64,000 nucleotides of DNA from Nitrososphaeraceae archaeon (GCA_044870765.1 JBIOZG010000017.1:1-64000); one strand, 5' to 3'; positions 1-64,000 are shown, counted from the stretch's first letter. Program-made: numbers and translations. Notes: generated by a model not told the origin, from the letters alone.

Positions 1-167
1 ACGTCCCAGTCAGTGACAATTCCAACGGGTTTTTCATTTTCAGTTATAATTACACTGCCAATAGTATGCTCTTTCATTTTCATTGCGATGTCAGCAATGT
101 TATCGCTTGGAATAGCTGTGATTACGGGACTGTTCATAATATCCCTTACAAGCACTCTTGTAGTCAT
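1..167 (-). CDS. CBS domain-containing protein (N-terminal part; runs off the window edge)
   Basis: Manual translation from ATG 167: MTTRVLVRDIMNSPVITAIPSDNIADIAMKMKEHTIGSVIITENEKPVGIVTDWD, a typical CBS repeat. Alternative in-frame GTG start at 203. Confidence 0.85.
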   Translation of the reverse strand, partial: MTTRVLVRDIMNSPVITAIPSDNIADIAMKMKEHTIGSVIITENEKPVGIVTDWD

Positions 168-314
168 GTTTGCATCTGTATGCTCTACTAGTTTTTTTGC
201 CACAATATAATTTAGAATATTTGGTTTAATTATCTTTCTAATCTCCATTTGTACAATTTGATTGTTCAAAAAGACGGGGAGGTAAAAAAATAGACTTAAC
301 TAACTTGATTTCAT

Positions 315-2294
315 TTATTCTTTGATAATATCGTTGATGGCTTGCCCCCTTTCTGCTCGCTCTATTTTGGATTGTCCTGGAGGCAGCATTCTTATAAATT
401 CATCCAAGGATATCTTTTTACAAAATTCTGCCAGACTCTGATCAAATTCAGAAATTGCTCTTACGAATTCACTCTTAACTCTCTTTGCAAGATTCATCTG
501 ATCGGTCCCACCGGGTAACAATGAGGCAAATACTAAGCTTCGTTTTCTAACAGCATTCAAGGGTCCACAAACAATTGAATATTTTTTTTCAATCTGTACC
601 AGCCCAATTGAAAGTTTTAATTCAATACCTCTGCAAAAATTTCTCTTTCCTTCAATGACAAAAGAACCTTTTGGAAGAAATTGACCCGTTGGAGCTCCTT
701 TCTTTACCTGATTAGGGAATACCCAGTAGGCATCTCCGCTTGATAATCCATCCTTCCATGCTCTGCTGAATGATATTGTTGCTTGGGCAGTCTCCTCGAC
801 ATAACCGCTATTTTGTTTTTCTTGATTATTCACATTCTTTACTAGGAAAAAAGGCGAACCATGAATTTCTGCATGAAATATGATATCATTTTCGGTCATG
901 TACTTACGAATTATGGCAGAATTCGAAGACGCATCTCTACCACCTATTACTAAATATCCATCACTAGTAACAAACCAACGATATCTCTCATACCACTGTT
1001 TTGATTCTAATTTGCTGAATTGAATTTTTTCATGAATTTTTTGTGTTTGATTTTGTAGTTTTTCAACTCTCAATCTCAGCTCTTCACTAGCTTTGTCTAT
1101 GTTGATAGCTCCTCGCTCCAGTTCTTTCGCTCTGGAAAATAATAGGGATGAAGATTTTGGGATACTTGATTCAAACTTGATTCGTTCATTTTCTATATTC
1201 AAATAGGTAATGCCATTTTCCATTACAATATTAGAGTCATTATTTTCCAAGAGACTTCCTACCGCACTATCGTTCATATCCACGATACCCATGGAAGAAA
1301 GATTCATTAGTTCATGGGCAACTCTTCTGAGGTTTTGCGATCTAGTAATTACTTGCGTTTTAGCTCTGTTTTGTTCTTCCAAATCATGTTCAAGTTCCAA
1401 AATTTTTCTGTCTGTTTCTTCGGTTTTCAGACTCCTCCCAATCGAAATTATTTCGTTGCTAAGTACTTGATCTATTCCATCCATGTATGATTCAACCTTC
1501 TTGGCATTAGAGTCACCCGACATTACAATAGGCGATGCGTCAATTGCTAAACCGAGTTTGTCCACTATAATTGATGGTACATGATTTGTTTCATCTATGA
1601 CTTTACTTGTAATTTCTTTGGTATTATCATAAATAATCTGTACATCATTATCGCTAAGGTTGTTTGCATACTTTGTGCTAATTCCCGAATGTAGTAATAT
1701 TTCTTCTACGTACTTTCTTGGTAAAGACGTACATTTGGATAACCATCTTACTAAATCCGTATTTTCTGGTTGCGTTTGTCTGCTCTTTTTCATGCCCTCC
1801 AAGGTAACTTGAAAAACGTCTTCACCTCTATTTGGTGGCAGAACATATTCTAGACCAGTCTTCAAAATTCTGTGCCTTACTTCGACAGGATTCAGAATCC
1901 AAAGGATCTTCATCGATTCATCGCATAAAATAATATTGCCCTTTCCGAAAATTTCAATTACTAATTTCCTTTTTTTATTGTCTTTATTTATGAAGTGAAG
2001 AAAGAAAATTCTCTCGCTCCCGGGCTGCGATACAGAGTTTAATTTCGCCCTTTCGATTTCGCGACTTAATATGCTTAGAAGCTGGCTCTCTTCCATTTGC
2101 TTGTATTTCTTGCTTGTAATCCATATCCCCTTGGTCGAAACGATAAGATTGATATCCGACTCTGTGGGATGATGTAATTTCAAAAGAATCGAATTTTTCG
2201 TAATAGACGAGATATTACTAACGTAGTAACTCGACGTTATCTTTGAACTAATCTTGTTTACGAGGTAATGAAGCTCGATACCTGATAATTCCAT
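315..2294 (-). CDS. rqcH: NFACT/Rqc2 (RqcH/FbpA-like) ribosome quality-control protein
   Basis: N-terminal NFACT-N (ERIFFLHF, IEIFGKGNIIL); NFACT-R motifs WYERYRWF, GGRDASSN, FHAEIHGSP, PKGSFVIEGKRN. Confidence 0.9.
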   Translation of the reverse strand: MELSGIELHYLVNKISSKITSSYYVSNISSITKNSILLKLHHPTESDINLIVSTKGIWITSKKYKQMEESQLLSILSREIERAKLNSVSQPGSERIFFLHFINKDNKKRKLVIEIFGKGNIILCDESMKILWILNPVEVRHRILKTGLEYVLPPNRGEDVFQVTLEGMKKSRQTQPENTDLVRWLSKCTSLPRKYVEEILLHSGISTKYANNLSDNDVQIIYDNTKEITSKVIDETNHVPSIIVDKLGLAIDASPIVMSGDSNAKKVESYMDGIDQVLSNEIISIGRSLKTEETDRKILELEHDLEEQNRAKTQVITRSQNLRRVAHELMNLSSMGIVDMNDSAVGSLLENNDSNIVMENGITYLNIENERIKFESSIPKSSSLLFSRAKELERGAINIDKASEELRLRVEKLQNQTQKIHEKIQFSKLESKQWYERYRWFVTSDGYLVIGGRDASSNSAIIRKYMTENDIIFHAEIHGSPFFLVKNVNNQEKQNSGYVEETAQATISFSRAWKDGLSSGDAYWVFPNQVKKGAPTGQFLPKGSFVIEGKRNFCRGIELKLSIGLVQIEKKYSIVCGPLNAVRKRSLVFASLLPGGTDQMNLAKRVKSEFVRAISEFDQSLAEFCKKISLDEFIRMLPPGQSKIERAERGQAINDIIKE

Positions 2295-2390
2295 ACAAGT
2301 TATTTTAACGAAGATGAATATTAATTAAAATAAAAAATTCAAATTTACAATCGAAAGGAATTAAACCTACATTTAATGTGAAAAAAGTAA

Positions 2391-2672
2391 TTGGAACAAC
2401 TCGATAAGATATATTATATGAGAGCCTTTGTAGGCGTAATCTGCGGTATTATCCTCGGTTTTATCCTTAACCCTTCAAACTATTCGGCGTCCATACCCAT
2501 AATAATAGTCCTTGGACTATTTTTCTATATTATATCGTATGTCATTGCAAAAAGAATTGGATTGAGACTAAAGACAGACGACAGGAAAAAAATTACTACC
2601 AATGGGATCTTTCCATTTATCTTTTTGCTATTAATGTTCATGATTGTCGCATATACTGGTTTACACGCATGA
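2391..2672 (+). CDS. Small three-TM membrane protein, EMC6/Rab5ip-like
   Basis: 93 aa with three hydrophobic segments and a C-terminal GIFPFIFL..MIVAY pattern. Confidence 0.55.
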   Translation: MEQLDKIYYMRAFVGVICGIILGFILNPSNYSASIPIIIVLGLFFYIISYVIAKRIGLRLKTDDRKKITTNGIFPFIFLLLMFMIVAYTGLHA

Positions 2673-2720
2673 GAGAACGGTTTAAAAGAATTTGATTCAA
2701 AAGTTCTTCACGTAGACAAG

Positions 2721-3308
2721 ATGACATGGAACTATTCAACGCCAGGCATACCTGATGAATTGTTTGAACGGTCAGAAAAGGTCCCCATAACAAAAGAGGA
2801 GATACGCTCAATCGTACTTAGTAAATTACGCCTCAAGAGAGGCTATTCTGTAATTGATGTAGGTTCCGGGAGTGGTAGTATTACCGTAGAGATTTGCCTT
2901 CAAGTAAATTCTAAAAATGTATACGCAATTGATGCGGATAAAAACGCCATAGAATTAACAAGGAAAAATCTGGATAAATTTGGGGTGTCTGCGAATCTAA
3001 TTCATTCCAAGGCAGAAGAGATCTTGCTTTCACTGCCAACTGTTAATGCAATCGTTATAGGGGGAACAAAGGGTAAAACTGAAAAAATTATCGAGCTTTG
3101 TGTATCTAAATTAAGGAAGGACGGAAGATTGGTCATTGACACCATCCTAATTGAAACAATGTACAATGCCCTAAAGTCGCTCAAGAAGCAAAAAATGCAC
3201 GAAATTGAGGTTACTCAAGTCATAATATCAAAAGGGAAAGATTATCCAAGCGGCACAATGCTTGTTTCTAGAAATCCAATTCTGATTTTGTCTGCAACCA
3301 AAATGTGA
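2721..3308 (+). CDS. cbiT: Cobalt-precorrin-6B C15-methyltransferase (decarboxylating)
   Basis: PGIPDELF, PITKEEIR, SAM motif DVGSGSGS, C-terminal RNPI; cobalamin cluster. Confidence 0.93.
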   Translation: MTWNYSTPGIPDELFERSEKVPITKEEIRSIVLSKLRLKRGYSVIDVGSGSGSITVEICLQVNSKNVYAIDADKNAIELTRKNLDKFGVSANLIHSKAEEILLSLPTVNAIVIGGTKGKTEKIIELCVSKLRKDGRLVIDTILIETMYNALKSLKKQKMHEIEVTQVIISKGKDYPSGTMLVSRNPILILSATKM

Positions 3309-3409
3309 ACTACTCATTCTAATGATTCACCTTATCTGCTTTGTCCTGAGTTGAACCTACAGCTAGCTGCATCTTTACTTTAAATAACTCATTTTTTACA
3401 ACTGAAAAC

Positions 3410-4132
3410 ATGAAGCTTTCATGCATAGGGTGTGGGCCTGGCGATCCGGATTTGCTGACAGTGAAAGCCGTGGATAGGATCAAGAATGCAGATGCCATAT
3501 TTACTCCGACCTCCAAGGAAGGCAAGCCTAGCATTGCTTTATCAATAGTAAAAAAATACGTAGACGAAGCAACCACCAGTATTACAAACCTCATATTTCC
3601 TATGATAAAGGATAAAGATTCTCTGAAATTACAGTGGAAAACAAATTCGCAGTTAATAGCTCAAGCTGTGCGTTCTGGAAAAAGATGCATATACTTGACT
3701 GTAGGCGATCCTTCTTTATACAGTACTTGGAATTATCTTCACAAAGAATTCAGGGAAAATTATAACGATATAGAAATTGAAATCATCCCCGGAGTTCCGT
3801 CATTTTTTGCATTCGCAGCACAGGCAAAAATGAGTCTTGTGGAAGGTGATCAAACTCTTGGTATCGTTCCTGCATGCTATGACCTGGATAAAATAAGACA
3901 TACCGTGGCATCATGTGATTCAATAATTTTTCTTAAAGATGGGAGATACTTCGATAGCGTGGTAGAAATTCTCTATGAAACCGGCTTTAACGATAACTCT
4001 GTCATTACTATAGCTCAGGACGTTTCTGTGGATGAAGAAATTTTAGAAACAAAGAAATTAAAAGATTTACGAAACACAAAAAATCCCGCTGGCAAGTATT
4101 TTTCAATAATGGTGGCCAGAAAAAATGATTGA
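3410..4132 (+). CDS. cbiL: Cobalt-precorrin-2 C20-methyltransferase
   Basis: GCGPGDPDLLTVKA, LIFPM, GDPSLYST, IIPGVPS, YFS. Confidence 0.92.
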   Translation: MKLSCIGCGPGDPDLLTVKAVDRIKNADAIFTPTSKEGKPSIALSIVKKYVDEATTSITNLIFPMIKDKDSLKLQWKTNSQLIAQAVRSGKRCIYLTVGDPSLYSTWNYLHKEFRENYNDIEIEIIPGVPSFFAFAAQAKMSLVEGDQTLGIVPACYDLDKIRHTVASCDSIIFLKDGRYFDSVVEILYETGFNDNSVITIAQDVSVDEEILETKKLKDLRNTKNPAGKYFSIMVARKND

Positions 4133-4913
4133 TACTAACACTATTTATTTTGTTGGGTCGGGGCCAGGAGATCCTGAGCTTATAACTCTGAAAGCAAAAA
4201 AATTATTGGAAAATGCAGATGTCATCGTATATTCGGGTTCGTTACTCAATCCAAAACTCCTTGAATATGCTAAAAAAGATGCAGTCCTTCATGACGCAGC
4301 TCTAATAGACAGAAACAAGATCTATGAAATATTAAGGGATTCGACCAAGCAAGGAAAACTAGCTATTCGTTTTCACGACGGAGATCCAGCATTATTTAGC
4401 ACAATAAGAGAACAAATTGATAAACTGGATAAAGACGGCTTACGTTGTAAAGTTGTTCCAGGAATAACCGCCATCTTAGGTGCAGCCTCTTCACTAAATT
4501 TAGAATTAACTCTACCCGGAATTACTCAAACTCTTATTATTACGAGGGCAGAGCTTAGGACTCCTGTTCCAGATCGAGAAAGAATTTCTAACTTGGCTAC
4601 GCACGGTGCCACTATGGCCTTTTATCTAAGTGTTCATCTGATAAGAAACATTGTGGATGAATTACTTAAGGGAGGAGTCTATCAAACTTCAACTCCTGTT
4701 GCCGTCATTTACCGCGCTACATGGGATGATGAGAAAATAATTATTGGAACTCTTGACAACATTGCTGAAAAGGTGAATGAGGCCAAGATAACCAAAACCG
4801 CAATAATTATAGTTGGAAATGTTATTAACCCAAGTAGCTACGAGTTTTCAAAGGTTTACGATCCACAATTCACACATGGCTATAGGAAAGCTAATACTGA
4901 TAGTTCTGAATAA
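4125..4913 (+). CDS. cbiF: Cobalt-precorrin-4 C11-methyltransferase
   Basis: GSGPGDPELIT, YSGSL, RFHDGDP, ELTLPGITQT, YRATW, VYDPQFTHGYR. Confidence 0.94.
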   Translation: MIDTNTIYFVGSGPGDPELITLKAKKLLENADVIVYSGSLLNPKLLEYAKKDAVLHDAALIDRNKIYEILRDSTKQGKLAIRFHDGDPALFSTIREQIDKLDKDGLRCKVVPGITAILGAASSLNLELTLPGITQTLIITRAELRTPVPDRERISNLATHGATMAFYLSVHLIRNIVDELLKGGVYQTSTPVAVIYRATWDDEKIIIGTLDNIAEKVNEAKITKTAIIIVGNVINPSSYEFSKVYDPQFTHGYRKANTDSSE

Positions 4914-4977
4914 TACCATAATAGGTAACAATTCTATTGTTGGTTTTAAGGCACTACCAGCATAACAAAATGCACAT

Positions 4978-5205
4978 TTAGAAGATTTCCTCGTCCTTTC
5001 TCATCCCACCCAGACCAGCCTTAACTTTTGATGCGCACTCTATACATAGGTCCTCAGAAAATGGAAAGCTCTTCACGCATTCTTTGCATACCGGTTTTCC
5101 ACAACTAGGGCATTCCTTTGTAGATGTCTGTGTGTTGCATAAGGCGCAAATATTATTCTTCATTATCATAATTACGGTCTCTAAGGCTAAAAGCATATCG
5201 CACAC
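4978..5205 (-). CDS. Small Cys-rich zinc-finger protein
   Basis: CALC, CPSC, CKEC, CIEC; true start may be an internal Met. Confidence 0.6.
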   Translation of the reverse strand: MCDMLLALETVIMIMKNNICALCNTQTSTKECPSCGKPVCKECVKSFPFSEDLCIECASKVKAGLGGMRKDEEIF

Positions 5206-5297
5206 TTATGCCGTATTGGAAAGGACTAGTTTAATAATTCAAAATAAAATACTAGAAAAAAATTGTCAGATATAAAAGTCCCTGGCTCTCCTTTTAT

Positions 5298-5600
5298 TCA
5301 AGATAATGGAATTCTTGAGATTTCTTTATGATCTATATTGGACCAAGCGCCCATTGGATTCTCTTTTGTCTCTGATTTCTTTATTCCCGTTATTTCATTA
5401 ATGATAACTTCAGTGGCGTGCATAGGAGGCCAAGCCATTGCAACATATTCACCGATATTACCAGTTTTTTCTAATGAGGCGGGCAGTAACTTTTCCACTG
5501 AAAAACCTAGTGAGACGAGTTTATGCTTTAGAGTGTCTATCAGATCACGCTGTCCATGTACAATTAGATGAACAGGCTTTGAGTAATCGATTGTCGACAT
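5298..5600 (-). CDS. Hypothetical protein
   Basis: 100-aa ORF with normal composition and a GGAG motif upstream. Confidence 0.65.
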   Translation of the reverse strand: MSTIDYSKPVHLIVHGQRDLIDTLKHKLVSLGFSVEKLLPASLEKTGNIGEYVAMAWPPMHATEVIINEITGIKKSETKENPMGAWSNIDHKEISRIPLS

Positions 5601-5651
5601 TTGATATGTCTCCTCTCATTCACTCCTATAAACATAATTGTCTAAATAATA

Positions 5652-6272
5652 TTGCTGACAAGTATCGTCATGTCACACTTCGATCTTCATATGACAATGA
5701 TCTTCCCTGAAGACATTTCAAATAGGATTTCCTCCTTTATGGATGGAAGGCTCGACTTTCCTTATGTTAGGAAGGATGAATTAATATCACTTTTATATTT
5801 ATACGGAAGAAATAACACAGTACTCCCTCATCCCGACAAAGTTCTTGCGGTTGCAACCCAGACGATTGAAACTTTAGAGTATAGCATCGAAAAGTACAAA
5901 AATGGTCCAAAGTCATTATTCGATTCAGAATTTGTCCGAGATAATTACATACGCAGGCAATTACAAATTACTGTTGATAAAAATAAAAATCATCATAAAG
6001 TTGTATCCGAGATAAATGATAAGGGAATTATAAATGACCCCGTAATATTATCTGAATGTTTTTCACAGCATGTGTCATTCTATAACCAAAAGTATTCATT
6101 TTTCTTTTATGGACCGCTAAAGGATAATGAATTGACACATGACCTTCGCAGTCTGTTATCGGGCAGAATAGTTATGCTTGGATTCAATAAGGAACAAGAC
6201 AAACTACCATTCGAGCACCCCATAATTCCACTATACGTGTGGGCAAGAGAAAACCTTCTCAAAAGTTCCTAG
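5652..6272 (+). CDS. Hypothetical protein
   Basis: 206-aa ORF; likely start at an internal Met (MTMIFPED). Confidence 0.7.
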   Translation: MLTSIVMSHFDLHMTMIFPEDISNRISSFMDGRLDFPYVRKDELISLLYLYGRNNTVLPHPDKVLAVATQTIETLEYSIEKYKNGPKSLFDSEFVRDNYIRRQLQITVDKNKNHHKVVSEINDKGIINDPVILSECFSQHVSFYNQKYSFFFYGPLKDNELTHDLRSLLSGRIVMLGFNKEQDKLPFEHPIIPLYVWARENLLKSS

Positions 6273-6393
6273 ATTAAATAAATGAAAATGTCCAATAACA
6301 GATCCACAAAATTATCATTCAATCTACAAAATCGAATACTAAACGTAGGGTAAGACATAATATGCCTTAGCCTTCATATTTATTAGTTACCGG

Positions 6394-6744
6394 TTATGGA
6401 AAAGGTAACTCAAAAGGTATTACGGATGATGTAGGGATTGCACTCACAGGACTAGTGCTTTTGAATGGATCCTCTTTGTTTTGTGGTGAGTCTTGTGCGT
6501 GGGTAGTTAGAGGCATGAATGGAAATATCCTGATATCGTTCCTTGAACAGGACTCAAAAATCCCGCAGAATTCAAAATAGGGGGATTTAAAGCCTTCTTC
6601 GTAATTCATCGAAAAAGGAGAATAAATACTGATCCCTGATGCAAATATCATTTGTGAAGATTGGGAAGAGACAAAGATAGTGATAATAAGAATAGATAGC
6701 AGGAAGCAAATTGCCGATAAATGATATTTTTTGTCTGTGTTCAA
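6394..6744 (-). CDS. Hypothetical secreted or membrane-anchored protein
   Basis: N-terminal hydrophobic segment and C-terminal PFELPFP. Confidence 0.6.
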   Translation of the reverse strand: MNTDKKYHLSAICFLLSILIITIFVSSQSSQMIFASGISIYSPFSMNYEEGFKSPYFEFCGIFESCSRNDIRIFPFMPLTTHAQDSPQNKEDPFKSTSPVSAIPTSSVIPFELPFP

Positions 6745-7071
6745 GTAATATGAGATTTAATATTAAGTATATTTAGAATGCTTCAACATAATTAATAAGA
6801 TAATTGGATAAATGAATGCAAGAATCTAATTCCTAAATAGGTAATATACAATGCTACACTTAATTTTTGCTAGAAAAAATCACAGAATTTTTTTATCAAA
6901 AATTTATGGTATCTTGTCAGTCCTCCACGGATGCATGTTGTCGAAATATTCTCTCAAATGATTTTGAATGCAAAGCAAGATTAGAATTGACTAAAATCCA
7001 AGATCTGACTATTTTACTAGTATTTTAATCTGCAACTTGACATTCAATGATCATATTAAAGTTAACCCGTA

Positions 7072-7401
7072 ATGATAGGGACGTTAATGAAAGAAAAGAT
7101 AATTGAAATACGAAAACTGTATTCTAAAATGGATTTGGACAATTCAGATTTTCTTACTTTCTTTGATCTTGAGCATTTGCAGGCCGGTATTCTAAGATTA
7201 AGACTAGGCGAAATTGATACACAGGAACCACATTCAACAGATGAGGTCTATTTTGTTTTGGAAGGAGATGGATTCATAGAAATCGGAAATAAATCATACG
7301 AAATAAAGAAAGATCTATTCATTTATGTTCCAGCAGAAGTTAAACACAGGTTTCACGGAAATACACAAGAGATATTAGTACTATATTTTTTCAGTGGTTA
7401 A
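7072..7401 (+). CDS. Cupin domain protein
   Basis: PHSTDEVYFVLEGDG and YVPAEVKHRFH cupin motifs. Confidence 0.88.
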   Translation: MIGTLMKEKIIEIRKLYSKMDLDNSDFLTFFDLEHLQAGILRLRLGEIDTQEPHSTDEVYFVLEGDGFIEIGNKSYEIKKDLFIYVPAEVKHRFHGNTQEILVLYFFSG

Positions 7402-7465
7402 CCTAAAATAGTTACTTGGACTCTTATAATCATGACGTTATAGTTGTACAGTCACGTACAATATC

Positions 7466-7810
7466 CTATGATAAATTCATCGGCATTGCTTCCAAATGCT
7501 TGGCTAGAACCATCAAAACTTCAATCTTTTTTTTAGGGTAATTTGCAAAGTTAAGCGCTTGATCAATAAAGGCCGAAATTGGTACGGCTTCTTCTCCGAC
7601 AACTTCGATACCCTTTTTAGTCAATAAATAAGATTTTGTGACTGGAGAAGCCTGTACCCCATTTAAAAAGTAATGCTGTGAATCTGACATCGATTTACTT
7701 GCCTTCGAGTAAACTTCCTTTATGTATTCAATCTCGACTGCAATATTTTCTTCTAAAATACTCATTCGCTTAACTAATTCATTGACCCTTTTTACAGATT
7801 CAAATACCAT
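7466..7810 (-). CDS. Hypothetical protein
   Basis: 114-aa ORF immediately downstream of PadR on the same strand. Confidence 0.75.
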   Translation of the reverse strand: MVFESVKRVNELVKRMSILEENIAVEIEYIKEVYSKASKSMSDSQHYFLNGVQASPVTKSYLLTKKGIEVVGEEAVPISAFIDQALNFANYPKKKIEVLMVLAKHLEAMPMNLS

Positions 7811-7844
7811 GAAAAATCTTCCTAATTATTTCACTAATTGCACT

Positions 7845-8354
7845 TCAGTCGGAATCTATTCTTAATTCGTCTTTCTTGGTCTCTTGTTCTTGTAGTTTCT
7901 TAAGTTCGCTAACCAGAAACTGTTTATACTTTTCTCTTTCTTGTTCAGTCATCTTGTCCAAATTAGAACTCAAAGATATACCCATTGCTGACAACCTGTC
8001 TATCATATCCATAGCCATAAACTTGCCAACATTTCCAACTCTCATTACTACATCTAATTGCTTTTGCATAATATTGTGAACGGGATCTACATCTGCTGCT
8101 ATATCTATACCTCTTGAAGTGATCTTGTATTTACCGCTTTCCGTCTCGCTTATCAGACCTTCTTCTAACAATCTCCCTAACATGGGATAGATTAAACCTG
8201 GAGAAGGTTTCCATCTCCCTCCACTTTGCAAAATAGCTTTATCAATGATTTCCTTTCCAGTCATAGGTTCCTCTTCTAGTAGACCAAGAATGTAATGTCT
8301 TGAAAAGCCTCTTGGAATAGCACTACCTACCCTGGCTAGCCAATTAGATAACAT
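7845..8354 (-). CDS. PadR-family transcriptional regulator
   Basis: PMTGKEIID...WKPSPGLIYPMLGRLLEEGLI...YKITSRG. Confidence 0.92.
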   Translation of the reverse strand: MLSNWLARVGSAIPRGFSRHYILGLLEEEPMTGKEIIDKAILQSGGRWKPSPGLIYPMLGRLLEEGLISETESGKYKITSRGIDIAADVDPVHNIMQKQLDVVMRVGNVGKFMAMDMIDRLSAMGISLSSNLDKMTEQEREKYKQFLVSELKKLQEQETKKDELRIDSD

Positions 8355-8380
8355 ATCACTAGTAATATCGCTAGCGATAT
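8353..8380. promoter_or_regulatory. Tandem palindromic operator (candidate PadR autoregulatory site)
   Basis: ATATCACTAGTAATAT (8353-8368) and perfect palindrome ATATCGCTAGCGATAT (8365-8380), lying between a TATA-like box and the PadR start. Confidence 0.65.
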
Positions 8381-8495
8381 ATTTAGTTTTTTGCGCTTAA
8401 AGTTTTGGTATCTTATCGGGGGTTTTGAGACTCTGGTAACTTTCGGGAGTTTATGACCATTTGCATAAATATCCTATTAGGTTAACAGGAATTTA

Positions 8496-9131
8496 TTGGG
8501 AATTCGTAGAGACATCGGTTTGGCATTCTTAGGTGCAATATTCGGTTATATTATCACGCTGACTATGGATTCTATAATAGCGGTATTAAACAACGAACTT
8601 ACTTCCCAGAACATACCGATCTTGGCATTTGTCGGAATAGGATCAATAATAGGTTTAACAGCAATCACATATTATTTGATTTTACAACTTCGTAATTATT
8701 TGAAAAGTAGGAAAGCAGTAGAAACAGTTGAATATAATCTAGATTTAGTATTACATCATATTGATGATTTCATAAAAAAATGGAGAGTAACCAGATTTTT
8801 GCGGCTCTCATATAGAAGGGAAATACAACGAAAATCAATGTGGGTAAATAGATTTATGATTAGAAATCATGCAAACGCTATTCGCAGTAGTGCAAAAAAT
8901 TTGAAAGTTTTAGTTAATGCAAACGAAAGACTATTCACTTCTCTTGACGAAATTGTAAATAATATGGTTCATTTGGGTTTAGAATTAGAGTTAGTATTCG
9001 AAACTTCAGGAAATATTAAGCAAACTAAGGAATCCAAGTTCAATGAACTAATATCCGATGGTGATAATATTTGTGTAAAATTTAGAAATATAATTCCTGA
9101 ATTAGAAGAAGTGAGAAGCAAAATACCATAA
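8496..9131 (+). CDS. Hypothetical membrane protein (two N-terminal TMs)
   Basis: 211-aa ORF: two TM helices followed by a helical domain; in the accessory patch. Confidence 0.7.
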   Translation: MGIRRDIGLAFLGAIFGYIITLTMDSIIAVLNNELTSQNIPILAFVGIGSIIGLTAITYYLILQLRNYLKSRKAVETVEYNLDLVLHHIDDFIKKWRVTRFLRLSYRREIQRKSMWVNRFMIRNHANAIRSSAKNLKVLVNANERLFTSLDEIVNNMVHLGLELELVFETSGNIKQTKESKFNELISDGDNICVKFRNIIPELEEVRSKIP

Positions 9132-9253
9132 AGATAACTACGAAAATTAATCCCTTCAAGTTTAAAATGCTTTAATAGTGCTATCTCAAGCTCAGTAACA
9201 AATGTCAGTGCAAAACGGGTGATGAATATATGGAGTTTCTTAAAAGACGGTTG

Positions 9254-9430
9254 TTACTTTCTAGCACAGGAATGATTCTTGTAAGACGCTAAGGGATAGA
9301 AATACTCTCCGCATTTTGGGCATTGAGTTACATTGTTACTATCGATAACTGATCCAGACAAAGAGCGATCTGCTCTAATCAATCTTTTTTTCTTTTCGTT
9401 CTCTTGCTTATCATCCTCGTCTCCAGACAT
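9254..9430 (-). CDS. Small zinc-finger-like protein (58 aa, not in ORF track)
   Basis: MSGDEDDKQENEKKKRLIRADRSLSGSVIDSNNVTQCPKCGEYFYPLASYKNHSCARK*; TTATAA box upstream. Confidence 0.55.
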   Translation of the reverse strand: MSGDEDDKQENEKKKRLIRADRSLSGSVIDSNNVTQCPKCGEYFYPLASYKNHSCARK

Positions 9431-9475
9431 GTTTTATAATACTCTTAGCTCAGTATTATAAGAAGATTTTTAGAA

Positions 9476-10037
9476 ATGTCGACAATTGATTTATTCCTAG
9501 ATGAATTAAAATCAGAATACGATAAAGAATTTGAATTAAAGTCTTCCTTAGAAAATAAGGCTAATTATCTTAATCGCTGCTGGAGTCATAATGTCACTAT
9601 TATTCAGTTTTGGAGCTGTGCTAGTAGACAAATCAAATGCTGATTATCAATATTTGATTCTTGTGATTGTGTTCTTAATGATAGGAGTTGTAACTAATGG
9701 AATATCAGTTTTGTTTTCCGATTTGGGTTTTTCGATAAAGCCTTATCGATATCCTCTTCCATACCATGCTTTTTTTACTGAAGAAGGTATGTTTAACGAA
9801 GAAGCAATAAAACAATATAGCGAAGGAATGGGAAAAGATAAACCTGAGTCCGAAAAGATATTCAAGGAATCTAGAGTAGAAAACTATTTACGATTTAACA
9901 AGCAAAATGCAATCCAAAATAAGAACAAAGCGATAAAAATAAAAATTGCACAGTTGTTCTTTTTTGCAGGCACAATAGCCATACCGTTCATTATCGGCTT
10001 TGTTTTACCTTATTTATGGTCAACTCCTGCTTCTTAG
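9476..10037 (+). pseudogene. Frameshifted membrane protein gene
   Basis: ATG 9476 reads MSTIDLFLDELKSEYDKEFELKSSLENKANY and continues in the +1 frame as LIAAGVIMSLLFSFG (ORF 9591..10037); shift near 9569. Confidence 0.6.
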
Positions 10038-10042
10038 CAATT

Positions 10043-10207
10043 CTAATTAGTGTTTAGTTTATTTCCATTAAAATCTATATTTAGTCCCGCTGCCTCGGCT
10101 GGTGTTTTTCCTAATTTGGAATGTTCTCTACAAAAGTTATAATGTATTCTCATTGCTTCTATGATTTTCTGTGTTGTTTCTTTAGATTGCATTCCCCTCA
10201 TAACGTT
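10043..10207 (-). mobile_element. Transposase/integrase remnant (C-terminal fragment of an archaeal DDE transposase, IS6/IS1-like)
   Basis: Minus strand reads VMRGMQSKETTQKIIEAMRIHYNFCREHSKLGKTPAEAAGL, matching the YNFxRxH..L.(G)KTPAxAAG transposase tail. Confidence 0.75.
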
Positions 10208-10251
10208 TTAAGTTTATACACTTATATAGTAAGAAATTTTATTGGTAGTGT

Positions 10252-10374
10252 TTGTCAGAAAATAGTGACATTCCAAGGGCAAAGAAAAAAACAACTAAGA
10301 AAGGAATTTTAATAACGATTCTAATTGTCGCTGGAGTAGTTGCTGCAAGTTTTCTGGTATATCTAATACCATAA
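10252..10374 (+). CDS. Small single-TM protein (40 aa, not in ORF track)
   Basis: TTG start; SENSDIPRAKKKTTKKGILITILIVAGVVAASFLVYLIP*; CTTATATA box about 25 bp upstream. Confidence 0.5.
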   Translation: MSENSDIPRAKKKTTKKGILITILIVAGVVAASFLVYLIP

Positions 10375-10667
10375 TAGAGAACGTTTATTCAATCTATCTC
10401 TGTTTCAGTATAAAAAAGAAGAAAATTAATTAAGCGACTATTCTTAGCATTTTGCATAATACTATCGAACATCCCTTAGCGATCTGTTCTTTCTTGCAAA
10501 AGTCATGTACCTTCTTCGAACATTTCTTTCAAAGGAACAATGAACTTGAGACTGAAATCCTCCGGACTACTCTTCATTCTCAGAATTTGATGAACGTATA
10601 TTCCACTTCATATGCAATCTTTAGTATTAAAAGGTAAAAAAATGTCTTTGGTAATTTTGTCAATCAG

Positions 10668-11279
10668 CTAACCAGTTAGAGTTAAGTTGACCTGAGGTAC
10701 GACTGTTCTGGCAAGAAGCGTGGCTTCATACTGAGGATACTGTTTATACCCCCAAGCTTTTGCTCCAAGAAAGCCATTATCATTAAACACATTATTCGGA
10801 AATGTTCGAATATGAAGATTATAATCTCTTACACCATCATTGTATGCTGTCCTGCTAACAGAAATTCTATTTTCGGTACCGGCCAATTCATCCATTAATC
10901 TTGTTACTGTACTATCGGACTTTAGCTCAGGATATGCCTCATAAGTTGCTATGATCTTACTCAGGGTAGCTTCAAGTTGATTGCTTAGGTTAACGCGTTG
11001 GGCCGTATCTGGTGTTTTCATCCACTGTGATCTAAGCTCAGTAATATCCTCTAGTGTTTGACGTTCAAACTGCATATAGCCCTTGACTGACGATACCAAA
11101 TTGGGTATTAGGTCATATCTCCTTTGTAGTTGGGTGTCTACGTCTGCAGCTCTTTTTTTAACAGATTCATCTTTTGCCTGTACGCCGTTATATCCTGATA
11201 TATACATAGAATAGAGACTTGCAAGTATTATAATCACTAGTACCACAATTCCGATACCAACTTTTAGTGCTGTTCTCAC
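10668..11279 (-). CDS. lemA: LemA family protein
   Basis: QLQRRYDLIPNLV, EAYPELKS, ELAGTENRISVSR..YN..V..YN...FPNN. Confidence 0.95.
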   Translation of the reverse strand: MRTALKVGIGIVVLVIIILASLYSMYISGYNGVQAKDESVKKRAADVDTQLQRRYDLIPNLVSSVKGYMQFERQTLEDITELRSQWMKTPDTAQRVNLSNQLEATLSKIIATYEAYPELKSDSTVTRLMDELAGTENRISVSRTAYNDGVRDYNLHIRTFPNNVFNDNGFLGAKAWGYKQYPQYEATLLARTVVPQVNLTLTG

Positions 11280-11366
11280 AACATTTCACTATAAGTTTCT
11301 TTCAATTCATAGGACCTTATTAAACGCACTGCATTATCTCATCTGCCAAAACAAAAAGCGTGACTG

Positions 11367-12314
11367 TTATCTCCCTGCGCCGCCGCCACCGGAAGTGCCG
11401 CCGCCGCCACCCGAACCTCTACCGATGTAACCTCCAGCTGAACCTCCGCCACTTGACCAGCCTAGTCCGCCTCCCAGAATTCCTCCCAAGCCAAATCCGC
11501 TGCCTCCTAATCCACCTCTGCCCCGTCCTCCTAGACCAAATCCTCTTCCTCTGCGTTTTCTACCGAAATAGATTGACAAACCAATGAAGCAAATAACAAT
11601 TATGAATGGTATTAGGACCTGCCAAGTGTCTGCCTCTGAGCTGGGTTCATATTCTCGATATATCTGATCCTCGTTATTATAACCAATCTTCTGTCCAAGT
11701 GCTATAACTGTAGTTAGGAATGCTTTATCAAGAACTTCGAGATCTCGTGTAGCTTCATAATCTTGTCTTGCCGGAACAAGATAAGAGTCTAAGATTGTTC
11801 CTGCAGTCCCATCGGTAATGTTTCCCTCCAGTCCTCTACCTACCTCTATTCTCATTGACCCTCTGGCCGCATCACGCTCCGAGGAAAATAATATCAGAAC
11901 ACCGTTATCCTTCCCTTTTTTTCCGATCCCCTTCGTTCCATCTAAAGTAACTTCATTAAATAAATAATTTGCAAGAGTGTCCCTATCATTGATTTCTACC
12001 CCATCTTTCTTTATTCCGTGACCAATAAAACTTGGAATAGTATATATTACTATTTCTGCGGAGGTTTGCCTGTCCAAGTTACGGAGATATCCATCAATTA
12101 ACGGTCTGTATTTGTTATTTATCAAATTTGCATTGTCGTACAGATATTGTGGTCTGGTGCTACCGTCAGATGGAGAAGAAAAGGAAGTCTGATGTAAGAA
12201 ACTGGATATGAAAATGAGGGTTAAAATGGAAAATATTGCTAACTTGACGGAATTAGAATTATTCACTTCAAATATTTGTATAACCTTATTTACAAAGATT
12301 TTGATTGTATCCAT
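11367..12314 (-). CDS. TPM-domain (YgcG-like) membrane protein with Gly-rich tail
   Basis: GIGKKGKDNGVLIL, RIEVGRGLEG.ITDG, TM, GGGGTSGGGGAG; co-oriented with lemA. Confidence 0.92.
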   Translation of the reverse strand: MDTIKIFVNKVIQIFEVNNSNSVKLAIFSILTLIFISSFLHQTSFSSPSDGSTRPQYLYDNANLINNKYRPLIDGYLRNLDRQTSAEIVIYTIPSFIGHGIKKDGVEINDRDTLANYLFNEVTLDGTKGIGKKGKDNGVLILFSSERDAARGSMRIEVGRGLEGNITDGTAGTILDSYLVPARQDYEATRDLEVLDKAFLTTVIALGQKIGYNNEDQIYREYEPSSEADTWQVLIPFIIVICFIGLSIYFGRKRRGRGFGLGGRGRGGLGGSGFGLGGILGGGLGWSSGGGSAGGYIGRGSGGGGGTSGGGGAGR

Positions 12315-12462
12315 TGCTCATCAATATTTCCGATTATTTGATCCCAAGTAGTTTGTGATCTCCTAAAAGGATAAGATGAGGATCATAAACTAACCAATAG
12401 ACAAATCGACTAACAGGTTGCCTAATATAAGGTATAGATTATTCCATTTTCAAGATAATTAG

Positions 12463-13884
12463 TTGGGACCGGTTACAATAATGAAGTTTGGAGGTAGCAC
12501 CCTAGGAGAGGATGGTGTGTGCATTGACAAAATAATCGAGAGAATAAATGAAAAGATAAAAAGGCGAAGTAAGGTAGTTGCCGTTTTTTCTGCACCCCTA
12601 ATTAGATACAGAGGCAAATTAAGCTCAATTACGGATATAGCAATTCATATTGGAAAGAATTATGCACAATCCAATCCAATTGAAATTGATGTGTTACGCG
12701 ATGTGTATGAAAACATTGCATCAAGTAACCTTACTGAGGAGTATCACAAAAAATTTTCTGATGAAATCAATAAATTCCATAAAGAAGTAATTGTCTCCCT
12801 CAAACAAGCGGCAGAAAATCGCAGATTTGTTGATGTTACTAGATCAAGAACTCTTGCATATAGCGGCGAGATACCTATGTCATATTTAATGGACTATGTA
12901 TTAAGAAGCAAGAATATTAGGTCAGCTCATGTGGAGTTAGAACGATGGCCAATAATAACCGATGACAATTTTGAAGCTGCTAATTTTTTAATAGATGAAT
13001 CCAGGGCAAAATCTGAGCATTTTTATCAATTAATTGAAAAAAATAATGTAGTGACTATAGGGGGTTTCATAGGAAAAACTATCGACGGACTAGAAACAAC
13101 TTATGAGAGAGGAGGTTCGGATAGATCCGCGGCTGATGTTGCCATATTGTTGAACGAAAATTACAAGGCAGAATTGGATTTTGAAAAAGATAATGCGGTA
13201 TTGAGTGCGGATCCAAAAATAGTAAAAAAAGAGTTAGACAGTATCAAATTTCTGTCTTATAATGAGGCAAGATTGGCTGGTATGTTTGGTATGAAGATAC
13301 TTGATCCTCTGGCTATTAAGGAAATCGATAATAACAATATGGATATACCAATTGTAATTACTAATATGAATAATCCATCTAATACTACAACAATATCAAA
13401 AACCTCCGCCGATCAAGCAGGAAACCTTGTTAAGATTGTTACTGGTAAGAGAAACTGTGCCATAGTTCGTATGGAAAGTATTGCAGCATCACACCTATTG
13501 GCATCACTTGAAAGTGATAAGCAATATCATGACTTTCTTAAATTATCTCCCTATAAGAAAGAAGGAATTGAAATCACTCGAATCTTGTTTCTTGATGGAG
13601 ACTACGTTCGTCGTAACGAACATCATTTTAAGGCCTACTATTCGAAGACCGAAATAGTATATGATAGAGGCGTTGTTACTTTAATTGGAGATAATATGTG
13701 GAAAAAACCTAAAATTGCCTCTACTACAAGCAGCACGGTCGGAGAACATGGAATTAATATATTGAATTTGGATGCCCAAGAGGAAACTTCTCGTATATTG
13801 ATTATTGTAGATGATTCTAAGGTCGCTGATGCAATAAGGGCAATCCATGATAAGAGAAACAGAATTGATAGAGATGAATTTTAA
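12463..13884 (+). CDS. lysC: Aspartate kinase
   Basis: MKFGGS, ERGGSDRSAA, SADPKIV, LSYNEA, C-terminal ACT domain. Confidence 0.92.
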   Translation: MGPVTIMKFGGSTLGEDGVCIDKIIERINEKIKRRSKVVAVFSAPLIRYRGKLSSITDIAIHIGKNYAQSNPIEIDVLRDVYENIASSNLTEEYHKKFSDEINKFHKEVIVSLKQAAENRRFVDVTRSRTLAYSGEIPMSYLMDYVLRSKNIRSAHVELERWPIITDDNFEAANFLIDESRAKSEHFYQLIEKNNVVTIGGFIGKTIDGLETTYERGGSDRSAADVAILLNENYKAELDFEKDNAVLSADPKIVKKELDSIKFLSYNEARLAGMFGMKILDPLAIKEIDNNNMDIPIVITNMNNPSNTTTISKTSADQAGNLVKIVTGKRNCAIVRMESIAASHLLASLESDKQYHDFLKLSPYKKEGIEITRILFLDGDYVRRNEHHFKAYYSKTEIVYDRGVVTLIGDNMWKKPKIASTTSSTVGEHGINILNLDAQEETSRILIIVDDSKVADAIRAIHDKRNRIDRDEF

Positions 13885-14798
13885 TGAATGATAAAAGTAA
13901 GATTTGGATGGATGGCAAATTTGTTAGATGGAATAGTGCAAAAATACACGTTCTGACTCACGGATTGCATTATGGAACATCCGTATTCGAAGGAATTCGT
14001 TGTTACCACACAAAGAAAGGTCCTGCAATTTTTCGACTAGAAGAACATCTCAAGAGACTAATGAATAGTTGCAAAATGTATCATATGAATTTGGAATTTT
14101 CGGAGAAAGAGATTAGAGAGGCTATTATCCAAACTATAAAAATAAATGGTGTAAAGGATTGTTATATACGACCCATTTGTTACTATGGATATGGAAAGAT
14201 GGGAGTAAATCCCTTACCTAATAAAGTATCAATATCAGTTGCTATATGGAATTGGGAAGATCACATAAAAACAAAAAACAACGCAGGAATGAGAGTTATC
14301 GTTTCATCGTGGATCAGAATAGATTCCAGAAGTTTACCTATTCATGCGAAGGCAGCGGCAAATTATGCAAATTCGGCGTTAGCACGTATAGAAGCAATAA
14401 AATCAGGAGTTGACGAGGCGATAATGTTGAATATGAGGGGCATGGTCGTAGAAGGAACTGCCGAAAATATTTTTATGGTAAAGAATAAAATCCTAGTAAC
14501 ACCACCATTAACATCAGGTGCATTGGACGGGATTACAAGATCCAGCGTACTGGATATTGCAGAAGATCTGGGCATTGACTTCCAAATCAGCGATATATCC
14601 CGTGATGAATTGTATAACGCAGATGAGGTCTTTCTAACTGGAACAGCAGCTGAAATTAAATCAATTGGTGAAATTGACAATATAAAAATTGCTGATGGAA
14701 GAACTGGGAAAATTGCAACACAGCTACAGGATGTTTACAATCAAATAGTCCACGGCAAGAACGAAAAATTTGAGAAATGGCTAACGTATATCAATTAA
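13884..14798 (+). CDS. ilvE: Branched-chain amino acid aminotransferase
   Basis: HGLHYGTSVFEGIR, AKAAANY, EGTAENIF, LDGITR, FLTGTAAEI; TAATG coupling with lysC. Confidence 0.95.
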   Translation: MNDKSKIWMDGKFVRWNSAKIHVLTHGLHYGTSVFEGIRCYHTKKGPAIFRLEEHLKRLMNSCKMYHMNLEFSEKEIREAIIQTIKINGVKDCYIRPICYYGYGKMGVNPLPNKVSISVAIWNWEDHIKTKNNAGMRVIVSSWIRIDSRSLPIHAKAAANYANSALARIEAIKSGVDEAIMLNMRGMVVEGTAENIFMVKNKILVTPPLTSGALDGITRSSVLDIAEDLGIDFQISDISRDELYNADEVFLTGTAAEIKSIGEIDNIKIADGRTGKIATQLQDVYNQIVHGKNEKFEKWLTYIN

Positions 14799-14867
14799 CA
14801 GATTGAAAAATTATCTCAACATTCATCTAATTTTCACAAATAAAATAATAAAATAAAACAAAATCCC

Positions 14868-15806
14868 TTAAAGAGGAGATTCATTTAATATTAATGCCAA
14901 CAGAGCTGATCTTAAATCCTTGCCGTAAGATGCTTGCTTAAAATAAATTGCATTTGATTTACTGTCTACATCCTGCGATATTTCATCTATTCTAGGCAAG
15001 GGATGCATAATAGAGATATCAGGTTTAAAGCGTTTCAAAATGTTACTATCAATTGTATACACGCCTTTAACTTTTTCATATTCCTGTGGGTCTGAAAATC
15101 TTTCCTTTTGTATTCTTGTCACGTACAATATGTCTGAATTTTGAAAAACTGTGTCATTTAATTCTGTTAATTCTATAATTTTCATTTTATCCTTTAAACC
15201 ATAAATGGACTCTTGTCGAATTTGTAATGTTGGCGGTGAAACTAAGATGATTTCTACATCATAATTAGAAAGTCCGTATAATAAGGAGTAAATTGTTCTT
15301 CCATATTTCAAGTCCCCCAATATACAAATTCTTAATCCATCAATTTTCTTTTTTTCCTTTGTTATTGTATATAAATCCAGCATAGCCTGTGTTGGATGCT
15401 CTTCACTTCCGCTACCCCCATTAATTATGGGATGATCAGAAATTTCTGCTGCAAATTTGCTTGATCCGTCAAGTTGATGACGCAGAATCATGATATCTGA
15501 ATAAAGATCCATGACCCTCACAGTGTCTTGTAAACTCTCTCCCTTTTCTATTGAAGACGATTTCAGGTCTGATATTCCAATAGAACTACCGCCTATCGAT
15601 GCCATTGCAGCCTCAAAACTCATTCTGGTTCTAGTACTTGGTTCATAAAACAGATATCCCATTATCCTGGCTTTTCCTAATTCGTCCTTTTCTTTGGGAT
15701 TAAGCTTCTTCATCTTATCCGTTTTTTCAAATAAATATTCAAGATCCTCTCTTTTAAAATCCTTAATTGAAACAACATCTCGATTGAAGAATCTATTAGT
15801 CTTCAT
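14868..15806 (-). CDS. pyrB: Aspartate carbamoyltransferase catalytic subunit
   Basis: FYEPSTRTRMSF, HPTQAMLD, GDLKYGRT, MHPLPR. Confidence 0.97.
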   Translation of the reverse strand: MKTNRFFNRDVVSIKDFKREDLEYLFEKTDKMKKLNPKEKDELGKARIMGYLFYEPSTRTRMSFEAAMASIGGSSIGISDLKSSSIEKGESLQDTVRVMDLYSDIMILRHQLDGSSKFAAEISDHPIINGGSGSEEHPTQAMLDLYTITKEKKKIDGLRICILGDLKYGRTIYSLLYGLSNYDVEIILVSPPTLQIRQESIYGLKDKMKIIELTELNDTVFQNSDILYVTRIQKERFSDPQEYEKVKGVYTIDSNILKRFKPDISIMHPLPRIDEISQDVDSKSNAIYFKQASYGKDLRSALLALILNESPL

Positions 15807-15925
15807 TGATTACCATCATCATATTATGTTATAGCGCTTTTACAAAAAGATTCTCATCTATTTTCGATTAATTCATTATTTTTCTCTATAGCATATATTA
15901 GAGATTTTTTAATAAAGTTTGCAAT

Positions 15926-16855
15926 TTGAATAAGATTGGATTATTTTCATTATTTCTTGTTTTGATATTGACATTTGGATTTGTGACGCAAAAAGATATT
16001 GGATACGCATTTGGTCAAAACATCGATCCAACAACCAAAAATGATACTGATACTACTAGACCCATAAATAATACTGTAGTGTTAGATACTAAATCCAATT
16101 TTCAATCACCTGTTTTACCAGATCTAAAAAACTACTCCGTTAAGACTGTAACTTATACTCCAAAATTTCTTTGTGGTAATGTATCCTCTAATGAAGGGCC
16201 CGTAAGACCTGGTCATTATGATACTGACATAAGCATACTTAACAAGCAAGATTATCCGATTAAAATATTTTGGAATGTCATACCTAATGATGGAAATTCT
16301 TCAAATTCAATCATTAAGATCCTTAAACCTGAAAGCTCTACAGGTATCACATGCAAAGACATTCTTCCATTAGTTACCATAAGTAAGAACTTGTTGGAGG
16401 GATTTGTATTATTGTCTTTACCTATTAGTGACGGTATGATTAGTGCATTCCCTGATCCTAATAATCCTCAAGTGTCAATTTTAAAATCTGTTAATGAACA
16501 GCAAACAAATCTGATCGACGTCCAAGTTTTTTATACGGCAAATGCATTGCCCCAACTTCCCAATGAAATGCTTTTTAGTAAAATTGATTTTAGAATATTA
16601 AATGATTCTAGCGGAAAAATACCCAAGGCATTATTAGGGCAACTATTGGAAGTTACATTGATTTCCAGCACTAATCAAATTTACGATCAATTATCTCGTA
16701 TAAATTCTGTATTAAAGGAAAGATTTGGTTTATCTGACTCTGAAATCAACGCTACTAGTATCAAAATAGAGGATTCTAGTATAGACACTCTTTTTCCCCC
16801 CGATGATCACGCTATATCATCTTCGCGTCTAACTCCGAACATATACCTTAAGTAA
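15926..16855 (+). CDS. Hypothetical secreted protein
   Basis: Signal peptide; YTPKFLCG...PGHYDTDISILN motif; Asn/Ser/Thr-rich. Confidence 0.75.
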   Translation: MNKIGLFSLFLVLILTFGFVTQKDIGYAFGQNIDPTTKNDTDTTRPINNTVVLDTKSNFQSPVLPDLKNYSVKTVTYTPKFLCGNVSSNEGPVRPGHYDTDISILNKQDYPIKIFWNVIPNDGNSSNSIIKILKPESSTGITCKDILPLVTISKNLLEGFVLLSLPISDGMISAFPDPNNPQVSILKSVNEQQTNLIDVQVFYTANALPQLPNEMLFSKIDFRILNDSSGKIPKALLGQLLEVTLISSTNQIYDQLSRINSVLKERFGLSDSEINATSIKIEDSSIDTLFPPDDHAISSSRLTPNIYLK

Positions 16856-16935
16856 AATTTGAACAATCAGTTATAATTCTACTGCAAATTAAACAAGATG
16901 TAAATTCAATTCACACAAAGATTTTACGCAACGAA

Positions 16936-17598
16936 TCATATCTTTAGCGCTCTAGTAATCATTATTAATTCAGGTCCAGTAGTTAAACTTCCTACTATTG
17001 CTGATTTGAAATTAGCGATGATACCCGATGACAGAAACGGTGATCCACCATTGATGGTTGCTGGTTCTGCTTCGACTTGAAGTATTTCTGCTATGCTCTT
17101 TATTTCCCGATCATTGGCATTCGGATGAACAATAGCTCCAGCATTTGTAGTCACAACCATTGATCCAACCTGGACATAGCCACTTATGGACATTGTTTGA
17201 ATAGGAACGCCCAATACATCTCTAATACTTTGGTGCACTTCACCATTGAATAAACTTGAAACTATTGCTCCTTTATCGTTGGCTAGAATTAAGTTTCCAA
17301 TTGCAGTAAACTTACTTTCTAGTCGTTCTACATTCAATCCTGTCTGCTTAAGGATTTGAATCTCTTCATCTGAAGCTGTTGATGGTAATAACATTCCATT
17401 GTTATTCATGACGGACATGGGTCCAATCAATCTGGTCCCAGCGATAGAAACATGTATTATTTTTTTAACATTTAGATATTCTTTAAGTTTTTTAGTTTTC
17501 GTATCTGCAAATCCAAAAGGAATTAGTAGCGTGTTATCATTTGCTCGTAGGAATAGACCCACATTTGGACTCCTGTAGACATCATACTTGTGGATCAA
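16936..17598 (-). CDS. eif6: Translation initiation factor 6 (aIF6)
   Basis: [33 protein letters not shown] repeats. Confidence 0.93.
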
Positions 17599-17785
17599 GA
17601 GGTGGTTAACCTCTCCACTATGCGAACATCATAAGACAATATTTTTCTTATGGGCGACTAAAATAAGAAACTATCTATTTTGGTTTGTCTTTAAAATATC
17701 TAGGCTATGAAACAGCTACTACCTTGACTATTTGTTGTCAGTCTCCATACAGAGGAACTGATTAGTAGAAAAAATTGAATGAGAT

Positions 17786-20515
17786 TCATCCCGACATACA
17801 AGAGCTAAATCCACATTCTATGCACATATTGCAACCTTCCGTTATTATCAGCCTTGCATTACAGGACGGACACGTTTCGTACTCCTGATAGTCATTAGAT
17901 GATGCATTCATGTTCATTTTTAGTTTAGATTGAGATACATTTACTGTGGTTTCAGTTGCCTCTATTTCTTCTGTATCTCTAAACACTTTTTCAACTTGGC
18001 TCATAACATAATCTTGCTTAATGTTACTATGAATATGGTCAACCACATGGGCGCTTGGCTTTACAATGAATTTTTTCTCTTTGTCATTTCCGGTTATGTG
18101 TAGCACCTGTTCATGTCTAGAGCCATCTCTGTAGACCGTAACGCCCTTCAATCCTAATTCATGTGACAATAGATAAGCAGCCTTGATATCTTCGACCGTG
18201 ACATCAGACGGCATGTTAATAGTTTTTGCTATCGCGTTGCTAATCCATTTTTGCCAAATTGCTTGTGCCATAAGATGATCCGTCCAATGCACATCAATGG
18301 CTGTTACAAATATTTTCTGTAGCCTTTCTGGGATTTCGGCCAATCCTCTCACAGAACCATAGTTATTTGCAATTTTCGTTAAAATTTCATCATTATACAA
18401 GCCATTTTCTTTGAGCATATTTTCAAATATTCTATTTGTGTAAAAGAATCTTCCTACAGTGACCCGTTTTTCGAAAACTAGTGCAAAAACTGGTTCGACT
18501 CCGTTTGAAGTGTCAGCTATCATAGACAATGTTCCCGTAGGTGCAATTGTAGTAGTCCATGAGTTTCTGATTCCATATTTTTCAATCTTCTCAACTAATG
18601 AATCCCAGTCGTAAGAATGGTATCGTTTTGGAATTTCATAGTATCCTGCCACTGGTATCATTTTTCCTTCAACATAATCAGTCTGGTTGAATAATGGAAA
18701 TGCTCCTCTTGCTTTTGCAATCGCAACGCTTTCTTCCATGCTATAGTAAGAAAGTGCTTCAGCTACTCTGTTCATAAACTCGTATCCTTCTTTCGAATTA
18801 TATGGGATCTCTAAGGTAAATAGTAGATCAGCAATACCCATTATTCCAAGTCCGATTCTCCTTGTTAACTGTGTATTATGTTCAATTTCTTCAACCGGAT
18901 ATTTGTTCATATCTATGACATTATCCAAAAATCTGGTCGAAAGACGTATTGCTTGCTCGTAACGTTGCCAATCAAACTCATACTTTCCATCTATATTACG
19001 CTTTACAAAGTTTGCTAAATTGATGGATCCCAAATTGCATGATTCATATGGGTATAATGATTGCTCTCCACAGGGATTTGTTGCTCTAAGTGGTCCTTCT
19101 TTTACGTTGATACATGGATTATATTTATTGATATTATCAAAGAATATAACACCTGGCTCTGCGCTTTTCCACGCACTGAAAGTAATTAAATCCAAGAGCT
19201 GATGTGAGTCAATTTGCGTGACGGGTTCATTGGTAGTTGGATTCTTTAGTATGTATCTATGATTATTTTCATTAATTATCGATTCCCAGAAATCACTCCA
19301 AATTCCAACGCTTACGTTAAAGTTCTCGAATATGCCTGGCTTGGTTTTGGCTGTCACGAACTTTTCGATATCCGGATGCCATGATTCCATGATTCCCATG
19401 TTTGCTCCCCTTCTTTTTCCGCCCTGTTTTACTACATCAGTAATTGTGTCTATAATTCTCATGAACGAGATCGGTCCTGAAGCAACACCAGAGGTAGATG
19501 CTACTATATCGCCTTCGGGACGAAGTTTTGAGTAATTAATTCCAACTCCTCCTCCAGATTTAAAAATCATCGCTGCGTCAGTGGAAGATTTCATAATCTC
19601 CGTCATGTCGTCTTTCATATCTAATACAAAACATGCTGAAAGCTGACCAAGTTTTGCCCCCGCATTCATAAGAGTTGGAGTGTTTGGTAAAAAGTCTTTT
19701 GTCACCATCAGATTATAATATTCAATTATTCTATCAGAGTACTTTGACAGGTGCCCCTCGGCAATAAGCCGCAAAAGGTTCTTAAAGCTAACTTTCATAC
19801 GTCCACTTTTTGCCAAATTAATGTAATGCCTAATCATTGATTCAAAATGAAATTGGTTAAGATAGTGATTGCCAATTTTTAGTTTCAAATGAAAATCATC
19901 TATTTTTTTGTAATATTCTTCAGCTTCAGTAATATTCTGAACTACTACTTCACTATTAGAGTACAATTCTGAATCATGTAATATATCTGGGATTGTTACG
20001 AGAACTGCGACCCGTTCAAAAAGCAATTTCGGATCTTCTACTATTTCATTATTGTTATCTCTTAACAAGTAGCGTGAAGCAAGCACTCTTAGAGAATTAA
20101 TGTCAAATGACTTATCAACTTCGTCCAAATCCTTCTTATTTAGAATTTTCTTCTTTTCATCTCTAATCTTGCGGCGTTCATGTCTGTATAGAATATATGC
20201 CTTGGCAGTTTCTGAAAGTCCCTCTTCAATCAAGATTGATTCAACCATATCCTGGACATCTTCTACACTTGGAACTCGATTGGTATCAAAAACAGAAAAT
20301 TGTTGATCCATTTTTTGTACAACTTTTTCTGATAATCTTTCAGCAAGCTTGTAATCTGTTTTACCTGCTGCCATTAACGCTTTGTAGATGGCATTAGAAA
20401 TCTTTGAATTATTAAAATCAACCAGCCCTTTGTCCCTCTTCCTAATTTGCGCGATAGCTTTTTTATTTGCGTGCGAAGAATCATCAATTTCGGTAATTTC
20501 CTTTGCCATAACCAT
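17786..20515 (-). CDS. nrdJ: Adenosylcobalamin-dependent (class II) ribonucleotide reductase with N-terminal ATP cone
   Basis: ATP cone (IRKRDK...VEDVQDMVE), PNTPTLMNAG, QLSACFV, TNPCGEQ.L..YESCNLGS, TIAPTGT, KTINMP, VYRDGSR, C-terminal CxxC...CxxCGFSSC. Confidence 0.95.
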   Translation of the reverse strand: MVMAKEITEIDDSSHANKKAIAQIRKRDKGLVDFNNSKISNAIYKALMAAGKTDYKLAERLSEKVVQKMDQQFSVFDTNRVPSVEDVQDMVESILIEEGLSETAKAYILYRHERRKIRDEKKKILNKKDLDEVDKSFDINSLRVLASRYLLRDNNNEIVEDPKLLFERVAVLVTIPDILHDSELYSNSEVVVQNITEAEEYYKKIDDFHLKLKIGNHYLNQFHFESMIRHYINLAKSGRMKVSFKNLLRLIAEGHLSKYSDRIIEYYNLMVTKDFLPNTPTLMNAGAKLGQLSACFVLDMKDDMTEIMKSSTDAAMIFKSGGGVGINYSKLRPEGDIVASTSGVASGPISFMRIIDTITDVVKQGGKRRGANMGIMESWHPDIEKFVTAKTKPGIFENFNVSVGIWSDFWESIINENNHRYILKNPTTNEPVTQIDSHQLLDLITFSAWKSAEPGVIFFDNINKYNPCINVKEGPLRATNPCGEQSLYPYESCNLGSINLANFVKRNIDGKYEFDWQRYEQAIRLSTRFLDNVIDMNKYPVEEIEHNTQLTRRIGLGIMGIADLLFTLEIPYNSKEGYEFMNRVAEALSYYSMEESVAIAKARGAFPLFNQTDYVEGKMIPVAGYYEIPKRYHSYDWDSLVEKIEKYGIRNSWTTTIAPTGTLSMIADTSNGVEPVFALVFEKRVTVGRFFYTNRIFENMLKENGLYNDEILTKIANNYGSVRGLAEIPERLQKIFVTAIDVHWTDHLMAQAIWQKWISNAIAKTINMPSDVTVEDIKAAYLLSHELGLKGVTVYRDGSRHEQVLHITGNDKEKKFIVKPSAHVVDHIHSNIKQDYVMSQVEKVFRDTEEIEATETTVNVSQSKLKMNMNASSNDYQEYETCPSCNARLIITEGCNMCIECGFSSCMSG

Positions 20516-20521
20516 CTATAC

Positions 20522-20563
20522 AGCTAGAGTCTAGCTTAAAAATATTATTTTACAAAAATAATA
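20522..20563. promoter_or_regulatory. Two palindromes upstream of nrdJ
   Basis: AGCTAGA-G-TCTAGCT (20522-20536) and TATTATTTT-ACA-AAAATAATA (20543-20563). Confidence 0.45.
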
Positions 20564-20579
20564 CAATGAAGGTTTAAAC

Positions 20580-22700
20580 TTATTGATTCGGTATTATTAT
20601 ATTGGAAAAATTGGTAGATCCGCAGCTTTTACAAACTCCGGACGACATAGAAATCTTGGTGCCGCACGAGCTACAAATTTTGTTTCTATATATTGGTCTG
20701 AAGAAATTAAAACCGTAAGATTTGTTAATAGACTCTATCAATTCGTTATCTTCCAGATCACTAGTATCAACATTGATAGAAACTCCACCATTCAGTAATC
20801 CGTCTATTGAGTTAGTTGATTCTATTATAGGACCGCTATTTGCAAGTAAATCTCGCCCGTTTATAAGAAGACCCTGTGAATAAGACTTTATCATCATTTT
20901 ATCACCAGCTTGTCGATACATGTTCCCATATTTTTCAGAGTCTAAAGAAGCTAGTCTAGTACTACTGTCATCTGTAATCATAGCAATTCTTATAGAATCA
21001 TCTCCAACTTGTTTCCCTTGATCTGAAGCAACCTCAACAGCCGTATGTAATACCTTTTGAATTATTTCTTCTCCGTCAACTTCATGTCCTAGTATATTAT
21101 AAACCGACTCCCTAACTCCAGTCAGGTTAATTACCAGATTCATCCTGCTTAATTGCATCATGTGAGTAATGTTGGCCATTACAGGAAGCATTTCTCTTCG
21201 AATCATTTCCAGTATAGAGTTCTTTCTTGCCAAAAGAGCTGAAATAGCTGGCTTTATCATCAATGCTAATCTGGCTCTAAAATAGGTCTCATCTTTATTT
21301 GACTGATAAGCTAGTCTTGGCAGATTTATTGCCAAGGACTGCAAGCTTACAATCGAACTAGCTTTCTCGTCAGCCGCATTTTTTACAATCCCCATGTGGC
21401 TTCTGAAGTTCTTGGATGCGGACAGAATTCCACCATTTTTGACGATACTTGGTATCAGATCCGAATTTGTCCCTAGAGACTCGTCCTTACCAACAAGAGA
21501 TAACGCAATAGTTGGGATAGGCGTGTGGTCCAAATATTTCATATAGGCCGCCAAAATAGATCTGGTTATAGAGCTTTCATCAAGATAGATAGGAAAAGTA
21601 ACTACTGGAAAACCCGAAGACGAAAATGATCTTGAAATGGATGATGATATAAATACCCTAGAAAATGCAGCCTCTATTGACTCACTACTCTCCTGAATCC
21701 TCTTTGAAATGCTAGAAACAAAATTATCAAGTATTATCTCCCTTGAAGTTTCTCTACTTAAGACCGAAATTAATACAGGTAGAACCTCTGTAATGTCATC
21801 AAGAGTCCGAATTGGTTTCAATCTTGAAACATTCAAGTATTTTCCTTTAAAGTCTAGACCATTTTCAACGATATTGCGAGTATCGATAAATACGGTGTCA
21901 GGCACCAAGTTCCAAAGCCCGGTGTTTGAAATATTTAGTTCGCCGGCAAGATGCATATCAGTGATATCCTTAGGTAACACGTTGAACAGCAGATTTTCGG
22001 AAAAAACTGCAAGAGATGTTTCTGATAAAATTCCTTCCACTCCATTTTTGCTATATAAAGGATTGTTAAACATTTCAGAGATATCAGAGCCCGGAAGACC
22101 TAGTCTAGCTAGTTTTGATCTGAATTCCTCATAGCCGTGCTCAATTAATATTGAATTAACAGTCTCTCTAATAAGAGAGGAAGTTAGATAGACCGTTTGG
22201 AATTTGTAAACTTTGTTTTCCACTTCTTCAGTAATCTTATGTGCCTGTTCAAGAGGCATATTGGCCTCCCTGACCAATGATTGAGTTATTCTATTTGAAT
22301 TAAATTCCTCGATTGAATGTCTAGAAGTTCGCACGTACATTTTGCCGCTTTCAATGATGGATCTTTCTTCAATTTGTCTTGCCAGACTTAAGACAAGTTT
22401 TCCGAGATTGGTAATCGTATATCTCCTTTCCGCCTTATTTAATGCGACAAGAGACTGCCTCAAGAGCTTCCTTAAATGGTAAGCAAATTTACCTGATTCC
22501 TTTTTAGATTTGAAACCAGCTAACGACTTTAATTCAGAATAAGTTAAAGGTCCTTTTGAATTTAAAATTCGAAGTATATCGATTCTGTTAGGACTCGCCA
22601 TAACAGAGAAGATCATTCTAACTCTTTTTGCTGCTTGTAAAATGCCACTAGGCTTAGTTTCAGTTTGAGTTATTAGATCATGGCTTGCCTCTATCTCCAT
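20580..22700 (-). CDS. ArsR-like wHTH + ATP-cone + degenerate anaerobic RNR (NrdD-like) fusion
   Basis: MASPNRIDILRIL...YHLRKL (HTH); VRTSRHSIEEFNSNRI...IRETV (ATP cone); AINLPRLA and a C-terminal CxxC/CxxC ribbon as in NrdD; no glycyl-radical RxxGY motif. Confidence 0.85.
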   Translation of the reverse strand: MEIEASHDLITQTETKPSGILQAAKRVRMIFSVMASPNRIDILRILNSKGPLTYSELKSLAGFKSKKESGKFAYHLRKLLRQSLVALNKAERRYTITNLGKLVLSLARQIEERSIIESGKMYVRTSRHSIEEFNSNRITQSLVREANMPLEQAHKITEEVENKVYKFQTVYLTSSLIRETVNSILIEHGYEEFRSKLARLGLPGSDISEMFNNPLYSKNGVEGILSETSLAVFSENLLFNVLPKDITDMHLAGELNISNTGLWNLVPDTVFIDTRNIVENGLDFKGKYLNVSRLKPIRTLDDITEVLPVLISVLSRETSREIILDNFVSSISKRIQESSESIEAAFSRVFISSSISRSFSSSGFPVVTFPIYLDESSITRSILAAYMKYLDHTPIPTIALSLVGKDESLGTNSDLIPSIVKNGGILSASKNFRSHMGIVKNAADEKASSIVSLQSLAINLPRLAYQSNKDETYFRARLALMIKPAISALLARKNSILEMIRREMLPVMANITHMMQLSRMNLVINLTGVRESVYNILGHEVDGEEIIQKVLHTAVEVASDQGKQVGDDSIRIAMITDDSSTRLASLDSEKYGNMYRQAGDKMMIKSYSQGLLINGRDLLANSGPIIESTNSIDGLLNGGVSINVDTSDLEDNELIESINKSYGFNFFRPIYRNKICSSCGTKISMSSGVCKSCGSTNFSNIIIPNQ

Positions 22701-22710
22701 CTCACCCGAT

Positions 22711-22726
22711 ATTATCTTGAGATAAT
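22711..22726. promoter_or_regulatory. Palindrome just upstream of the HTH-NrdD-like gene
   Basis: ATTATCT-TG-AGATAAT, between the start codon (22700) and a TTTAAA box. Confidence 0.5.
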
Positions 22727-22815
22727 TTAAAATTGGGTCGTAAATAGTTATTGACTAACAGTACAAAACAATTAACCCACTAAACAATATACCAACTTAT
22801 GTTAGAAAATCAAAT

Positions 22816-23418
22816 TTAGATCATAACTTCATTTTCCTCTAATAGGGATTCTAATTCATTCCTATTTTTCAACACATTAATTGTAGCAGGTATGTCGGGT
22901 AGCTTTTGTCTAGTCTCTTCTTCAACACTCTCTTCAACTTCTCCTAAAATCCTTAGCGCCTCCTCGTCTACGGGCATAGATATTTTAAGCTCGGGATTGA
23001 CATTGAAATTCAAAATTTCAGATGAAGCGTTTGTAACATCGTTTAACACCTCATGCGCAGTGGGGATCACCATTGAAATATCTCTCTCGATATCTTTTAT
23101 CAAATCTATAGTTGGATTTATCGTATCCATGATAATTGCAAATTCACCTATTATTGTAGATCGGAGAGCTACGACCTCAAGGGTCATTACCATATTTTTT
23201 GTAGTGTGTTGGATTCTATGTATATTTACAAGCTCATTAGCTAATGCCTTGGCGCGAACATTATTACCAACTTTAATGTTTTGTACAATTTGTTTTCTAA
23301 AGTGAGTATCCATAATGTCAAATTTCTTTGAGAGCTTGTTTAATTTTGTAATCTGATTACTAATAACTTGAGCAGCACTAGACAGATCATTCTGAAGCTG
23401 TGTATTATGCTGCATCAA
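22816..23418 (-). CDS. cdvB: ESCRT-III/Snf7-like CdvB paralogue
   Basis: Helical core RAKALANELVNI...TLEVVALR...DEEALRILGE...KLPDIP typical of archaeal CdvB paralogues. Confidence 0.75.
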   Translation of the reverse strand: MMQHNTQLQNDLSSAAQVISNQITKLNKLSKKFDIMDTHFRKQIVQNIKVGNNVRAKALANELVNIHRIQHTTKNMVMTLEVVALRSTIIGEFAIIMDTINPTIDLIKDIERDISMVIPTAHEVLNDVTNASSEILNFNVNPELKISMPVDEEALRILGEVEESVEEETRQKLPDIPATINVLKNRNELESLLEENEVMI

Positions 23419-23559
23419 TAAAAATAATGTTTTGCATGAATGTAAGAATAATTGTCAGTGTCTGTCAACAAAGAAGTAACATAAAGCTAATCTAAATGAT
23501 TTCTAGTATATTTCGAAACCTTCTGGGGCTAAAGAAAATATGGACTTAATAATATGCAG

Positions 23560-23946
23560 TTAGTCTGCTTGTTTTTCTAATGTAAGGCCATGTTTGGCAT
23601 CATATCCTTTTACGCTGACCGTTGAGCCTATCGGCAAATCAGATGGTATTTTAATTCCTGGCAGAAAGCCTGAAGCTGAAAATGGAGCATCCTTCAGCTT
23701 GAAGACTACCCAGGCATATGAGTTGACATCCTCAAAACCCTCGGGAGCTACTGACTGAATCGTATGAGTCACTACTGTGCCAATGCCCGGAAATTCAACA
23801 AATTCAAAATCACTTTTGGAGCACCCACTGCAGTAATACATTGTCTCAAGCATAACTTTACCACAGTTCTTGCATTTATTGGCGAGAATATTTCCATTCT
23901 TTGCTGTCTCAATGAATCTCTCATGTGTACTGGAATTTTTATCCAT
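23560..23946 (-). CDS. DUF35 Zn-ribbon/OB-fold protein (thiolase partner)
   Basis: CKNCG...CSGC, GTVVTHT; downstream of thiolase. Confidence 0.9.
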   Translation of the reverse strand: MDKNSSTHERFIETAKNGNILANKCKNCGKVMLETMYYCSGCSKSDFEFVEFPGIGTVVTHTIQSVAPEGFEDVNSYAWVVFKLKDAPFSASGFLPGIKIPSDLPIGSTVSVKGYDAKHGLTLEKQAD

Positions 23947-23961
23947 TCTATTTCACCAAAA

Positions 23962-25119
23962 TTACACTTTTTGAAAGATATGAACTGCTGCACTTGCTCC
24001 AGTAGCACCAAAGTTATGGGTCAAGGCTATCTCAGCATTTTCTACAGTTCTTTCTCCAGCTGCTCCTGTGAATTGTTCGAAAACTTCGACAACTTGTCCG
24101 ACGCCAGTCGCGCCAATTGGATGACCTTTGGATTTTAGTCCCCCTGACGGATTAATTGGGATCTCACCGTTACGTCTAGTTATTCCTTCCTTTGCAGCAA
24201 TGCCACCAGTACCCTTTTTAAAAAATCCCAAATCTTCAATATCAATAATTTCTGCAATGGTAAAGCAATCATGAACCTCTGCAAAATCAATGTCTTTAGG
24301 AGTCACTCCTGCCATCTTGTATGCTTGGTTTGCAGCAATTAGCGTACTTGGTATTGTCGTGATATCCTCCCTCGATTGTACTGCAGCAGGCGAACCACCT
24401 CTTCCTGAACCAATTACTTTTACGTAATTGTTACCATTCTTTTTTGCAAAGTCTTCACTGCACAAGATGACAGCGGAGGCACCATCAGAAAATGGACAGC
24501 AATCGTATACCTTTAGGGGTGATGCTACAACTGGCGAGTTCAAAACATCATCTACTGTGATTCTTTTTCTAATGTGTGCCTTTGGATTTAGCAATCCATT
24601 TTCATGATTTTTAACTGCGACATGTGCCAAGTCCGCTTCTGTCGCTTTGTATTTCGTTAGGTAAGCTCGGGCAATAGACGCAAACAAACCCGGGAAGGAA
24701 GCACCATTTCCCCCTTCATAAAAAAAGTCCGAACAATATGAAAAGAGTGTGGTACTAAGAGCAGTTCCAGTATGAGTTACCTTTTCTACACCAACGGCCA
24801 ACACACAATCGTAAAAGCCGGCAGCGACGTTTGCGTAGGCCTCTCTAAACATCACAGACCCTGAACCGCAAGCAGATTCAATTGTTAGCCCTGGGATGTG
24901 AGGAATTCCAAGGTTGCTCATCAATACAGGCGCCATATGTACTTGTTTGTCCGCAACTCCAAACACATTAGAGATATAGCCTGCCTGGATATCTTTTGGT
25001 GTAATTCCAGCTGAATCAATCGCGCCTTTTGCCGCATCTAGTCCCAACTCAATGACGCTTTGACTTAGTTTACCATATTTCGTACTGCCAGCCCCAAGAA
25101 CGCATACACTATTTACCAT
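23962..25119 (-). CDS. Acetyl-CoA acetyltransferase (archaeal thiolase)
   Basis: ESACGSG, CCPFSDGA, AEVHDCF, NPSGGLKSKGHPIGATG. Confidence 0.93.
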   Translation of the reverse strand: MVNSVCVLGAGSTKYGKLSQSVIELGLDAAKGAIDSAGITPKDIQAGYISNVFGVADKQVHMAPVLMSNLGIPHIPGLTIESACGSGSVMFREAYANVAAGFYDCVLAVGVEKVTHTGTALSTTLFSYCSDFFYEGGNGASFPGLFASIARAYLTKYKATEADLAHVAVKNHENGLLNPKAHIRKRITVDDVLNSPVVASPLKVYDCCPFSDGASAVILCSEDFAKKNGNNYVKVIGSGRGGSPAAVQSREDITTIPSTLIAANQAYKMAGVTPKDIDFAEVHDCFTIAEIIDIEDLGFFKKGTGGIAAKEGITRRNGEIPINPSGGLKSKGHPIGATGVGQVVEVFEQFTGAAGERTVENAEIALTHNFGATGASAAVHIFQKV

Positions 25120-25196
25120 TTATATAAAAAATATTACTTTGAGAATATAAAAATGTTCGAGAAAACCCAAAGATCCGAAAAACAGAATGAGCAACA

Positions 25197-27416
25197 TTGT
25201 ACTACAACCCGTATCTTTTAGTATTTTTGAGGACCCAAAATCTAAATTATAATGACTCCAAAGTATTTTTGAAATTGCCAGGAGAATTTCAATTAGAGCC
25301 CGGACAGTATCAAGTAGTAATTTGCGAAAAACCCCTTGCAGCAAAGAGAATATCTGAAGTCCTAGGATCTAAAAAATTGACAAAGAGAGAACCCGCGCCT
25401 GGTGTAGTTATTTTTGACGTTATTTCAGATGATGATCAACGCTATATCGTTTGCTCTGCACTAGGACATTTATATAGCATATTTCCAGTAGAAAAAAATC
25501 GAAAAAAGTATCCAATATACGATGTTAAATGGTCCCCACGATATTCAAAAATTGTAAGAGAGAAGGAAAGGATTTCTCAAACCTTGCAAATTATATCAAA
25601 TATTTCACATGGCGCTTCTGGATTTATTCATGCCTGTGACTATGATCTTGAGGGAGAATTAATTGGGTACAATATTCTTCAATTAGCTTGTGACAATAAG
25701 TATGAAGTTTCAAAAAGGGCCAAATTTTCATCTCTTACCGATTCTGAATTAACCAAATCATTTAGGAATTTACAACTTACCAATATAAGAAATGCTAATG
25801 CAGGAAAAGCTAGACATCTAGTCGATTTTATTTTTGGAATAAATCTGTCTAGGGCACTTGCTACTAGCCTCAACGTTACCAATCACTATAACAAGTATTA
25901 TAACTTGACCATTGGAAGAGTCCAAGGGCCTACCCTGAGATTTGTAGTAGATAGAGAGATAAAAATTAGTGGGCATTTGCCCGATCCTATGTGGTACATT
26001 ACAGGAAAATTTGAGAAAGATGGTTCTTTCTTCAAAGCTAATTTGATTTCTGTAATTCATAATTCATCTGACACAGAGAAAATTCTATCTGCTTGCAAAA
26101 GTCAGAGGGGTACTATTGACAATATTGTAAAATTTGATAAAATCATTAGTCCCCCAACGCCATTTAATGTTAGTAATCTACAAAAAGAAGCTTATCGAAT
26201 TTTCAAAATGTCGCCTGCCACGACCCTTTCGATAGCAGAATCACTTTACCTAGCTGCGTTAATTTCATACCCCCGTACTTCAAGTCAAATACTTCCTCCT
26301 TCGATAGGATACAAACAGATACTAGAACGGTTAAAAATGAATTATTTTCAGACGAATGAAAATATTGTAAATGACATATTGAAAAGAGAATATTTGGCTC
26401 CCTATCAGGGTAAGGAAGAAGATCCTGCCCATCCAGCTATTTATCCTACCGGTGTAAAACAAAAGAAACTTAGCATCCTCCAACGAAAAATCTTAGATCT
26501 CATTATAAAGAGATTCTTATCTACCTTTGGAAACAGTGCTTTAACAAAATACAGCGAAGTGACGATAAATGTAAATGGATATTATTTTCTAGCTAAGGCT
26601 AAGGGTATCTTGAATGAGGGTTGGATTCCTCTTTATGAACCTTATTTTAGTATCAATGAATCGAATTTGCCGGAACTTAAAATAAGTGAGCCTATAAAGG
26701 TAAATGAAATCAAAGCATCAGAAGATTATACGAGACCTCCTGCCAGATATAACCAGGCAAGCCTTTTGGATAAAATGGAATCCGAAGGAATTGGAACAAA
26801 ATCTACCCGAGCTGCAATAATAAATTTATTAATAAAACGCAAATACATCTTTCAAGACAAGAACGGAATAGAACCGACGGAATTGGGGTTTACTATACTC
26901 AATACGATGAAAAAATTTGTTTCTGAGATTATTTCGACTAAATTGACCAGCTCCCTCGAGTCCAGCATTAAAAAAATACAGGAAGGAGATCTTGAAATTG
27001 GTGACGTTCGTGTTTACTTAGAAAAAGTATTGTCGAATCCCATAAATGAGTTTAAATTGAATGAATCTACGATTGGGGATGAAATAAAGAATGTATTGAC
27101 TAGTTTTGAAAATAAAGTGTCAGTTGGAAAATGCCCGAAATGTCAAAAAGGCGAAATGATCCTTATCAGGTCATCTAAAACCAAAAAACGATTCTTAGCC
27201 TGTTCCCAATATAGAGTAACTGGCTGTAATGCAATGGCGGCGGTCCCCCAAAAGGGTCTGATTAAAAAGGATGGCACTTGCCATTGTGGATGGCCGATCT
27301 TGCGCATTATGTTTGCAAGAAAAAAGTTGTGGACAACATGTGTGAATAGAATTTGTTCAACAAACAGACATAATATTGCTCATCATTATGACTCGGAATC
27401 AAATGCTCTGATATAA
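25197..27416 (+). CDS. topA: DNA topoisomerase type IA
   Basis: Toprim CEKP...ACDYDLEGE, GRVQGPTL, catalytic ISYPRT, GIGTKSTR, C-terminal Zn ribbons; real start probably somewhat downstream. Confidence 0.93.
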   Translation: MYYNPYLLVFLRTQNLNYNDSKVFLKLPGEFQLEPGQYQVVICEKPLAAKRISEVLGSKKLTKREPAPGVVIFDVISDDDQRYIVCSALGHLYSIFPVEKNRKKYPIYDVKWSPRYSKIVREKERISQTLQIISNISHGASGFIHACDYDLEGELIGYNILQLACDNKYEVSKRAKFSSLTDSELTKSFRNLQLTNIRNANAGKARHLVDFIFGINLSRALATSLNVTNHYNKYYNLTIGRVQGPTLRFVVDREIKISGHLPDPMWYITGKFEKDGSFFKANLISVIHNSSDTEKILSACKSQRGTIDNIVKFDKIISPPTPFNVSNLQKEAYRIFKMSPATTLSIAESLYLAALISYPRTSSQILPPSIGYKQILERLKMNYFQTNENIVNDILKREYLAPYQGKEEDPAHPAIYPTGVKQKKLSILQRKILDLIIKRFLSTFGNSALTKYSEVTINVNGYYFLAKAKGILNEGWIPLYEPYFSINESNLPELKISEPIKVNEIKASEDYTRPPARYNQASLLDKMESEGIGTKSTRAAIINLLIKRKYIFQDKNGIEPTELGFTILNTMKKFVSEIISTKLTSSLESSIKKIQEGDLEIGDVRVYLEKVLSNPINEFKLNESTIGDEIKNVLTSFENKVSVGKCPKCQKGEMILIRSSKTKKRFLACSQYRVTGCNAMAAVPQKGLIKKDGTCHCGWPILRIMFARKKLWTTCVNRICSTNRHNIAHHYDSESNALI

Positions 27417-28240
27417 TTTTTGTAGACATCCGTTCTTCTATTCTCCAAGACTGGAAGTGTTCTCCTTACGGTATCTATTCTAGAGTTATCTATATCCAAA
27501 ATTTCCATCCCTTCTCTATTTCTCATGTCAATGAGGGTCGCACCAAATGGTTCAATCACCATGCTGTGACCGCAATAAATATTACCAAGTTGATTTGGTG
27601 CAATCACATAAACGCCATTTTCTATCGCTCTTGATTTTAACATAATTTCCCAGTGTTCCTGTTTCATAAATCCATCTACCCAAGCAGAGGGGGATACGAG
27701 AATGTTAGCGCCGTTAACAGTGAGTATTCTGGAAATTTCTGGAAACCTCATATCATAACATATTTGCAATCCAAGATTGCCTACAGATGTTCGAGTTGGT
27801 TTCTCAATAATATTGCCGGCTAATAGCTTCTTAGATTCTTTGAATCCTAACGCATCGTAAAGATGAATCTTCCTATAAACGGATTGTATTTTTCCGCGCT
27901 CATTGATGATTACAGCTGTATCAAAAACCTTTTGATTCTGTTTATTGGTATTGATAATTTCATATATTGTTGCTACCACATTTATCTTATTTTTTTTGGC
28001 GGAATTTGACAGCGCTGATATGAAGTCGCCATTTATTTTTTCGGCAATCTCATGTAATGTTTCTGGTTTTTGTTCTTCTGGAGAATAAGCCATCTGAAAC
28101 TCTGGAAAGCAAATTAATTGGGCCTTTTTCTGTGCAGCTCTACCTATTAATTTTAAAGAATAAGACAAATTTTTATTCTTATCAACTGACGATTTCATTT
28201 GAACTAATGCAGCTCTAAATTTTTTCTTCACCCAGTTCAC
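27386..28240 (-). CDS. Carbon-nitrogen hydrolase (nitrilase/Nit family)
   Basis: Triad motifs FPE, YRKIHL, ICYDMRFPE; RAIENG. Confidence 0.92.
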   Translation of the reverse strand: MNWVKKKFRAALVQMKSSVDKNKNLSYSLKLIGRAAQKKAQLICFPEFQMAYSPEEQKPETLHEIAEKINGDFISALSNSAKKNKINVVATIYEIINTNKQNQKVFDTAVIINERGKIQSVYRKIHLYDALGFKESKKLLAGNIIEKPTRTSVGNLGLQICYDMRFPEISRILTVNGANILVSPSAWVDGFMKQEHWEIMLKSRAIENGVYVIAPNQLGNIYCGHSMVIEPFGATLIDMRNREGMEILDIDNSRIDTVRRTLPVLENRRTDVYKNYIRAFDSES

Positions 28241-28293
28241 CTTAAGAATATTATAAACCTCTATCTAACGCAAGTCTTAATAACAAAAACCAT

Positions 28294-28503
28294 TCAATCC
28301 CTCTCAGCAGAATATGCTTGTTTCTTCTGTGAATAACCTCTTTCTTCCAGAAAATCCCAATTCTTACCACATATGACGCAGGTAATTCGATTTTCATTAT
28401 TCATTAATTCCAGCTCATAATGGCTACATCTAATTTGATATTCTTTTTTCATCGAATCCATTTCCCTCAATGTGTTTATGTGCCTCACAGAGTTTTCCGT
28501 CAT
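28294..28503 (-). CDS. Small Zn-ribbon-like hypothetical protein
   Basis: CSH...CVICGKNW. Confidence 0.5.
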   Translation of the reverse strand: MTENSVRHINTLREMDSMKKEYQIRCSHYELELMNNENRITCVICGKNWDFLEERGYSQKKQAYSAERD

Positions 28504-28764
28504 GTAATGAAATACCCAACTTGGTTACTTTTATCTTTCTTTTCATCTCCCCACCTCTCAGATAATTGCAATTCTAGCACTAAACAAAACCATTTGATAC
28601 AAGAAAAGTTGAGTAAATTTGATAAGCACCAATATCAGATAATAGATTATGAAAAAGTGTCCAATATGCGGTTGTACACAGCACAAACTATTTGGTTGTG
28701 GAAGACATTGGCTAAATCACAAAAAAAATAGTGATGGACGTTGTCAAGAAAAGTGAATTTTGAA

Positions 28765-29364
28765 TTATTTTATTTCGTACAATGCTATAGATAATTTCAA
28801 TGCCATAGTATCGTCTGTTTTTTCTGCGAGAGGCAGTATGTATTTCTGCGTTTCTTCCTTATATCGTAGTGCCTTTTCCTTCTTCCTGTTATTCTTCAAA
28901 AATCGGGCGTTGTCTAAACGATCGGCAATTTTTATGAATCGAGGCATTTTTGGACCTTTTGAAATGTTATCAAAATAATTGACAAGTAATTTTTCTCTGT
29001 TTTCTTCATTTGTTTTCGGTTCAGTCAAGCTCCTAATGGTGTCGTAAACACTTTCTCCAAAATTCAATTTCAATTCTTCAACAATTTCATTGACGTCCTT
29101 ACCTTTGTCAATGGCATCGTGTAGAATAGCTGCACAAATTGTATCTACGTCTCTAACCTTTAGTTCATCAGATAATATTAATGCCACCTTCATGGCGTGA
29201 TTGATGTAGGGCTCCTGACTTTCATTTCTGAATAGTCCTGAATACACATTAGCAGCGAAACCAAAAGCCTTAGTAATCTTCACAACATCATTAAGGTCTT
29301 CTCCAAATGGTTGAATTAACTTGGTAAAAGCTATTTTCGTAAAATTATTCAAATTCCATTGCAT
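28765..29364 (-). CDS. HD-domain protein, RelA/SpoT hydrolase (MESH1/SAH)-like
   Basis: EPYINH..KVA, AAILHD, IKIADRLDN, ETQKYILPLA. Confidence 0.85.
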   Translation of the reverse strand: MQWNLNNFTKIAFTKLIQPFGEDLNDVVKITKAFGFAANVYSGLFRNESQEPYINHAMKVALILSDELKVRDVDTICAAILHDAIDKGKDVNEIVEELKLNFGESVYDTIRSLTEPKTNEENREKLLVNYFDNISKGPKMPRFIKIADRLDNARFLKNNRKKEKALRYKEETQKYILPLAEKTDDTMALKLSIALYEIK

Positions 29365-29418
29365 ACTTATTCACTTACCTAATCAATTAATTATTTTTAA
29401 ATAGTTTCTCAAATACTA

Positions 29419-29829
29419 ATGAGTAAACATATTCAATCTTATTCTTCTATCGATAATACAATTGACAAGATGACCGATATTGAAATGAATGAAACGGAGT
29501 GGTACTTCAGAGATTTCATGTTTAGAAATTATAATACAGGAGTATTGCAATTTGATATAGAACATATCGCTGGCAACATGGTTAAAACTTATCTCAGGTA
29601 TAGAAATGCAGAACCAGGGCATATTGCTTCAATCTTAAAAGTAGTACTGGAAAATCTAATATCATGTAAATTCCTAGAACGGCGAGATAAATTCGTAAGA
29701 ATAAGAGATGGTATATCGCGCCTGCAATGTCGTAATTGCTATTACACTTGTTATCTTGGAAATTTGGAAGAAAGGCTCTGTTTAAGGTGTAAAAGTAATG
29801 AATTACGTACGTTCCCTAAAAAAAGTTGA
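29419..29829 (+). CDS. Hypothetical protein with C-terminal Zn ribbon
   Basis: CRNC...CLRC; possible wHTH N-terminus. Confidence 0.7.
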   Translation: MSKHIQSYSSIDNTIDKMTDIEMNETEWYFRDFMFRNYNTGVLQFDIEHIAGNMVKTYLRYRNAEPGHIASILKVVLENLISCKFLERRDKFVRIRDGISRLQCRNCYYTCYLGNLEERLCLRCKSNELRTFPKKS

Positions 29830-29958
29830 TTTATAATAACCGTGGTCGGTTGTTTGAAATCATAATAAGGAAACTAAAATGATATTAGCGTTTGTAAACC
29901 CTGAACGTATTATTGAAACTCATATATAGAACTTTAAGAAACATTCCTAGTTGAAAAA

Positions 29959-30372
29959 ATGTCTGCATTAACTATAAGGAAGTTTTATGAAGAAATACTT
30001 CAATTCGTAGGAAAAAAAGTTTCTATAGAGACCTCCTATGACAAGAACTATAATGGAACGTTAAGTGCTGTCGATGAAAGATTGGACACTGTTCTTGAAA
30101 ATGTAGAAGGTCAGGGAATATTGAGAATTGTCATAAATGGATCATTTGTCAAAGAAATAAAGCTCTTGGAAAAACCTTTTGATCTTAAGGGTCTTGCAGA
30201 TCGCCTGTCAAGAGTATTTCCGGGGTTAGTAAAAATCAGGGAGGATGTGAACGCAATAATAGTGATGGATAAGATCAAAGTAACTGAACATGGGATAGAG
30301 GAAGGTACGGGTTTGGCTGCTGACAGGGTTAAATCAATTTATGAAGAATTCATGAGGGAGTTCAAGAAGTAA
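29959..30372 (+). CDS. Sm-like (Lsm, SmAP3-type) RNA-binding protein
   Basis: Sm fold (GKKVSIE...YNGTL..VD...VLEN, INGSFV) plus a C-terminal Lsm_C-like domain; upstream of tgtA. Confidence 0.88.
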   Translation: MSALTIRKFYEEILQFVGKKVSIETSYDKNYNGTLSAVDERLDTVLENVEGQGILRIVINGSFVKEIKLLEKPFDLKGLADRLSRVFPGLVKIREDVNAIIVMDKIKVTEHGIEEGTGLAADRVKSIYEEFMREFKK

Positions 30373-30374
30373 AT

Positions 30375-31919
30375 TTGTTATTTGAGGTCAGATATTCTGA
30401 CCTAGCAGGAAGGATAGGAAAAATCAAGACTCCTAGTGGGACTTTTGAGACTCCCGCATTCATACCTGTGATTCATCCTGTTTCGCAATCTGTAGACATA
30501 AACTTTCTAAAAAAATTAGGTTTTGAAGCAGTTATCACAAACGCGTATATCACGTTGAAACAATACGGCGATAGTGCTCGAGAAAAAGGAATTCATAAAA
30601 TAATAAACTTTGATGGTCCGATAATGACAGATTCCGGTGGTTACCAAGTTCTTGAATACGGTTCAATTGAACCAGAGCCTTCCTTCATAGCCCAATTTGA
30701 GTCGGATATTAAAAGTGATATTTGTGTCCCGCTCGATAAACCGACAGGATACGGCTTGCGATATGAGGTAGCCAAAATGTACGTTAATGAAACTATCAAA
30801 AATTCTCAAGAAACCCTAAATCTCATTAGGAGTAACAATAACGGAAATTCTGTTTGGGTGGGTCCGGTGCAGGGCGCCGAACATCTTGATTTGGTCAAGA
30901 GATCTGCTGGGTTACTCGATGAAATGGGATATGAAATGATGGCTCTGGGAAGCCCTGTGCAATTACTAGAGTCCTATGAATTTGGAATTTTATCCGAAAT
31001 GATAGCAGCCTTGAAATCAGTAGTTACGTCCAAGCCCATTCATCTATTTGGAGCCGGTCATCCACTAACGATACCTTTGGTGGTAGCGTTAGGATGTGAT
31101 ACGTTCGATTCTGCATCTTACATGCTTTATGCAAGAGACGACAGGTACATGCATCCCAATGGAACGTCAAAACTGGACAAGTTAACCTATCTTTCATGCC
31201 AATGTCCAATTTGTATTAATTTGAAAGTTAAGGAATTTCTTGATCTGGAACGTGATGAGAGGATAGATAAATTGGCAAAGCATAATCTGTATGTTTTAAG
31301 ATCCGAAGTTCTGTCGGTAAGACAAGCTATCATGGATGGTAGACTCTGGGAATATGTTGGACAAAAGGCACGGGCTCATCCTAAGTTAATGGAGGCCTTC
31401 AAATTATTTATCAACTATGAATATTTAGAAGATGGCACACCTTTGTTCAAGAAAAAAGCTATTTTTTTTATGGATTCTATCGACCAGTATCGACCAGAGG
31501 CCGCTAGATTAAGAAGGGTTTTCAATTCATTTAGTACCAACAAAAAAAAGCTTGTTCTATATCCTGATACTCTAATTTCTCCCTTTTATTGTTCTCAAGA
31601 ATATCATAAATTGTCAATGAGATTTTCGGATTATCAAATTTGCGCTTATAATCCTTTTATTGGAATCATACCTGCTGAAATTTCAGATCTTTATCCGGCC
31701 GCCCACAATTTGATATCCAAGAGAAAAATTGAACTCGGCAATTCAAATGAATATCCAACATTTGTTAATTCATTGGAAAAATTCCTATCAAACAATTCTT
31801 TTGATGATGTGATAATCGTGGCTGATGAATTCCTCGACCGCATACTCCGGGACTTAAAGTTAGAATCCAAGATAAAGACTTACAAATATACACATGATAT
31901 AATTGAGCATCTCCCATGA
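30375..31919 (+). CDS. tgtA: tRNA-guanine(15) transglycosylase (archaeosine TGT)
   Basis: ETPAFIPVI, MTDSGGYQ, HLFGAGHP, GCDTFDSASY, CQCPIC...HNL; no C-terminal PUA domain. Confidence 0.95.
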   Translation: MLFEVRYSDLAGRIGKIKTPSGTFETPAFIPVIHPVSQSVDINFLKKLGFEAVITNAYITLKQYGDSAREKGIHKIINFDGPIMTDSGGYQVLEYGSIEPEPSFIAQFESDIKSDICVPLDKPTGYGLRYEVAKMYVNETIKNSQETLNLIRSNNNGNSVWVGPVQGAEHLDLVKRSAGLLDEMGYEMMALGSPVQLLESYEFGILSEMIAALKSVVTSKPIHLFGAGHPLTIPLVVALGCDTFDSASYMLYARDDRYMHPNGTSKLDKLTYLSCQCPICINLKVKEFLDLERDERIDKLAKHNLYVLRSEVLSVRQAIMDGRLWEYVGQKARAHPKLMEAFKLFINYEYLEDGTPLFKKKAIFFMDSIDQYRPEAARLRRVFNSFSTNKKKLVLYPDTLISPFYCSQEYHKLSMRFSDYQICAYNPFIGIIPAEISDLYPAAHNLISKRKIELGNSNEYPTFVNSLEKFLSNNSFDDVIIVADEFLDRILRDLKLESKIKTYKYTHDIIEHLP

Positions 31920-32014
31920 TTATTTCTTTTATTGCGGATTTTGTTTTTTTGATTTTGATTTAATTTTGCTTAAATCACTCATAAAAATGTTTTAATAAAA
32001 TCAGAAGACCGTAA

Positions 32015-32510
32015 TTGATTGGTGCCTTCGGTATAGAAAAGCACCAATCAAGTCATCTTGACCTAACATAGATGGTAAAGTGATTCCATGGAAAATTTAT
32101 TTAAAATTTCTAATACAAGTACTTAATTTCTATTGGGATGTAAGTAAACTTAGGTAAGCCATGTTCTTATATTTGCATTAGTAAGTTTGATTACTTCCTA
32201 TTATATTTTAAGACAAAGGCCGGTGGGAATCTCTTATCAACTCTGTCAGTCCCACCGGTTTTAAATTAATTTATAATTTGTTGTGTATGATAACTTATTA
32301 CGGACTAGGCTAAGTCCAGAAAGCAATCTGACTGCTGGTGGGCCTTTTTACAAATTGGCCCATCAGTTATTATTCGAAAGTTCAGTGCATCATTGTAAGG
32401 TGTATTCAGGTAACTTTTTATAGTTTGGTCTCTCGTAGTGAGATCCAAAAACCTAATCGTCTGATGGGTCCTCGACATATTGGTTCAGTCTCTCCTTGGA
32501 CCCATCAGTT
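32015..32510. repeat. Cluster of related GC-rich inverted repeats (stem-loops)
   Basis: Hairpins at 32015-32051, 32215-32262, 32334-32367, 32424-32449 and 32461-32508; three share CYGRTGGG...CCCAYCRGTT arms. Confidence 0.7.
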
Positions 32511-32515
32511 CTAAT

Positions 32516-32773
32516 TTAACTAGGTGATGTAGATGGGAATAATTTCAGGACTTCATCGCTGTATTCACCAAGCAACGTTTGTATTCTGTCTGTATCAGGC
32601 GGACTGACGGATGCAGCATCTATTACATTCTTTTCAAATTCATCTGTCAGTTTTTGGAATTCTGCACAACCTGCACAAGTTCTAGGTGCATACACTTGTT
32701 GTGCGCTCGTTGTTACTATTGTCATAGTAGTTACTGAGGCTAGTATTGCCATTACGATATAAATGGACTTCAT
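32516..32773 (-). CDS. Small secreted protein with CxxC
   Basis: Signal peptide ending AQQVYA, then PRTCAGC and a helical acidic domain. Confidence 0.7.
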   Translation of the reverse strand: MKSIYIVMAILASVTTMTIVTTSAQQVYAPRTCAGCAEFQKLTDEFEKNVIDAASVSPPDTDRIQTLLGEYSDEVLKLFPSTSPS

Positions 32774-32995
32774 GTTTCACTTAGAAAGGAATATCTATTA
32801 AGTCTTCTTTATCTGGTAGAATCATATAAAATATTTACAATACACACTTAACTACCATCTGATTAACGTGAATGAATAATATTCTATTCTGAGATTCAGA
32901 TATAATGTAGTAAAGAAGACTCTCTACTTTTTTTAGCACTTGTTCTTACTCAATCCACTTATACTTTACTTAGTATCATTTTGCGATAACAAACC

Positions 32996-33352
32996 TTGAA
33001 CAGAAAAAACGCATTAACTTTTGTAGCACTGTCTATAGGAATATTGACTGGGCTAACAGGAACAGGGTTGTCACATGTAGCACCAGCATTTGCTGACAAG
33101 GAAGAGTGTAAAGACAATGATGACAACAACTGTAACGAGAGAACCCACAAGATAAAACAGGATAACGATTGTAAGGCAGTGAATGAATACGAACACATTG
33201 GCTCCCTGGGCAGCCCCGTCAACAACAACCAATTTGAATGCACCAACACCCTAATAGATCCTGCTAACGGCGATGACAATGAATTCGTAGACGAGGTATT
33301 GGTCGTAGACGAGGTATTCGGAAGTACTACATTAATTCCAGATATACCTTAG
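32996..33352 (+). CDS. Small secreted acidic Cys/Asn-rich protein
   Basis: Signal peptide ending PAFA; DKEECKDNDDNNCN...QDNDC...NQFEC; short direct repeat GTAGACGAGGTATT x2. Confidence 0.7.
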   Translation: MNRKNALTFVALSIGILTGLTGTGLSHVAPAFADKEECKDNDDNNCNERTHKIKQDNDCKAVNEYEHIGSLGSPVNNNQFECTNTLIDPANGDDNEFVDEVLVVDEVFGSTTLIPDIP

Positions 33353-33366
33353 CGCTAACAAGAAAC

Positions 33367-33399
33367 AGGTAACAATGTGTTACCTACAGAACTTTTTTT
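33367..33399 (+). terminator. Hairpin plus T-tract terminator
   Basis: AGGTAACA-ATG-TGTTACCT followed by a T7 run, just after the stop at 33352. Confidence 0.5.
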
Positions 33400-33511
33400 C
33401 TTTAATTAGTGGCAAGATAGAGGTGCGTAATTAATTTAAGTCAATTATTTACTAGAATCATTCAAAATTGATTTTGCTTAAATATTAGAAATAGCAAGGA
33501 TAAATGATATA

Positions 33512-33919
33512 ATGGCGATAGACTATGAATTCGTTTATTCCTTTAGTGAAGAGTTATTGAATCTAGATAATTCTTTAAGATGGATTGGTATTTCAAACAA
33601 ATACGGCGTTCTAATTAACGTAGAGCAACGCAAAGATTTAGAACCATTAATGTCAGAAGAGGAAAGTGAAGAATATGCCGCTGCTGCAGTCTCAAGATAT
33701 AGAACTAGGGTTAAGTTTCAAACAAAAATTGGGAAACTAGACTATGCTGTTGGCAGATATGAAAATGTAACTAGGATTACCATTCCCATAAGCAACGATT
33801 ATTTTTTACTGCTGACCATAGATAAAGAGAAAAATTATGATGACATGGTTAAGGAAAAGATTATTCCCTTCATCAATAGGAATAGGAACAGATTTCGTTC
33901 CGAAAGTCTAAATGATTAA
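33512..33919 (+). CDS. Thaumarchaeal profilin/roadblock-like protein (DUF6659-type)
   Basis: LRWIGISNKYG...KIGKLDYAVGRYENVTRITIP pattern of an expanded AOA family. Confidence 0.7.
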   Translation: MAIDYEFVYSFSEELLNLDNSLRWIGISNKYGVLINVEQRKDLEPLMSEEESEEYAAAAVSRYRTRVKFQTKIGKLDYAVGRYENVTRITIPISNDYFLLLTIDKEKNYDDMVKEKIIPFINRNRNRFRSESLND

Positions 33920-33970
33920 TCTTAACCTTAATTTTTTTCGCAGAGTCTTGTACCGTTATGCTTGTAAAAA

Positions 33971-35332
33971 TTATGAATTAACGTCTTTCACAAAGCTCTT
34001 GTAAATTGATAATGCCTCATCTTCGGTTTTAGCTCCAACAATTGTGGCTGCACCACTGGTCATGAAGCTTATTGAAAGATATTCAGAATTATTACTAAGG
34101 ACGGTTAACCCTAGTTCGCCTTTCGTCTTGATTGTATATCCCAATCTACCTGCATTCTTTTCAATTCCAATTAGGTCTATCGGTGATAAAATTTGGGCGG
34201 GTGTAACAGTGTACGTTCTCTTTCCGCGGTCACGACCGCATAGTTCTTCAATTATTAGTTGCTGTACTTGCGGCTGATCTTTATCTATTCTCTTTGTTCC
34301 ACATGAAGTACATTCTTCTTGTCTAAAGACCGTAACTTTCTCCATTGAGAAATCGTTCAGATCTATATACAAGAGCTTATTTTCTAGAGTTGGTTTTTCG
34401 CTTAGGATAATCTTGACTACTTCAGAAACTTGAATGCCACCTACTAGGTATAAAATTGATGGGTGAACACCTTCCGTGCTACAAGTGGGCATATCATCTT
34501 CAACTAACGCTGGAAAGATGCATCTAAGGCAAGCTGTTTTATTTGGAATTATAGTGCAAATAGAACCTAACATTCCTAATGCGCCTGCATAGATAAGTGG
34601 GATATTGAGTTTAATGCACGCGTCATTTAATGCATATCGGGCATCTATACTATCTAGTGCATCTACAACTATATCAAATCCATTAACAATGCTTTCGGCA
34701 GTATATTTAGTAACAGAATTTGGAAGAGCTTCAATCTCAACACTTGAATTTATTTTTTGAAGTCTTTCTTTTGCAGCTTCAACTTTCACTCTACCTATAT
34801 CATTTTCTGTATAGAGATGTTGTCTATGTAAATTAGAGATCTCTATAATATCTCTATCTACTATTTTCAGTTTTCCGACACCCATAGCTGTTAGCAGTGT
34901 AACTACAGGATTGCCAATGCCTCCAACTCCAACTACACAGATTTTTGCCTTCCTTAGTTTTTCTAACCCAATGAATCCTATTTCATCGAGCATTATCTGT
35001 CGGGAGTATCGTTGCAAATCTTCGTTCTTAAGTTCAGAACCAGAACCACCTGCCACCGCAGGGAGAATATAAATAGAATCCCCTTTGTTGAGTTTCGTGG
35101 CCATACCATCATTACTAAATCGCATATTTTTTCCATTTATGTAAATGTTGATTAATGATCTTGGTTTTCCATTCAGGTCCAATACTTTGCGTTTGAAATC
35201 TTCTCCGAGCTGTTCGGTTACTTTTGTAAATGCATCTTGTAGATCTATGGCATCTAATGGAATTTTTTTTTCTCCGCTACCTTTTGTGAGAACAGATGGA
35301 ATAGTAAATTCAATATTTGTCATTCTATTCAC
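33971..35332 (-). CDS. MoaD/ThiS ubiquitin-like domain fused to a ThiF/MoeB (E1-like) adenylyltransferase
   Basis: N-terminal Ubl ending ILPAVAGG; RYSRQI, GVGGIG, SNLHRQ, CLRC, PTCSTEG, CTSC. Confidence 0.92.
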   Translation of the reverse strand: MNRMTNIEFTIPSVLTKGSGEKKIPLDAIDLQDAFTKVTEQLGEDFKRKVLDLNGKPRSLINIYINGKNMRFSNDGMATKLNKGDSIYILPAVAGGSGSELKNEDLQRYSRQIMLDEIGFIGLEKLRKAKICVVGVGGIGNPVVTLLTAMGVGKLKIVDRDIIEISNLHRQHLYTENDIGRVKVEAAKERLQKINSSVEIEALPNSVTKYTAESIVNGFDIVVDALDSIDARYALNDACIKLNIPLIYAGALGMLGSICTIIPNKTACLRCIFPALVEDDMPTCSTEGVHPSILYLVGGIQVSEVVKIILSEKPTLENKLLYIDLNDFSMEKVTVFRQEECTSCGTKRIDKDQPQVQQLIIEELCGRDRGKRTYTVTPAQILSPIDLIGIEKNAGRLGYTIKTKGELGLTVLSNNSEYLSISFMTSGAATIVGAKTEDEALSIYKSFVKDVNS

Positions 35333-35338
35333 TCCTAC

Positions 35339-36565
35339 CTATGAAATCATTGCAGACACAGTTTGTACGTCTGGCTTTACAATATCAAGTTTAGGCAATG
35401 CACTCATTATTGCTTCAGTAGATTTCAGTCCATTACCTGTAACATAACATACTACTTTTTCATTTCTTTCTATAAATCCATCGTCAACTAACTTTTTCAG
35501 TACGGCAACAGAAACACCTCCTGCAGGTTCAGTAAAAATCCCTTCAGTCTTTGCCAGAGTCAAAATGCCTTCAATAATTTCATTATCATTAGCTTCTTCA
35601 GCAACCCCACCGTATTGTTTTAATCTTCTTAGAACATAAACACCGTCTCCAGGATCCCCAATAGCCAAACTCTTTGCTATTGTCTCCGGTCTTTCTACAG
35701 GAACGATATCGCCTGCATTTTTCTTAAATGCATCAACTATTGGAGCGCAACCATGTGGTTGTGCAGCAGTAACTTTTAGATTTGAGATATCTCCAATTAA
35801 TCCTATATCATGTAGCTCTTCAAATCCTTTGCAAATTGCATTCAACATCGCACCACTACCAACGGGAATGATGAGATGATCTGGAACATCCCAGTTAAGT
35901 TGTTCAGCTACTTCATACGCCAATGTTTTAGACCCTTCTACATAATATGGTCTCATATTGATATTTACAATACCTATTCCCTTGGAATCACCTATTATCG
36001 ACGCAATTCTATTGGCGTCGTCATAGGTCCCTTCAACCGCAACAAATTTAGCACCATAGGATAATGCCTGCGCAATCTTCACTTTTTCGATATCAGAAGG
36101 AGCAAAAATAAAACATGGCAAATGTGCCTTGGCAGCATGAGCAGCTGTCGCAGAAGCCAAATTTCCAGTAGACGCACATCCAACTGCCTTAAGTTTGATT
36201 TCTCTTGATTTCGAAATGGCTACACCTGCAGGTCTGTCTTTGAATGAAAAAGTTGGATTGACAGAATCGTTCTTTATAAAGAGATTCTTAAGGTTTCCAA
36301 TTTGTGTTCCCAAATCCTCCGCAAATTGCAAAGGTGTAAAACCAGCATGTATGTTTACTATGCAATCCTTATCAGCAATTGGCAATAGCTCAAAATAACG
36401 CCAATATGTTTTGTCGGTTCTTGATGAAAAGGTGTCTTTGTTTAAACCCTTAGGAACATCATATATGACATCCAGTGGGCCAAAACATTCTTCACAAATG
36501 TATTTGAATACGGGAGTATATTCAGCACCACATTCCCTACATTTTAGAAATCGTATAGAACCCAT
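35339..36565 (-). CDS. thrC: Threonine synthase
   Basis: N-terminal CxxC/CxxC, NPTFSFKDR, ASTGN, EGSKT, EPAGG, VTGNGLK. Confidence 0.9.
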   Translation of the reverse strand: MGSIRFLKCRECGAEYTPVFKYICEECFGPLDVIYDVPKGLNKDTFSSRTDKTYWRYFELLPIADKDCIVNIHAGFTPLQFAEDLGTQIGNLKNLFIKNDSVNPTFSFKDRPAGVAISKSREIKLKAVGCASTGNLASATAAHAAKAHLPCFIFAPSDIEKVKIAQALSYGAKFVAVEGTYDDANRIASIIGDSKGIGIVNINMRPYYVEGSKTLAYEVAEQLNWDVPDHLIIPVGSGAMLNAICKGFEELHDIGLIGDISNLKVTAAQPHGCAPIVDAFKKNAGDIVPVERPETIAKSLAIGDPGDGVYVLRRLKQYGGVAEEANDNEIIEGILTLAKTEGIFTEPAGGVSVAVLKKLVDDGFIERNEKVVCYVTGNGLKSTEAIMSALPKLDIVKPDVQTVSAMIS

Positions 36566-36738
36566 GTATATTCAACTATCAACGATTGTATAGTATTAAA
36601 TATCACTAATCGTAATTTTAGTATTACTTAATTTTTTTACTTGGGAATTTTATAGATAATAAATATGAATTAGATCAAAAATATTAAGAATCGAGAGATC
36701 AATAGAAATATTACACAATTGTAAGAATTATCATCAAT

Positions 36739-37086
36739 TTATTGAGGGTATAGCCTATTATGGAAACAGGATCTGTTTCCCGTATGACATGCAGGATTTT
36801 TTGAATTAACTAGGTAGATCACTGAGTCATGATCACAGTCAACAAGGATATCCCTCACTTCTTGAATATTTCCGGATTCTTCTCCTTTCATCCATAGTTT
36901 ATTACGCGAAACACTCCAAAACCAAGCATTGCCTGTCTTGACTGTGTTTTCTATCGCGACTCTATTTGCATAAGCCAGCATTAAAATGTCCTTTGTAGTT
37001 ATATCCTGAACCACAACTGGGATTAGTCCACCTCTTTTTACAAAATTCAATTCATTGATTGATTTATCATCAATTTTCGTTAGCAT
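36739..37086 (-). CDS. hisI: Phosphoribosyl-AMP cyclohydrolase
   Basis: LWMKGEESGN, DCDHD, ACHTGNRSCF. Confidence 0.95.
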   Translation of the reverse strand: MLTKIDDKSINELNFVKRGGLIPVVVQDITTKDILMLAYANRVAIENTVKTGNAWFWSVSRNKLWMKGEESGNIQEVRDILVDCDHDSVIYLVNSKNPACHTGNRSCFHNRLYPQ

Positions 37087-37694
37087 TTTATCATAACCTA
37101 TAGGGTAATGCTGGTTGTCTATTTTATATAAGTCTAGTTCCCTGTTGTTCAGAGGCTTCTACAATTTCTAGAAAATTGAATCATGAAAGCTTTTAACATA
37201 TCGTGTAACCGCAATGGTATAATAAAATTCGCAGAATCTAACATTCCCTATTGTCATTGCTATACAGCCCAGTTTAGGTTAAATTTGTTATTTAATTCGA
37301 ATGTGCTGACGAACGTTAGCGAGTATGGTAAAGAGCTGCCAATTGAAACATACCCAAGGCGGTAAAGTTTTTCATATCAGAAAGCTCTTAAAAATTCACC
37401 TTTCGATAAGACTAATAATAAAGTCTTGAATTCTCAATATAATCAAATTTATCTTCTGAAATAATCAAATCCTTGTGACATTTCTCGCAAAAATAATATT
37501 CACTACTTGTGGGTAATTCCCTTCTGCAAACACTGCAAAACTTTTTCAATAGTTTCAAATTCGAAAAACTAATCTATAAAGTTAGCCATTTACAAAAAAC
37601 ATTTACACATTAAATGTAGTCAAATACTGATGCATCCTTCTTTAGGTATTCTTCAAGAATTCAGTGCAGATAAAATCTTGAAAAAAATACCATT

Positions 37695-39500
37695 TCATGA
37701 ATCATCGTCTACTCTTAATTTATCAATTTTCGTCTTTACAAGATCAAATCCTTGTTGCCAGAATGATTCCTCAGTGATATTAAATCCAGCATTCCTGAGC
37801 AATGTTTCTGGTTTTTCAGATCCTCCTGCAGACAATATTTCGCGATATTTTGAAACAAAGGATTTGCCCTCTTCCCTATATTGCTGGTATAGTGAAAGTA
37901 CAAGTAAATTTCCAAAGGAATAAGCATAACAATAAAATGGAGTATGGAAAAAATGAGGGATATAAAGCCATTCCCATTTGAAATCATCTGAAATACGTAA
38001 TGAATCTCCAAATTGGGTTTTTAGATTACTCATATACAACTCCGAGATATTATCAATAGTAACGCTCTGTTCTGCTATGTATTTGTGAGTATCAATTTCA
38101 AAAATTGTAAAAAATGCCTGTCTCATAATAGTCGCATACATATCATCAATTTGTTCAGCCAAGAAAATCTTTTTCTTTTCTCTATTTAGTTTCTTGTAAA
38201 TTTGTTCATTAAGAAACATCTCTCCAAAAACAGAAGCAGTTTCGGCCAATGGAAGAGGAGCATGTGATACCAAAATAGGTTTATCGGATGCGAACATACT
38301 ATGTATTGCATGGCCAAATTCGTGTGCCATAGTCGAAACATCTCTCATCTTTCCATCAAAATTCAAGAGTACGTAAGGAGTCCTCTGAGGAGAAACGGTA
38401 TAACAAAAAGCACCACTCGTTTTTCCTTTCCTAATTTCAGAATCAATATGCCCTTCTTTAAATAAGCGCTCAGTATAGGTACCAAATTTTGGATCAAACT
38501 TGTAGAAAGTATCCAATACCAATTTAGCGGCATTCTTAAAACTAAATTTAAGAGCATTTTTCTTTGTAATTGGCGCATACAGATCATAACGTCGTAATTT
38601 TTTAACGCCAATTAATTTTGCTTTTTCCATGAAATAATCATGAAACAAAGTTGCATTTTTTTTACAAACTGATAACAGTATCTCTACCGTAGAATCATCA
38701 ATATTATTATAAATATTCCTAACTGATATGGGAGATTTGAACCCTCTAATGGAAATATTTTCATCTCTCCACTGCGTAACTAAGTTTTGGTAAATGTCTC
38801 CTAGCACCCCGCTATTTTTTTCATATGTTTTGAATAATGCCTTGTACGCATATTCTCTCTCATTCGCATTTGAGCTCCTTACTAATGAAAGTAATTTTTC
38901 CTTGTTAGTAAAAGTCTTAATAGTCTTCTTATTTCCTCGTTTCTTGATAAAGGTATATTCAAAATTATTAGTCATTCTATCATATATTTTTACGAGAGCG
39001 CTTGGACCAGTTACTTCTAGAGTGTTGATAATCTTCTCTTCTGATTCATTCAATGAATACTTTGCAACTAACCTTTTGTGCCTTAAATATTCCCGATAGA
39101 CAGCAGAAGTACCATCAATTAATCTCTGTGCGTTATCATTGCCAAGTTCCTTTTTGAACCATAAATCAAAAAACAAAATCTGGTTACTAATCTGAGAACC
39201 TAATTGTTCTGTTTGAAGAATAAGAGCTGCCGCTTCGTTAGATGCAGTATCGGCAGCGTACTTAAGATTAGCAAAACTACTTACTGTACTAAGTTTTTCC
39301 AAAATATTCTCAATCTTGTGAATTAATGATTCAAACGTCGAGGAGTTGAGATCGGGTTTTAAGAGTTGCCTACTATCTTCAAATTCCTTGACGTTCCTTT
39401 TAATACTACCAACTAATTCTGCAAATTCCTTTGTCGGACTCCCATCAACTAAGTCTGAAAGATCCCATTTTCCTAACTTGATATTTGAGTAATTTAGCAT
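37695..39500 (-). CDS. pepF: Oligoendopeptidase F (M3B)
   Basis: WDLSDL, GKTSGAFC, HEFGHAIH, AETAS, YIPHFFHTPFYCYAY. Confidence 0.93.
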   Translation of the reverse strand: MLNYSNIKLGKWDLSDLVDGSPTKEFAELVGSIKRNVKEFEDSRQLLKPDLNSSTFESLIHKIENILEKLSTVSSFANLKYAADTASNEAAALILQTEQLGSQISNQILFFDLWFKKELGNDNAQRLIDGTSAVYREYLRHKRLVAKYSLNESEEKIINTLEVTGPSALVKIYDRMTNNFEYTFIKKRGNKKTIKTFTNKEKLLSLVRSSNANEREYAYKALFKTYEKNSGVLGDIYQNLVTQWRDENISIRGFKSPISVRNIYNNIDDSTVEILLSVCKKNATLFHDYFMEKAKLIGVKKLRRYDLYAPITKKNALKFSFKNAAKLVLDTFYKFDPKFGTYTERLFKEGHIDSEIRKGKTSGAFCYTVSPQRTPYVLLNFDGKMRDVSTMAHEFGHAIHSMFASDKPILVSHAPLPLAETASVFGEMFLNEQIYKKLNREKKKIFLAEQIDDMYATIMRQAFFTIFEIDTHKYIAEQSVTIDNISELYMSNLKTQFGDSLRISDDFKWEWLYIPHFFHTPFYCYAYSFGNLLVLSLYQQYREEGKSFVSKYREILSAGGSEKPETLLRNAGFNITEESFWQQGFDLVKTKIDKLRVDDDS

Positions 39501-39813
39501 TAGTTCTTTTCTTCCTTAAACTGTGACTTGTCTTTATGTTTTTCTAATTTCTAATTCACTTAAGCATGCCAATTACAAATCTAAAAGACTACCGACTGTG
39601 TATATATCAATATAGTTAATTTTGAATATAGTTATATATTACAAATACTGAAATAAAAGATACCGTAATGGTTTTCAACATAGGCATAACGGTAAAGGCT
39701 GACAATATTCAGTTATTGGTGTTATTTGAACACCTCGACTGATTAAAAATGCCACCCTTCTATGTTGAATGAATTTGATAGATTTGCTTTCTTATTATTA
39801 TTTAGTTTATTTT

Positions 39814-40908
39814 TTAATGATTTTTATTTAATAATTTTTTATTTTTCAGGTACTCTCTTTTCATTTCCTCCACCCACTTATTTTTCTTTGAGTATAATTT
39901 CTTACCGGGACGTTTCTTGCATTCAGATAAAACGTAAGAGGAAATAATCGGAAAGCAAATTGAAGAGTCTCCATAAACTATTACGTTGTTTTTATGAGAG
40001 GTCTTTATTTTTCCCCAACTTTTCCCTTCTTGTATTGTTGCTCCAGATAAGCCTCCTGTGTCAGGCCGGGCATCGGTTATCTGTATTACATAGTCGTGCC
40101 CTCCGTCTTTTAGTTTTAATATTTGGTATAAGGCTGGTCCTGTTTGTTGGAAAAAATTCTTTGGAACTCCACCGCCCAATTCAATACCCCCTGAAGCTTT
40201 ACTTTTCCACAGTATCGCTGTTGATTCAGCTATATCCAACATAACGTTTGGAAAGGTTTTGACGTCTTCAAATATCAAAGGTAGCATATTGAGTCCAATA
40301 GAAGAATCACTAATTGCTGGAATGAAAACGGGTATGTCATTTTTATATGCCGAAACAAGGAATGATTTATTGGGATATTTTGAATTTTCATACGCCGCCT
40401 TGCCAAGTTCATAAGACATGTCTGCCGTAGAGTACCATTCAGAATAATTGTTGCTTTCAATATTCTTAATTTCTCTCTGAACGATAATGTCCTGTGCCTG
40501 TAGAGTTCCTATTTCCTTTATATATACATCATAAATACGTACGATCTGCTTTGCGTAAAGCAGATCATCATCAACTTGAAAATGGCCTTGCCTGACGGGA
40601 AGACCATAGGCAAAATGGAGATCATGGTAGACATTGGCGCCAGTTGTTACTATCCAATCTACAAAACCATTCTCGATAAGAGTTTTGATCGTATTCCCCA
40701 TTCCTATTGGTGTTAATGCTCCCGCGAGCGTCAAGCAAGTTGTACATCTATTATCAATCATTTCTTTCATTATGATTGCTGCTTCGAAAAGTCGTCTCGC
40801 ATTGTACCCTGTTGATCCAAAAAAATGAACCAACTGCGATATTGTCATATTTTTAGAAATAATTGGAGGGTCAATCTTTTTCCCTGTAAATGAATGTGCG
40901 CCGTTCAC
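39814..40908 (-). CDS. Deoxyhypusine synthase / homospermidine synthase (SpeY-like) family protein
   Basis: TGANVYHD, GGGVPKNF, DARPDTGGLSGAT, EGKSWGK with the catalytic Lys. Confidence 0.88.
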   Translation of the reverse strand: MNGAHSFTGKKIDPPIISKNMTISQLVHFFGSTGYNARRLFEAAIIMKEMIDNRCTTCLTLAGALTPIGMGNTIKTLIENGFVDWIVTTGANVYHDLHFAYGLPVRQGHFQVDDDLLYAKQIVRIYDVYIKEIGTLQAQDIIVQREIKNIESNNYSEWYSTADMSYELGKAAYENSKYPNKSFLVSAYKNDIPVFIPAISDSSIGLNMLPLIFEDVKTFPNVMLDIAESTAILWKSKASGGIELGGGVPKNFFQQTGPALYQILKLKDGGHDYVIQITDARPDTGGLSGATIQEGKSWGKIKTSHKNNVIVYGDSSICFPIISSYVLSECKKRPGKKLYSKKNKWVEEMKREYLKNKKLLNKNH

Positions 40909-40998
40909 CCATTAGGATACAGAAAAGGTATTAAAAATTTTATCTAAAGTGAACTTGATTTTTTGTGAACCGCTAGATATGTTTATTTGCCATAAAAA

Positions 40999-41592
40999 TT
41001 AGCGTATTAATTTAAGAGAACTAGTTCCGTAATCACTTGCTATTCTCTTTTCTTCATATGAGCTACATTCTATGCATTTTATGCCATTGTTAATTTTGAC
41101 CGTGTCACCACCACAATTCAGACACAAAGAGTATAATAAACCAAAATTAGTTCCATCTACAGCAAGATGTATCGAGGAATTCATAAGACTGGTAATTTGA
41201 CCGCGGATAATATCACCATATCTGTATATAGATTTTGGTTTTCTATTGTATCGATCTCGATTCCATCCTTTATTATTTCCAGTTCTCGCCGATGCAATGG
41301 CAGATAAACCTGACTTATACAACTTGTTGTTTATGGAAAATAGCTTTACTGAAATCATAGAACCAAATAACATTTCCACATATCCCATAACAATATCTCC
41401 TATCTTGGGTATTTCTAGCGAATTTACCGCATCTATCTTAATTGCCCTTCTTTTAAAATCATATTCCTTTTTACCCATAGCACTTGATCTAATAGTTCCA
41501 TTAAGTGTGAAAGTATTATTTCCACCCTGGAATTCTTCAATCTCTGCTATGTATTCGCCCGGGAATACCATTCCGGATGTCTTTTTTTTCAT
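40999..41592 (-). CDS. csl4: Exosome complex RNA-binding protein Csl4
   Basis: VFPGE, S1 domain (PKIGDIV, GDIIRG), Zn ribbon CLNC/CIEC...EKRIA. Confidence 0.9.
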   Translation of the reverse strand: MKKKTSGMVFPGEYIAEIEEFQGGNNTFTLNGTIRSSAMGKKEYDFKRRAIKIDAVNSLEIPKIGDIVMGYVEMLFGSMISVKLFSINNKLYKSGLSAIASARTGNNKGWNRDRYNRKPKSIYRYGDIIRGQITSLMNSSIHLAVDGTNFGLLYSLCLNCGGDTVKINNGIKCIECSSYEEKRIASDYGTSSLKLIR

Positions 41593-41672
41593 ATCAAGGA
41601 TATGACATAGAAGTAGTTATAATTGTTACACGAATACGAATAGGTCATCGAAACCTGTCCTTGTATCTATAT

Positions 41673-42044
41673 CTAGCCTTTGCTGAAGCCAAATGCAAAC
41701 CCAGCCGCAAAACCTCCAGTGAGTGGAATACCAGAATTTGATATTGCGTCAAAAATCTGGTCGCTGATACCAGGAAAGAATGGTGTATTCAGATTAAGCC
41801 CGTTAAAATTAGTCATTGCAGATCCAAAAGTTTCTTGCAACTTTGGCCAATCTAGCGCAATTAAACCATTGTATTGAAGATAGTACAAGAGGCCTACTAA
41901 TAATCCGGAAACTATGATGATTATTTTTAATATTTTCTTTATGGCGTAACCCATCAAGAAGCCCAAAAATCCCCCTATTCCTACAGAGGTAGCTAATCCT
42001 CCTATTCCTATTGAGGTAGCTAGAGAGCTAAAATCAACAAACAT
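41673..42044 (-). CDS. FUN14 family membrane protein
   Basis: GGFLGFLMGYAIKK...LQYNGLI..DW...GFAAGFAFG. Confidence 0.88.
   Translation of the reverse strand: MFVDFSSLATSIGIGGLATSVGIGGFLGFLMGYAIKKILKIIIIVSGLLVGLLYYLQYNGLIALDWPKLQETFGSAMTNFNGLNLNTPFFPGISDQIFDAISNSGIPLTGGFAAGFAFGFSKG
41969..42022. repeat. 27-bp tandem duplication inside the FUN14 gene
   Basis: ATCCCCCTATTCCTACAGAGGTAGCTA / ATCCTCCTATTCCTATTGAGGTAGCTA, encoding LATS(I/V)GIGG twice. Confidence 0.8.
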
Positions 42045-42272
42045 CCCAATGAATTATCCCAGAGCCACAAATATATGCAATATAGACATTTCTCATCAAT
42101 TCTTTTAACTGCAAATAGTTATGGCTTCTTTTCGTGCAATCTAAATAGTAATAATATTTAGATTAGATTAAGCTAGTAGATATTTATGGAAAAAATCTTT
42201 GAACCAGTCCAATTTTAGACGCTTTTTTGGCCGATCAAACAATCTATTAATAACCTTCTTTTATTTCTTAAT

Positions 42273-42995
42273 GTGAAATTCATAGAATGGTTTCCTTTTT
42301 ATCAGCAAATTAGAACCGAGTTTGGATATAGCACCGAAAAAGATCAAAAAGCGGCTGAAATGCTAAGCAATATGATAAAGGACAAGGCCTTACTGGTGTC
42401 TAAAATCCAAAAGAAGATTCAAGGAAAGCACGTGCTTGTTATTGGAGCAGGTCCTAGCCTGGAAAAAAATATCGAGTTTATCAAGAAGAATAAAAAATAC
42501 ATAAGGATTGCCGCAGATGGTGTGGCAGAGATTTTATTGAATAGCAAGATAAGGCCGGATATAGTAGTATCGGATCTTGATGGAAATCCAAAGTACCTAA
42601 GAATGGCAGAAAAAATGGGAGCGATAATGGTTATCCACGCCCATGGAGATAATATGGAAAATCTACAAAAAATTGTTCCTAAATTTAGAAAACTAATAGG
42701 TACGACTCAGGTAATGCCAACAGAGAATGTGTATAATTTTGGAGGATTTACTGACGGCGACAGGAGTGTGTTTTTGGCTGAAGAAATGAAGGCAAAGAGT
42801 ATTACTTTAGTAGGTATGGATCTAGATAATAAGCCAAGAAAATTTGCAGCAAGCGATCAAGATAGCCAAATAGACATTAAAAGAAAGAAGTTAAAGACTG
42901 CGAAAAAATTGCTTGAAATGTTAGGAAAGCAATCTAAATCTAAATTGATAAACAAGTCAAATACAAGAATTAAAGGTATAAAGTCTGACCCATGA
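42273..42995 (+). CDS. mptE: 6-hydroxymethyl-7,8-dihydropterin pyrophosphokinase (MptE-like)
   Basis: GAGPSL, AADG, SDLDG, HAHGDN, NFGGFTDGDR. Confidence 0.88.
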   Translation: MKFIEWFPFYQQIRTEFGYSTEKDQKAAEMLSNMIKDKALLVSKIQKKIQGKHVLVIGAGPSLEKNIEFIKKNKKYIRIAADGVAEILLNSKIRPDIVVSDLDGNPKYLRMAEKMGAIMVIHAHGDNMENLQKIVPKFRKLIGTTQVMPTENVYNFGGFTDGDRSVFLAEEMKAKSITLVGMDLDNKPRKFAASDQDSQIDIKRKKLKTAKKLLEMLGKQSKSKLINKSNTRIKGIKSDP

Positions 42996-43048
42996 GAGCT
43001 TCATTTAGATTTTCCCAATTAGCATGACAACTTGAACATATTAGTCAC

Positions 43049-43783
43049 TTGCAAATATGTGAAAAACTATTATATGTTTTTGATACATTGAATCCTGTCA
43101 TGTCTGGTTTTTCAGAAGAGGATATTCGTCGGGCTGCAGAAGTGCGAGAATGGTTGATTAAAGAGGTTACCAATAAGAAAGAGGAACTCGACAAGCTTCG
43201 TGATACGCTTTCGATCGTCGATTCTTTGCTAAAAAAAACTAGCTTCATAACCGCATCAAGTCTCGAATCTTCTGGTACTAATTTGACGGATAAAATTAAT
43301 ACAGAGTACGAATCAAGTCATAAAGAAGAAATCCCAAGAAGCAGACCTGGTTTAGAGTCAACGACCAAATCAACAGATGCAGACTATGATAATCATGATG
43401 ATGTTAATGACGATAGCAATCAGACTGTAGAGACTAGAGCCTTAAAGCGTGTAAAAGATAACTTTCTCATATCTAATGCTGAATACACTTCGACATATGT
43501 AAGGATACCTTTGGTAGATGATATCAATCTAAATATTAACACACCACCGTTCAAGTCATTCTTCCTAAATCGCATCTTGGAAGGTATGAGGACGAAAGAC
43601 AAAGAAAAGAACCAAAAAGGCGAAATCAATGCATCCGAAGTCATCGATTACAAAGTAGATAGCGATCAAGATGGAAATCTCAGCAGCGTTACAATTACAA
43701 ACTATAGAGAAAAAGAACGGCTTAATGAAATTTTTAATACAGCAACTTGGGTGTTTTCAAGAATGTTAGAAAAAGGAAATTAA
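43049..43783 (+). CDS. Conserved hypothetical protein
   Basis: Coiled N-terminus, TPPFKSFF...NYREKERL...W; likely start MSGFSEED; coupled to guaA. Confidence 0.75.
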   Translation: MQICEKLLYVFDTLNPVMSGFSEEDIRRAAEVREWLIKEVTNKKEELDKLRDTLSIVDSLLKKTSFITASSLESSGTNLTDKINTEYESSHKEEIPRSRPGLESTTKSTDADYDNHDDVNDDSNQTVETRALKRVKDNFLISNAEYTSTYVRIPLVDDINLNINTPPFKSFFLNRILEGMRTKDKEKNQKGEINASEVIDYKVDSDQDGNLSSVTITNYREKERLNEIFNTATWVFSRMLEKGN

Positions 43784-43784
43784 A

Positions 43785-45323
43785 GTGGTTATGGATAAGA
43801 TTATCGTACTTGATTTCGGATCTCAATACAGCCACCTAATTTGCAGACGTATTCGAGAGTCAAATGTATACTGTGAACTTTTACCATATAACTCACCTAT
43901 CAGCTTGATTGAGAAGTTGGAGCCAAAAGGAATTGTACTATCTGGCGGTCCTTCCAGTGTATATCTGAATGGTTCTCCAAAACCAGACAAGAAGATTTTT
44001 GAAATGGGAATTCCTGTTTTGGGAATCTGCTACGGTCACCAACTTATTGTCGATAAATTTGATGGAAAAATAAAACGATTTGACAACAAGGAATATGGAT
44101 ATGCTGACTTGGTCATTGACGATAATTCAGACTTGTTTAAAGGTATAAATAAGAAAATAAAATGTTGGATGAGCCACGCTGATGCAGCCGAAAAAATCCC
44201 AACAAATTTTGAGATCTTGGCTCATACTGATAACTCCCTTTCGGCCGCGATAGCGAATCGGGATAGAAAATTTTATGGAATTCAGTTCCATCCAGAGGTA
44301 TCACATACAGAAGAAGGAAATAGGATTCTAACAAATTTTTCACAGACCATAAGTAATGCAAAACCAGATTGGACAATGCAAAGCTTTATTGAATTTTCCA
44401 TAAAGGATATTAGAAGCAAAGTACGCGATGACAGAGTATTATGCGCCATCTCCGGCGGAATTGATTCGACTACTTTGGCTGTTCTGCTAAATAGGTCGAT
44501 AAGTAAGAATTTGACTTGTGTTTTTGTAAACAATGGATTATTAAGATTAAATGAAGAAACTTTAGTTCCTGAATTAATAAACAAACACCTAGGTATTAGC
44601 ACTATTACTATTAATGCCGAGGACCGATTTTTATCAAAGTTAAGAAGAATAAGTGAACCCGAACAAAAGAGAAAAATTATCGGAGAGGAATTTGCTCAAG
44701 TCTTTTTGGAGGTAACAAAAAAATATGGACCGTTTCAGTGGCTCGCACAGGGCACCCTTTATCCGGACGTAATTGAAAGTGGTTTCTCAAAGGGTCCTGC
44801 CGCAGTTATTAAGACGCATCATAACGTTGGTGGATTACCGGAATGGCTTGATTTGAAGGTATTAGAACCATTTAGGAGTTTGTACAAGGATGAAGTAAGA
44901 CAAATTGCCGCTCTGTTAAATATCCCTAATGAATTTTTGAAAAGGCATCCTTTTCCAGGGCCAGGATTGGCGGTGAGAATTATTGGTGAAGTGACAGACG
45001 ACAAACTTAGAATCGCTAGATATGCTAGCAGTATTGTAGAAGATGAATTGCTAATTTCTGGTTGGTATGATAAGGTGTGGCAAGCATATGCTGCAGTTGG
45101 GGACGACTTGGCAGTAGGCGTCCTCGGTGATGAACGAGTATATGGTCATATGGTTACAATAAGGATTGTAGAATCTTTAGATGCTATGACAGCTGATTGG
45201 TCAAGAATACCTTATGATCTGATATCAAAAATTAGTAACAGAATAACTAATGAAGTTAATGGAGTAACTTGGGTTACGTACTCGGTATCAAGTAAACCAC
45301 CAGCCACTATTGAACCGCAATAA
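43785..45323 (+). CDS. guaA: GMP synthase (glutamine-hydrolysing, fused)
   Basis: DFGSQY, GICYG, QFHPEV, SGGIDS, KTHHNVGG, RHPFPGPGL, KPPATIE. Confidence 0.97.
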   Translation: MVMDKIIVLDFGSQYSHLICRRIRESNVYCELLPYNSPISLIEKLEPKGIVLSGGPSSVYLNGSPKPDKKIFEMGIPVLGICYGHQLIVDKFDGKIKRFDNKEYGYADLVIDDNSDLFKGINKKIKCWMSHADAAEKIPTNFEILAHTDNSLSAAIANRDRKFYGIQFHPEVSHTEEGNRILTNFSQTISNAKPDWTMQSFIEFSIKDIRSKVRDDRVLCAISGGIDSTTLAVLLNRSISKNLTCVFVNNGLLRLNEETLVPELINKHLGISTITINAEDRFLSKLRRISEPEQKRKIIGEEFAQVFLEVTKKYGPFQWLAQGTLYPDVIESGFSKGPAAVIKTHHNVGGLPEWLDLKVLEPFRSLYKDEVRQIAALLNIPNEFLKRHPFPGPGLAVRIIGEVTDDKLRIARYASSIVEDELLISGWYDKVWQAYAAVGDDLAVGVLGDERVYGHMVTIRIVESLDAMTADWSRIPYDLISKISNRITNEVNGVTWVTYSVSSKPPATIEPQ

Positions 45324-45324
45324 C

Positions 45325-46365
45325 CTACCGACTCTTTGTTCTAATGAATTGCATTGTTTCTACCATCGTAGGAGGTTCAAATTCACTTCTTCCAATATAC
45401 AATGAGGCATATGCATTTGAAAATGTTAATCTTTCCCACGGTTCAAGACCTGCAAAATACCCAGCGAGATCTGCGGCATCCCAACAGTCACCAGATCCCG
45501 TTAGTTTCTTGGCATTGGTGTAAAACGATTCTGCAAATATTACTTCCTTACCATCAGACCATGCAGATCCGATCCTAGTATGAAGATCGATCTTTAGGTC
45601 AAACTCAGAAGACAATAATTTTGCACATTTTTTTACACTATCGGCATCAGACTGTCCTATAGACGCTCTAGAATCAAGATTACATGCTTTTAGAAGTGAA
45701 TTACATTCATTTTCGTTAATGCTTAGCACGTCTATTACTTGATGAAGCTCCCTTAGCATGTCTCTAAATTCTTCTTTTCTGGTTTCTATATCCGCTGGGT
45801 CTAAGAAATGAAAAGCCTTGGGTGAATTACTAAAAAGGTGCTGAGCTAAATCGGTCCCTTTAAGGTTACTCCCCCAATTAGTCAGGACAATGGCTTTTGC
45901 AGAATTAATTGTATCCAGATCGGACGGTTGACTAATCAGATCAGGACCAAAATTCTTATTATCACCAACATCACTTATCATTACATTGGCAAATGATTTT
46001 TCATTGTCATGAAATTCAAACGATGTAGTAGACCCATGTTTACCATTTTTTATTTCCAAATCAACGCTTTTTCCAAACCTCGAGAAGACCGTACGGAGTA
46101 CTGATTTGCCAAAATCGTCTGCAATGGTAAATAGTTTGACAGACAATCCCAATTTAGCCAAACAGTATGCAACATTAACAGCATTTCCCCCTTTAATATC
46201 AAAAGTATCCGCCCCCCTTATACTTCCTCCTCCGATTGTTGTCTTGCTATTGATCATTCTAAAAAGCTCATCTTTGGAATCTATCTTAATGATCCTATCC
46301 AAGAAAAAATCCGGAAGTACAACTACTTTTTGATCAATGTTAAGCTGTTCTAATTTTTCGAACAT
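45325..46365 (-). CDS. PfkB-family carbohydrate kinase
   Basis: GGNAVNVA, INENE, TGSGDCW. Confidence 0.85.
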   Translation of the reverse strand: MFEKLEQLNIDQKVVVLPDFFLDRIIKIDSKDELFRMINSKTTIGGGSIRGADTFDIKGGNAVNVAYCLAKLGLSVKLFTIADDFGKSVLRTVFSRFGKSVDLEIKNGKHGSTTSFEFHDNEKSFANVMISDVGDNKNFGPDLISQPSDLDTINSAKAIVLTNWGSNLKGTDLAQHLFSNSPKAFHFLDPADIETRKEEFRDMLRELHQVIDVLSINENECNSLLKACNLDSRASIGQSDADSVKKCAKLLSSEFDLKIDLHTRIGSAWSDGKEVIFAESFYTNAKKLTGSGDCWDAADLAGYFAGLEPWERLTFSNAYASLYIGRSEFEPPTMVETMQFIRTKSR

Positions 46366-46479
46366 TTACTAAAATGAGTATATGCACAGGTCTTTATTTA
46401 AAATGTCTCAATACTCAAAAAAGAAGATAAATAATTCTTGAATTGTTTTTAAAAATTTGATATGAAGATAGAGTTATAC

Positions 46480-48195
<1,716 letters not shown>

Positions 48196-48484
48196 CTTAA
48201 TAGAATACCATAGATTTTATCATGCCTCTTTTATAGTTTTAGAAAAAATGAATTCAGTTACAATAATGAACCCAATAGATGATGACAGTTCAGTTTATAT
48301 TAATTGAAAACTCCAAGTCCAAGTCCATAACTTGAATTTTTTTTGTCACAGGAAATTTGGATGGCACAGGATATGTATCAAGTATTTCTGATCTAGTATC
48401 TTATTTTATTTTCTTCCTTAGTAGGAAAAAGGCACAACTGAATATCTCCAAACTAATTCATGTTTAAATAAATGAGCATTCATA

Positions 48485-49405
48485 TTGCCTCTAACCATAA
48501 ATCTGTCGGGGTACATACTATTGATTCCACAAGTTACTGTAACTGATCGGTTAAAGAATTATTATGAACTTACAAAGCCGAAAATTTGGTATCTCTTAGT
48601 TTTTACTGCTTTTGGTTCAGCCATAACAGCTTCGTATTCGACAGACACTTTTCTGTCACCGCTTCAGTGGGTCTTTCTTCTTGTCGGTATAGTTACTGGA
48701 TCTGCAGCTGCAGATGCCTTAACAGGGTACAATGATCGTGATATAGATGCCATTATGGATAGAACTAAGGCTCGTCCTATTCCATCGGGAAGAATTTCAC
48801 CTAGGAATGCGCTTATTTTTGGTTTGCTCTTGGCCGCTATTTCGTTATTTTGTGCCTGGTCGATAAATTACATAACTTTAGGACTCATGGCGTTCGGTCT
48901 TTTCGATAATATTATAGTATACAGTAAATGGCTAAAAAGAAAGAGTCAAAGCAACATTATCCTTGGAGGATTCTCTGGTGGTGTCCCAGCATTAATAGGA
49001 TATGTAGCGGTCACGACAGAACACCTAGAAATAGGATTAGCAATGGCAGCCTTAGTTTTCCTATGGATACCAACGCATATTTGGAGCTTAGCATTGCATG
49101 TAAGGAAAGATTATACAAAAGCTGGTGTTCCCATGTTGCCTGTCGTTGCCGGCGAGAAGAGATCTGTTCAAGTTATAGCCGGTACAACTCTTTTGATGGT
49201 AGTATTTAGCATAATACCTTTCTTGAATCAGTTTGGGTTGATTTACTTTATTACTGCCATCTCAGGAGGAATTATTATGATAGTCACCTCACTCTGGCTA
49301 CTGGTGAAACCAAGCGAGAAGGCTTCGTGGTTGCTATTCAAAATTTCCAGTCCCTATCTGACGGCACTATTTGTTGCATTCATGGTAGATGCGATATTTC
49401 ATTAA
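48485..49405 (+). CDS. ctaB: Protoheme IX farnesyltransferase (heme O synthase)
   Basis: ELTKPKI, DRDIDAIMDRTKARPIPSG, YSKWLKR, WIPTH, DY.KAGVPMLP. Confidence 0.94.
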   Translation: MPLTINLSGYILLIPQVTVTDRLKNYYELTKPKIWYLLVFTAFGSAITASYSTDTFLSPLQWVFLLVGIVTGSAAADALTGYNDRDIDAIMDRTKARPIPSGRISPRNALIFGLLLAAISLFCAWSINYITLGLMAFGLFDNIIVYSKWLKRKSQSNIILGGFSGGVPALIGYVAVTTEHLEIGLAMAALVFLWIPTHIWSLALHVRKDYTKAGVPMLPVVAGEKRSVQVIAGTTLLMVVFSIIPFLNQFGLIYFITAISGGIIMIVTSLWLLVKPSEKASWLLFKISSPYLTALFVAFMVDAIFH

Positions 49406-50085
49406 CCGTAATTTTCACACTCGTACAATAATCTTGCTATAACCACGTGGGATTCCAAACTAAAAGGACTAATGGAATAAACACTGTTGCATAGTCGAGT
49501 AATTGATTCCGAGAAATGTCCCCGTTGGAAGCCTCCTACCACAAAACAGTAATCCTTTGGATAATTAGATTCGTTATTATGCAAAATATCGCTTAATTTG
49601 GTTCTTGTTCCCGTTACAGATAACCCAATTATTAGTTGAGGTTTGATTATTTTCTGCACTAGATCAGTAAAACTCACATTCTCTCTAAACTCTATTAAAT
49701 CTGATCCCTCCTTACTCCTGTGTTTATTAAAAATACTGATCATTAGTCTTTCAAATCTGAGATAATTCTTTGGTAATCTCAAATCTTGATGCAGAATTAG
49801 TAACTTGTTGTCAAACGTAGATACGTAAACTTGCAATTTTTTCTCCTTAAATAGAGGGGTCGATAGGGCTTCAACCAGATCGAAATGTACTATGTCCGGT
49901 CTACCTCGTTTCCACCATTGCTTAATGTTTTGTTCCACCATAGCTCTATGATGATAACTAATGTCAAGGAGAATTTCGCTAGAATCTCTGCCTACTCTTT
50001 TGCAATGGTTCTTCACAGAGGGATGGTTTCTGAGTGTTTGTGGTACCAGTTCTATTGCTGCTTCAACAATCACGAGTGAATACAA
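49402..50085 (-). CDS. nep1: 16S rRNA pseudouridine-N1-methyltransferase Nep1/EMG1
   Basis: LLDISYH, RGRPDIVH, RLPKNYLRF, VGGFQRG. Confidence 0.9.
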   Translation of the reverse strand: MYSLVIVEAAIELVPQTLRNHPSVKNHCKRVGRDSSEILLDISYHHRAMVEQNIKQWWKRGRPDIVHFDLVEALSTPLFKEKKLQVYVSTFDNKLLILHQDLRLPKNYLRFERLMISIFNKHRSKEGSDLIEFRENVSFTDLVQKIIKPQLIIGLSVTGTRTKLSDILHNNESNYPKDYCFVVGGFQRGHFSESITRLCNSVYSISPFSLESHVVIARLLYECENYG

Positions 50086-50191
50086 TCAAATTAACAGAAT
50101 TCGTATCGAAATATTAAATTTATTTCATAGCATTTTAATGGAAGACGAGAACCAATATCTAGTCAAGATAATTAGTGTGGGTTGAATTGTA

Positions 50192-50497
50192 TTGAATAAG
50201 AAGAATATTGAAAGAATAGCGACTGAAAGAATAGAAATATTGATTGATAATGCTTTGAACGAAATAAATCGCGATGAAAAATTATCTCAGACGTATGCAA
50301 AGCTTGCTCTAAAAATCGGAATGCGTGTTAGAGTAAGAATGCCGTATTCTATCCGCCAACTATTTTGTAGAAAATGTAAACAATTCATAGTTCCTGGAGT
50401 TAATTCAAGAATAAGAATTGGTAGAACCAGGGAAAAATATATTAGAATTACCTGTATGAAATGCAATCATGTTTATCGAAAAATAATTGCGGTTTAA
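50192..50497 (+). CDS. rnp4: RNase P protein component 4 (Rpp21)
   Basis: IATERI, FCRKC...PG, ITCMKC. Confidence 0.92.
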   Translation: MNKKNIERIATERIEILIDNALNEINRDEKLSQTYAKLALKIGMRVRVRMPYSIRQLFCRKCKQFIVPGVNSRIRIGRTREKYIRITCMKCNHVYRKIIAV

Positions 50498-50770
50498 GTT
50501 CATGGAATAAGTTTCGTTTCACTGGAAGCCGGGAAATTCAGAATAACTGCACTTATTTTCTTTACTGCCTTAAAGATTATCAATATATTCATACCGCTCT
50601 ATTAATAATCTGAACTTAGCATTTTATTGAAAAACTGACTATATATATGGAGATTATTTGTCTGTCAGCGGTCTAAAATTCTGATTAATTACGGAGCTGT
50701 CTTTTGGATATGTGATGAAATTTGAATAAAATGATTTATAAGGGAATTTCCAAGAATGTTATAGAATCTT

Positions 50771-51223
50771 ATGGCTAAGGCTTATGATATTCCTGCCGAT
50801 GATCTAATCTCTCATTTGGCAGAAAATTTGAAAAAGGATAAAAAAATTGAGGCTCCCCAGTGGTCCCAATTCGTAAAGACAGGCTCTCATGTAGAAAAAA
50901 TTCCACAGAATAGAGATTGGTGGTATATCAGGTGTGCATCGTTGTTAAGGAAAGTGTACATTAACGGTCCTATTGGTATTTCTAATCTTAGAAGCGAGTA
51001 CGGAGGTAAGAAGCAAGCTGGATACAATATCGCACATCACAAGAAAGCTGGTGGTGCCATTGTAAGAAAGGCTTTGCAACAGTTGGAAGTTGCTGGCTAT
51101 ATAACGAAAAAAAGCAAGGGTAGAGCAATCTCTGACGAAGGGATGAAAAAGGTCGACAGAATGGCTACAGAAATATACAAGAATCTCGCAAACTCAAGAC
51201 CAGAGCTCCAAAGATACGGCTAG
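50771..51223 (+). CDS. rps19e: 30S ribosomal protein S19e
   Basis: VKTG..E..P...DWWYIRCASLLRK, RKALQQLE. Confidence 0.96.
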   Translation: MAKAYDIPADDLISHLAENLKKDKKIEAPQWSQFVKTGSHVEKIPQNRDWWYIRCASLLRKVYINGPIGISNLRSEYGGKKQAGYNIAHHKKAGGAIVRKALQQLEVAGYITKKSKGRAISDEGMKKVDRMATEIYKNLANSRPELQRYG

Positions 51224-51245
51224 TAATTATTAATTGTGGCTATAA

Positions 51246-51527
51246 ATGTCTGTTTCACCATCAGATAATCCCGAAGAGGCAAAGCGGCGTGAGGCCGAAG
51301 TAATGATGAGACAAAAAGCACTAATGGTCTTGCTAGACCAGGATGCAAGACAAAGGCTTATGAACATCAGGATGGTAAAACCCGAACTAGCAATGGCAGT
51401 AGAAAATTATCTAATTACAGCAGCTTCTTCCGGAAAATTGAACAGGGCTTTATCAGATGAAGAATTAAAGCAGCTTTTGATAAACCTCCAGCAGCCCAAA
51501 AAGCAATTTAGAATAAATCGTAGTTGA
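51246..51527 (+). CDS. PDCD5-like dsDNA-binding protein
   Basis: ARQRLMNIRMVKPELA..VE, DEELKQLL; canonical position after rps19e. Confidence 0.9.
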   Translation: MSVSPSDNPEEAKRREAEVMMRQKALMVLLDQDARQRLMNIRMVKPELAMAVENYLITAASSGKLNRALSDEELKQLLINLQQPKKQFRINRS

Positions 51528-51740
51528 TTTTCAATATTTTTTGATGTCTATCGTCTTTTAGACAAGATGACGGTCATCAAATTAGTCAAAAATTCAAAAA
51601 TAACAAGTTCAACTGTCATACTGTAACATGTGAGTTATCTGTGGAACTATGCACTTGAACTAGTCAATTCCGCATAGCAATTTAGAAAGTCTATGCTAAA
51701 AGAAATAACTATATTAGTCTAAGAACTTTTCAAAAAATTC

Positions 51741-52790
51741 ATGAAAGCAGCAGTATTTAGAGAATATAGTCAAGATCCTCTGAAAGTTGTGAAAATAGAC
51801 GATGTTGACACTCCCAAAATCAAGCCTAATGAGGTTATGGTAAAAGTAGAAGCAGCCGGATACAACTACAACGATCTTTGGGCAATTTGGGGCGATCCGG
51901 TCAAGGTACCACTACCACATATTTCAGGTAGTGATGTAGCAGGCACCGTTGTTGAGGCAGGTAATGAAGTTACAAAATTGAAAGTGGGTGATAGGGTGGT
52001 TTCTCATTCTAACATGAGTTGCAGGGTTTGTGATATGTGTACTTCGGGAAGAGAATACGATTGCAATGAACGACTCATTTGGGGTTTTCAAACTGGTCCG
52101 CTTTGGGGAGGTTTCTGCCAATATACTCATTTACCGGAAGTAAATGTCGCCAAGATTCCCGATTCCGTATCCTATGAAGCAGCGGCTGCAGTATCAATGG
52201 TTGGTATGACTGCGTGGCATATGCTGGTAGGTAGAGCCAAAATAATACCCGGACAGACGGTCCTCGTGATGGGAGGTACTAGTGGTGTTGGGATGGCAGG
52301 TATTCAGATAGCAAAACTATATGGTTGCGACGTGATTGCAACTGCAGGTAAAAAAGAAAAGATGGACAAATGTATTGAATTGGGCGCTGATCACGTTGTA
52401 AATCATAGGGAGGCAGACTGGTACAAAAAGGTCAGAGAAATAACAAAAAAACAAGGAGTCGATGTTGTTTTCGAACATATAGGAAAATCAACTTTCCCGC
52501 AGGAAGTTGGCCTTCTCAAGATGGGAGGGACATTAGTGGCTACAGGAGCAACGACAGGATATGATTCTACTATTGATTTAAGATACTTATTCTTCAAGGG
52601 GACCAATCTTCTCGGTTCAACTCAGGGTACTAAAGCAGAACTAGAGCGGGTGATTCACTGGACAGCCAAGGGGAAGATTAAACCACTGATTAGTATAGTT
52701 CTTCCGTTCTCGGATATGGCAAAAGGACACACCATGATGGCAAATGCAGAACAGATTGGTAAGATTGTGACAACACCTCAAAAACTCTAA
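51741..52790 (+). CDS. Zn-dependent MDR alcohol dehydrogenase/enoyl reductase (acryloyl-CoA reductase candidate)
   Basis: PHISGSD, CRVCDMC...C structural Zn, GGTSGVG; catalytic Zn Cys/His replaced. Confidence 0.85.
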   Translation: MKAAVFREYSQDPLKVVKIDDVDTPKIKPNEVMVKVEAAGYNYNDLWAIWGDPVKVPLPHISGSDVAGTVVEAGNEVTKLKVGDRVVSHSNMSCRVCDMCTSGREYDCNERLIWGFQTGPLWGGFCQYTHLPEVNVAKIPDSVSYEAAAAVSMVGMTAWHMLVGRAKIIPGQTVLVMGGTSGVGMAGIQIAKLYGCDVIATAGKKEKMDKCIELGADHVVNHREADWYKKVREITKKQGVDVVFEHIGKSTFPQEVGLLKMGGTLVATGATTGYDSTIDLRYLFFKGTNLLGSTQGTKAELERVIHWTAKGKIKPLISIVLPFSDMAKGHTMMANAEQIGKIVTTPQKL

Positions 52791-52812
52791 CCTTTTATTT
52801 TTTAGTTCCTAA

Positions 52813-53676
52813 ATGTTCAGGAGTTTATTGTTCATTCCTGGAAACAATGAAAGATTCTTAAAGAAATCAACAAGTCTTCATCCAGATATACTGTGTTTTG
52901 ATCTAGAAGATTCCGTACCCTCAAATGAAAAGGAAGCTGCAAGGCGTTTAGTCGCAGCACAACTTGCTTCTCAAAAAGAGGACAATTTATCACCGATTTA
53001 TGTCAGAATCAATTCAGTAGATTCTGGTATGATTGACGGTGATCTTGAAAGCGTTATAGGAAATGAATTGGACGGTATTGTTTTACCAAAGATAGGTACT
53101 AGTAAAGAAGTAATGCAAGTAATTGACAAAATTCACATGATTGCCTCAAAAAGAAAATTAACCCCGAGAATTCAAATCATCCCTTCAATAGAAACAGCAA
53201 AAGGAGTGGTTAATGCCAATTCCATTGCTTCAGCCCATGAAGACGTGGTAGCTTTGGTGTTTGGTGTTTTTGATTATTTATATGACATGGATATTGACAC
53301 TGAATATGATGAATCTATCAGCTACAACTATGCTAGATCAAAAATTCCCGTAGATGCAAAAGCTGCTGGAATAGATGCGTTGGACGGCATTTGGCAAAAA
53401 GTTAGCGATCTTGATGGCCTGGCTATGGATGCTACAGTTGCAAAAAATCTGGGTTACTCTGGCAAAACATTGATTCATCCTTCTCACATTAATCCCGTTC
53501 ATGATATTTTTCGGCCCACCAAGAAACAAATAGAGTGGGCAAAAAAAGTGTTAGCATCTTTACAGGATTCTGTTGAAAAGGGAAATCCAAAAGGAGCAAT
53601 ACTTTTAGATGGTAAAATGATAGATGCTGTACATTACAAGCAAGCAAAGGCCGTATTAAATGCAGCAAACCAATAA
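52813..53676 (+). CDS. CitE/HpcH-family CoA-ester lyase
   Basis: RSLLFIPG, DLEDSV, VRIN, IETAKG, GKTLIHP, GKMID. Confidence 0.9.
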   Translation: MFRSLLFIPGNNERFLKKSTSLHPDILCFDLEDSVPSNEKEAARRLVAAQLASQKEDNLSPIYVRINSVDSGMIDGDLESVIGNELDGIVLPKIGTSKEVMQVIDKIHMIASKRKLTPRIQIIPSIETAKGVVNANSIASAHEDVVALVFGVFDYLYDMDIDTEYDESISYNYARSKIPVDAKAAGIDALDGIWQKVSDLDGLAMDATVAKNLGYSGKTLIHPSHINPVHDIFRPTKKQIEWAKKVLASLQDSVEKGNPKGAILLDGKMIDAVHYKQAKAVLNAANQ

Positions 53677-53846
53677 AATATTTACTCAACTGTATTGTGG
53701 TTTCTTTCAGAGGATTTGCAACTTATCTAAAAAATAAATTTTCAAGGTTAACAAGGTTAATCGACGCTTATTAATTCATTCTACAATATCAGTGTTGATG
53801 AAATTTAGAAAAATTAAAGACAAAAACAAATCAAGTTTGGAGAATA

Positions 53847-54101
53847 GTGATAACAAAATTGACTAATTCATATGAATCGCTGATGATTGCAAAGACGTGC
53901 AAGTCAAATACGTCTTCTGGAAAGGTTATCTATACTCTGGAGAATGCCGACTCCATTACTTATTTGGGTAAAAGAGATATTTTATTGAATCAATTGAGTG
54001 CATGTGAGAAATTAATTACTTATGCAAGGGACAACAACGAACTAGGACTAATCCAGACAGAAATAAATGAATTAAAACTAATGTTGGATCTAGTGGTATA
54101 A
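53847..54101 (+). CDS. Hypothetical protein
   Basis: 84-aa ORF with a helical C-terminus (QLSACEKL...EINELKLMLD). Confidence 0.55.
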   Translation: MITKLTNSYESLMIAKTCKSNTSSGKVIYTLENADSITYLGKRDILLNQLSACEKLITYARDNNELGLIQTEINELKLMLDLVV

Positions 54102-54157
54102 ACAAATTGACTTTTTGTATCTGTCCCCGTAGTTCTTGATGCCTCAGTAAATATAGG

Positions 54158-54520
54158 ATGACAATCAATTTCCTAGAATACAGTCTATATACTGAGCAGC
54201 TACAATCTAATGTAGTGTCCAGTTCACAATCACACAGAGATAGAATCTACATCGTTCGAGACATAATTATGAAGCTTGTTGAATACGGCCAGCTTAACCA
54301 GACTGCCCTGGTTAGTTTTTGTGGACTGAACTTAAAGAAGCATAGATCAATATTTGACAAAATGGAACTCAATGGTTTGATCTTTAGAACAGAAAAAACT
54401 TTAGGAAAAAGAACGGTAACTGTCTATAGCGCGACTCAAAAGGGGTTGGAATTTTGCAGAAGTATAATAGAGCCCTACGAGAAACTTTTTCCAAGACCGG
54501 CTGATGGCAATGGACGCTAA
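54158..54520 (+). CDS. Winged-helix DNA-binding protein
   Basis: HRDRIYIVRDII...NQTALVSFCGLN...YSATQKGLEF. Confidence 0.8.
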   Translation: MTINFLEYSLYTEQLQSNVVSSSQSHRDRIYIVRDIIMKLVEYGQLNQTALVSFCGLNLKKHRSIFDKMELNGLIFRTEKTLGKRTVTVYSATQKGLEFCRSIIEPYEKLFPRPADGNGR

Positions 54521-54564
54521 TTCTGTTCCATTATCATAACTGAATTATAGTTCTTGATTGTTGG

Positions 54565-54981
54565 TTAATTTTCGGAATCCTCAGTGAAGCTGTATTCGGA
54601 TTCGATGCTCTTGCGAATTTGTTCTTTATTGGTCAGATATTTGGCATATCTCTTATTCCAATCACTAATCATACGATATTGCCGTAAACCTGCAACAATC
54701 CATACAGAAGAAATAGCAATTACTGATCCGAGTAATATTATTAGCACAAACCCAAAATCGTACTCGTTTTGAAGAATGGTAAAGAATGAAGAATGAGTTA
54801 TTAAAAAGGCAGAGAGTGCAATTGCAAGTGGAGCTAATATGAGAGCAGATACAGAAACGCCCCTGAGGATGCTCTTTATTCCCGATATTTGATCGATAAA
54901 ACCATCTATCAAACTCAAGATATCAGTACTGTTTGAACTGATATTTCCTTTATCATCTTGAGACTGCGTCATAATCACCAA
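54565..54981 (-). CDS. Hypothetical two-TM membrane protein
   Basis: Two TM segments followed by WNKRY. Confidence 0.7.
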   Translation of the reverse strand: MVIMTQSQDDKGNISSNSTDILSLIDGFIDQISGIKSILRGVSVSALILAPLAIALSAFLITHSSFFTILQNEYDFGFVLIILLGSVIAISSVWIVAGLRQYRMISDWNKRYAKYLTNKEQIRKSIESEYSFTEDSEN

Positions 54982-55333
54982 TACAATAAACTGTATTATT
55001 TACATTCTGGTCGAGTCGTTCAAAGGTATCCCTGAGGAAATTTATCATTTTTCTGCTCCAATAATATCTTAAAGAATTAACTGGACGGAAATACTGGTAA
55101 TAAAATAGTCTCTCAATGGAAGTATGAAAATTGTCCATTTTACGTTCACATTCCAAATCAATGTTTTAGTTAATTAACTTGAGGTAACATAGTTCAATGA
55201 GGGTTATATTATTAAATTGATTTCAAATAATAATTCCTCGTTTACAACTTTGAAATGACTGTGCGAACACGCTAGAGCAAATTAGGTCTTTTTGCTTTAT
55301 AATCTATAACAGTTATAAAGCAAGGAAAATTAT

Positions 55334-57265
55334 TTGTACGTCAGGTTTAGCTATGTGAAAACCGATCTTCCATACTATTCTCAATTAGTATCAATAATAA
55401 GAACATTAAAAACTATGAGATGGAATCTAGATTTTAGTTATTTCAGAAAATGGATAATAATAGGTTTTCTGTTAGGCGTAGTTGCGGGTCTTGGTGCAAT
55501 CGCACTTTTTCTATCGGTTGAATTTTTTACGGCTATATTTCTCCAAATAGGAACAGGATATTCTCCACCTTTGCCTGGAGGATTCCAAGACAATCTTAGC
55601 TACAGCTACGACCTATTTATCGAAAGACCTTGGCTGATACCCCCGATTTGTGGACTTGGAGGTCTTTTAGTAGGATTGATAACAACCAAGTTCTCGCCAG
55701 AATCCGAAGGTCATGGAACAGATGCTGTAATAGATGCTTATCATCACAAGAGAGGGAATATTAGAGGAAGAGTTCCACTTGTGAAGGCTGTTGCTTCCTC
55801 TATAACCATAGGAAGTGGTGGGAGTGGAGGAACTGAAGGGCCTGCGGGCCAAATTGCTGCTGCATTCGGATCATTGATTGGTAAACTATTCAAATTAGAT
55901 GAAGATGAAAGAAGAATTGCAGTAGCTGCTGGTCTTGGAGCTGGAATCGGAAGTATATTCAAGATTCCGCTTGGAGGTGCAGTTTTCAGTGCGGAGGTAT
56001 TCTACAGAAGAGATTTCGAAGTTAGGGCTTTAATTCCTGGTTTAGTCGCGTCTGTAACAGGCTATACCGTTTTTGGATTTGTCTTTGGATGGGATCGTCT
56101 ATTTTCGATTCCACTTGATCTGGTAAAGTATACTCATCCCGCTTCGCTCATTCTTTATGCCATTGTAGGACTAGCTTCGGCAGCAGTAAGTGTTGGCTAC
56201 GTAAAGACCTTTTACATGATATCGGATTATTTTAGCAGAATTCGAATTCCAAAGTATCTAAAACCAGCTGTGGGAGGCGTTCTAGTAGGAATGATTGGGA
56301 TTGTATTCCCTCAAATTTTAGGTACCTCATATGGATGGTTGCAAATAGCAATTAACAAGGATTATTCTTTGTTGCCCCTATACATGCTTGGCGCCGTAAT
56401 TGTTTTCAAAATTTTGGCTACTTCATTGACAATTGGTTCTGGTGGAAGTGCAGGTGTTTTTGGACCTTCCATGGTAATAGGAGGGATGGTTGGAGCGTTC
56501 ATTGGCACAGCATTTCACTTAATGGGGCTATTTACTTGGATTGATGTTTCGTCTGTTATAATTGTGGGAATGGTTTCGTTCTTTGGAGCAACAGCAAAAA
56601 CACCAATCTCATCAATTATTATGGGAAGTGAACTAACCGGAGGGTATGCACTTTTGGCACCAATGATGCTAGCGACATTTATTGCATACATCATGTCCGG
56701 ACAACATAACTCAATATTTCGAAGTCAGGTACTCAATAGATCCGATTCGCCCGCACACAGAATGGAATACCAGCGTCCCATCCTGAGTGACCTATATGTA
56801 AGAGACGTTGTCAAGGCCTCGACAAATAAATTATCAAAGGATGTTTCGATTGAAGAGACTCTACAAATAATGAATCGTAACAATAGTAAAATGATACTCG
56901 TTGTTAATGACGAAGATATGCTACAGGGTGTAGTATACAAACACAAGCTATTTGAATTTCCCGAAGAATACCGTAAGGCGGTTAAGTTAGAAAGTATAAT
57001 GATTACGGATCCATTTTTTGCGTATAGTTCTGACTCGCTTCACAATGCACTAGTAAGACTATCTTCAAATGATCTTCAAGAAATGCCAGTGTTATCAAAT
57101 GAAGAGAACAAGGTTATTGGAATTATTACGATATCAGATTTAGTAACACTCTATGATAGGGAGGTAGAAAAGATAACGAAGATCATGAACCGATCAAACA
57201 TTAATACAAAAAATGATGAAATGAATAATGAGTTTAAAAACAAACCTGTTGATTCAAAAAAATAG
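55334..57265 (+). CDS. ClC chloride channel/H+ antiporter with tandem CBS domains
   Basis: GHGTD, GTEGP (gating Glu), GSAGVFGP, C-terminal CBS pair; likely start MRWNLD. Confidence 0.93.
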   Translation: MYVRFSYVKTDLPYYSQLVSIIRTLKTMRWNLDFSYFRKWIIIGFLLGVVAGLGAIALFLSVEFFTAIFLQIGTGYSPPLPGGFQDNLSYSYDLFIERPWLIPPICGLGGLLVGLITTKFSPESEGHGTDAVIDAYHHKRGNIRGRVPLVKAVASSITIGSGGSGGTEGPAGQIAAAFGSLIGKLFKLDEDERRIAVAAGLGAGIGSIFKIPLGGAVFSAEVFYRRDFEVRALIPGLVASVTGYTVFGFVFGWDRLFSIPLDLVKYTHPASLILYAIVGLASAAVSVGYVKTFYMISDYFSRIRIPKYLKPAVGGVLVGMIGIVFPQILGTSYGWLQIAINKDYSLLPLYMLGAVIVFKILATSLTIGSGGSAGVFGPSMVIGGMVGAFIGTAFHLMGLFTWIDVSSVIIVGMVSFFGATAKTPISSIIMGSELTGGYALLAPMMLATFIAYIMSGQHNSIFRSQVLNRSDSPAHRMEYQRPILSDLYVRDVVKASTNKLSKDVSIEETLQIMNRNNSKMILVVNDEDMLQGVVYKHKLFEFPEEYRKAVKLESIMITDPFFAYSSDSLHNALVRLSSNDLQEMPVLSNEENKVIGIITISDLVTLYDREVEKITKIMNRSNINTKNDEMNNEFKNKPVDSKK

Positions 57266-57398
57266 CGATATAAACAAATTATTTTACAAATGAATTTGGT
57301 ATCGGGACACACAAACAATGAAGAATTGAATTAGAAAAAAGGCTTTAGTATAGAATCAATAAATAGAGTAAAATAAATTAATTAATAGTTTATCAATT

Positions 57399-58511
57399 CT
57401 AATCCTGCTTTGTTTTTGATGGAGCCTCTACAATTTTTGGTTGTGGGGAAGATACAACTTTACATGGATCAGTCTTAATTTGCTGAAGTAGTTTTATGCT
57501 GTTGTCTACAAGATCCTTAACTGATCTGTTAATGTAACGAGATTTTGAAAATTGAATTACATTATTTTCCATATCTTCTGCGGTCCAACCTCTACTCCAG
57601 CCCATAAACGCAAACGGAGGTAATGAAAATCCAAGCTCCGTGAAAAACATCATCATATTTCCTGCAACATGTTGTATATTGTCTTGACCTCCAGTAATAA
57701 TAAAACTTGCAACCTTGTTTTTGACAAGCACACGATCGTGAAGTGTGGTCTGATTTTGTACGCAATTTAGTCGTTCTATCATTTTATGGTATAATGAAGA
57801 TGCATTACCCCATCTTATTGGTGTAGAGATAATTACAATATCTGCCCAGAGTATCATCTTTCTATAAACTTCGTTCATACCATCGTTTTCATCCATCTCT
57901 GAAATCGAACAGGGCCACGTACATGCCTGTTCATTAATGCTATAATAGCCTTCACAGTGCCTGAATTCAAGATCTCTGAGTCTTAGGAGAACTGTGGAGG
58001 CCTTGTATTTTTCCTTTGAATAGAACAGTGCCTTATTTAGCGATATTTCAGAGGTAGATTCTCTATTCAAATTATCGTTCATACTTGTAGTAGATATTCC
58101 CAGAATATTCAATGAGTTCGTTGTGGTCTGATATTCAAGCTCTATTAGATCCTTCAACGGGCTGTCATATTTTTTCTTAGACGAATAAACGATAGGTTGA
58201 CTTGAAACAAAGATCTTCCCATTAATTATTCTAACATCAAAAACAGATTGTTGTTCATCATACCCAGGAGGTGCCTTTCCGTTCGAGATATTATATTCCC
58301 ATCCATGCCATGGGCAAGTAACATAAAAGCCATCGTATTTTTTTTCTATCTTTCCCGTTGCAAGTGGACCGCCCTTATGCAGGCATCTATTGCCCAATGC
58401 AGTAATCGTATTATCAATCTTAAATAACGCAATATCTTTACCCTTTACAGAAATTACTTTACTTGTTCCATTGGCTAATTCGTCTTCCTTAATGGTCTCT
58501 ACAAATTCCAT
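57399..58511 (-). CDS. Rieske [2Fe-2S] domain fused to a flavodoxin-like NAD(P)H-dependent FMN reductase domain
   Basis: CLHKGGPL...CPWHGWEY; CEGYYS...CTWPC; ADIVIISTPIRWG. Confidence 0.85.
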   Translation of the reverse strand: MEFVETIKEDELANGTSKVISVKGKDIALFKIDNTITALGNRCLHKGGPLATGKIEKKYDGFYVTCPWHGWEYNISNGKAPPGYDEQQSVFDVRIINGKIFVSSQPIVYSSKKKYDSPLKDLIELEYQTTTNSLNILGISTTSMNDNLNRESTSEISLNKALFYSKEKYKASTVLLRLRDLEFRHCEGYYSINEQACTWPCSISEMDENDGMNEVYRKMILWADIVIISTPIRWGNASSLYHKMIERLNCVQNQTTLHDRVLVKNKVASFIITGGQDNIQHVAGNMMMFFTELGFSLPPFAFMGWSRGWTAEDMENNVIQFSKSRYINRSVKDLVDNSIKLLQQIKTDPCKVVSSPQPKIVEAPSKTKQD

Positions 58512-58653
58512 GGAAAATATTGCAAGTTGAAGTTATTATAGTATAGCTAGTCAAAGAGAAGATGATAATTTCATGATGAATGTAGATATAACCTTACTGA
58601 CTACAGATTATGAAATATTTTTATTTATGATAGCAATTGTTTATCAATACTTT

Positions 58654-59256
58654 ATGTTCACTGGTATCGTAGAAGGTACTGGAATTATCAAATCAATGGT
58701 CAATATAAAAGACAATGATAAGGCCGCCGACAATAGGATTGAAATAGATCTGGGAAAACTGAGCAAGGGTCTAGAAGTGGGTGATAGTGTAAATGTCAAT
58801 GGAACATGCCTCACGGCAACACGGATTTTGAAAAGCGTAGCATATTTTGAAGTCGTAAAAGAAACCATGAAACGAACCGCTTTAGGAATCTTGAAAGTTG
58901 GAGATCAAGTAAATCTAGAAAGGAGTATGAGGATAAACGATAGACTTGAAGGGCATATTGTCTTGGGTCATGTAGATGGCGTTGGAAAAATAGAAGATAT
59001 CAAGAAGATCCCCTCTGAGACCAAAATGTGGATAAATGTGAACAAGGAGATATCAAAGTATTTGGTACCAAAAGGGTCTGTTGCGCTAGATGGCATAAGC
59101 TTTACCATTGTTGATGTCTCAGATACAAGATTTTCAGTTGCTCTGGTTCCTCATACACTGGCCGTTACCACATTTAAAAATAAACGAAAAGGAGATAAAG
59201 TTAATATTGAGGCAGACATTTTAAGCAAGTATGTCACAAAATTATTACCACGTTAG
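58654..59256 (+). CDS. ribE: Riboflavin synthase (bacterial/eukaryotic alpha-chain type)
   Basis: Diagnostic N-terminus MFTGIVE (ATG 58654), GDSVNVNGTCLT, GHIVLGHVDG, KGSVALDGISFT, VNIEAD. Confidence 0.95.
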   Translation: MFTGIVEGTGIIKSMVNIKDNDKAADNRIEIDLGKLSKGLEVGDSVNVNGTCLTATRILKSVAYFEVVKETMKRTALGILKVGDQVNLERSMRINDRLEGHIVLGHVDGVGKIEDIKKIPSETKMWINVNKEISKYLVPKGSVALDGISFTIVDVSDTRFSVALVPHTLAVTTFKNKRKGDKVNIEADILSKYVTKLLPR

Positions 59257-59303
59257 TAGTTATTACCAGAAAATCAGTAAACTTTTTAATTGTAGATAGT
59301 GTT

Positions 59304-59993
59304 TTGAAACACGTGAAATCAATTGACGATGCTATACGGACACTAAGGGAAGGGAAATTTATCTTGATTCATGATAGCGAATCTCGAGAAAACGAAGTTG
59401 ATATGATGAAACCTGCTCAATTTATTAACGCACGCGATATATCAACAATGCGAAGTGATGCTGGTGGACTAATTTGCTTGGCCATATCAGGCGAAATTGC
59501 ATCAAAATTAAATTTGATATTTATGCATGATCTGCTTCATTTGGCTTCCAAGAATAACTCTTCCTTGTCTAAAATGATAAGTTCTATTGCGCCCTACGGC
59601 GACCGACCTTCATTTTCAATTACCATAAACCATATTGATACCTTTACAGGTATAACAGATAAAGATAGAGCACTTACAATTATGAAAATGGCAGAAGTAT
59701 GTTCTGACATAGATAATTATGGCAAATATGAATTTTTTAAGAAGTTTCGATCTCCCGGCCATGTACATTTACTAATTGCTGCAAACGAATTGCTTAAGGA
59801 AAGATCTGGTCATACCGAATTATCTATTCAATTAATGAAATTGGCAAATTTAGTCCCAACAGCCGTAATTTGTGAAATGCTCGATTCCGATACGGGCGGA
59901 GCATTAACAGTTGACAAAGCAATGGAATATTCTTCAAGATTTAACATCCCATTAGTCGAATCCCTTCAAATTAAAGAATCATGTGTGAATTGA
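59304..59993 (+). CDS. ribB: 3,4-dihydroxy-2-butanone-4-phosphate synthase (archaeal type)
   Basis: RENEVD, GGLIC, TGITDKDRA, FRSPGHV, RSGHTE, CEML. Confidence 0.95.
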   Translation: MKHVKSIDDAIRTLREGKFILIHDSESRENEVDMMKPAQFINARDISTMRSDAGGLICLAISGEIASKLNLIFMHDLLHLASKNNSSLSKMISSIAPYGDRPSFSITINHIDTFTGITDKDRALTIMKMAEVCSDIDNYGKYEFFKKFRSPGHVHLLIAANELLKERSGHTELSIQLMKLANLVPTAVICEMLDSDTGGALTVDKAMEYSSRFNIPLVESLQIKESCVN

Positions 59994-60000
59994 AGATATT

Positions 60001-60450
60001 TTGAGTAAAATAAGATTAGCTATAGTCGTAGCTGAGTTTAACAAAGAGATCACTAATGAAATGCTTAAAACAGCCATATCGCATTCAAAGAAGTTAAACA
60101 TGCATATTAAAAAAATATGTCATGTACCTGGAACATTTGACATGCCTTTGGTTGTCGAAAAACTTTTGGAAAAAGATCAAATTGATGTGGTAGTCACGTT
60201 AGGTGCAGTCATAAAGGGAGAGACGGGTCATGATCAGGTTATAGCAAATAACACTGCTAGATTACTTTCCAATCTTTCTTTAAAGTATCAAAAGCCAGTC
60301 ACACTCGGAATCACGGGACCTGATATGACACTAAAGCAGGCCAAGCAAAGAGCCAAAATTGTTCCCAAGAGAGCAATCGAAGCTGCACACAAAATGGTAA
60401 CGAGATTATTAGAACTGGAAGACAATAAGGGCAAGGGTAGCCAACAATGA
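60001..60450 (+). CDS. ribH: 6,7-dimethyl-8-ribityllumazine synthase
   Basis: VVAEFN, VPGTFDMP, LGAVIKGETGH, KPVTLGITGP. Confidence 0.95.
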   Translation: MSKIRLAIVVAEFNKEITNEMLKTAISHSKKLNMHIKKICHVPGTFDMPLVVEKLLEKDQIDVVVTLGAVIKGETGHDQVIANNTARLLSNLSLKYQKPVTLGITGPDMTLKQAKQRAKIVPKRAIEAAHKMVTRLLELEDNKGKGSQQ

Positions 60451-61235
60451 CAATTCAAATTACCATAATAAAGATCGAGGGTTATGGTCCATGGACATTA
60501 AAATTGGGAAGCGATAGGGAGGCCCAGTTACAAATATTTCAAGCAAGTCTCTATAGCGATTTGCAAAATCTTTTCACTAAAAGGAATTGTATCTTATACT
60601 TTAACAGATTTGATGAACTAATTGCAATTAGTAACGGATTATCCATTGATGATCACTTATTTATTGAACAGGAAATTAACGATATGTACAAAGGCATTGA
60701 GATTTCTATGGCTATCGGAACAGGCGAAACTCCTTTGGATGCAAACATTGCAGCACACAATTCACGTAAAAACAACATATTGGTAAGCAAAAGCAAGTTG
60801 GTATATGCAAGTGAACAAATTCAATTAATGTATAATAATTCAACAAAATCACCCATGGATATGTTCGCTCAAGTGTTACACATCGATATAGATAATTCCA
60901 CCAAAGTTAGTAATATGCTATCCCCATATGAAATTACAGCAAGAATTATGGAGATGTTTTCAAAGATTATTGAGATGTTTATCGAGCAAAAATCCATGAC
61001 ATTTTTTCTCGGTGGTGATAACTTTATGGTTATTTCTAATACTGTTTCTAAAGAGAAAGTATCCAAAATAATTAATAAAATCCAAGATTCTCAAAATATC
61101 AAGCTAAACTGTGGGATAGGCAGAGCTGCTACCGGTAGAAAAGCAGTACAAGCTGCAACAGAGGCCTTGGATACAATCCGAAGTCTTAGAGATAAAGGCA
61201 TACTTCAACCTGTATATGAAATAATATGGCACTAA
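60447..61235 (+). CDS. gch3: GTP cyclohydrolase III (IIa, ArfA)
   Basis: YGPWT..LGSDRE..LQ..QA, RFD, HIDID, FFLGGDNF. Confidence 0.92.
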   Translation: MTIQITIIKIEGYGPWTLKLGSDREAQLQIFQASLYSDLQNLFTKRNCILYFNRFDELIAISNGLSIDDHLFIEQEINDMYKGIEISMAIGTGETPLDANIAAHNSRKNNILVSKSKLVYASEQIQLMYNNSTKSPMDMFAQVLHIDIDNSTKVSNMLSPYEITARIMEMFSKIIEMFIEQKSMTFFLGGDNFMVISNTVSKEKVSKIINKIQDSQNIKLNCGIGRAATGRKAVQAATEALDTIRSLRDKGILQPVYEIIWH

Positions 61236-62467
61236 CTATTAGCAACATTAGTCTATTCATTGGCGAAAATCTTGAATACATCAATAAAGGATATGTAGTA
61301 GTCAAAAATGGAATAATAGAAAGTGTTGGCACAGGAGATTATAAGGGAAGGTCCGATGGAGCAATTTACGATGGAGAAGGCATATTAGCAATTCCGGGAT
61401 TTATTAATGCTCATACACACATTGGTGATTCCTTTGGAAAGGACATTGGAGTTGACTCGACATTTGAGACAAGGATCCATCCGATTTATGGTATCAAAAA
61501 TAAGATCCTGCGAAAGAGCGAAAGAAAGCATTTAGTCAATTTCATGAGAAGTTCTGCAATGTCTATGATGAGAAATGGCATAGTTGCATTTGCAGATTTT
61601 AGGGAGGGCGGACTTGAAGGAATAGATCAAATTAAAGAAGCAATATCAGGATTATCTATAAAAGGTATTGTGTTGGGCAGACCAGAATTTTACCACGACA
61701 TATCGAAAGATTTTGTCATAAATCCAAAATTGCCACCAGGTGTAATAGAACTTATTTTTCAGATTGCCAACGCAGCTGATGGATTAGGCATAAGTGGAGC
61801 TAATGAGAACACAGATAATTCATTGAATGAGTATGGAAAAGTAATCCATGAAAATTCTTTGAAAAAAAAATTTTTGATAGGTATTCATGCTGCTGAATCA
61901 CTTGAAACAACAAAGAAATCAATTACCGTGACAGGGAAAAGCGAGGTTCAAAGAATAGTATCAAAGCTCTTGCCAAATTTTGTTGTACATTTAACACATG
62001 CATCTGATGTTGATATTGAACTTGTTGCAAGAAAAAAAATCGGAATTGTTGTTTGTCCTAGGGCAAACGGCACTCTTGGTGTTGGAATACCAAGAATTTC
62101 CAAGATGTTAAGTTCAGGATGTTGTGTTGGTATTGGTACAGACAACATTATGATTAATTCTCCGGACATGTTTCGTGAATTAGATTATGTCTGGAAAGTG
62201 TCCAGGACATTCGCGGATAGGCCAATTCCTGCACGAGAGATCCTAAAAATGGCCACAGTCAACGGAGGAAAAATACTCGACATAAATTCTGGAGCCATAT
62301 TGACTGGCAAGTCTGCGGATATTATATTTATCGACAAAAACAATTTGGATATTTCACCAATGCATGACCCTCATGTTTCCGTAATACATAGAGCAAATGC
62401 AAGCTGTATTCTCAATGTTATGATAAATGGTAAATTTATAGATGGAGATGAATTTGGTTGTATGTAG
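61226..62467 (+). CDS. Metal-dependent amidohydrolase/deaminase
   Basis: INAHTHIGDS, DFREGG, HAAES, VHLTHA, CPRAN, GTDN. Confidence 0.88.
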   Translation: MALTISNISLFIGENLEYINKGYVVVKNGIIESVGTGDYKGRSDGAIYDGEGILAIPGFINAHTHIGDSFGKDIGVDSTFETRIHPIYGIKNKILRKSERKHLVNFMRSSAMSMMRNGIVAFADFREGGLEGIDQIKEAISGLSIKGIVLGRPEFYHDISKDFVINPKLPPGVIELIFQIANAADGLGISGANENTDNSLNEYGKVIHENSLKKKFLIGIHAAESLETTKKSITVTGKSEVQRIVSKLLPNFVVHLTHASDVDIELVARKKIGIVVCPRANGTLGVGIPRISKMLSSGCCVGIGTDNIMINSPDMFRELDYVWKVSRTFADRPIPAREILKMATVNGGKILDINSGAILTGKSADIIFIDKNNLDISPMHDPHVSVIHRANASCILNVMINGKFIDGDEFGCM

Positions 62468-63105
62468 TCCTAAACGCAGCAATGTCAATAGATGGTAAGA
62501 TTACTACTAGGAAAAACGATTCGTCAATTTCTTCTAAAATTGATTGGGTACGTGTCCACAAATTAAGATCCACTGTAGATGGTATAGTGATTGGGATATC
62601 AACTATCTTGAAAGATGATCCTATGTTAAATGTAAGATACGCCAAAACGGTAAAGAATCCCGCAAGAATTATTATTGATTCAAAAGCAAGAATTCCATTA
62701 GATTCTAGAATTATGAGGTCATCAAAGAAAATTGAAACATTCGTGGCCGTAACTCATGATGCTTCTTTAAAGAAAATTAAGGAAATAGAAAAGAAAGGCG
62801 CCAAAGTATTAGTCATAGGTAGAAAAAAAGTGAACATCATAAATCTATTTCAACATTTAGAAAAAGTAGGTCTCAAAAAGGTACTCGTCGAGGGAGGAGG
62901 AGAAATTAACTGGTCTGTCTTAAAATTGGGTCTTGTCAACGAATTAATAGTTACGATTGCGCCGATAGTAATTGGCGGCAGAGATGCAAAGACATTAGTT
63001 GAGGGTGAAGGAATTTCCTACATCTATAATGCAATTAGAATGAAGCTGGTAAAATCAATAATACAAGACAAAAAAGAGATTGTTTTAATTTATAAGCTAC
63101 GATGA
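62458..63105 (+). CDS. arfC: 2,5-diamino-6-ribosylamino-4(3H)-pyrimidinone 5'-phosphate reductase (stand-alone RibD_C)
   Basis: AAMSIDGKI, VHKLR, DDPML, VEGGGEIN, APIVIGG. Confidence 0.92.
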   Translation: MYVVLNAAMSIDGKITTRKNDSSISSKIDWVRVHKLRSTVDGIVIGISTILKDDPMLNVRYAKTVKNPARIIIDSKARIPLDSRIMRSSKKIETFVAVTHDASLKKIKEIEKKGAKVLVIGRKKVNIINLFQHLEKVGLKKVLVEGGGEINWSVLKLGLVNELIVTIAPIVIGGRDAKTLVEGEGISYIYNAIRMKLVKSIIQDKKEIVLIYKLR

Positions 63106-63627
63106 TATTTCTTCTTTGGAGCTAATATCCAATAGAATCTGTTCTATCTTGTATCTTAAAGCATCTTTAACCTTTTCGTTGTTTACCATATTTAGGGGAT
63201 TTTTGCAGTTTGGACATTTGAAGAATAATTCCATTGCGTAATCGAATTTTATTCTTGGACAATTTGTACTCCCACAATGGTAAAATTCCGAGGATTCTTC
63301 ATATTCCAATCGTTTCTGAAGCCTATCCAGAATCTTTTTTTTCTGATTTTCTATAAAGTTTTCCGCTTGATCTCTTTTTGCTCTCCACCGATATACAAAC
63401 CATCCTTTTTTTTCGTCCTTGACTCGAATACCAGTAATTAGTGCTTTACCAAACATGTCATACAACACCTTTCTGATTATATTAATTCGCATTCCCGTAG
63501 CTCCGGCTATTTCTTCATCAGTAGCATCTTCTGTATTCAGTAGGGCCCTTGCAACTTTATGATATTCTTCCCCGCCTATCAGACTGGCTATCTTGACAAA
63601 TGGATCTTCATTTTCGGTTGAGTGCAT
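63097..63627 (-). CDS. tfe: Transcription factor E (TFE alpha)
   Basis: TDEEIA...RKVLY...GWFVYRW; Zn ribbon FKCPNC. Confidence 0.93.
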   Translation of the reverse strand: MHSTENEDPFVKIASLIGGEEYHKVARALLNTEDATDEEIAGATGMRINIIRKVLYDMFGKALITGIRVKDEKKGWFVYRWRAKRDQAENFIENQKKKILDRLQKRLEYEESSEFYHCGSTNCPRIKFDYAMELFFKCPNCKNPLNMVNNEKVKDALRYKIEQILLDISSKEEISS

Positions 63628-63906
63628 TCACATTATAATACGTCTTTTTTAGTTATATATTTACCGTCAATTCGCGGAAGACCATAATTTTGATAAACAT
63701 TTGAAATGGTTTCAAGTTCTAAATTGCCTAATCATAGCAAATGAAAACTATCCTATAGTAGGATATGTTATTGCAAATGGTATAAAAATGGTATTTCATG
63801 TGATAAATAAATGCTCAAATGCCTAGAATAATCGCAATTTATTCGAACATTTAATTCAATTTTATACTAGTCATATATTATTACTTATCATAATATAGAA
63901 TATTTA

Positions 63907-64000
63907 CTACATGGTGGGCTCTTTAATTACTTTGAGGCCACCATCTTCTGTAATCTCTATACCCATTATGGCTAGAATTCTTTTGGCGTCAGTCTCCCTT
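63907..64000 (-). CDS. C-terminal end of an unidentified CDS entering from the window edge
   Basis: RETDAKRILAIMGIEITEDGGLKVIKEPTM followed by TAG TAA. Confidence 0.5.
   Translation of the reverse strand, partial: RETDAKRILAIMGIEITEDGGLKVIKEPTM

Follow-up and report, generated by a model that had tools for sequence, protein, structure and literature searches.

A predicted dead class III ribonucleotide reductase fused to a winged helix-turn-helix and an ATP-cone, a candidate nucleotide-responsive regulator of archaeal ribonucleotide reductase genes

Two co-oriented genes lie side by side in the window, by which we mean the whole 64-kb stretch of archaeal DNA analysed here. The upstream gene encodes P0001, a fusion of a winged helix-turn-helix (wHTH), an ATP-cone and an NrdD-like body; 64 bp further on begins nrdJ, the gene of a class II ribonucleotide reductase (RNR) (Table 1). 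An earlier note on this DNA had described the pair with the 706-aa length of P0001, this gap and this domain order; ORF calling with translation confirmed the length and the gap and gave 909 aa for NrdJ, and Pfam confirmed the domains. The identity of NrdJ is clear from TIGR02504 (774.3 bits, cut-off 400) and PF02867 (502 bits). On its other side, the P0001 gene is preceded by an ORF with a weak likeness to Snf7/ESCRT-III (20.9 bits, below cut-off), which is syntenic in the taxonomic family of the window.

Table 1 Features of the locus and domains of P0001, in positions counted from the first letter of the window.
Feature	Position	Strand	Basis or content
Dead NrdD-like fusion gene (P0001, 706 aa: wHTH + ATP-cone + NrdD-like), predicted	20580..22700	-	ORF and translation, Pfam, NCBIfam, AlphaFold2, Foldseek
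nrdJ, class II (B12-dependent) RNR, 909 aa, own ATP-cone	17786..20515	-	TIGR02504, PF02867
64-bp intergenic region, nrdJ 5' region	20516..20579	-	AT-rich TATA-like stretch and palindrome AGCTAGAcTCTAGCT
P0001 gene's own 5' region	22701..22815	-	palindrome ATTATCTcaAGATAAT, GTCAA-N6-TTTAC, TATA-like TATTTAC
pyrB-like aspartate carbamoyltransferase	14868..15806	-	PF02729 and PF00185; recurrent neighbour of the P0001 family
P0001 winged helix-turn-helix, ArsR-like / DUF7347, aa 30-104	22389..22613	-	PF24038, PF12840
P0001 divergent ATP-cone, aa 121-193	22122..22340	-	PF03477, profile positions 1-75 of 88
P0001 NrdD-like barrel without catalytic residues, aa 205-672	20685..22088	-	alignments, Foldseek fold match
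P0001 C-terminal C4 Zn ribbon (C676, C679, C690, C693)	20583..20684	-	Pfam, alignment, Cys count

The wHTH of P0001 is recognised by the profiles DUF7347 (40.3 bits, cut-off 27.6) and HTH_20 (32.4 bits, cut-off 27), while NCBIfam HTH_metalloreg gives 23.7 bits against a cut-off of 55. A sequence search of the PDB with residues 26-120 returned MarR, SmtB and ArsR at E-values of 0.76-0.95, none of them significant. The ATP-cone that follows scores 47.5 bits, above the gathering score of 25.8. When aligned to NrdD cones it starts with V-R-T-S where RNR cones have V-x-K-R: the position of the Lys-Arg pair is taken by T125-S126, after a nearly invariant R124. In the cone of P. copri NrdD, Lys7 and Arg8 contact phosphates, according to the accessible part of PMC11226230. 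The last helix, of the E-Y-R-H type (Y193, R194, R199), is retained. Searched in the ESM Atlas, residues 1-205 lead to clusters of HTH+cone proteins of 200-305 aa, which are either fragments or stand-alone proteins.

The rest of the chain is NrdD-like. The NRDD domain (PF13597) matches residues 444-697 at 60.3 bits (cut-off 26.2), covering only profile positions 270-531 of 562, and the equivalog model TIGR02487 gives 56.9 bits, far under its cut-off of 326.35. Several NrdD signature motifs are retained: AHxxG, NLPR (459-462), RLAxxD and GG. The earlier note had proposed a structure prediction, and the AlphaFold2 model of P0001 (pLDDT 90.3, pTM 0.85) recovers the class III RNR fold: its best PDB matches in Foldseek, over 580-720 aligned columns, are all NrdDs (E-values of 4.6e-18 for 9d3x_A, 7.2e-17 for 4coj_B and 2e-11 for T4 1h79), with class I R1 structures reaching merely ~1e-6. 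Residues 205-704 are also predicted to form a homodimer, with a score of 0.82 against 0.00 for the best of three controls; of proteins whose structures are one-chain pairs 20 of 30 attain this mark, of single-chain structures 1 of 23, and because NrdD dimers have already been solved, this pass may reflect likeness to them. The homodimer runs took a purpose-made alignment as input and gave a contact agreement of at least 76% and a partner pLDDT of at least 83. Among phages, tblastn returned one weak match, the NrdD of a methanogen virus (25% identity, E 2e-5).

For the catalytic positions we aligned P0001 to E. coli NrdD and four archaeal NrdDs, and set a family alignment of 80 members (43 of at most 725 aa and 37 longer) beside five real NrdDs. 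Residues 250-273 of P0001, HLAGELNISNTGLWNLVPDTVFID, cover the positions of the HxHD motif, described in the accessible part of PMC11226230 as binding the substrate triphosphate, and of the first active-site Cys. Here HxHD reads N256-I-S258-N259; across the family its second His is found in 1 of 80 members and its Asp in 13 of 80. The first active-site Cys (C175 in E. coli) is replaced by T269 in P0001, and none of the 80 family members has a Cys in this column, against all five real NrdDs. The finger loop, FRSHMGIVK (HMGIV at 435-439), contains no Cys: the column of the thiyl-radical Cys (C384 in E. coli) holds Gly or Ile, depending on the alignment, and a finger-loop Cys is present in 2 of 80 members. 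Finally, the chain ends in ...CKSCGSTNFSNIIIPNQ, 13 residues past the Zn ribbon, and in the alignment the RxxGY glycyl-radical tail (G681 in E. coli) is absent from P0001. The column of the radical Gly is empty in 30 of the 43 short forms; the long forms retain a C-terminal tail, with Gly in only 10 of 37. Altogether P0001 has four Cys (676, 679, 690 and 693), all inside the Zn ribbon.

The motifs that the earlier note had read by eye (the replacement of the HIHD/NCC region, HMGIV, and the chain end after the Zn ribbon) are present as quoted, and the alignments to E. coli and archaeal NrdDs uphold the loss of the catalytic Cys and Gly. With both Cys, the Gly and HxHD lost and no activase at cut-off in the genome, its view of a pseudo-enzyme stands. 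Judged from its sequence, P0001 is a paralogue of NrdD, the class III RNR, that has lost catalytic function.

Whole-genome profile searches, in a genome 96.65% complete, found nrdJ as the only RNR catalytic gene (a single PF02867 match). No NrdG reached the cut-off anywhere in this genome, the best scores being 50.6 against 131.15 for TIGR02495 and 31.7 against 126.1 for TIGR02491; these weaker matches are generic radical-SAM proteins encoded on other contigs. The absence of nrdG claimed for the 64-kb window was thus borne out, and at cut-off it holds for the genome as well. The proposed survey for nrdG and nrdR found neither at cut-off in this genome, TIGR00244, the NrdR profile, having no match in it. 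The sources name P0001 'anaerobic ribonucleoside-triphosphate reductase'. The genome carries archaeal amoA, and ammonia-oxidising archaea with amoA are aerobic. The suspected mis-annotation is borne out on both counts, the database name and the host's amoA: P0001 is a real, mis-annotated pseudo-enzyme.

That similar fusions might be widespread had also been anticipated. A match to the P0001 family is found in 184 of 201 genomes of the class Nitrososphaeria, and in 159 of the 161 high-quality ones, and Bathyarchaeia possess a longer sister group. Within these proteins the wHTH is 98% identical between P0001 and both P0123 and P0124, whereas the barrel is merely 37-52% identical; for P0124, the HTH stands at 98%, the cone at 75% and the barrel at 37-42%. 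Across families the cone ranks second in conservation, with 75-87% identity. As many as 41 of the 63 positions conserved to at least 85% in 78 sequences fall within residues 39-206. The wHTH helix GKFAYHLR is nearly invariant (G70, F72, Y74, H75 and L76 are each conserved to at least 85% in the 78 sequences), the four Zn-ribbon Cys are conserved to at least 85% in the family, and R124, S126, E131, R178, Y193, R194 and R199 are nearly invariant in both groups. For an enzyme the constraint is inverted, with the N-terminal HTH and cone far above the barrel.

We then turn to the gene neighbourhood, for which the earlier note had proposed a survey of synteny with nrdJ. The gene directly downstream, on the same strand, is nrdJ in 29 of the 30 best loci, one of them the window itself; the thirtieth is truncated by a contig end. 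Among 20 more diverse Nitrososphaeria loci, 14 adjoin nrdJ (7 co-oriented, 6 convergent, 1 divergent) and the other 6 have no RNR gene within 6 kb. In Bathyarchaeia an intact, co-oriented nrdD is the next gene downstream in 15 of 80 loci; among the 48 loci whose sequence extends at least 3 kb on that side, the figure is 14. All 15 of these nrdD neighbours retain HxHD, Cys and RxxGY. The neighbourhood tracks the RNR gene regardless of its class, nrdJ or nrdD. That the gene lies beside nrdD may be left over from a tandem duplication.

Both 5' regions of the pair contain palindromes. A perfect 7-1-7 palindrome, AGCTAGAcTCTAGCT, occupies 20522-20536, 6 nt before the ATG of nrdJ; a 7-2-7 palindrome, ATTATCTcaAGATAAT, stands at 22711-22726 before the P0001 gene, where GTCAA-N6-TTTAC (22740-22755) overlaps the TATA-like TATTTAC. 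In a same-genus relative the arms of AGCTAGAcTCTAGCT are retained, with flanks that are nearly identical too, and the elements of the P0001 gene's own 5' region are identical. Five other genera of the window's taxonomic family that we examined have no counterpart of either palindrome with arms of at least 6. By a rough estimate, the chance of a palindrome with 7-bp arms in 64 AT-rich bases is ~0.06, weakly unlikely. With no cross-genus counterpart and with flanks conserved like the arms, the two palindromes are rejected as established operators and kept as candidates only.

A different element, GTCAA-N4-7-TTGAC with at most one mismatch, was seen in 10 of 22 genera when the 250 nt ahead of nrdJ were scanned; of random windows of that length drawn from these loci, 6% contain it. 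The motif was itself defined after part of the data had been seen. It is found upstream of nrdJ in none of the five genera scanned in the window's own family, nor in the window and its same-genus relative, both of which stand outside that count, and as an operator for this genome it is discarded. Its enrichment in Bathyarchaeia is not clear: 2 of 15 regions upstream of nrdD and 5 of 72 upstream of the family's own gene, against 2.5% of random 300-nt windows. An enumeration of 9-mers covered only k-mers with at least 3 G/C in 22 hand-chosen representative loci; in Nitrosopumilaceae, a GGTGTCAACAAAATTGA block lies ~90 nt upstream of nrdJ.

Contigs of four soil or rhizosphere RNA libraries, from four studies, cover both genes. 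They are consistent with expression, DNA carry-over being an alternative, and hold no information on strand, level or transcript ends. None of the RNA-library contigs listed bridges the 64-bp gap, and cover there is low or nil in two runs.

Bacterial NrdR is an RNR-specific repressor composed of an N-terminal Zn ribbon and an ATP-cone, and ATP-cones sense ATP/dATP. We suggest that P0001 is a functional analogue of NrdR, that is, a transcription regulator that responds to nucleotides and controls the neighbouring RNR gene, and we hold this to be reasonably probable. An NrdD paralogue would have gained an N-terminal wHTH and kept a modified ATP-cone, and the NrdD-like homodimer would position two HTH domains on DNA. 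The target would be whichever RNR gene lies next to it, nrdJ in this genome or nrdD in the anaerobic Bathyarchaeia; additional targets may include P0001's own gene and other nucleotide-synthesis genes such as pyrB. We infer that P0001 binds DNA, and its ligand, its target promoters and the direction of its effect on transcription are likewise inferred; an NrdR-like function fits the architecture of P0001, its pattern of conservation and its gene neighbourhood.

P0001 and NrdR each pair a DNA-binding module with an ATP-cone and have genetic ties to RNR genes, and by analogy P0001 may likewise act as a nucleotide-dependent switch of RNR transcription. However, NrdR uses its Zn ribbon as the DNA-binding fold, whereas P0001 uses a wHTH and has a Zn ribbon that is C-terminal and NrdD-derived; it also adds a dead RNR barrel of 500 residues, and its cone is without the Lys-Arg pair. 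P0001 does not belong to the NrdR family, and its likeness to NrdR would be one of function. It is homologous to the NrdDs of T4, E. coli, T. maritima, P. copri and S. thermophilus, with which it has in common the barrel, the N-terminal position of the cone, the C-terminal Zn ribbon, signature motifs such as NLPR and, by prediction, the dimer. It differs from them in the loss of both active-site Cys, HxHD and the glycyl-radical tail, in the lack of an NrdG at cut-off in the genome, and in the added wHTH.

The regulated genes may be other than those of RNR. P0001 could be a broader regulator of nucleotide metabolism or the cell cycle, with a regulon containing pyrB, pyrimidine synthesis, and replication or division genes, and RNR as one target or none, a possibility that we find rather unlikely. 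Of the 48 Bathyarchaeia loci that leave at least 3 kb of downstream room, 25 have a convergent pyrB as the next gene, whereas 14 have nrdD there. Of the 20 diverse Nitrososphaeria loci, 6 have pyrB beside the pair, L056, L057, L059, L061 and L070 among them; in the window its copy is 2 kb beyond nrdJ. The six diverse loci that are not beside any RNR gene, and the syntenic ORF upstream with its weak, sub-cut-off Snf7/ESCRT-III likeness, point in the same direction. Still, in ammonia oxidisers it is nrdJ that is the tightest and most constant neighbour, as the 29 of 30 best loci attest, and pyrB was not found in the Nitrosopumilaceae loci examined. A convergent pyrB and the P0001-family gene have no common promoter, and no regulon motif is established.

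It is improbable, in our estimate, that P0001 works instead as a protein partner of the functional RNR, modulating or sequestering NrdJ (or NrdD) according to nucleotides, with the HTH as a DNA tether or in some other role. Such a partner would have had to switch from NrdD to NrdJ, which are unrelated in sequence. Moreover the wHTH is the most constrained part of the protein (98% identity across families), which indicates a conserved nucleic-acid target or one equally constrained. What speaks for a partner is that ATP-cones in RNRs drive nucleotide-dependent oligomerisation, as stated in the accessible part of PMC11226230, that both P0001 and NrdJ contain a cone, that the barrel has kept its fold and is a predicted dimer, and that the two genes are adjacent in most genomes.

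The replaced Lys-Arg pair of the cone, the Pfam match that spans just 75 of its 88 positions and the loss of the substrate-binding HxHD would all suit a DNA binder that senses no nucleotides, in which cone and barrel are structural relics serving dimerisation only and the signal, if any, is another one. This we think very unlikely: the cone is second in conservation only to the wHTH, and near-invariant charged and aromatic residues in its region are hard to explain in a mere spacer. That P0001 retains enzymatic activity, either as a divergent RNR or by transforming nucleotides in another way, through non-radical or unknown chemistry, is scarcely credible despite its full barrel, Zn ribbon, several NrdD signature motifs and database name, given that it has no Cys outside the Zn ribbon, that the glycyl-radical tail and the HxHD site are missing, that no activase reaches the cut-off in the genome, that the barrel changes faster than the N-terminal domains, and that the host carries the archaeal amoA of aerobic ammonia oxidisers.

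We return to P0001 as a proposed nucleotide-responsive regulator of the neighbouring RNR gene. Its large, well-folded dimeric barrel exceeds the needs of a DNA-binding switch, and so P0001 may have some other, unforeseen role. One elaboration, speculative and in our opinion doubtful, is that the barrel's relic active and specificity sites bind (d)NTPs while the modified cone reads ATP/dATP, the dimer translating dNTP pool size and balance directly into transcription. The output would be transcription of RNR and pyrimidine-synthesis genes. P0001 would then be an archaeal master regulator of great age, shared by Nitrososphaeria and Bathyarchaeia, which may stem from a duplicated nrdD and have persisted when nrdJ later took the place of nrdD in aerobic lineages.

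A precedent for such a design exists in NrtR, the Nudix-related transcriptional regulators of NAD metabolism (PMC2330246). In the accessible part of that paper, an enzyme-like effector is joined to a winged-HTH-like domain in a protein annotated as an enzyme, which regulates the pathway of its own fold; NrtR differs from P0001 in its unrelated Nudix fold, bacterial distribution and domain order, with no homology between the two. Our search of the full-text literature, with subscription journals and bioRxiv supplements outside its reach, found no description of an HTH-cone-dead-NrdD fusion, and the accessible parts of PMC9669993 and PMC2795772 contain none. The P0001 family is probably an undescribed archaeal regulator of the supply of DNA precursors.

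The available text of PMC9110341 calls NrdR 'rare in archaea', and the RNRdb table, in the accessible part of PMC2795772, counts 6 archaeal against 1268 bacterial NrdR. Because of this rarity, the control of RNR expression in archaea is largely unknown, and the P0001 family, if it is a regulator, would therefore fill a gap. The 'anaerobic' RNR of the databases can mislead metabolic reconstructions into granting these aerobes an anaerobic capacity that they lack. The family is a concrete candidate for an RNR regulator in the ecologically dominant ammonia oxidisers and in Bathyarchaeia; if the proposal is true, it would offer a remarkable example of an enzyme scaffold reused as a sensor in the regulator of its own pathway.

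P0001, the 706-aa protein encoded ahead of nrdJ, is no active NrdD. We aligned it and its relatives with E. coli NrdD (NC_000913) and four archaeal NrdDs scoring above the equivalog cut-off. The HxHD motif, which holds the substrate triphosphate in NrdD according to the cited passages of PMC11226230, reads N256-I-S258-N259 in P0001. T269 stands at the first active-site cysteine (E. coli C175), and the finger loop, site of the thiyl cysteine in NrdD (E. coli C384), is FRSHMGIVK. Because the chain ends 13 residues beyond the C4 Zn ribbon, it is also devoid of the RxxGY glycyl-radical tail (E. coli G681). The only four cysteines, 676, 679, 690 and 693, all lie within the ribbon. The alignment thus bears out the loss of catalytic Cys and Gly residues that the earlier note had read by eye: HxHD, both cysteines and RxxGY are all gone. 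Across 80 family members (43 of at most 725 aa, hereafter short forms, and 37 longer), the first active-site cysteine is kept in 0, the finger-loop cysteine in 2 and the second histidine of HxHD in 1, each being present in 5/5 real NrdDs; the Asn of NLPR is found in 80/80 and 5/5, respectively. The radical-glycine column is empty in 30 of the 43 short forms and holds Gly in 10 of the 37 long ones.

The rest of the 2.0-Mb assembly (96.65% complete) was searched as well. The P0001 gene is its single match to PF13597, no nrdG lies in the window, as the earlier note had it, no NrdG model reached its cut-off elsewhere in the genome, and no NrdR was found. The sole RNR catalytic gene found is nrdJ, and the genome has just two ATP-cones, one in nrdJ and one in the P0001 gene. 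Close homologues bear the source name 'anaerobic ribonucleoside-triphosphate reductase [Nitrososphaeraceae archaeon]'; the genome encodes an archaeal amoA (395 bits), and ammonia oxidisers of the Nitrososphaeraceae are aerobes, in line with the mis-annotation suspected in the earlier note. Altogether, P0001 is almost certainly a pseudo-enzyme mis-annotated as an RNR.

ORFs and Pfam matches agree with the proposed fusion of winged HTH, ATP-cone and NrdD-like body, 64 bp from nrdJ. The downstream gene's product, P0002, is an RNR of class II (B12-dependent) that carries an ATP-cone at its N-terminus (TIGR02504 774 bits; PF02867 502 bits). P0001 reaches 56.9 bits with the NrdD equivalog model, whose cut-off is 326.

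Positions of the putative regulator gene, its domains, its neighbours and the candidate operators
Feature	Position	Strand	Remarks
P0001 ORF	20580-22700	(-)	706 aa
P0001 winged HTH	aa 30-104		DUF7347 40.3 bits, HTH_20 32.4 bits
P0001 ATP-cone	aa 121-193		47.5 bits, above Pfam cut-off
P0001 NRDD match	aa 444-697		60.3 bits, profile positions 270-531 only
P0002 (nrdJ) ORF	17786-20515	(-)	909 aa
pyrB	14868-15806		flanks the P0001-nrdJ pair
Perfect palindrome AGCTAGAcTCTAGCT	20522-20536		between AT-rich TATA-like stretch and nrdJ ATG
Palindrome ATTATCTcaAGATAAT	22711-22726		ahead of the P0001 gene's own ATG
GTCAA-motif copy, one mismatch	22740-22755		overlaps the P0001 gene's own TATA-like element
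200-aa ORF	22816-23418	(-)	directly upstream of the P0001 gene; Snf7/ESCRT-III PF03357 20.9 bits, under the 27.3 cut-off
Thiolase (385 aa) and small OB-fold/zinc-ribbon protein, ChsH2/DUF35 type (128 aa)	23560-25119	(-)	upstream

An AlphaFold2 model of P0001, built from 78 family sequences, has a mean pLDDT of 90.3 and a pTM of 0.85. Its best PDB matches are class III RNRs throughout, among them S. thermophilus 9d3x (E 4.6e-18), T. maritima 4coj (E 7e-17), P. copri 8p2s and T4 1h79 (E 2e-11); class I subunits reach about 1e-6 at most. Since these matches span 580-720 aligned columns, the whole body from cone to Zn ribbon has, in the predicted model, the NrdD fold, including the half missed by sequence profiles.

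The gene neighbourhood points to a link with ribonucleotide reduction. In 29 of the 30 best-scoring Nitrososphaeria loci, the window being one of them, nrdJ lies directly downstream and co-oriented; the 30th meets a contig edge. Among 20 further loci picked for their spread over families, the gene adjoins nrdJ in 14 (7 co-oriented, 6 convergent, 1 divergent), and no RNR gene occurs within 6 kb in the other 6. One of the loci counted (L033) comes from an unpublished genome, G132. In Bathyarchaeia, an intact nrdD follows directly and co-oriented in 15 of 80 loci, or in 14 of the 48 whose downstream sequence extends 3 kb or more; in these 48, a convergent pyrB comes next in 25 and neither gene in 9. 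HxHD, the first cysteine and RxxGY are intact in each of these 15 NrdDs, and one scanned directly against Pfam gave 643 bits for NRDD. As in the window, pyrB stands beside the pair in several other Nitrososphaeria loci. The family therefore travels with the RNR catalytic gene of whatever class, and with pyrB. The adjacency to nrdD could be a leftover of the duplication that gave rise to the P0001-type gene; that the family's partner has changed from nrdD to nrdJ speaks for a regulatory rather than an enzymatic connection.

Other features of these loci were recorded. The 200-aa ORF keeps its position upstream of the gene in other genera of the window's family (L011-L015, L017, L056, L057) and may encode a CdvB-like division protein beside dNTP-supply genes. 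The thiolase and ChsH2/DUF35-type pair is syntenic with the P0001 gene in both large ammonia-oxidiser families. At L011, in the same-genus genome G196, about 380 nt separate the P0001-type gene from nrdJ, against 64 bp in the window (some 320 extra bases); the match to the P0001 gene in a search of G196 contains one in-frame TAG.

Constraint is unevenly distributed along the protein. Compared with another family member, P0124, P0001 is 98% identical in the winged HTH, 75% in the cone and 37-42% in the barrel; averaged over 42 short-form relatives, identity is 61% in the HTH and 58% in the cone, against 27-28% in the barrel. Of the 63 positions at least 85% conserved in 78 sequences, 41 fall in aa 39-206, covering HTH, cone and linker. 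A working RNR has the opposite pattern. Here it is the DNA-binding module and the sensor-like one that are under the strongest selection. In short and long groups alike, there is hardly any variation in GKFAYHLR, the putative recognition helix. The start of the cone, V-R-T-S in place of the canonical V-x-K-R, is nearly invariant as well, and the cone retains a last helix of the E-Y-R-H type; nucleotide binding is therefore plausible, and the ligand may differ. In P. copri NrdD, as far as the cited part of PMC11226230 describes it, nucleotides are surrounded by Lys7, Arg8, Arg87, Arg91 and Tyr83.

For aa 205-704 a homodimer was predicted, scoring 0.82 (best of 3 controls, 0.00); the same level is attained by 20 of 30 proteins whose solved structure is a pair of one chain and by 1 of 23 whose structure is a single chain. 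The runs, fed with our own alignment, share at least 76% of their contacts, with a partner pLDDT of 83 or more. Because NrdD dimers have already been solved, this result may reflect no more than resemblance to them. Palindromic operators require two HTH domains, which a dimer would supply.

Neither AGCTAGAcTCTAGCT nor ATTATCTcaAGATAAT has a conserved counterpart in the five other genera examined within the window's family; in a same-genus relative the flanks are conserved as much as the palindromes, which makes that comparison uninformative. In Nitrosopumilaceae, a conserved block, GGTGTCAACAAAATTGA, lies about 90 nt before the nrdJ start, upstream of a TATA-like element. Generalised to GTCAA-N4-7-TTGAC with at most one mismatch, it is present in the 250 nt ahead of nrdJ in 10/22 genera, from 5/7 families, against 6% of random 250-nt windows from the same loci; part of the data had been seen before the motif was defined, and relatives do not count as independent. 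Two sites in family f6 are perfect palindromes with 7-bp arms. The window's own family lacks the motif ahead of nrdJ, and Bathyarchaeia show no clear enrichment of it. We treat the window palindromes and the GTCAA motif as candidate operators, leads rather than functional evidence. Two Bathyarchaeum loci (L086, L088) each carry tandem GTCAA-N6-TTGAC-type sites about 45 nt apart, roughly 155 and 200 nt ahead of the long-form gene, one per pair being perfect (TTgGTCAAACTTTCTTGACTAA).

Contigs matching both genes at 93-100% identity come from four soil or rhizosphere RNA libraries of four studies; they carry neither strand nor level information and may stem from DNA carry-over. One of them (run X1) has an in-frame 3-base ATG insertion behind 21482, likely a strain variant giving the 707-aa relatives, whose one-residue length difference it would account for.

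The fusion is widespread, as the earlier note had supposed. With P0001 as query, matches turn up in 184 of the 201 class genomes sampled and in 159 of 161 high-quality ones; within families f7 and f12 some are weak and perhaps other proteins. In the two large ammonia-oxidiser families no genome lacks a match (14/14 and 114/114). When 1.84 billion representatives were searched exhaustively with HMMER, 894 hits had E ≤1e-3 and 156 had E ≤1e-30. The family alignment A1 comprises P0001 and 77 of the 150 representatives listed; fragments were omitted, as were about 30 rows of 565-668 aa matching only around aa 26-290. Two groups emerge. Members of the first (~630-720 aa) end directly after the Zn ribbon, as P0001 does; those of the second (~740-800 aa) keep a relic of the glycyl-radical tail, e.g. 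GRSSAxYxPLxxW against SRVVGYLRPVxQW in NrdD, in which Gly is mostly replaced by Ala, Ser or Thr. By source names and a scan of one genome per species, the long group is Bathyarchaeia: the scan confirmed at least 586 relatives among at least 600 pattern matches, and 78 of the best 80 are titled Bathyarchaeota, Bathyarchaeia or Bathyarchaeum, the remaining two 'uncultured archaeon' and 'Krumholzibacteriaceae bacterium'. The latter locus (L108, titled Candidatus Krumholzibacteriaceae bacterium), whose long-form gene shares 55% identity with the Bathyarchaeia query and is accompanied by a convergent pyrB, as in archaeal loci, is probably a mis-binned archaeal contig.

The ~30 proteins of 565-668 aa (P0231-P0249, P0259-P0265, P0272) match P0001 only at the HTH, the cone and the first part of the body, show no Zn ribbon in their printed C-termini, and may represent a third, shorter architecture. 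ESM Atlas clusters contain DUF7347, HTH_20 and ATP-cone proteins of 204-305 aa from Nitrososphaerota and Bathyarchaeota, either family fragments or stand-alone HTH-cone proteins; if stand-alone, they would be the closer NrdR analogues.

Full-text searches of freely accessible papers turned up no description of an HTH, ATP-cone and NrdD-like protein, and the cited parts of an RNR insertion and extension analysis (PMC9669993) and of RNRdb (PMC2795772) make no mention of such a fusion. According to the NrdR structure paper (PMC9110341, passages cited), NrdR is rare in archaea, and no mobile domain other than the ATP-cone is known to control an enzyme's expression as well as its activity. P0001 would act as a regulator of the adjacent RNR gene; given its architecture, constraint and synteny, this is the best explanation, held with moderate confidence. 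P0001 lies outside the NrdR family. Its architecture is new, but as a putative regulator it belongs to a known type of system, in which a DNA-binding protein with an ATP-cone is tied to RNR genes.
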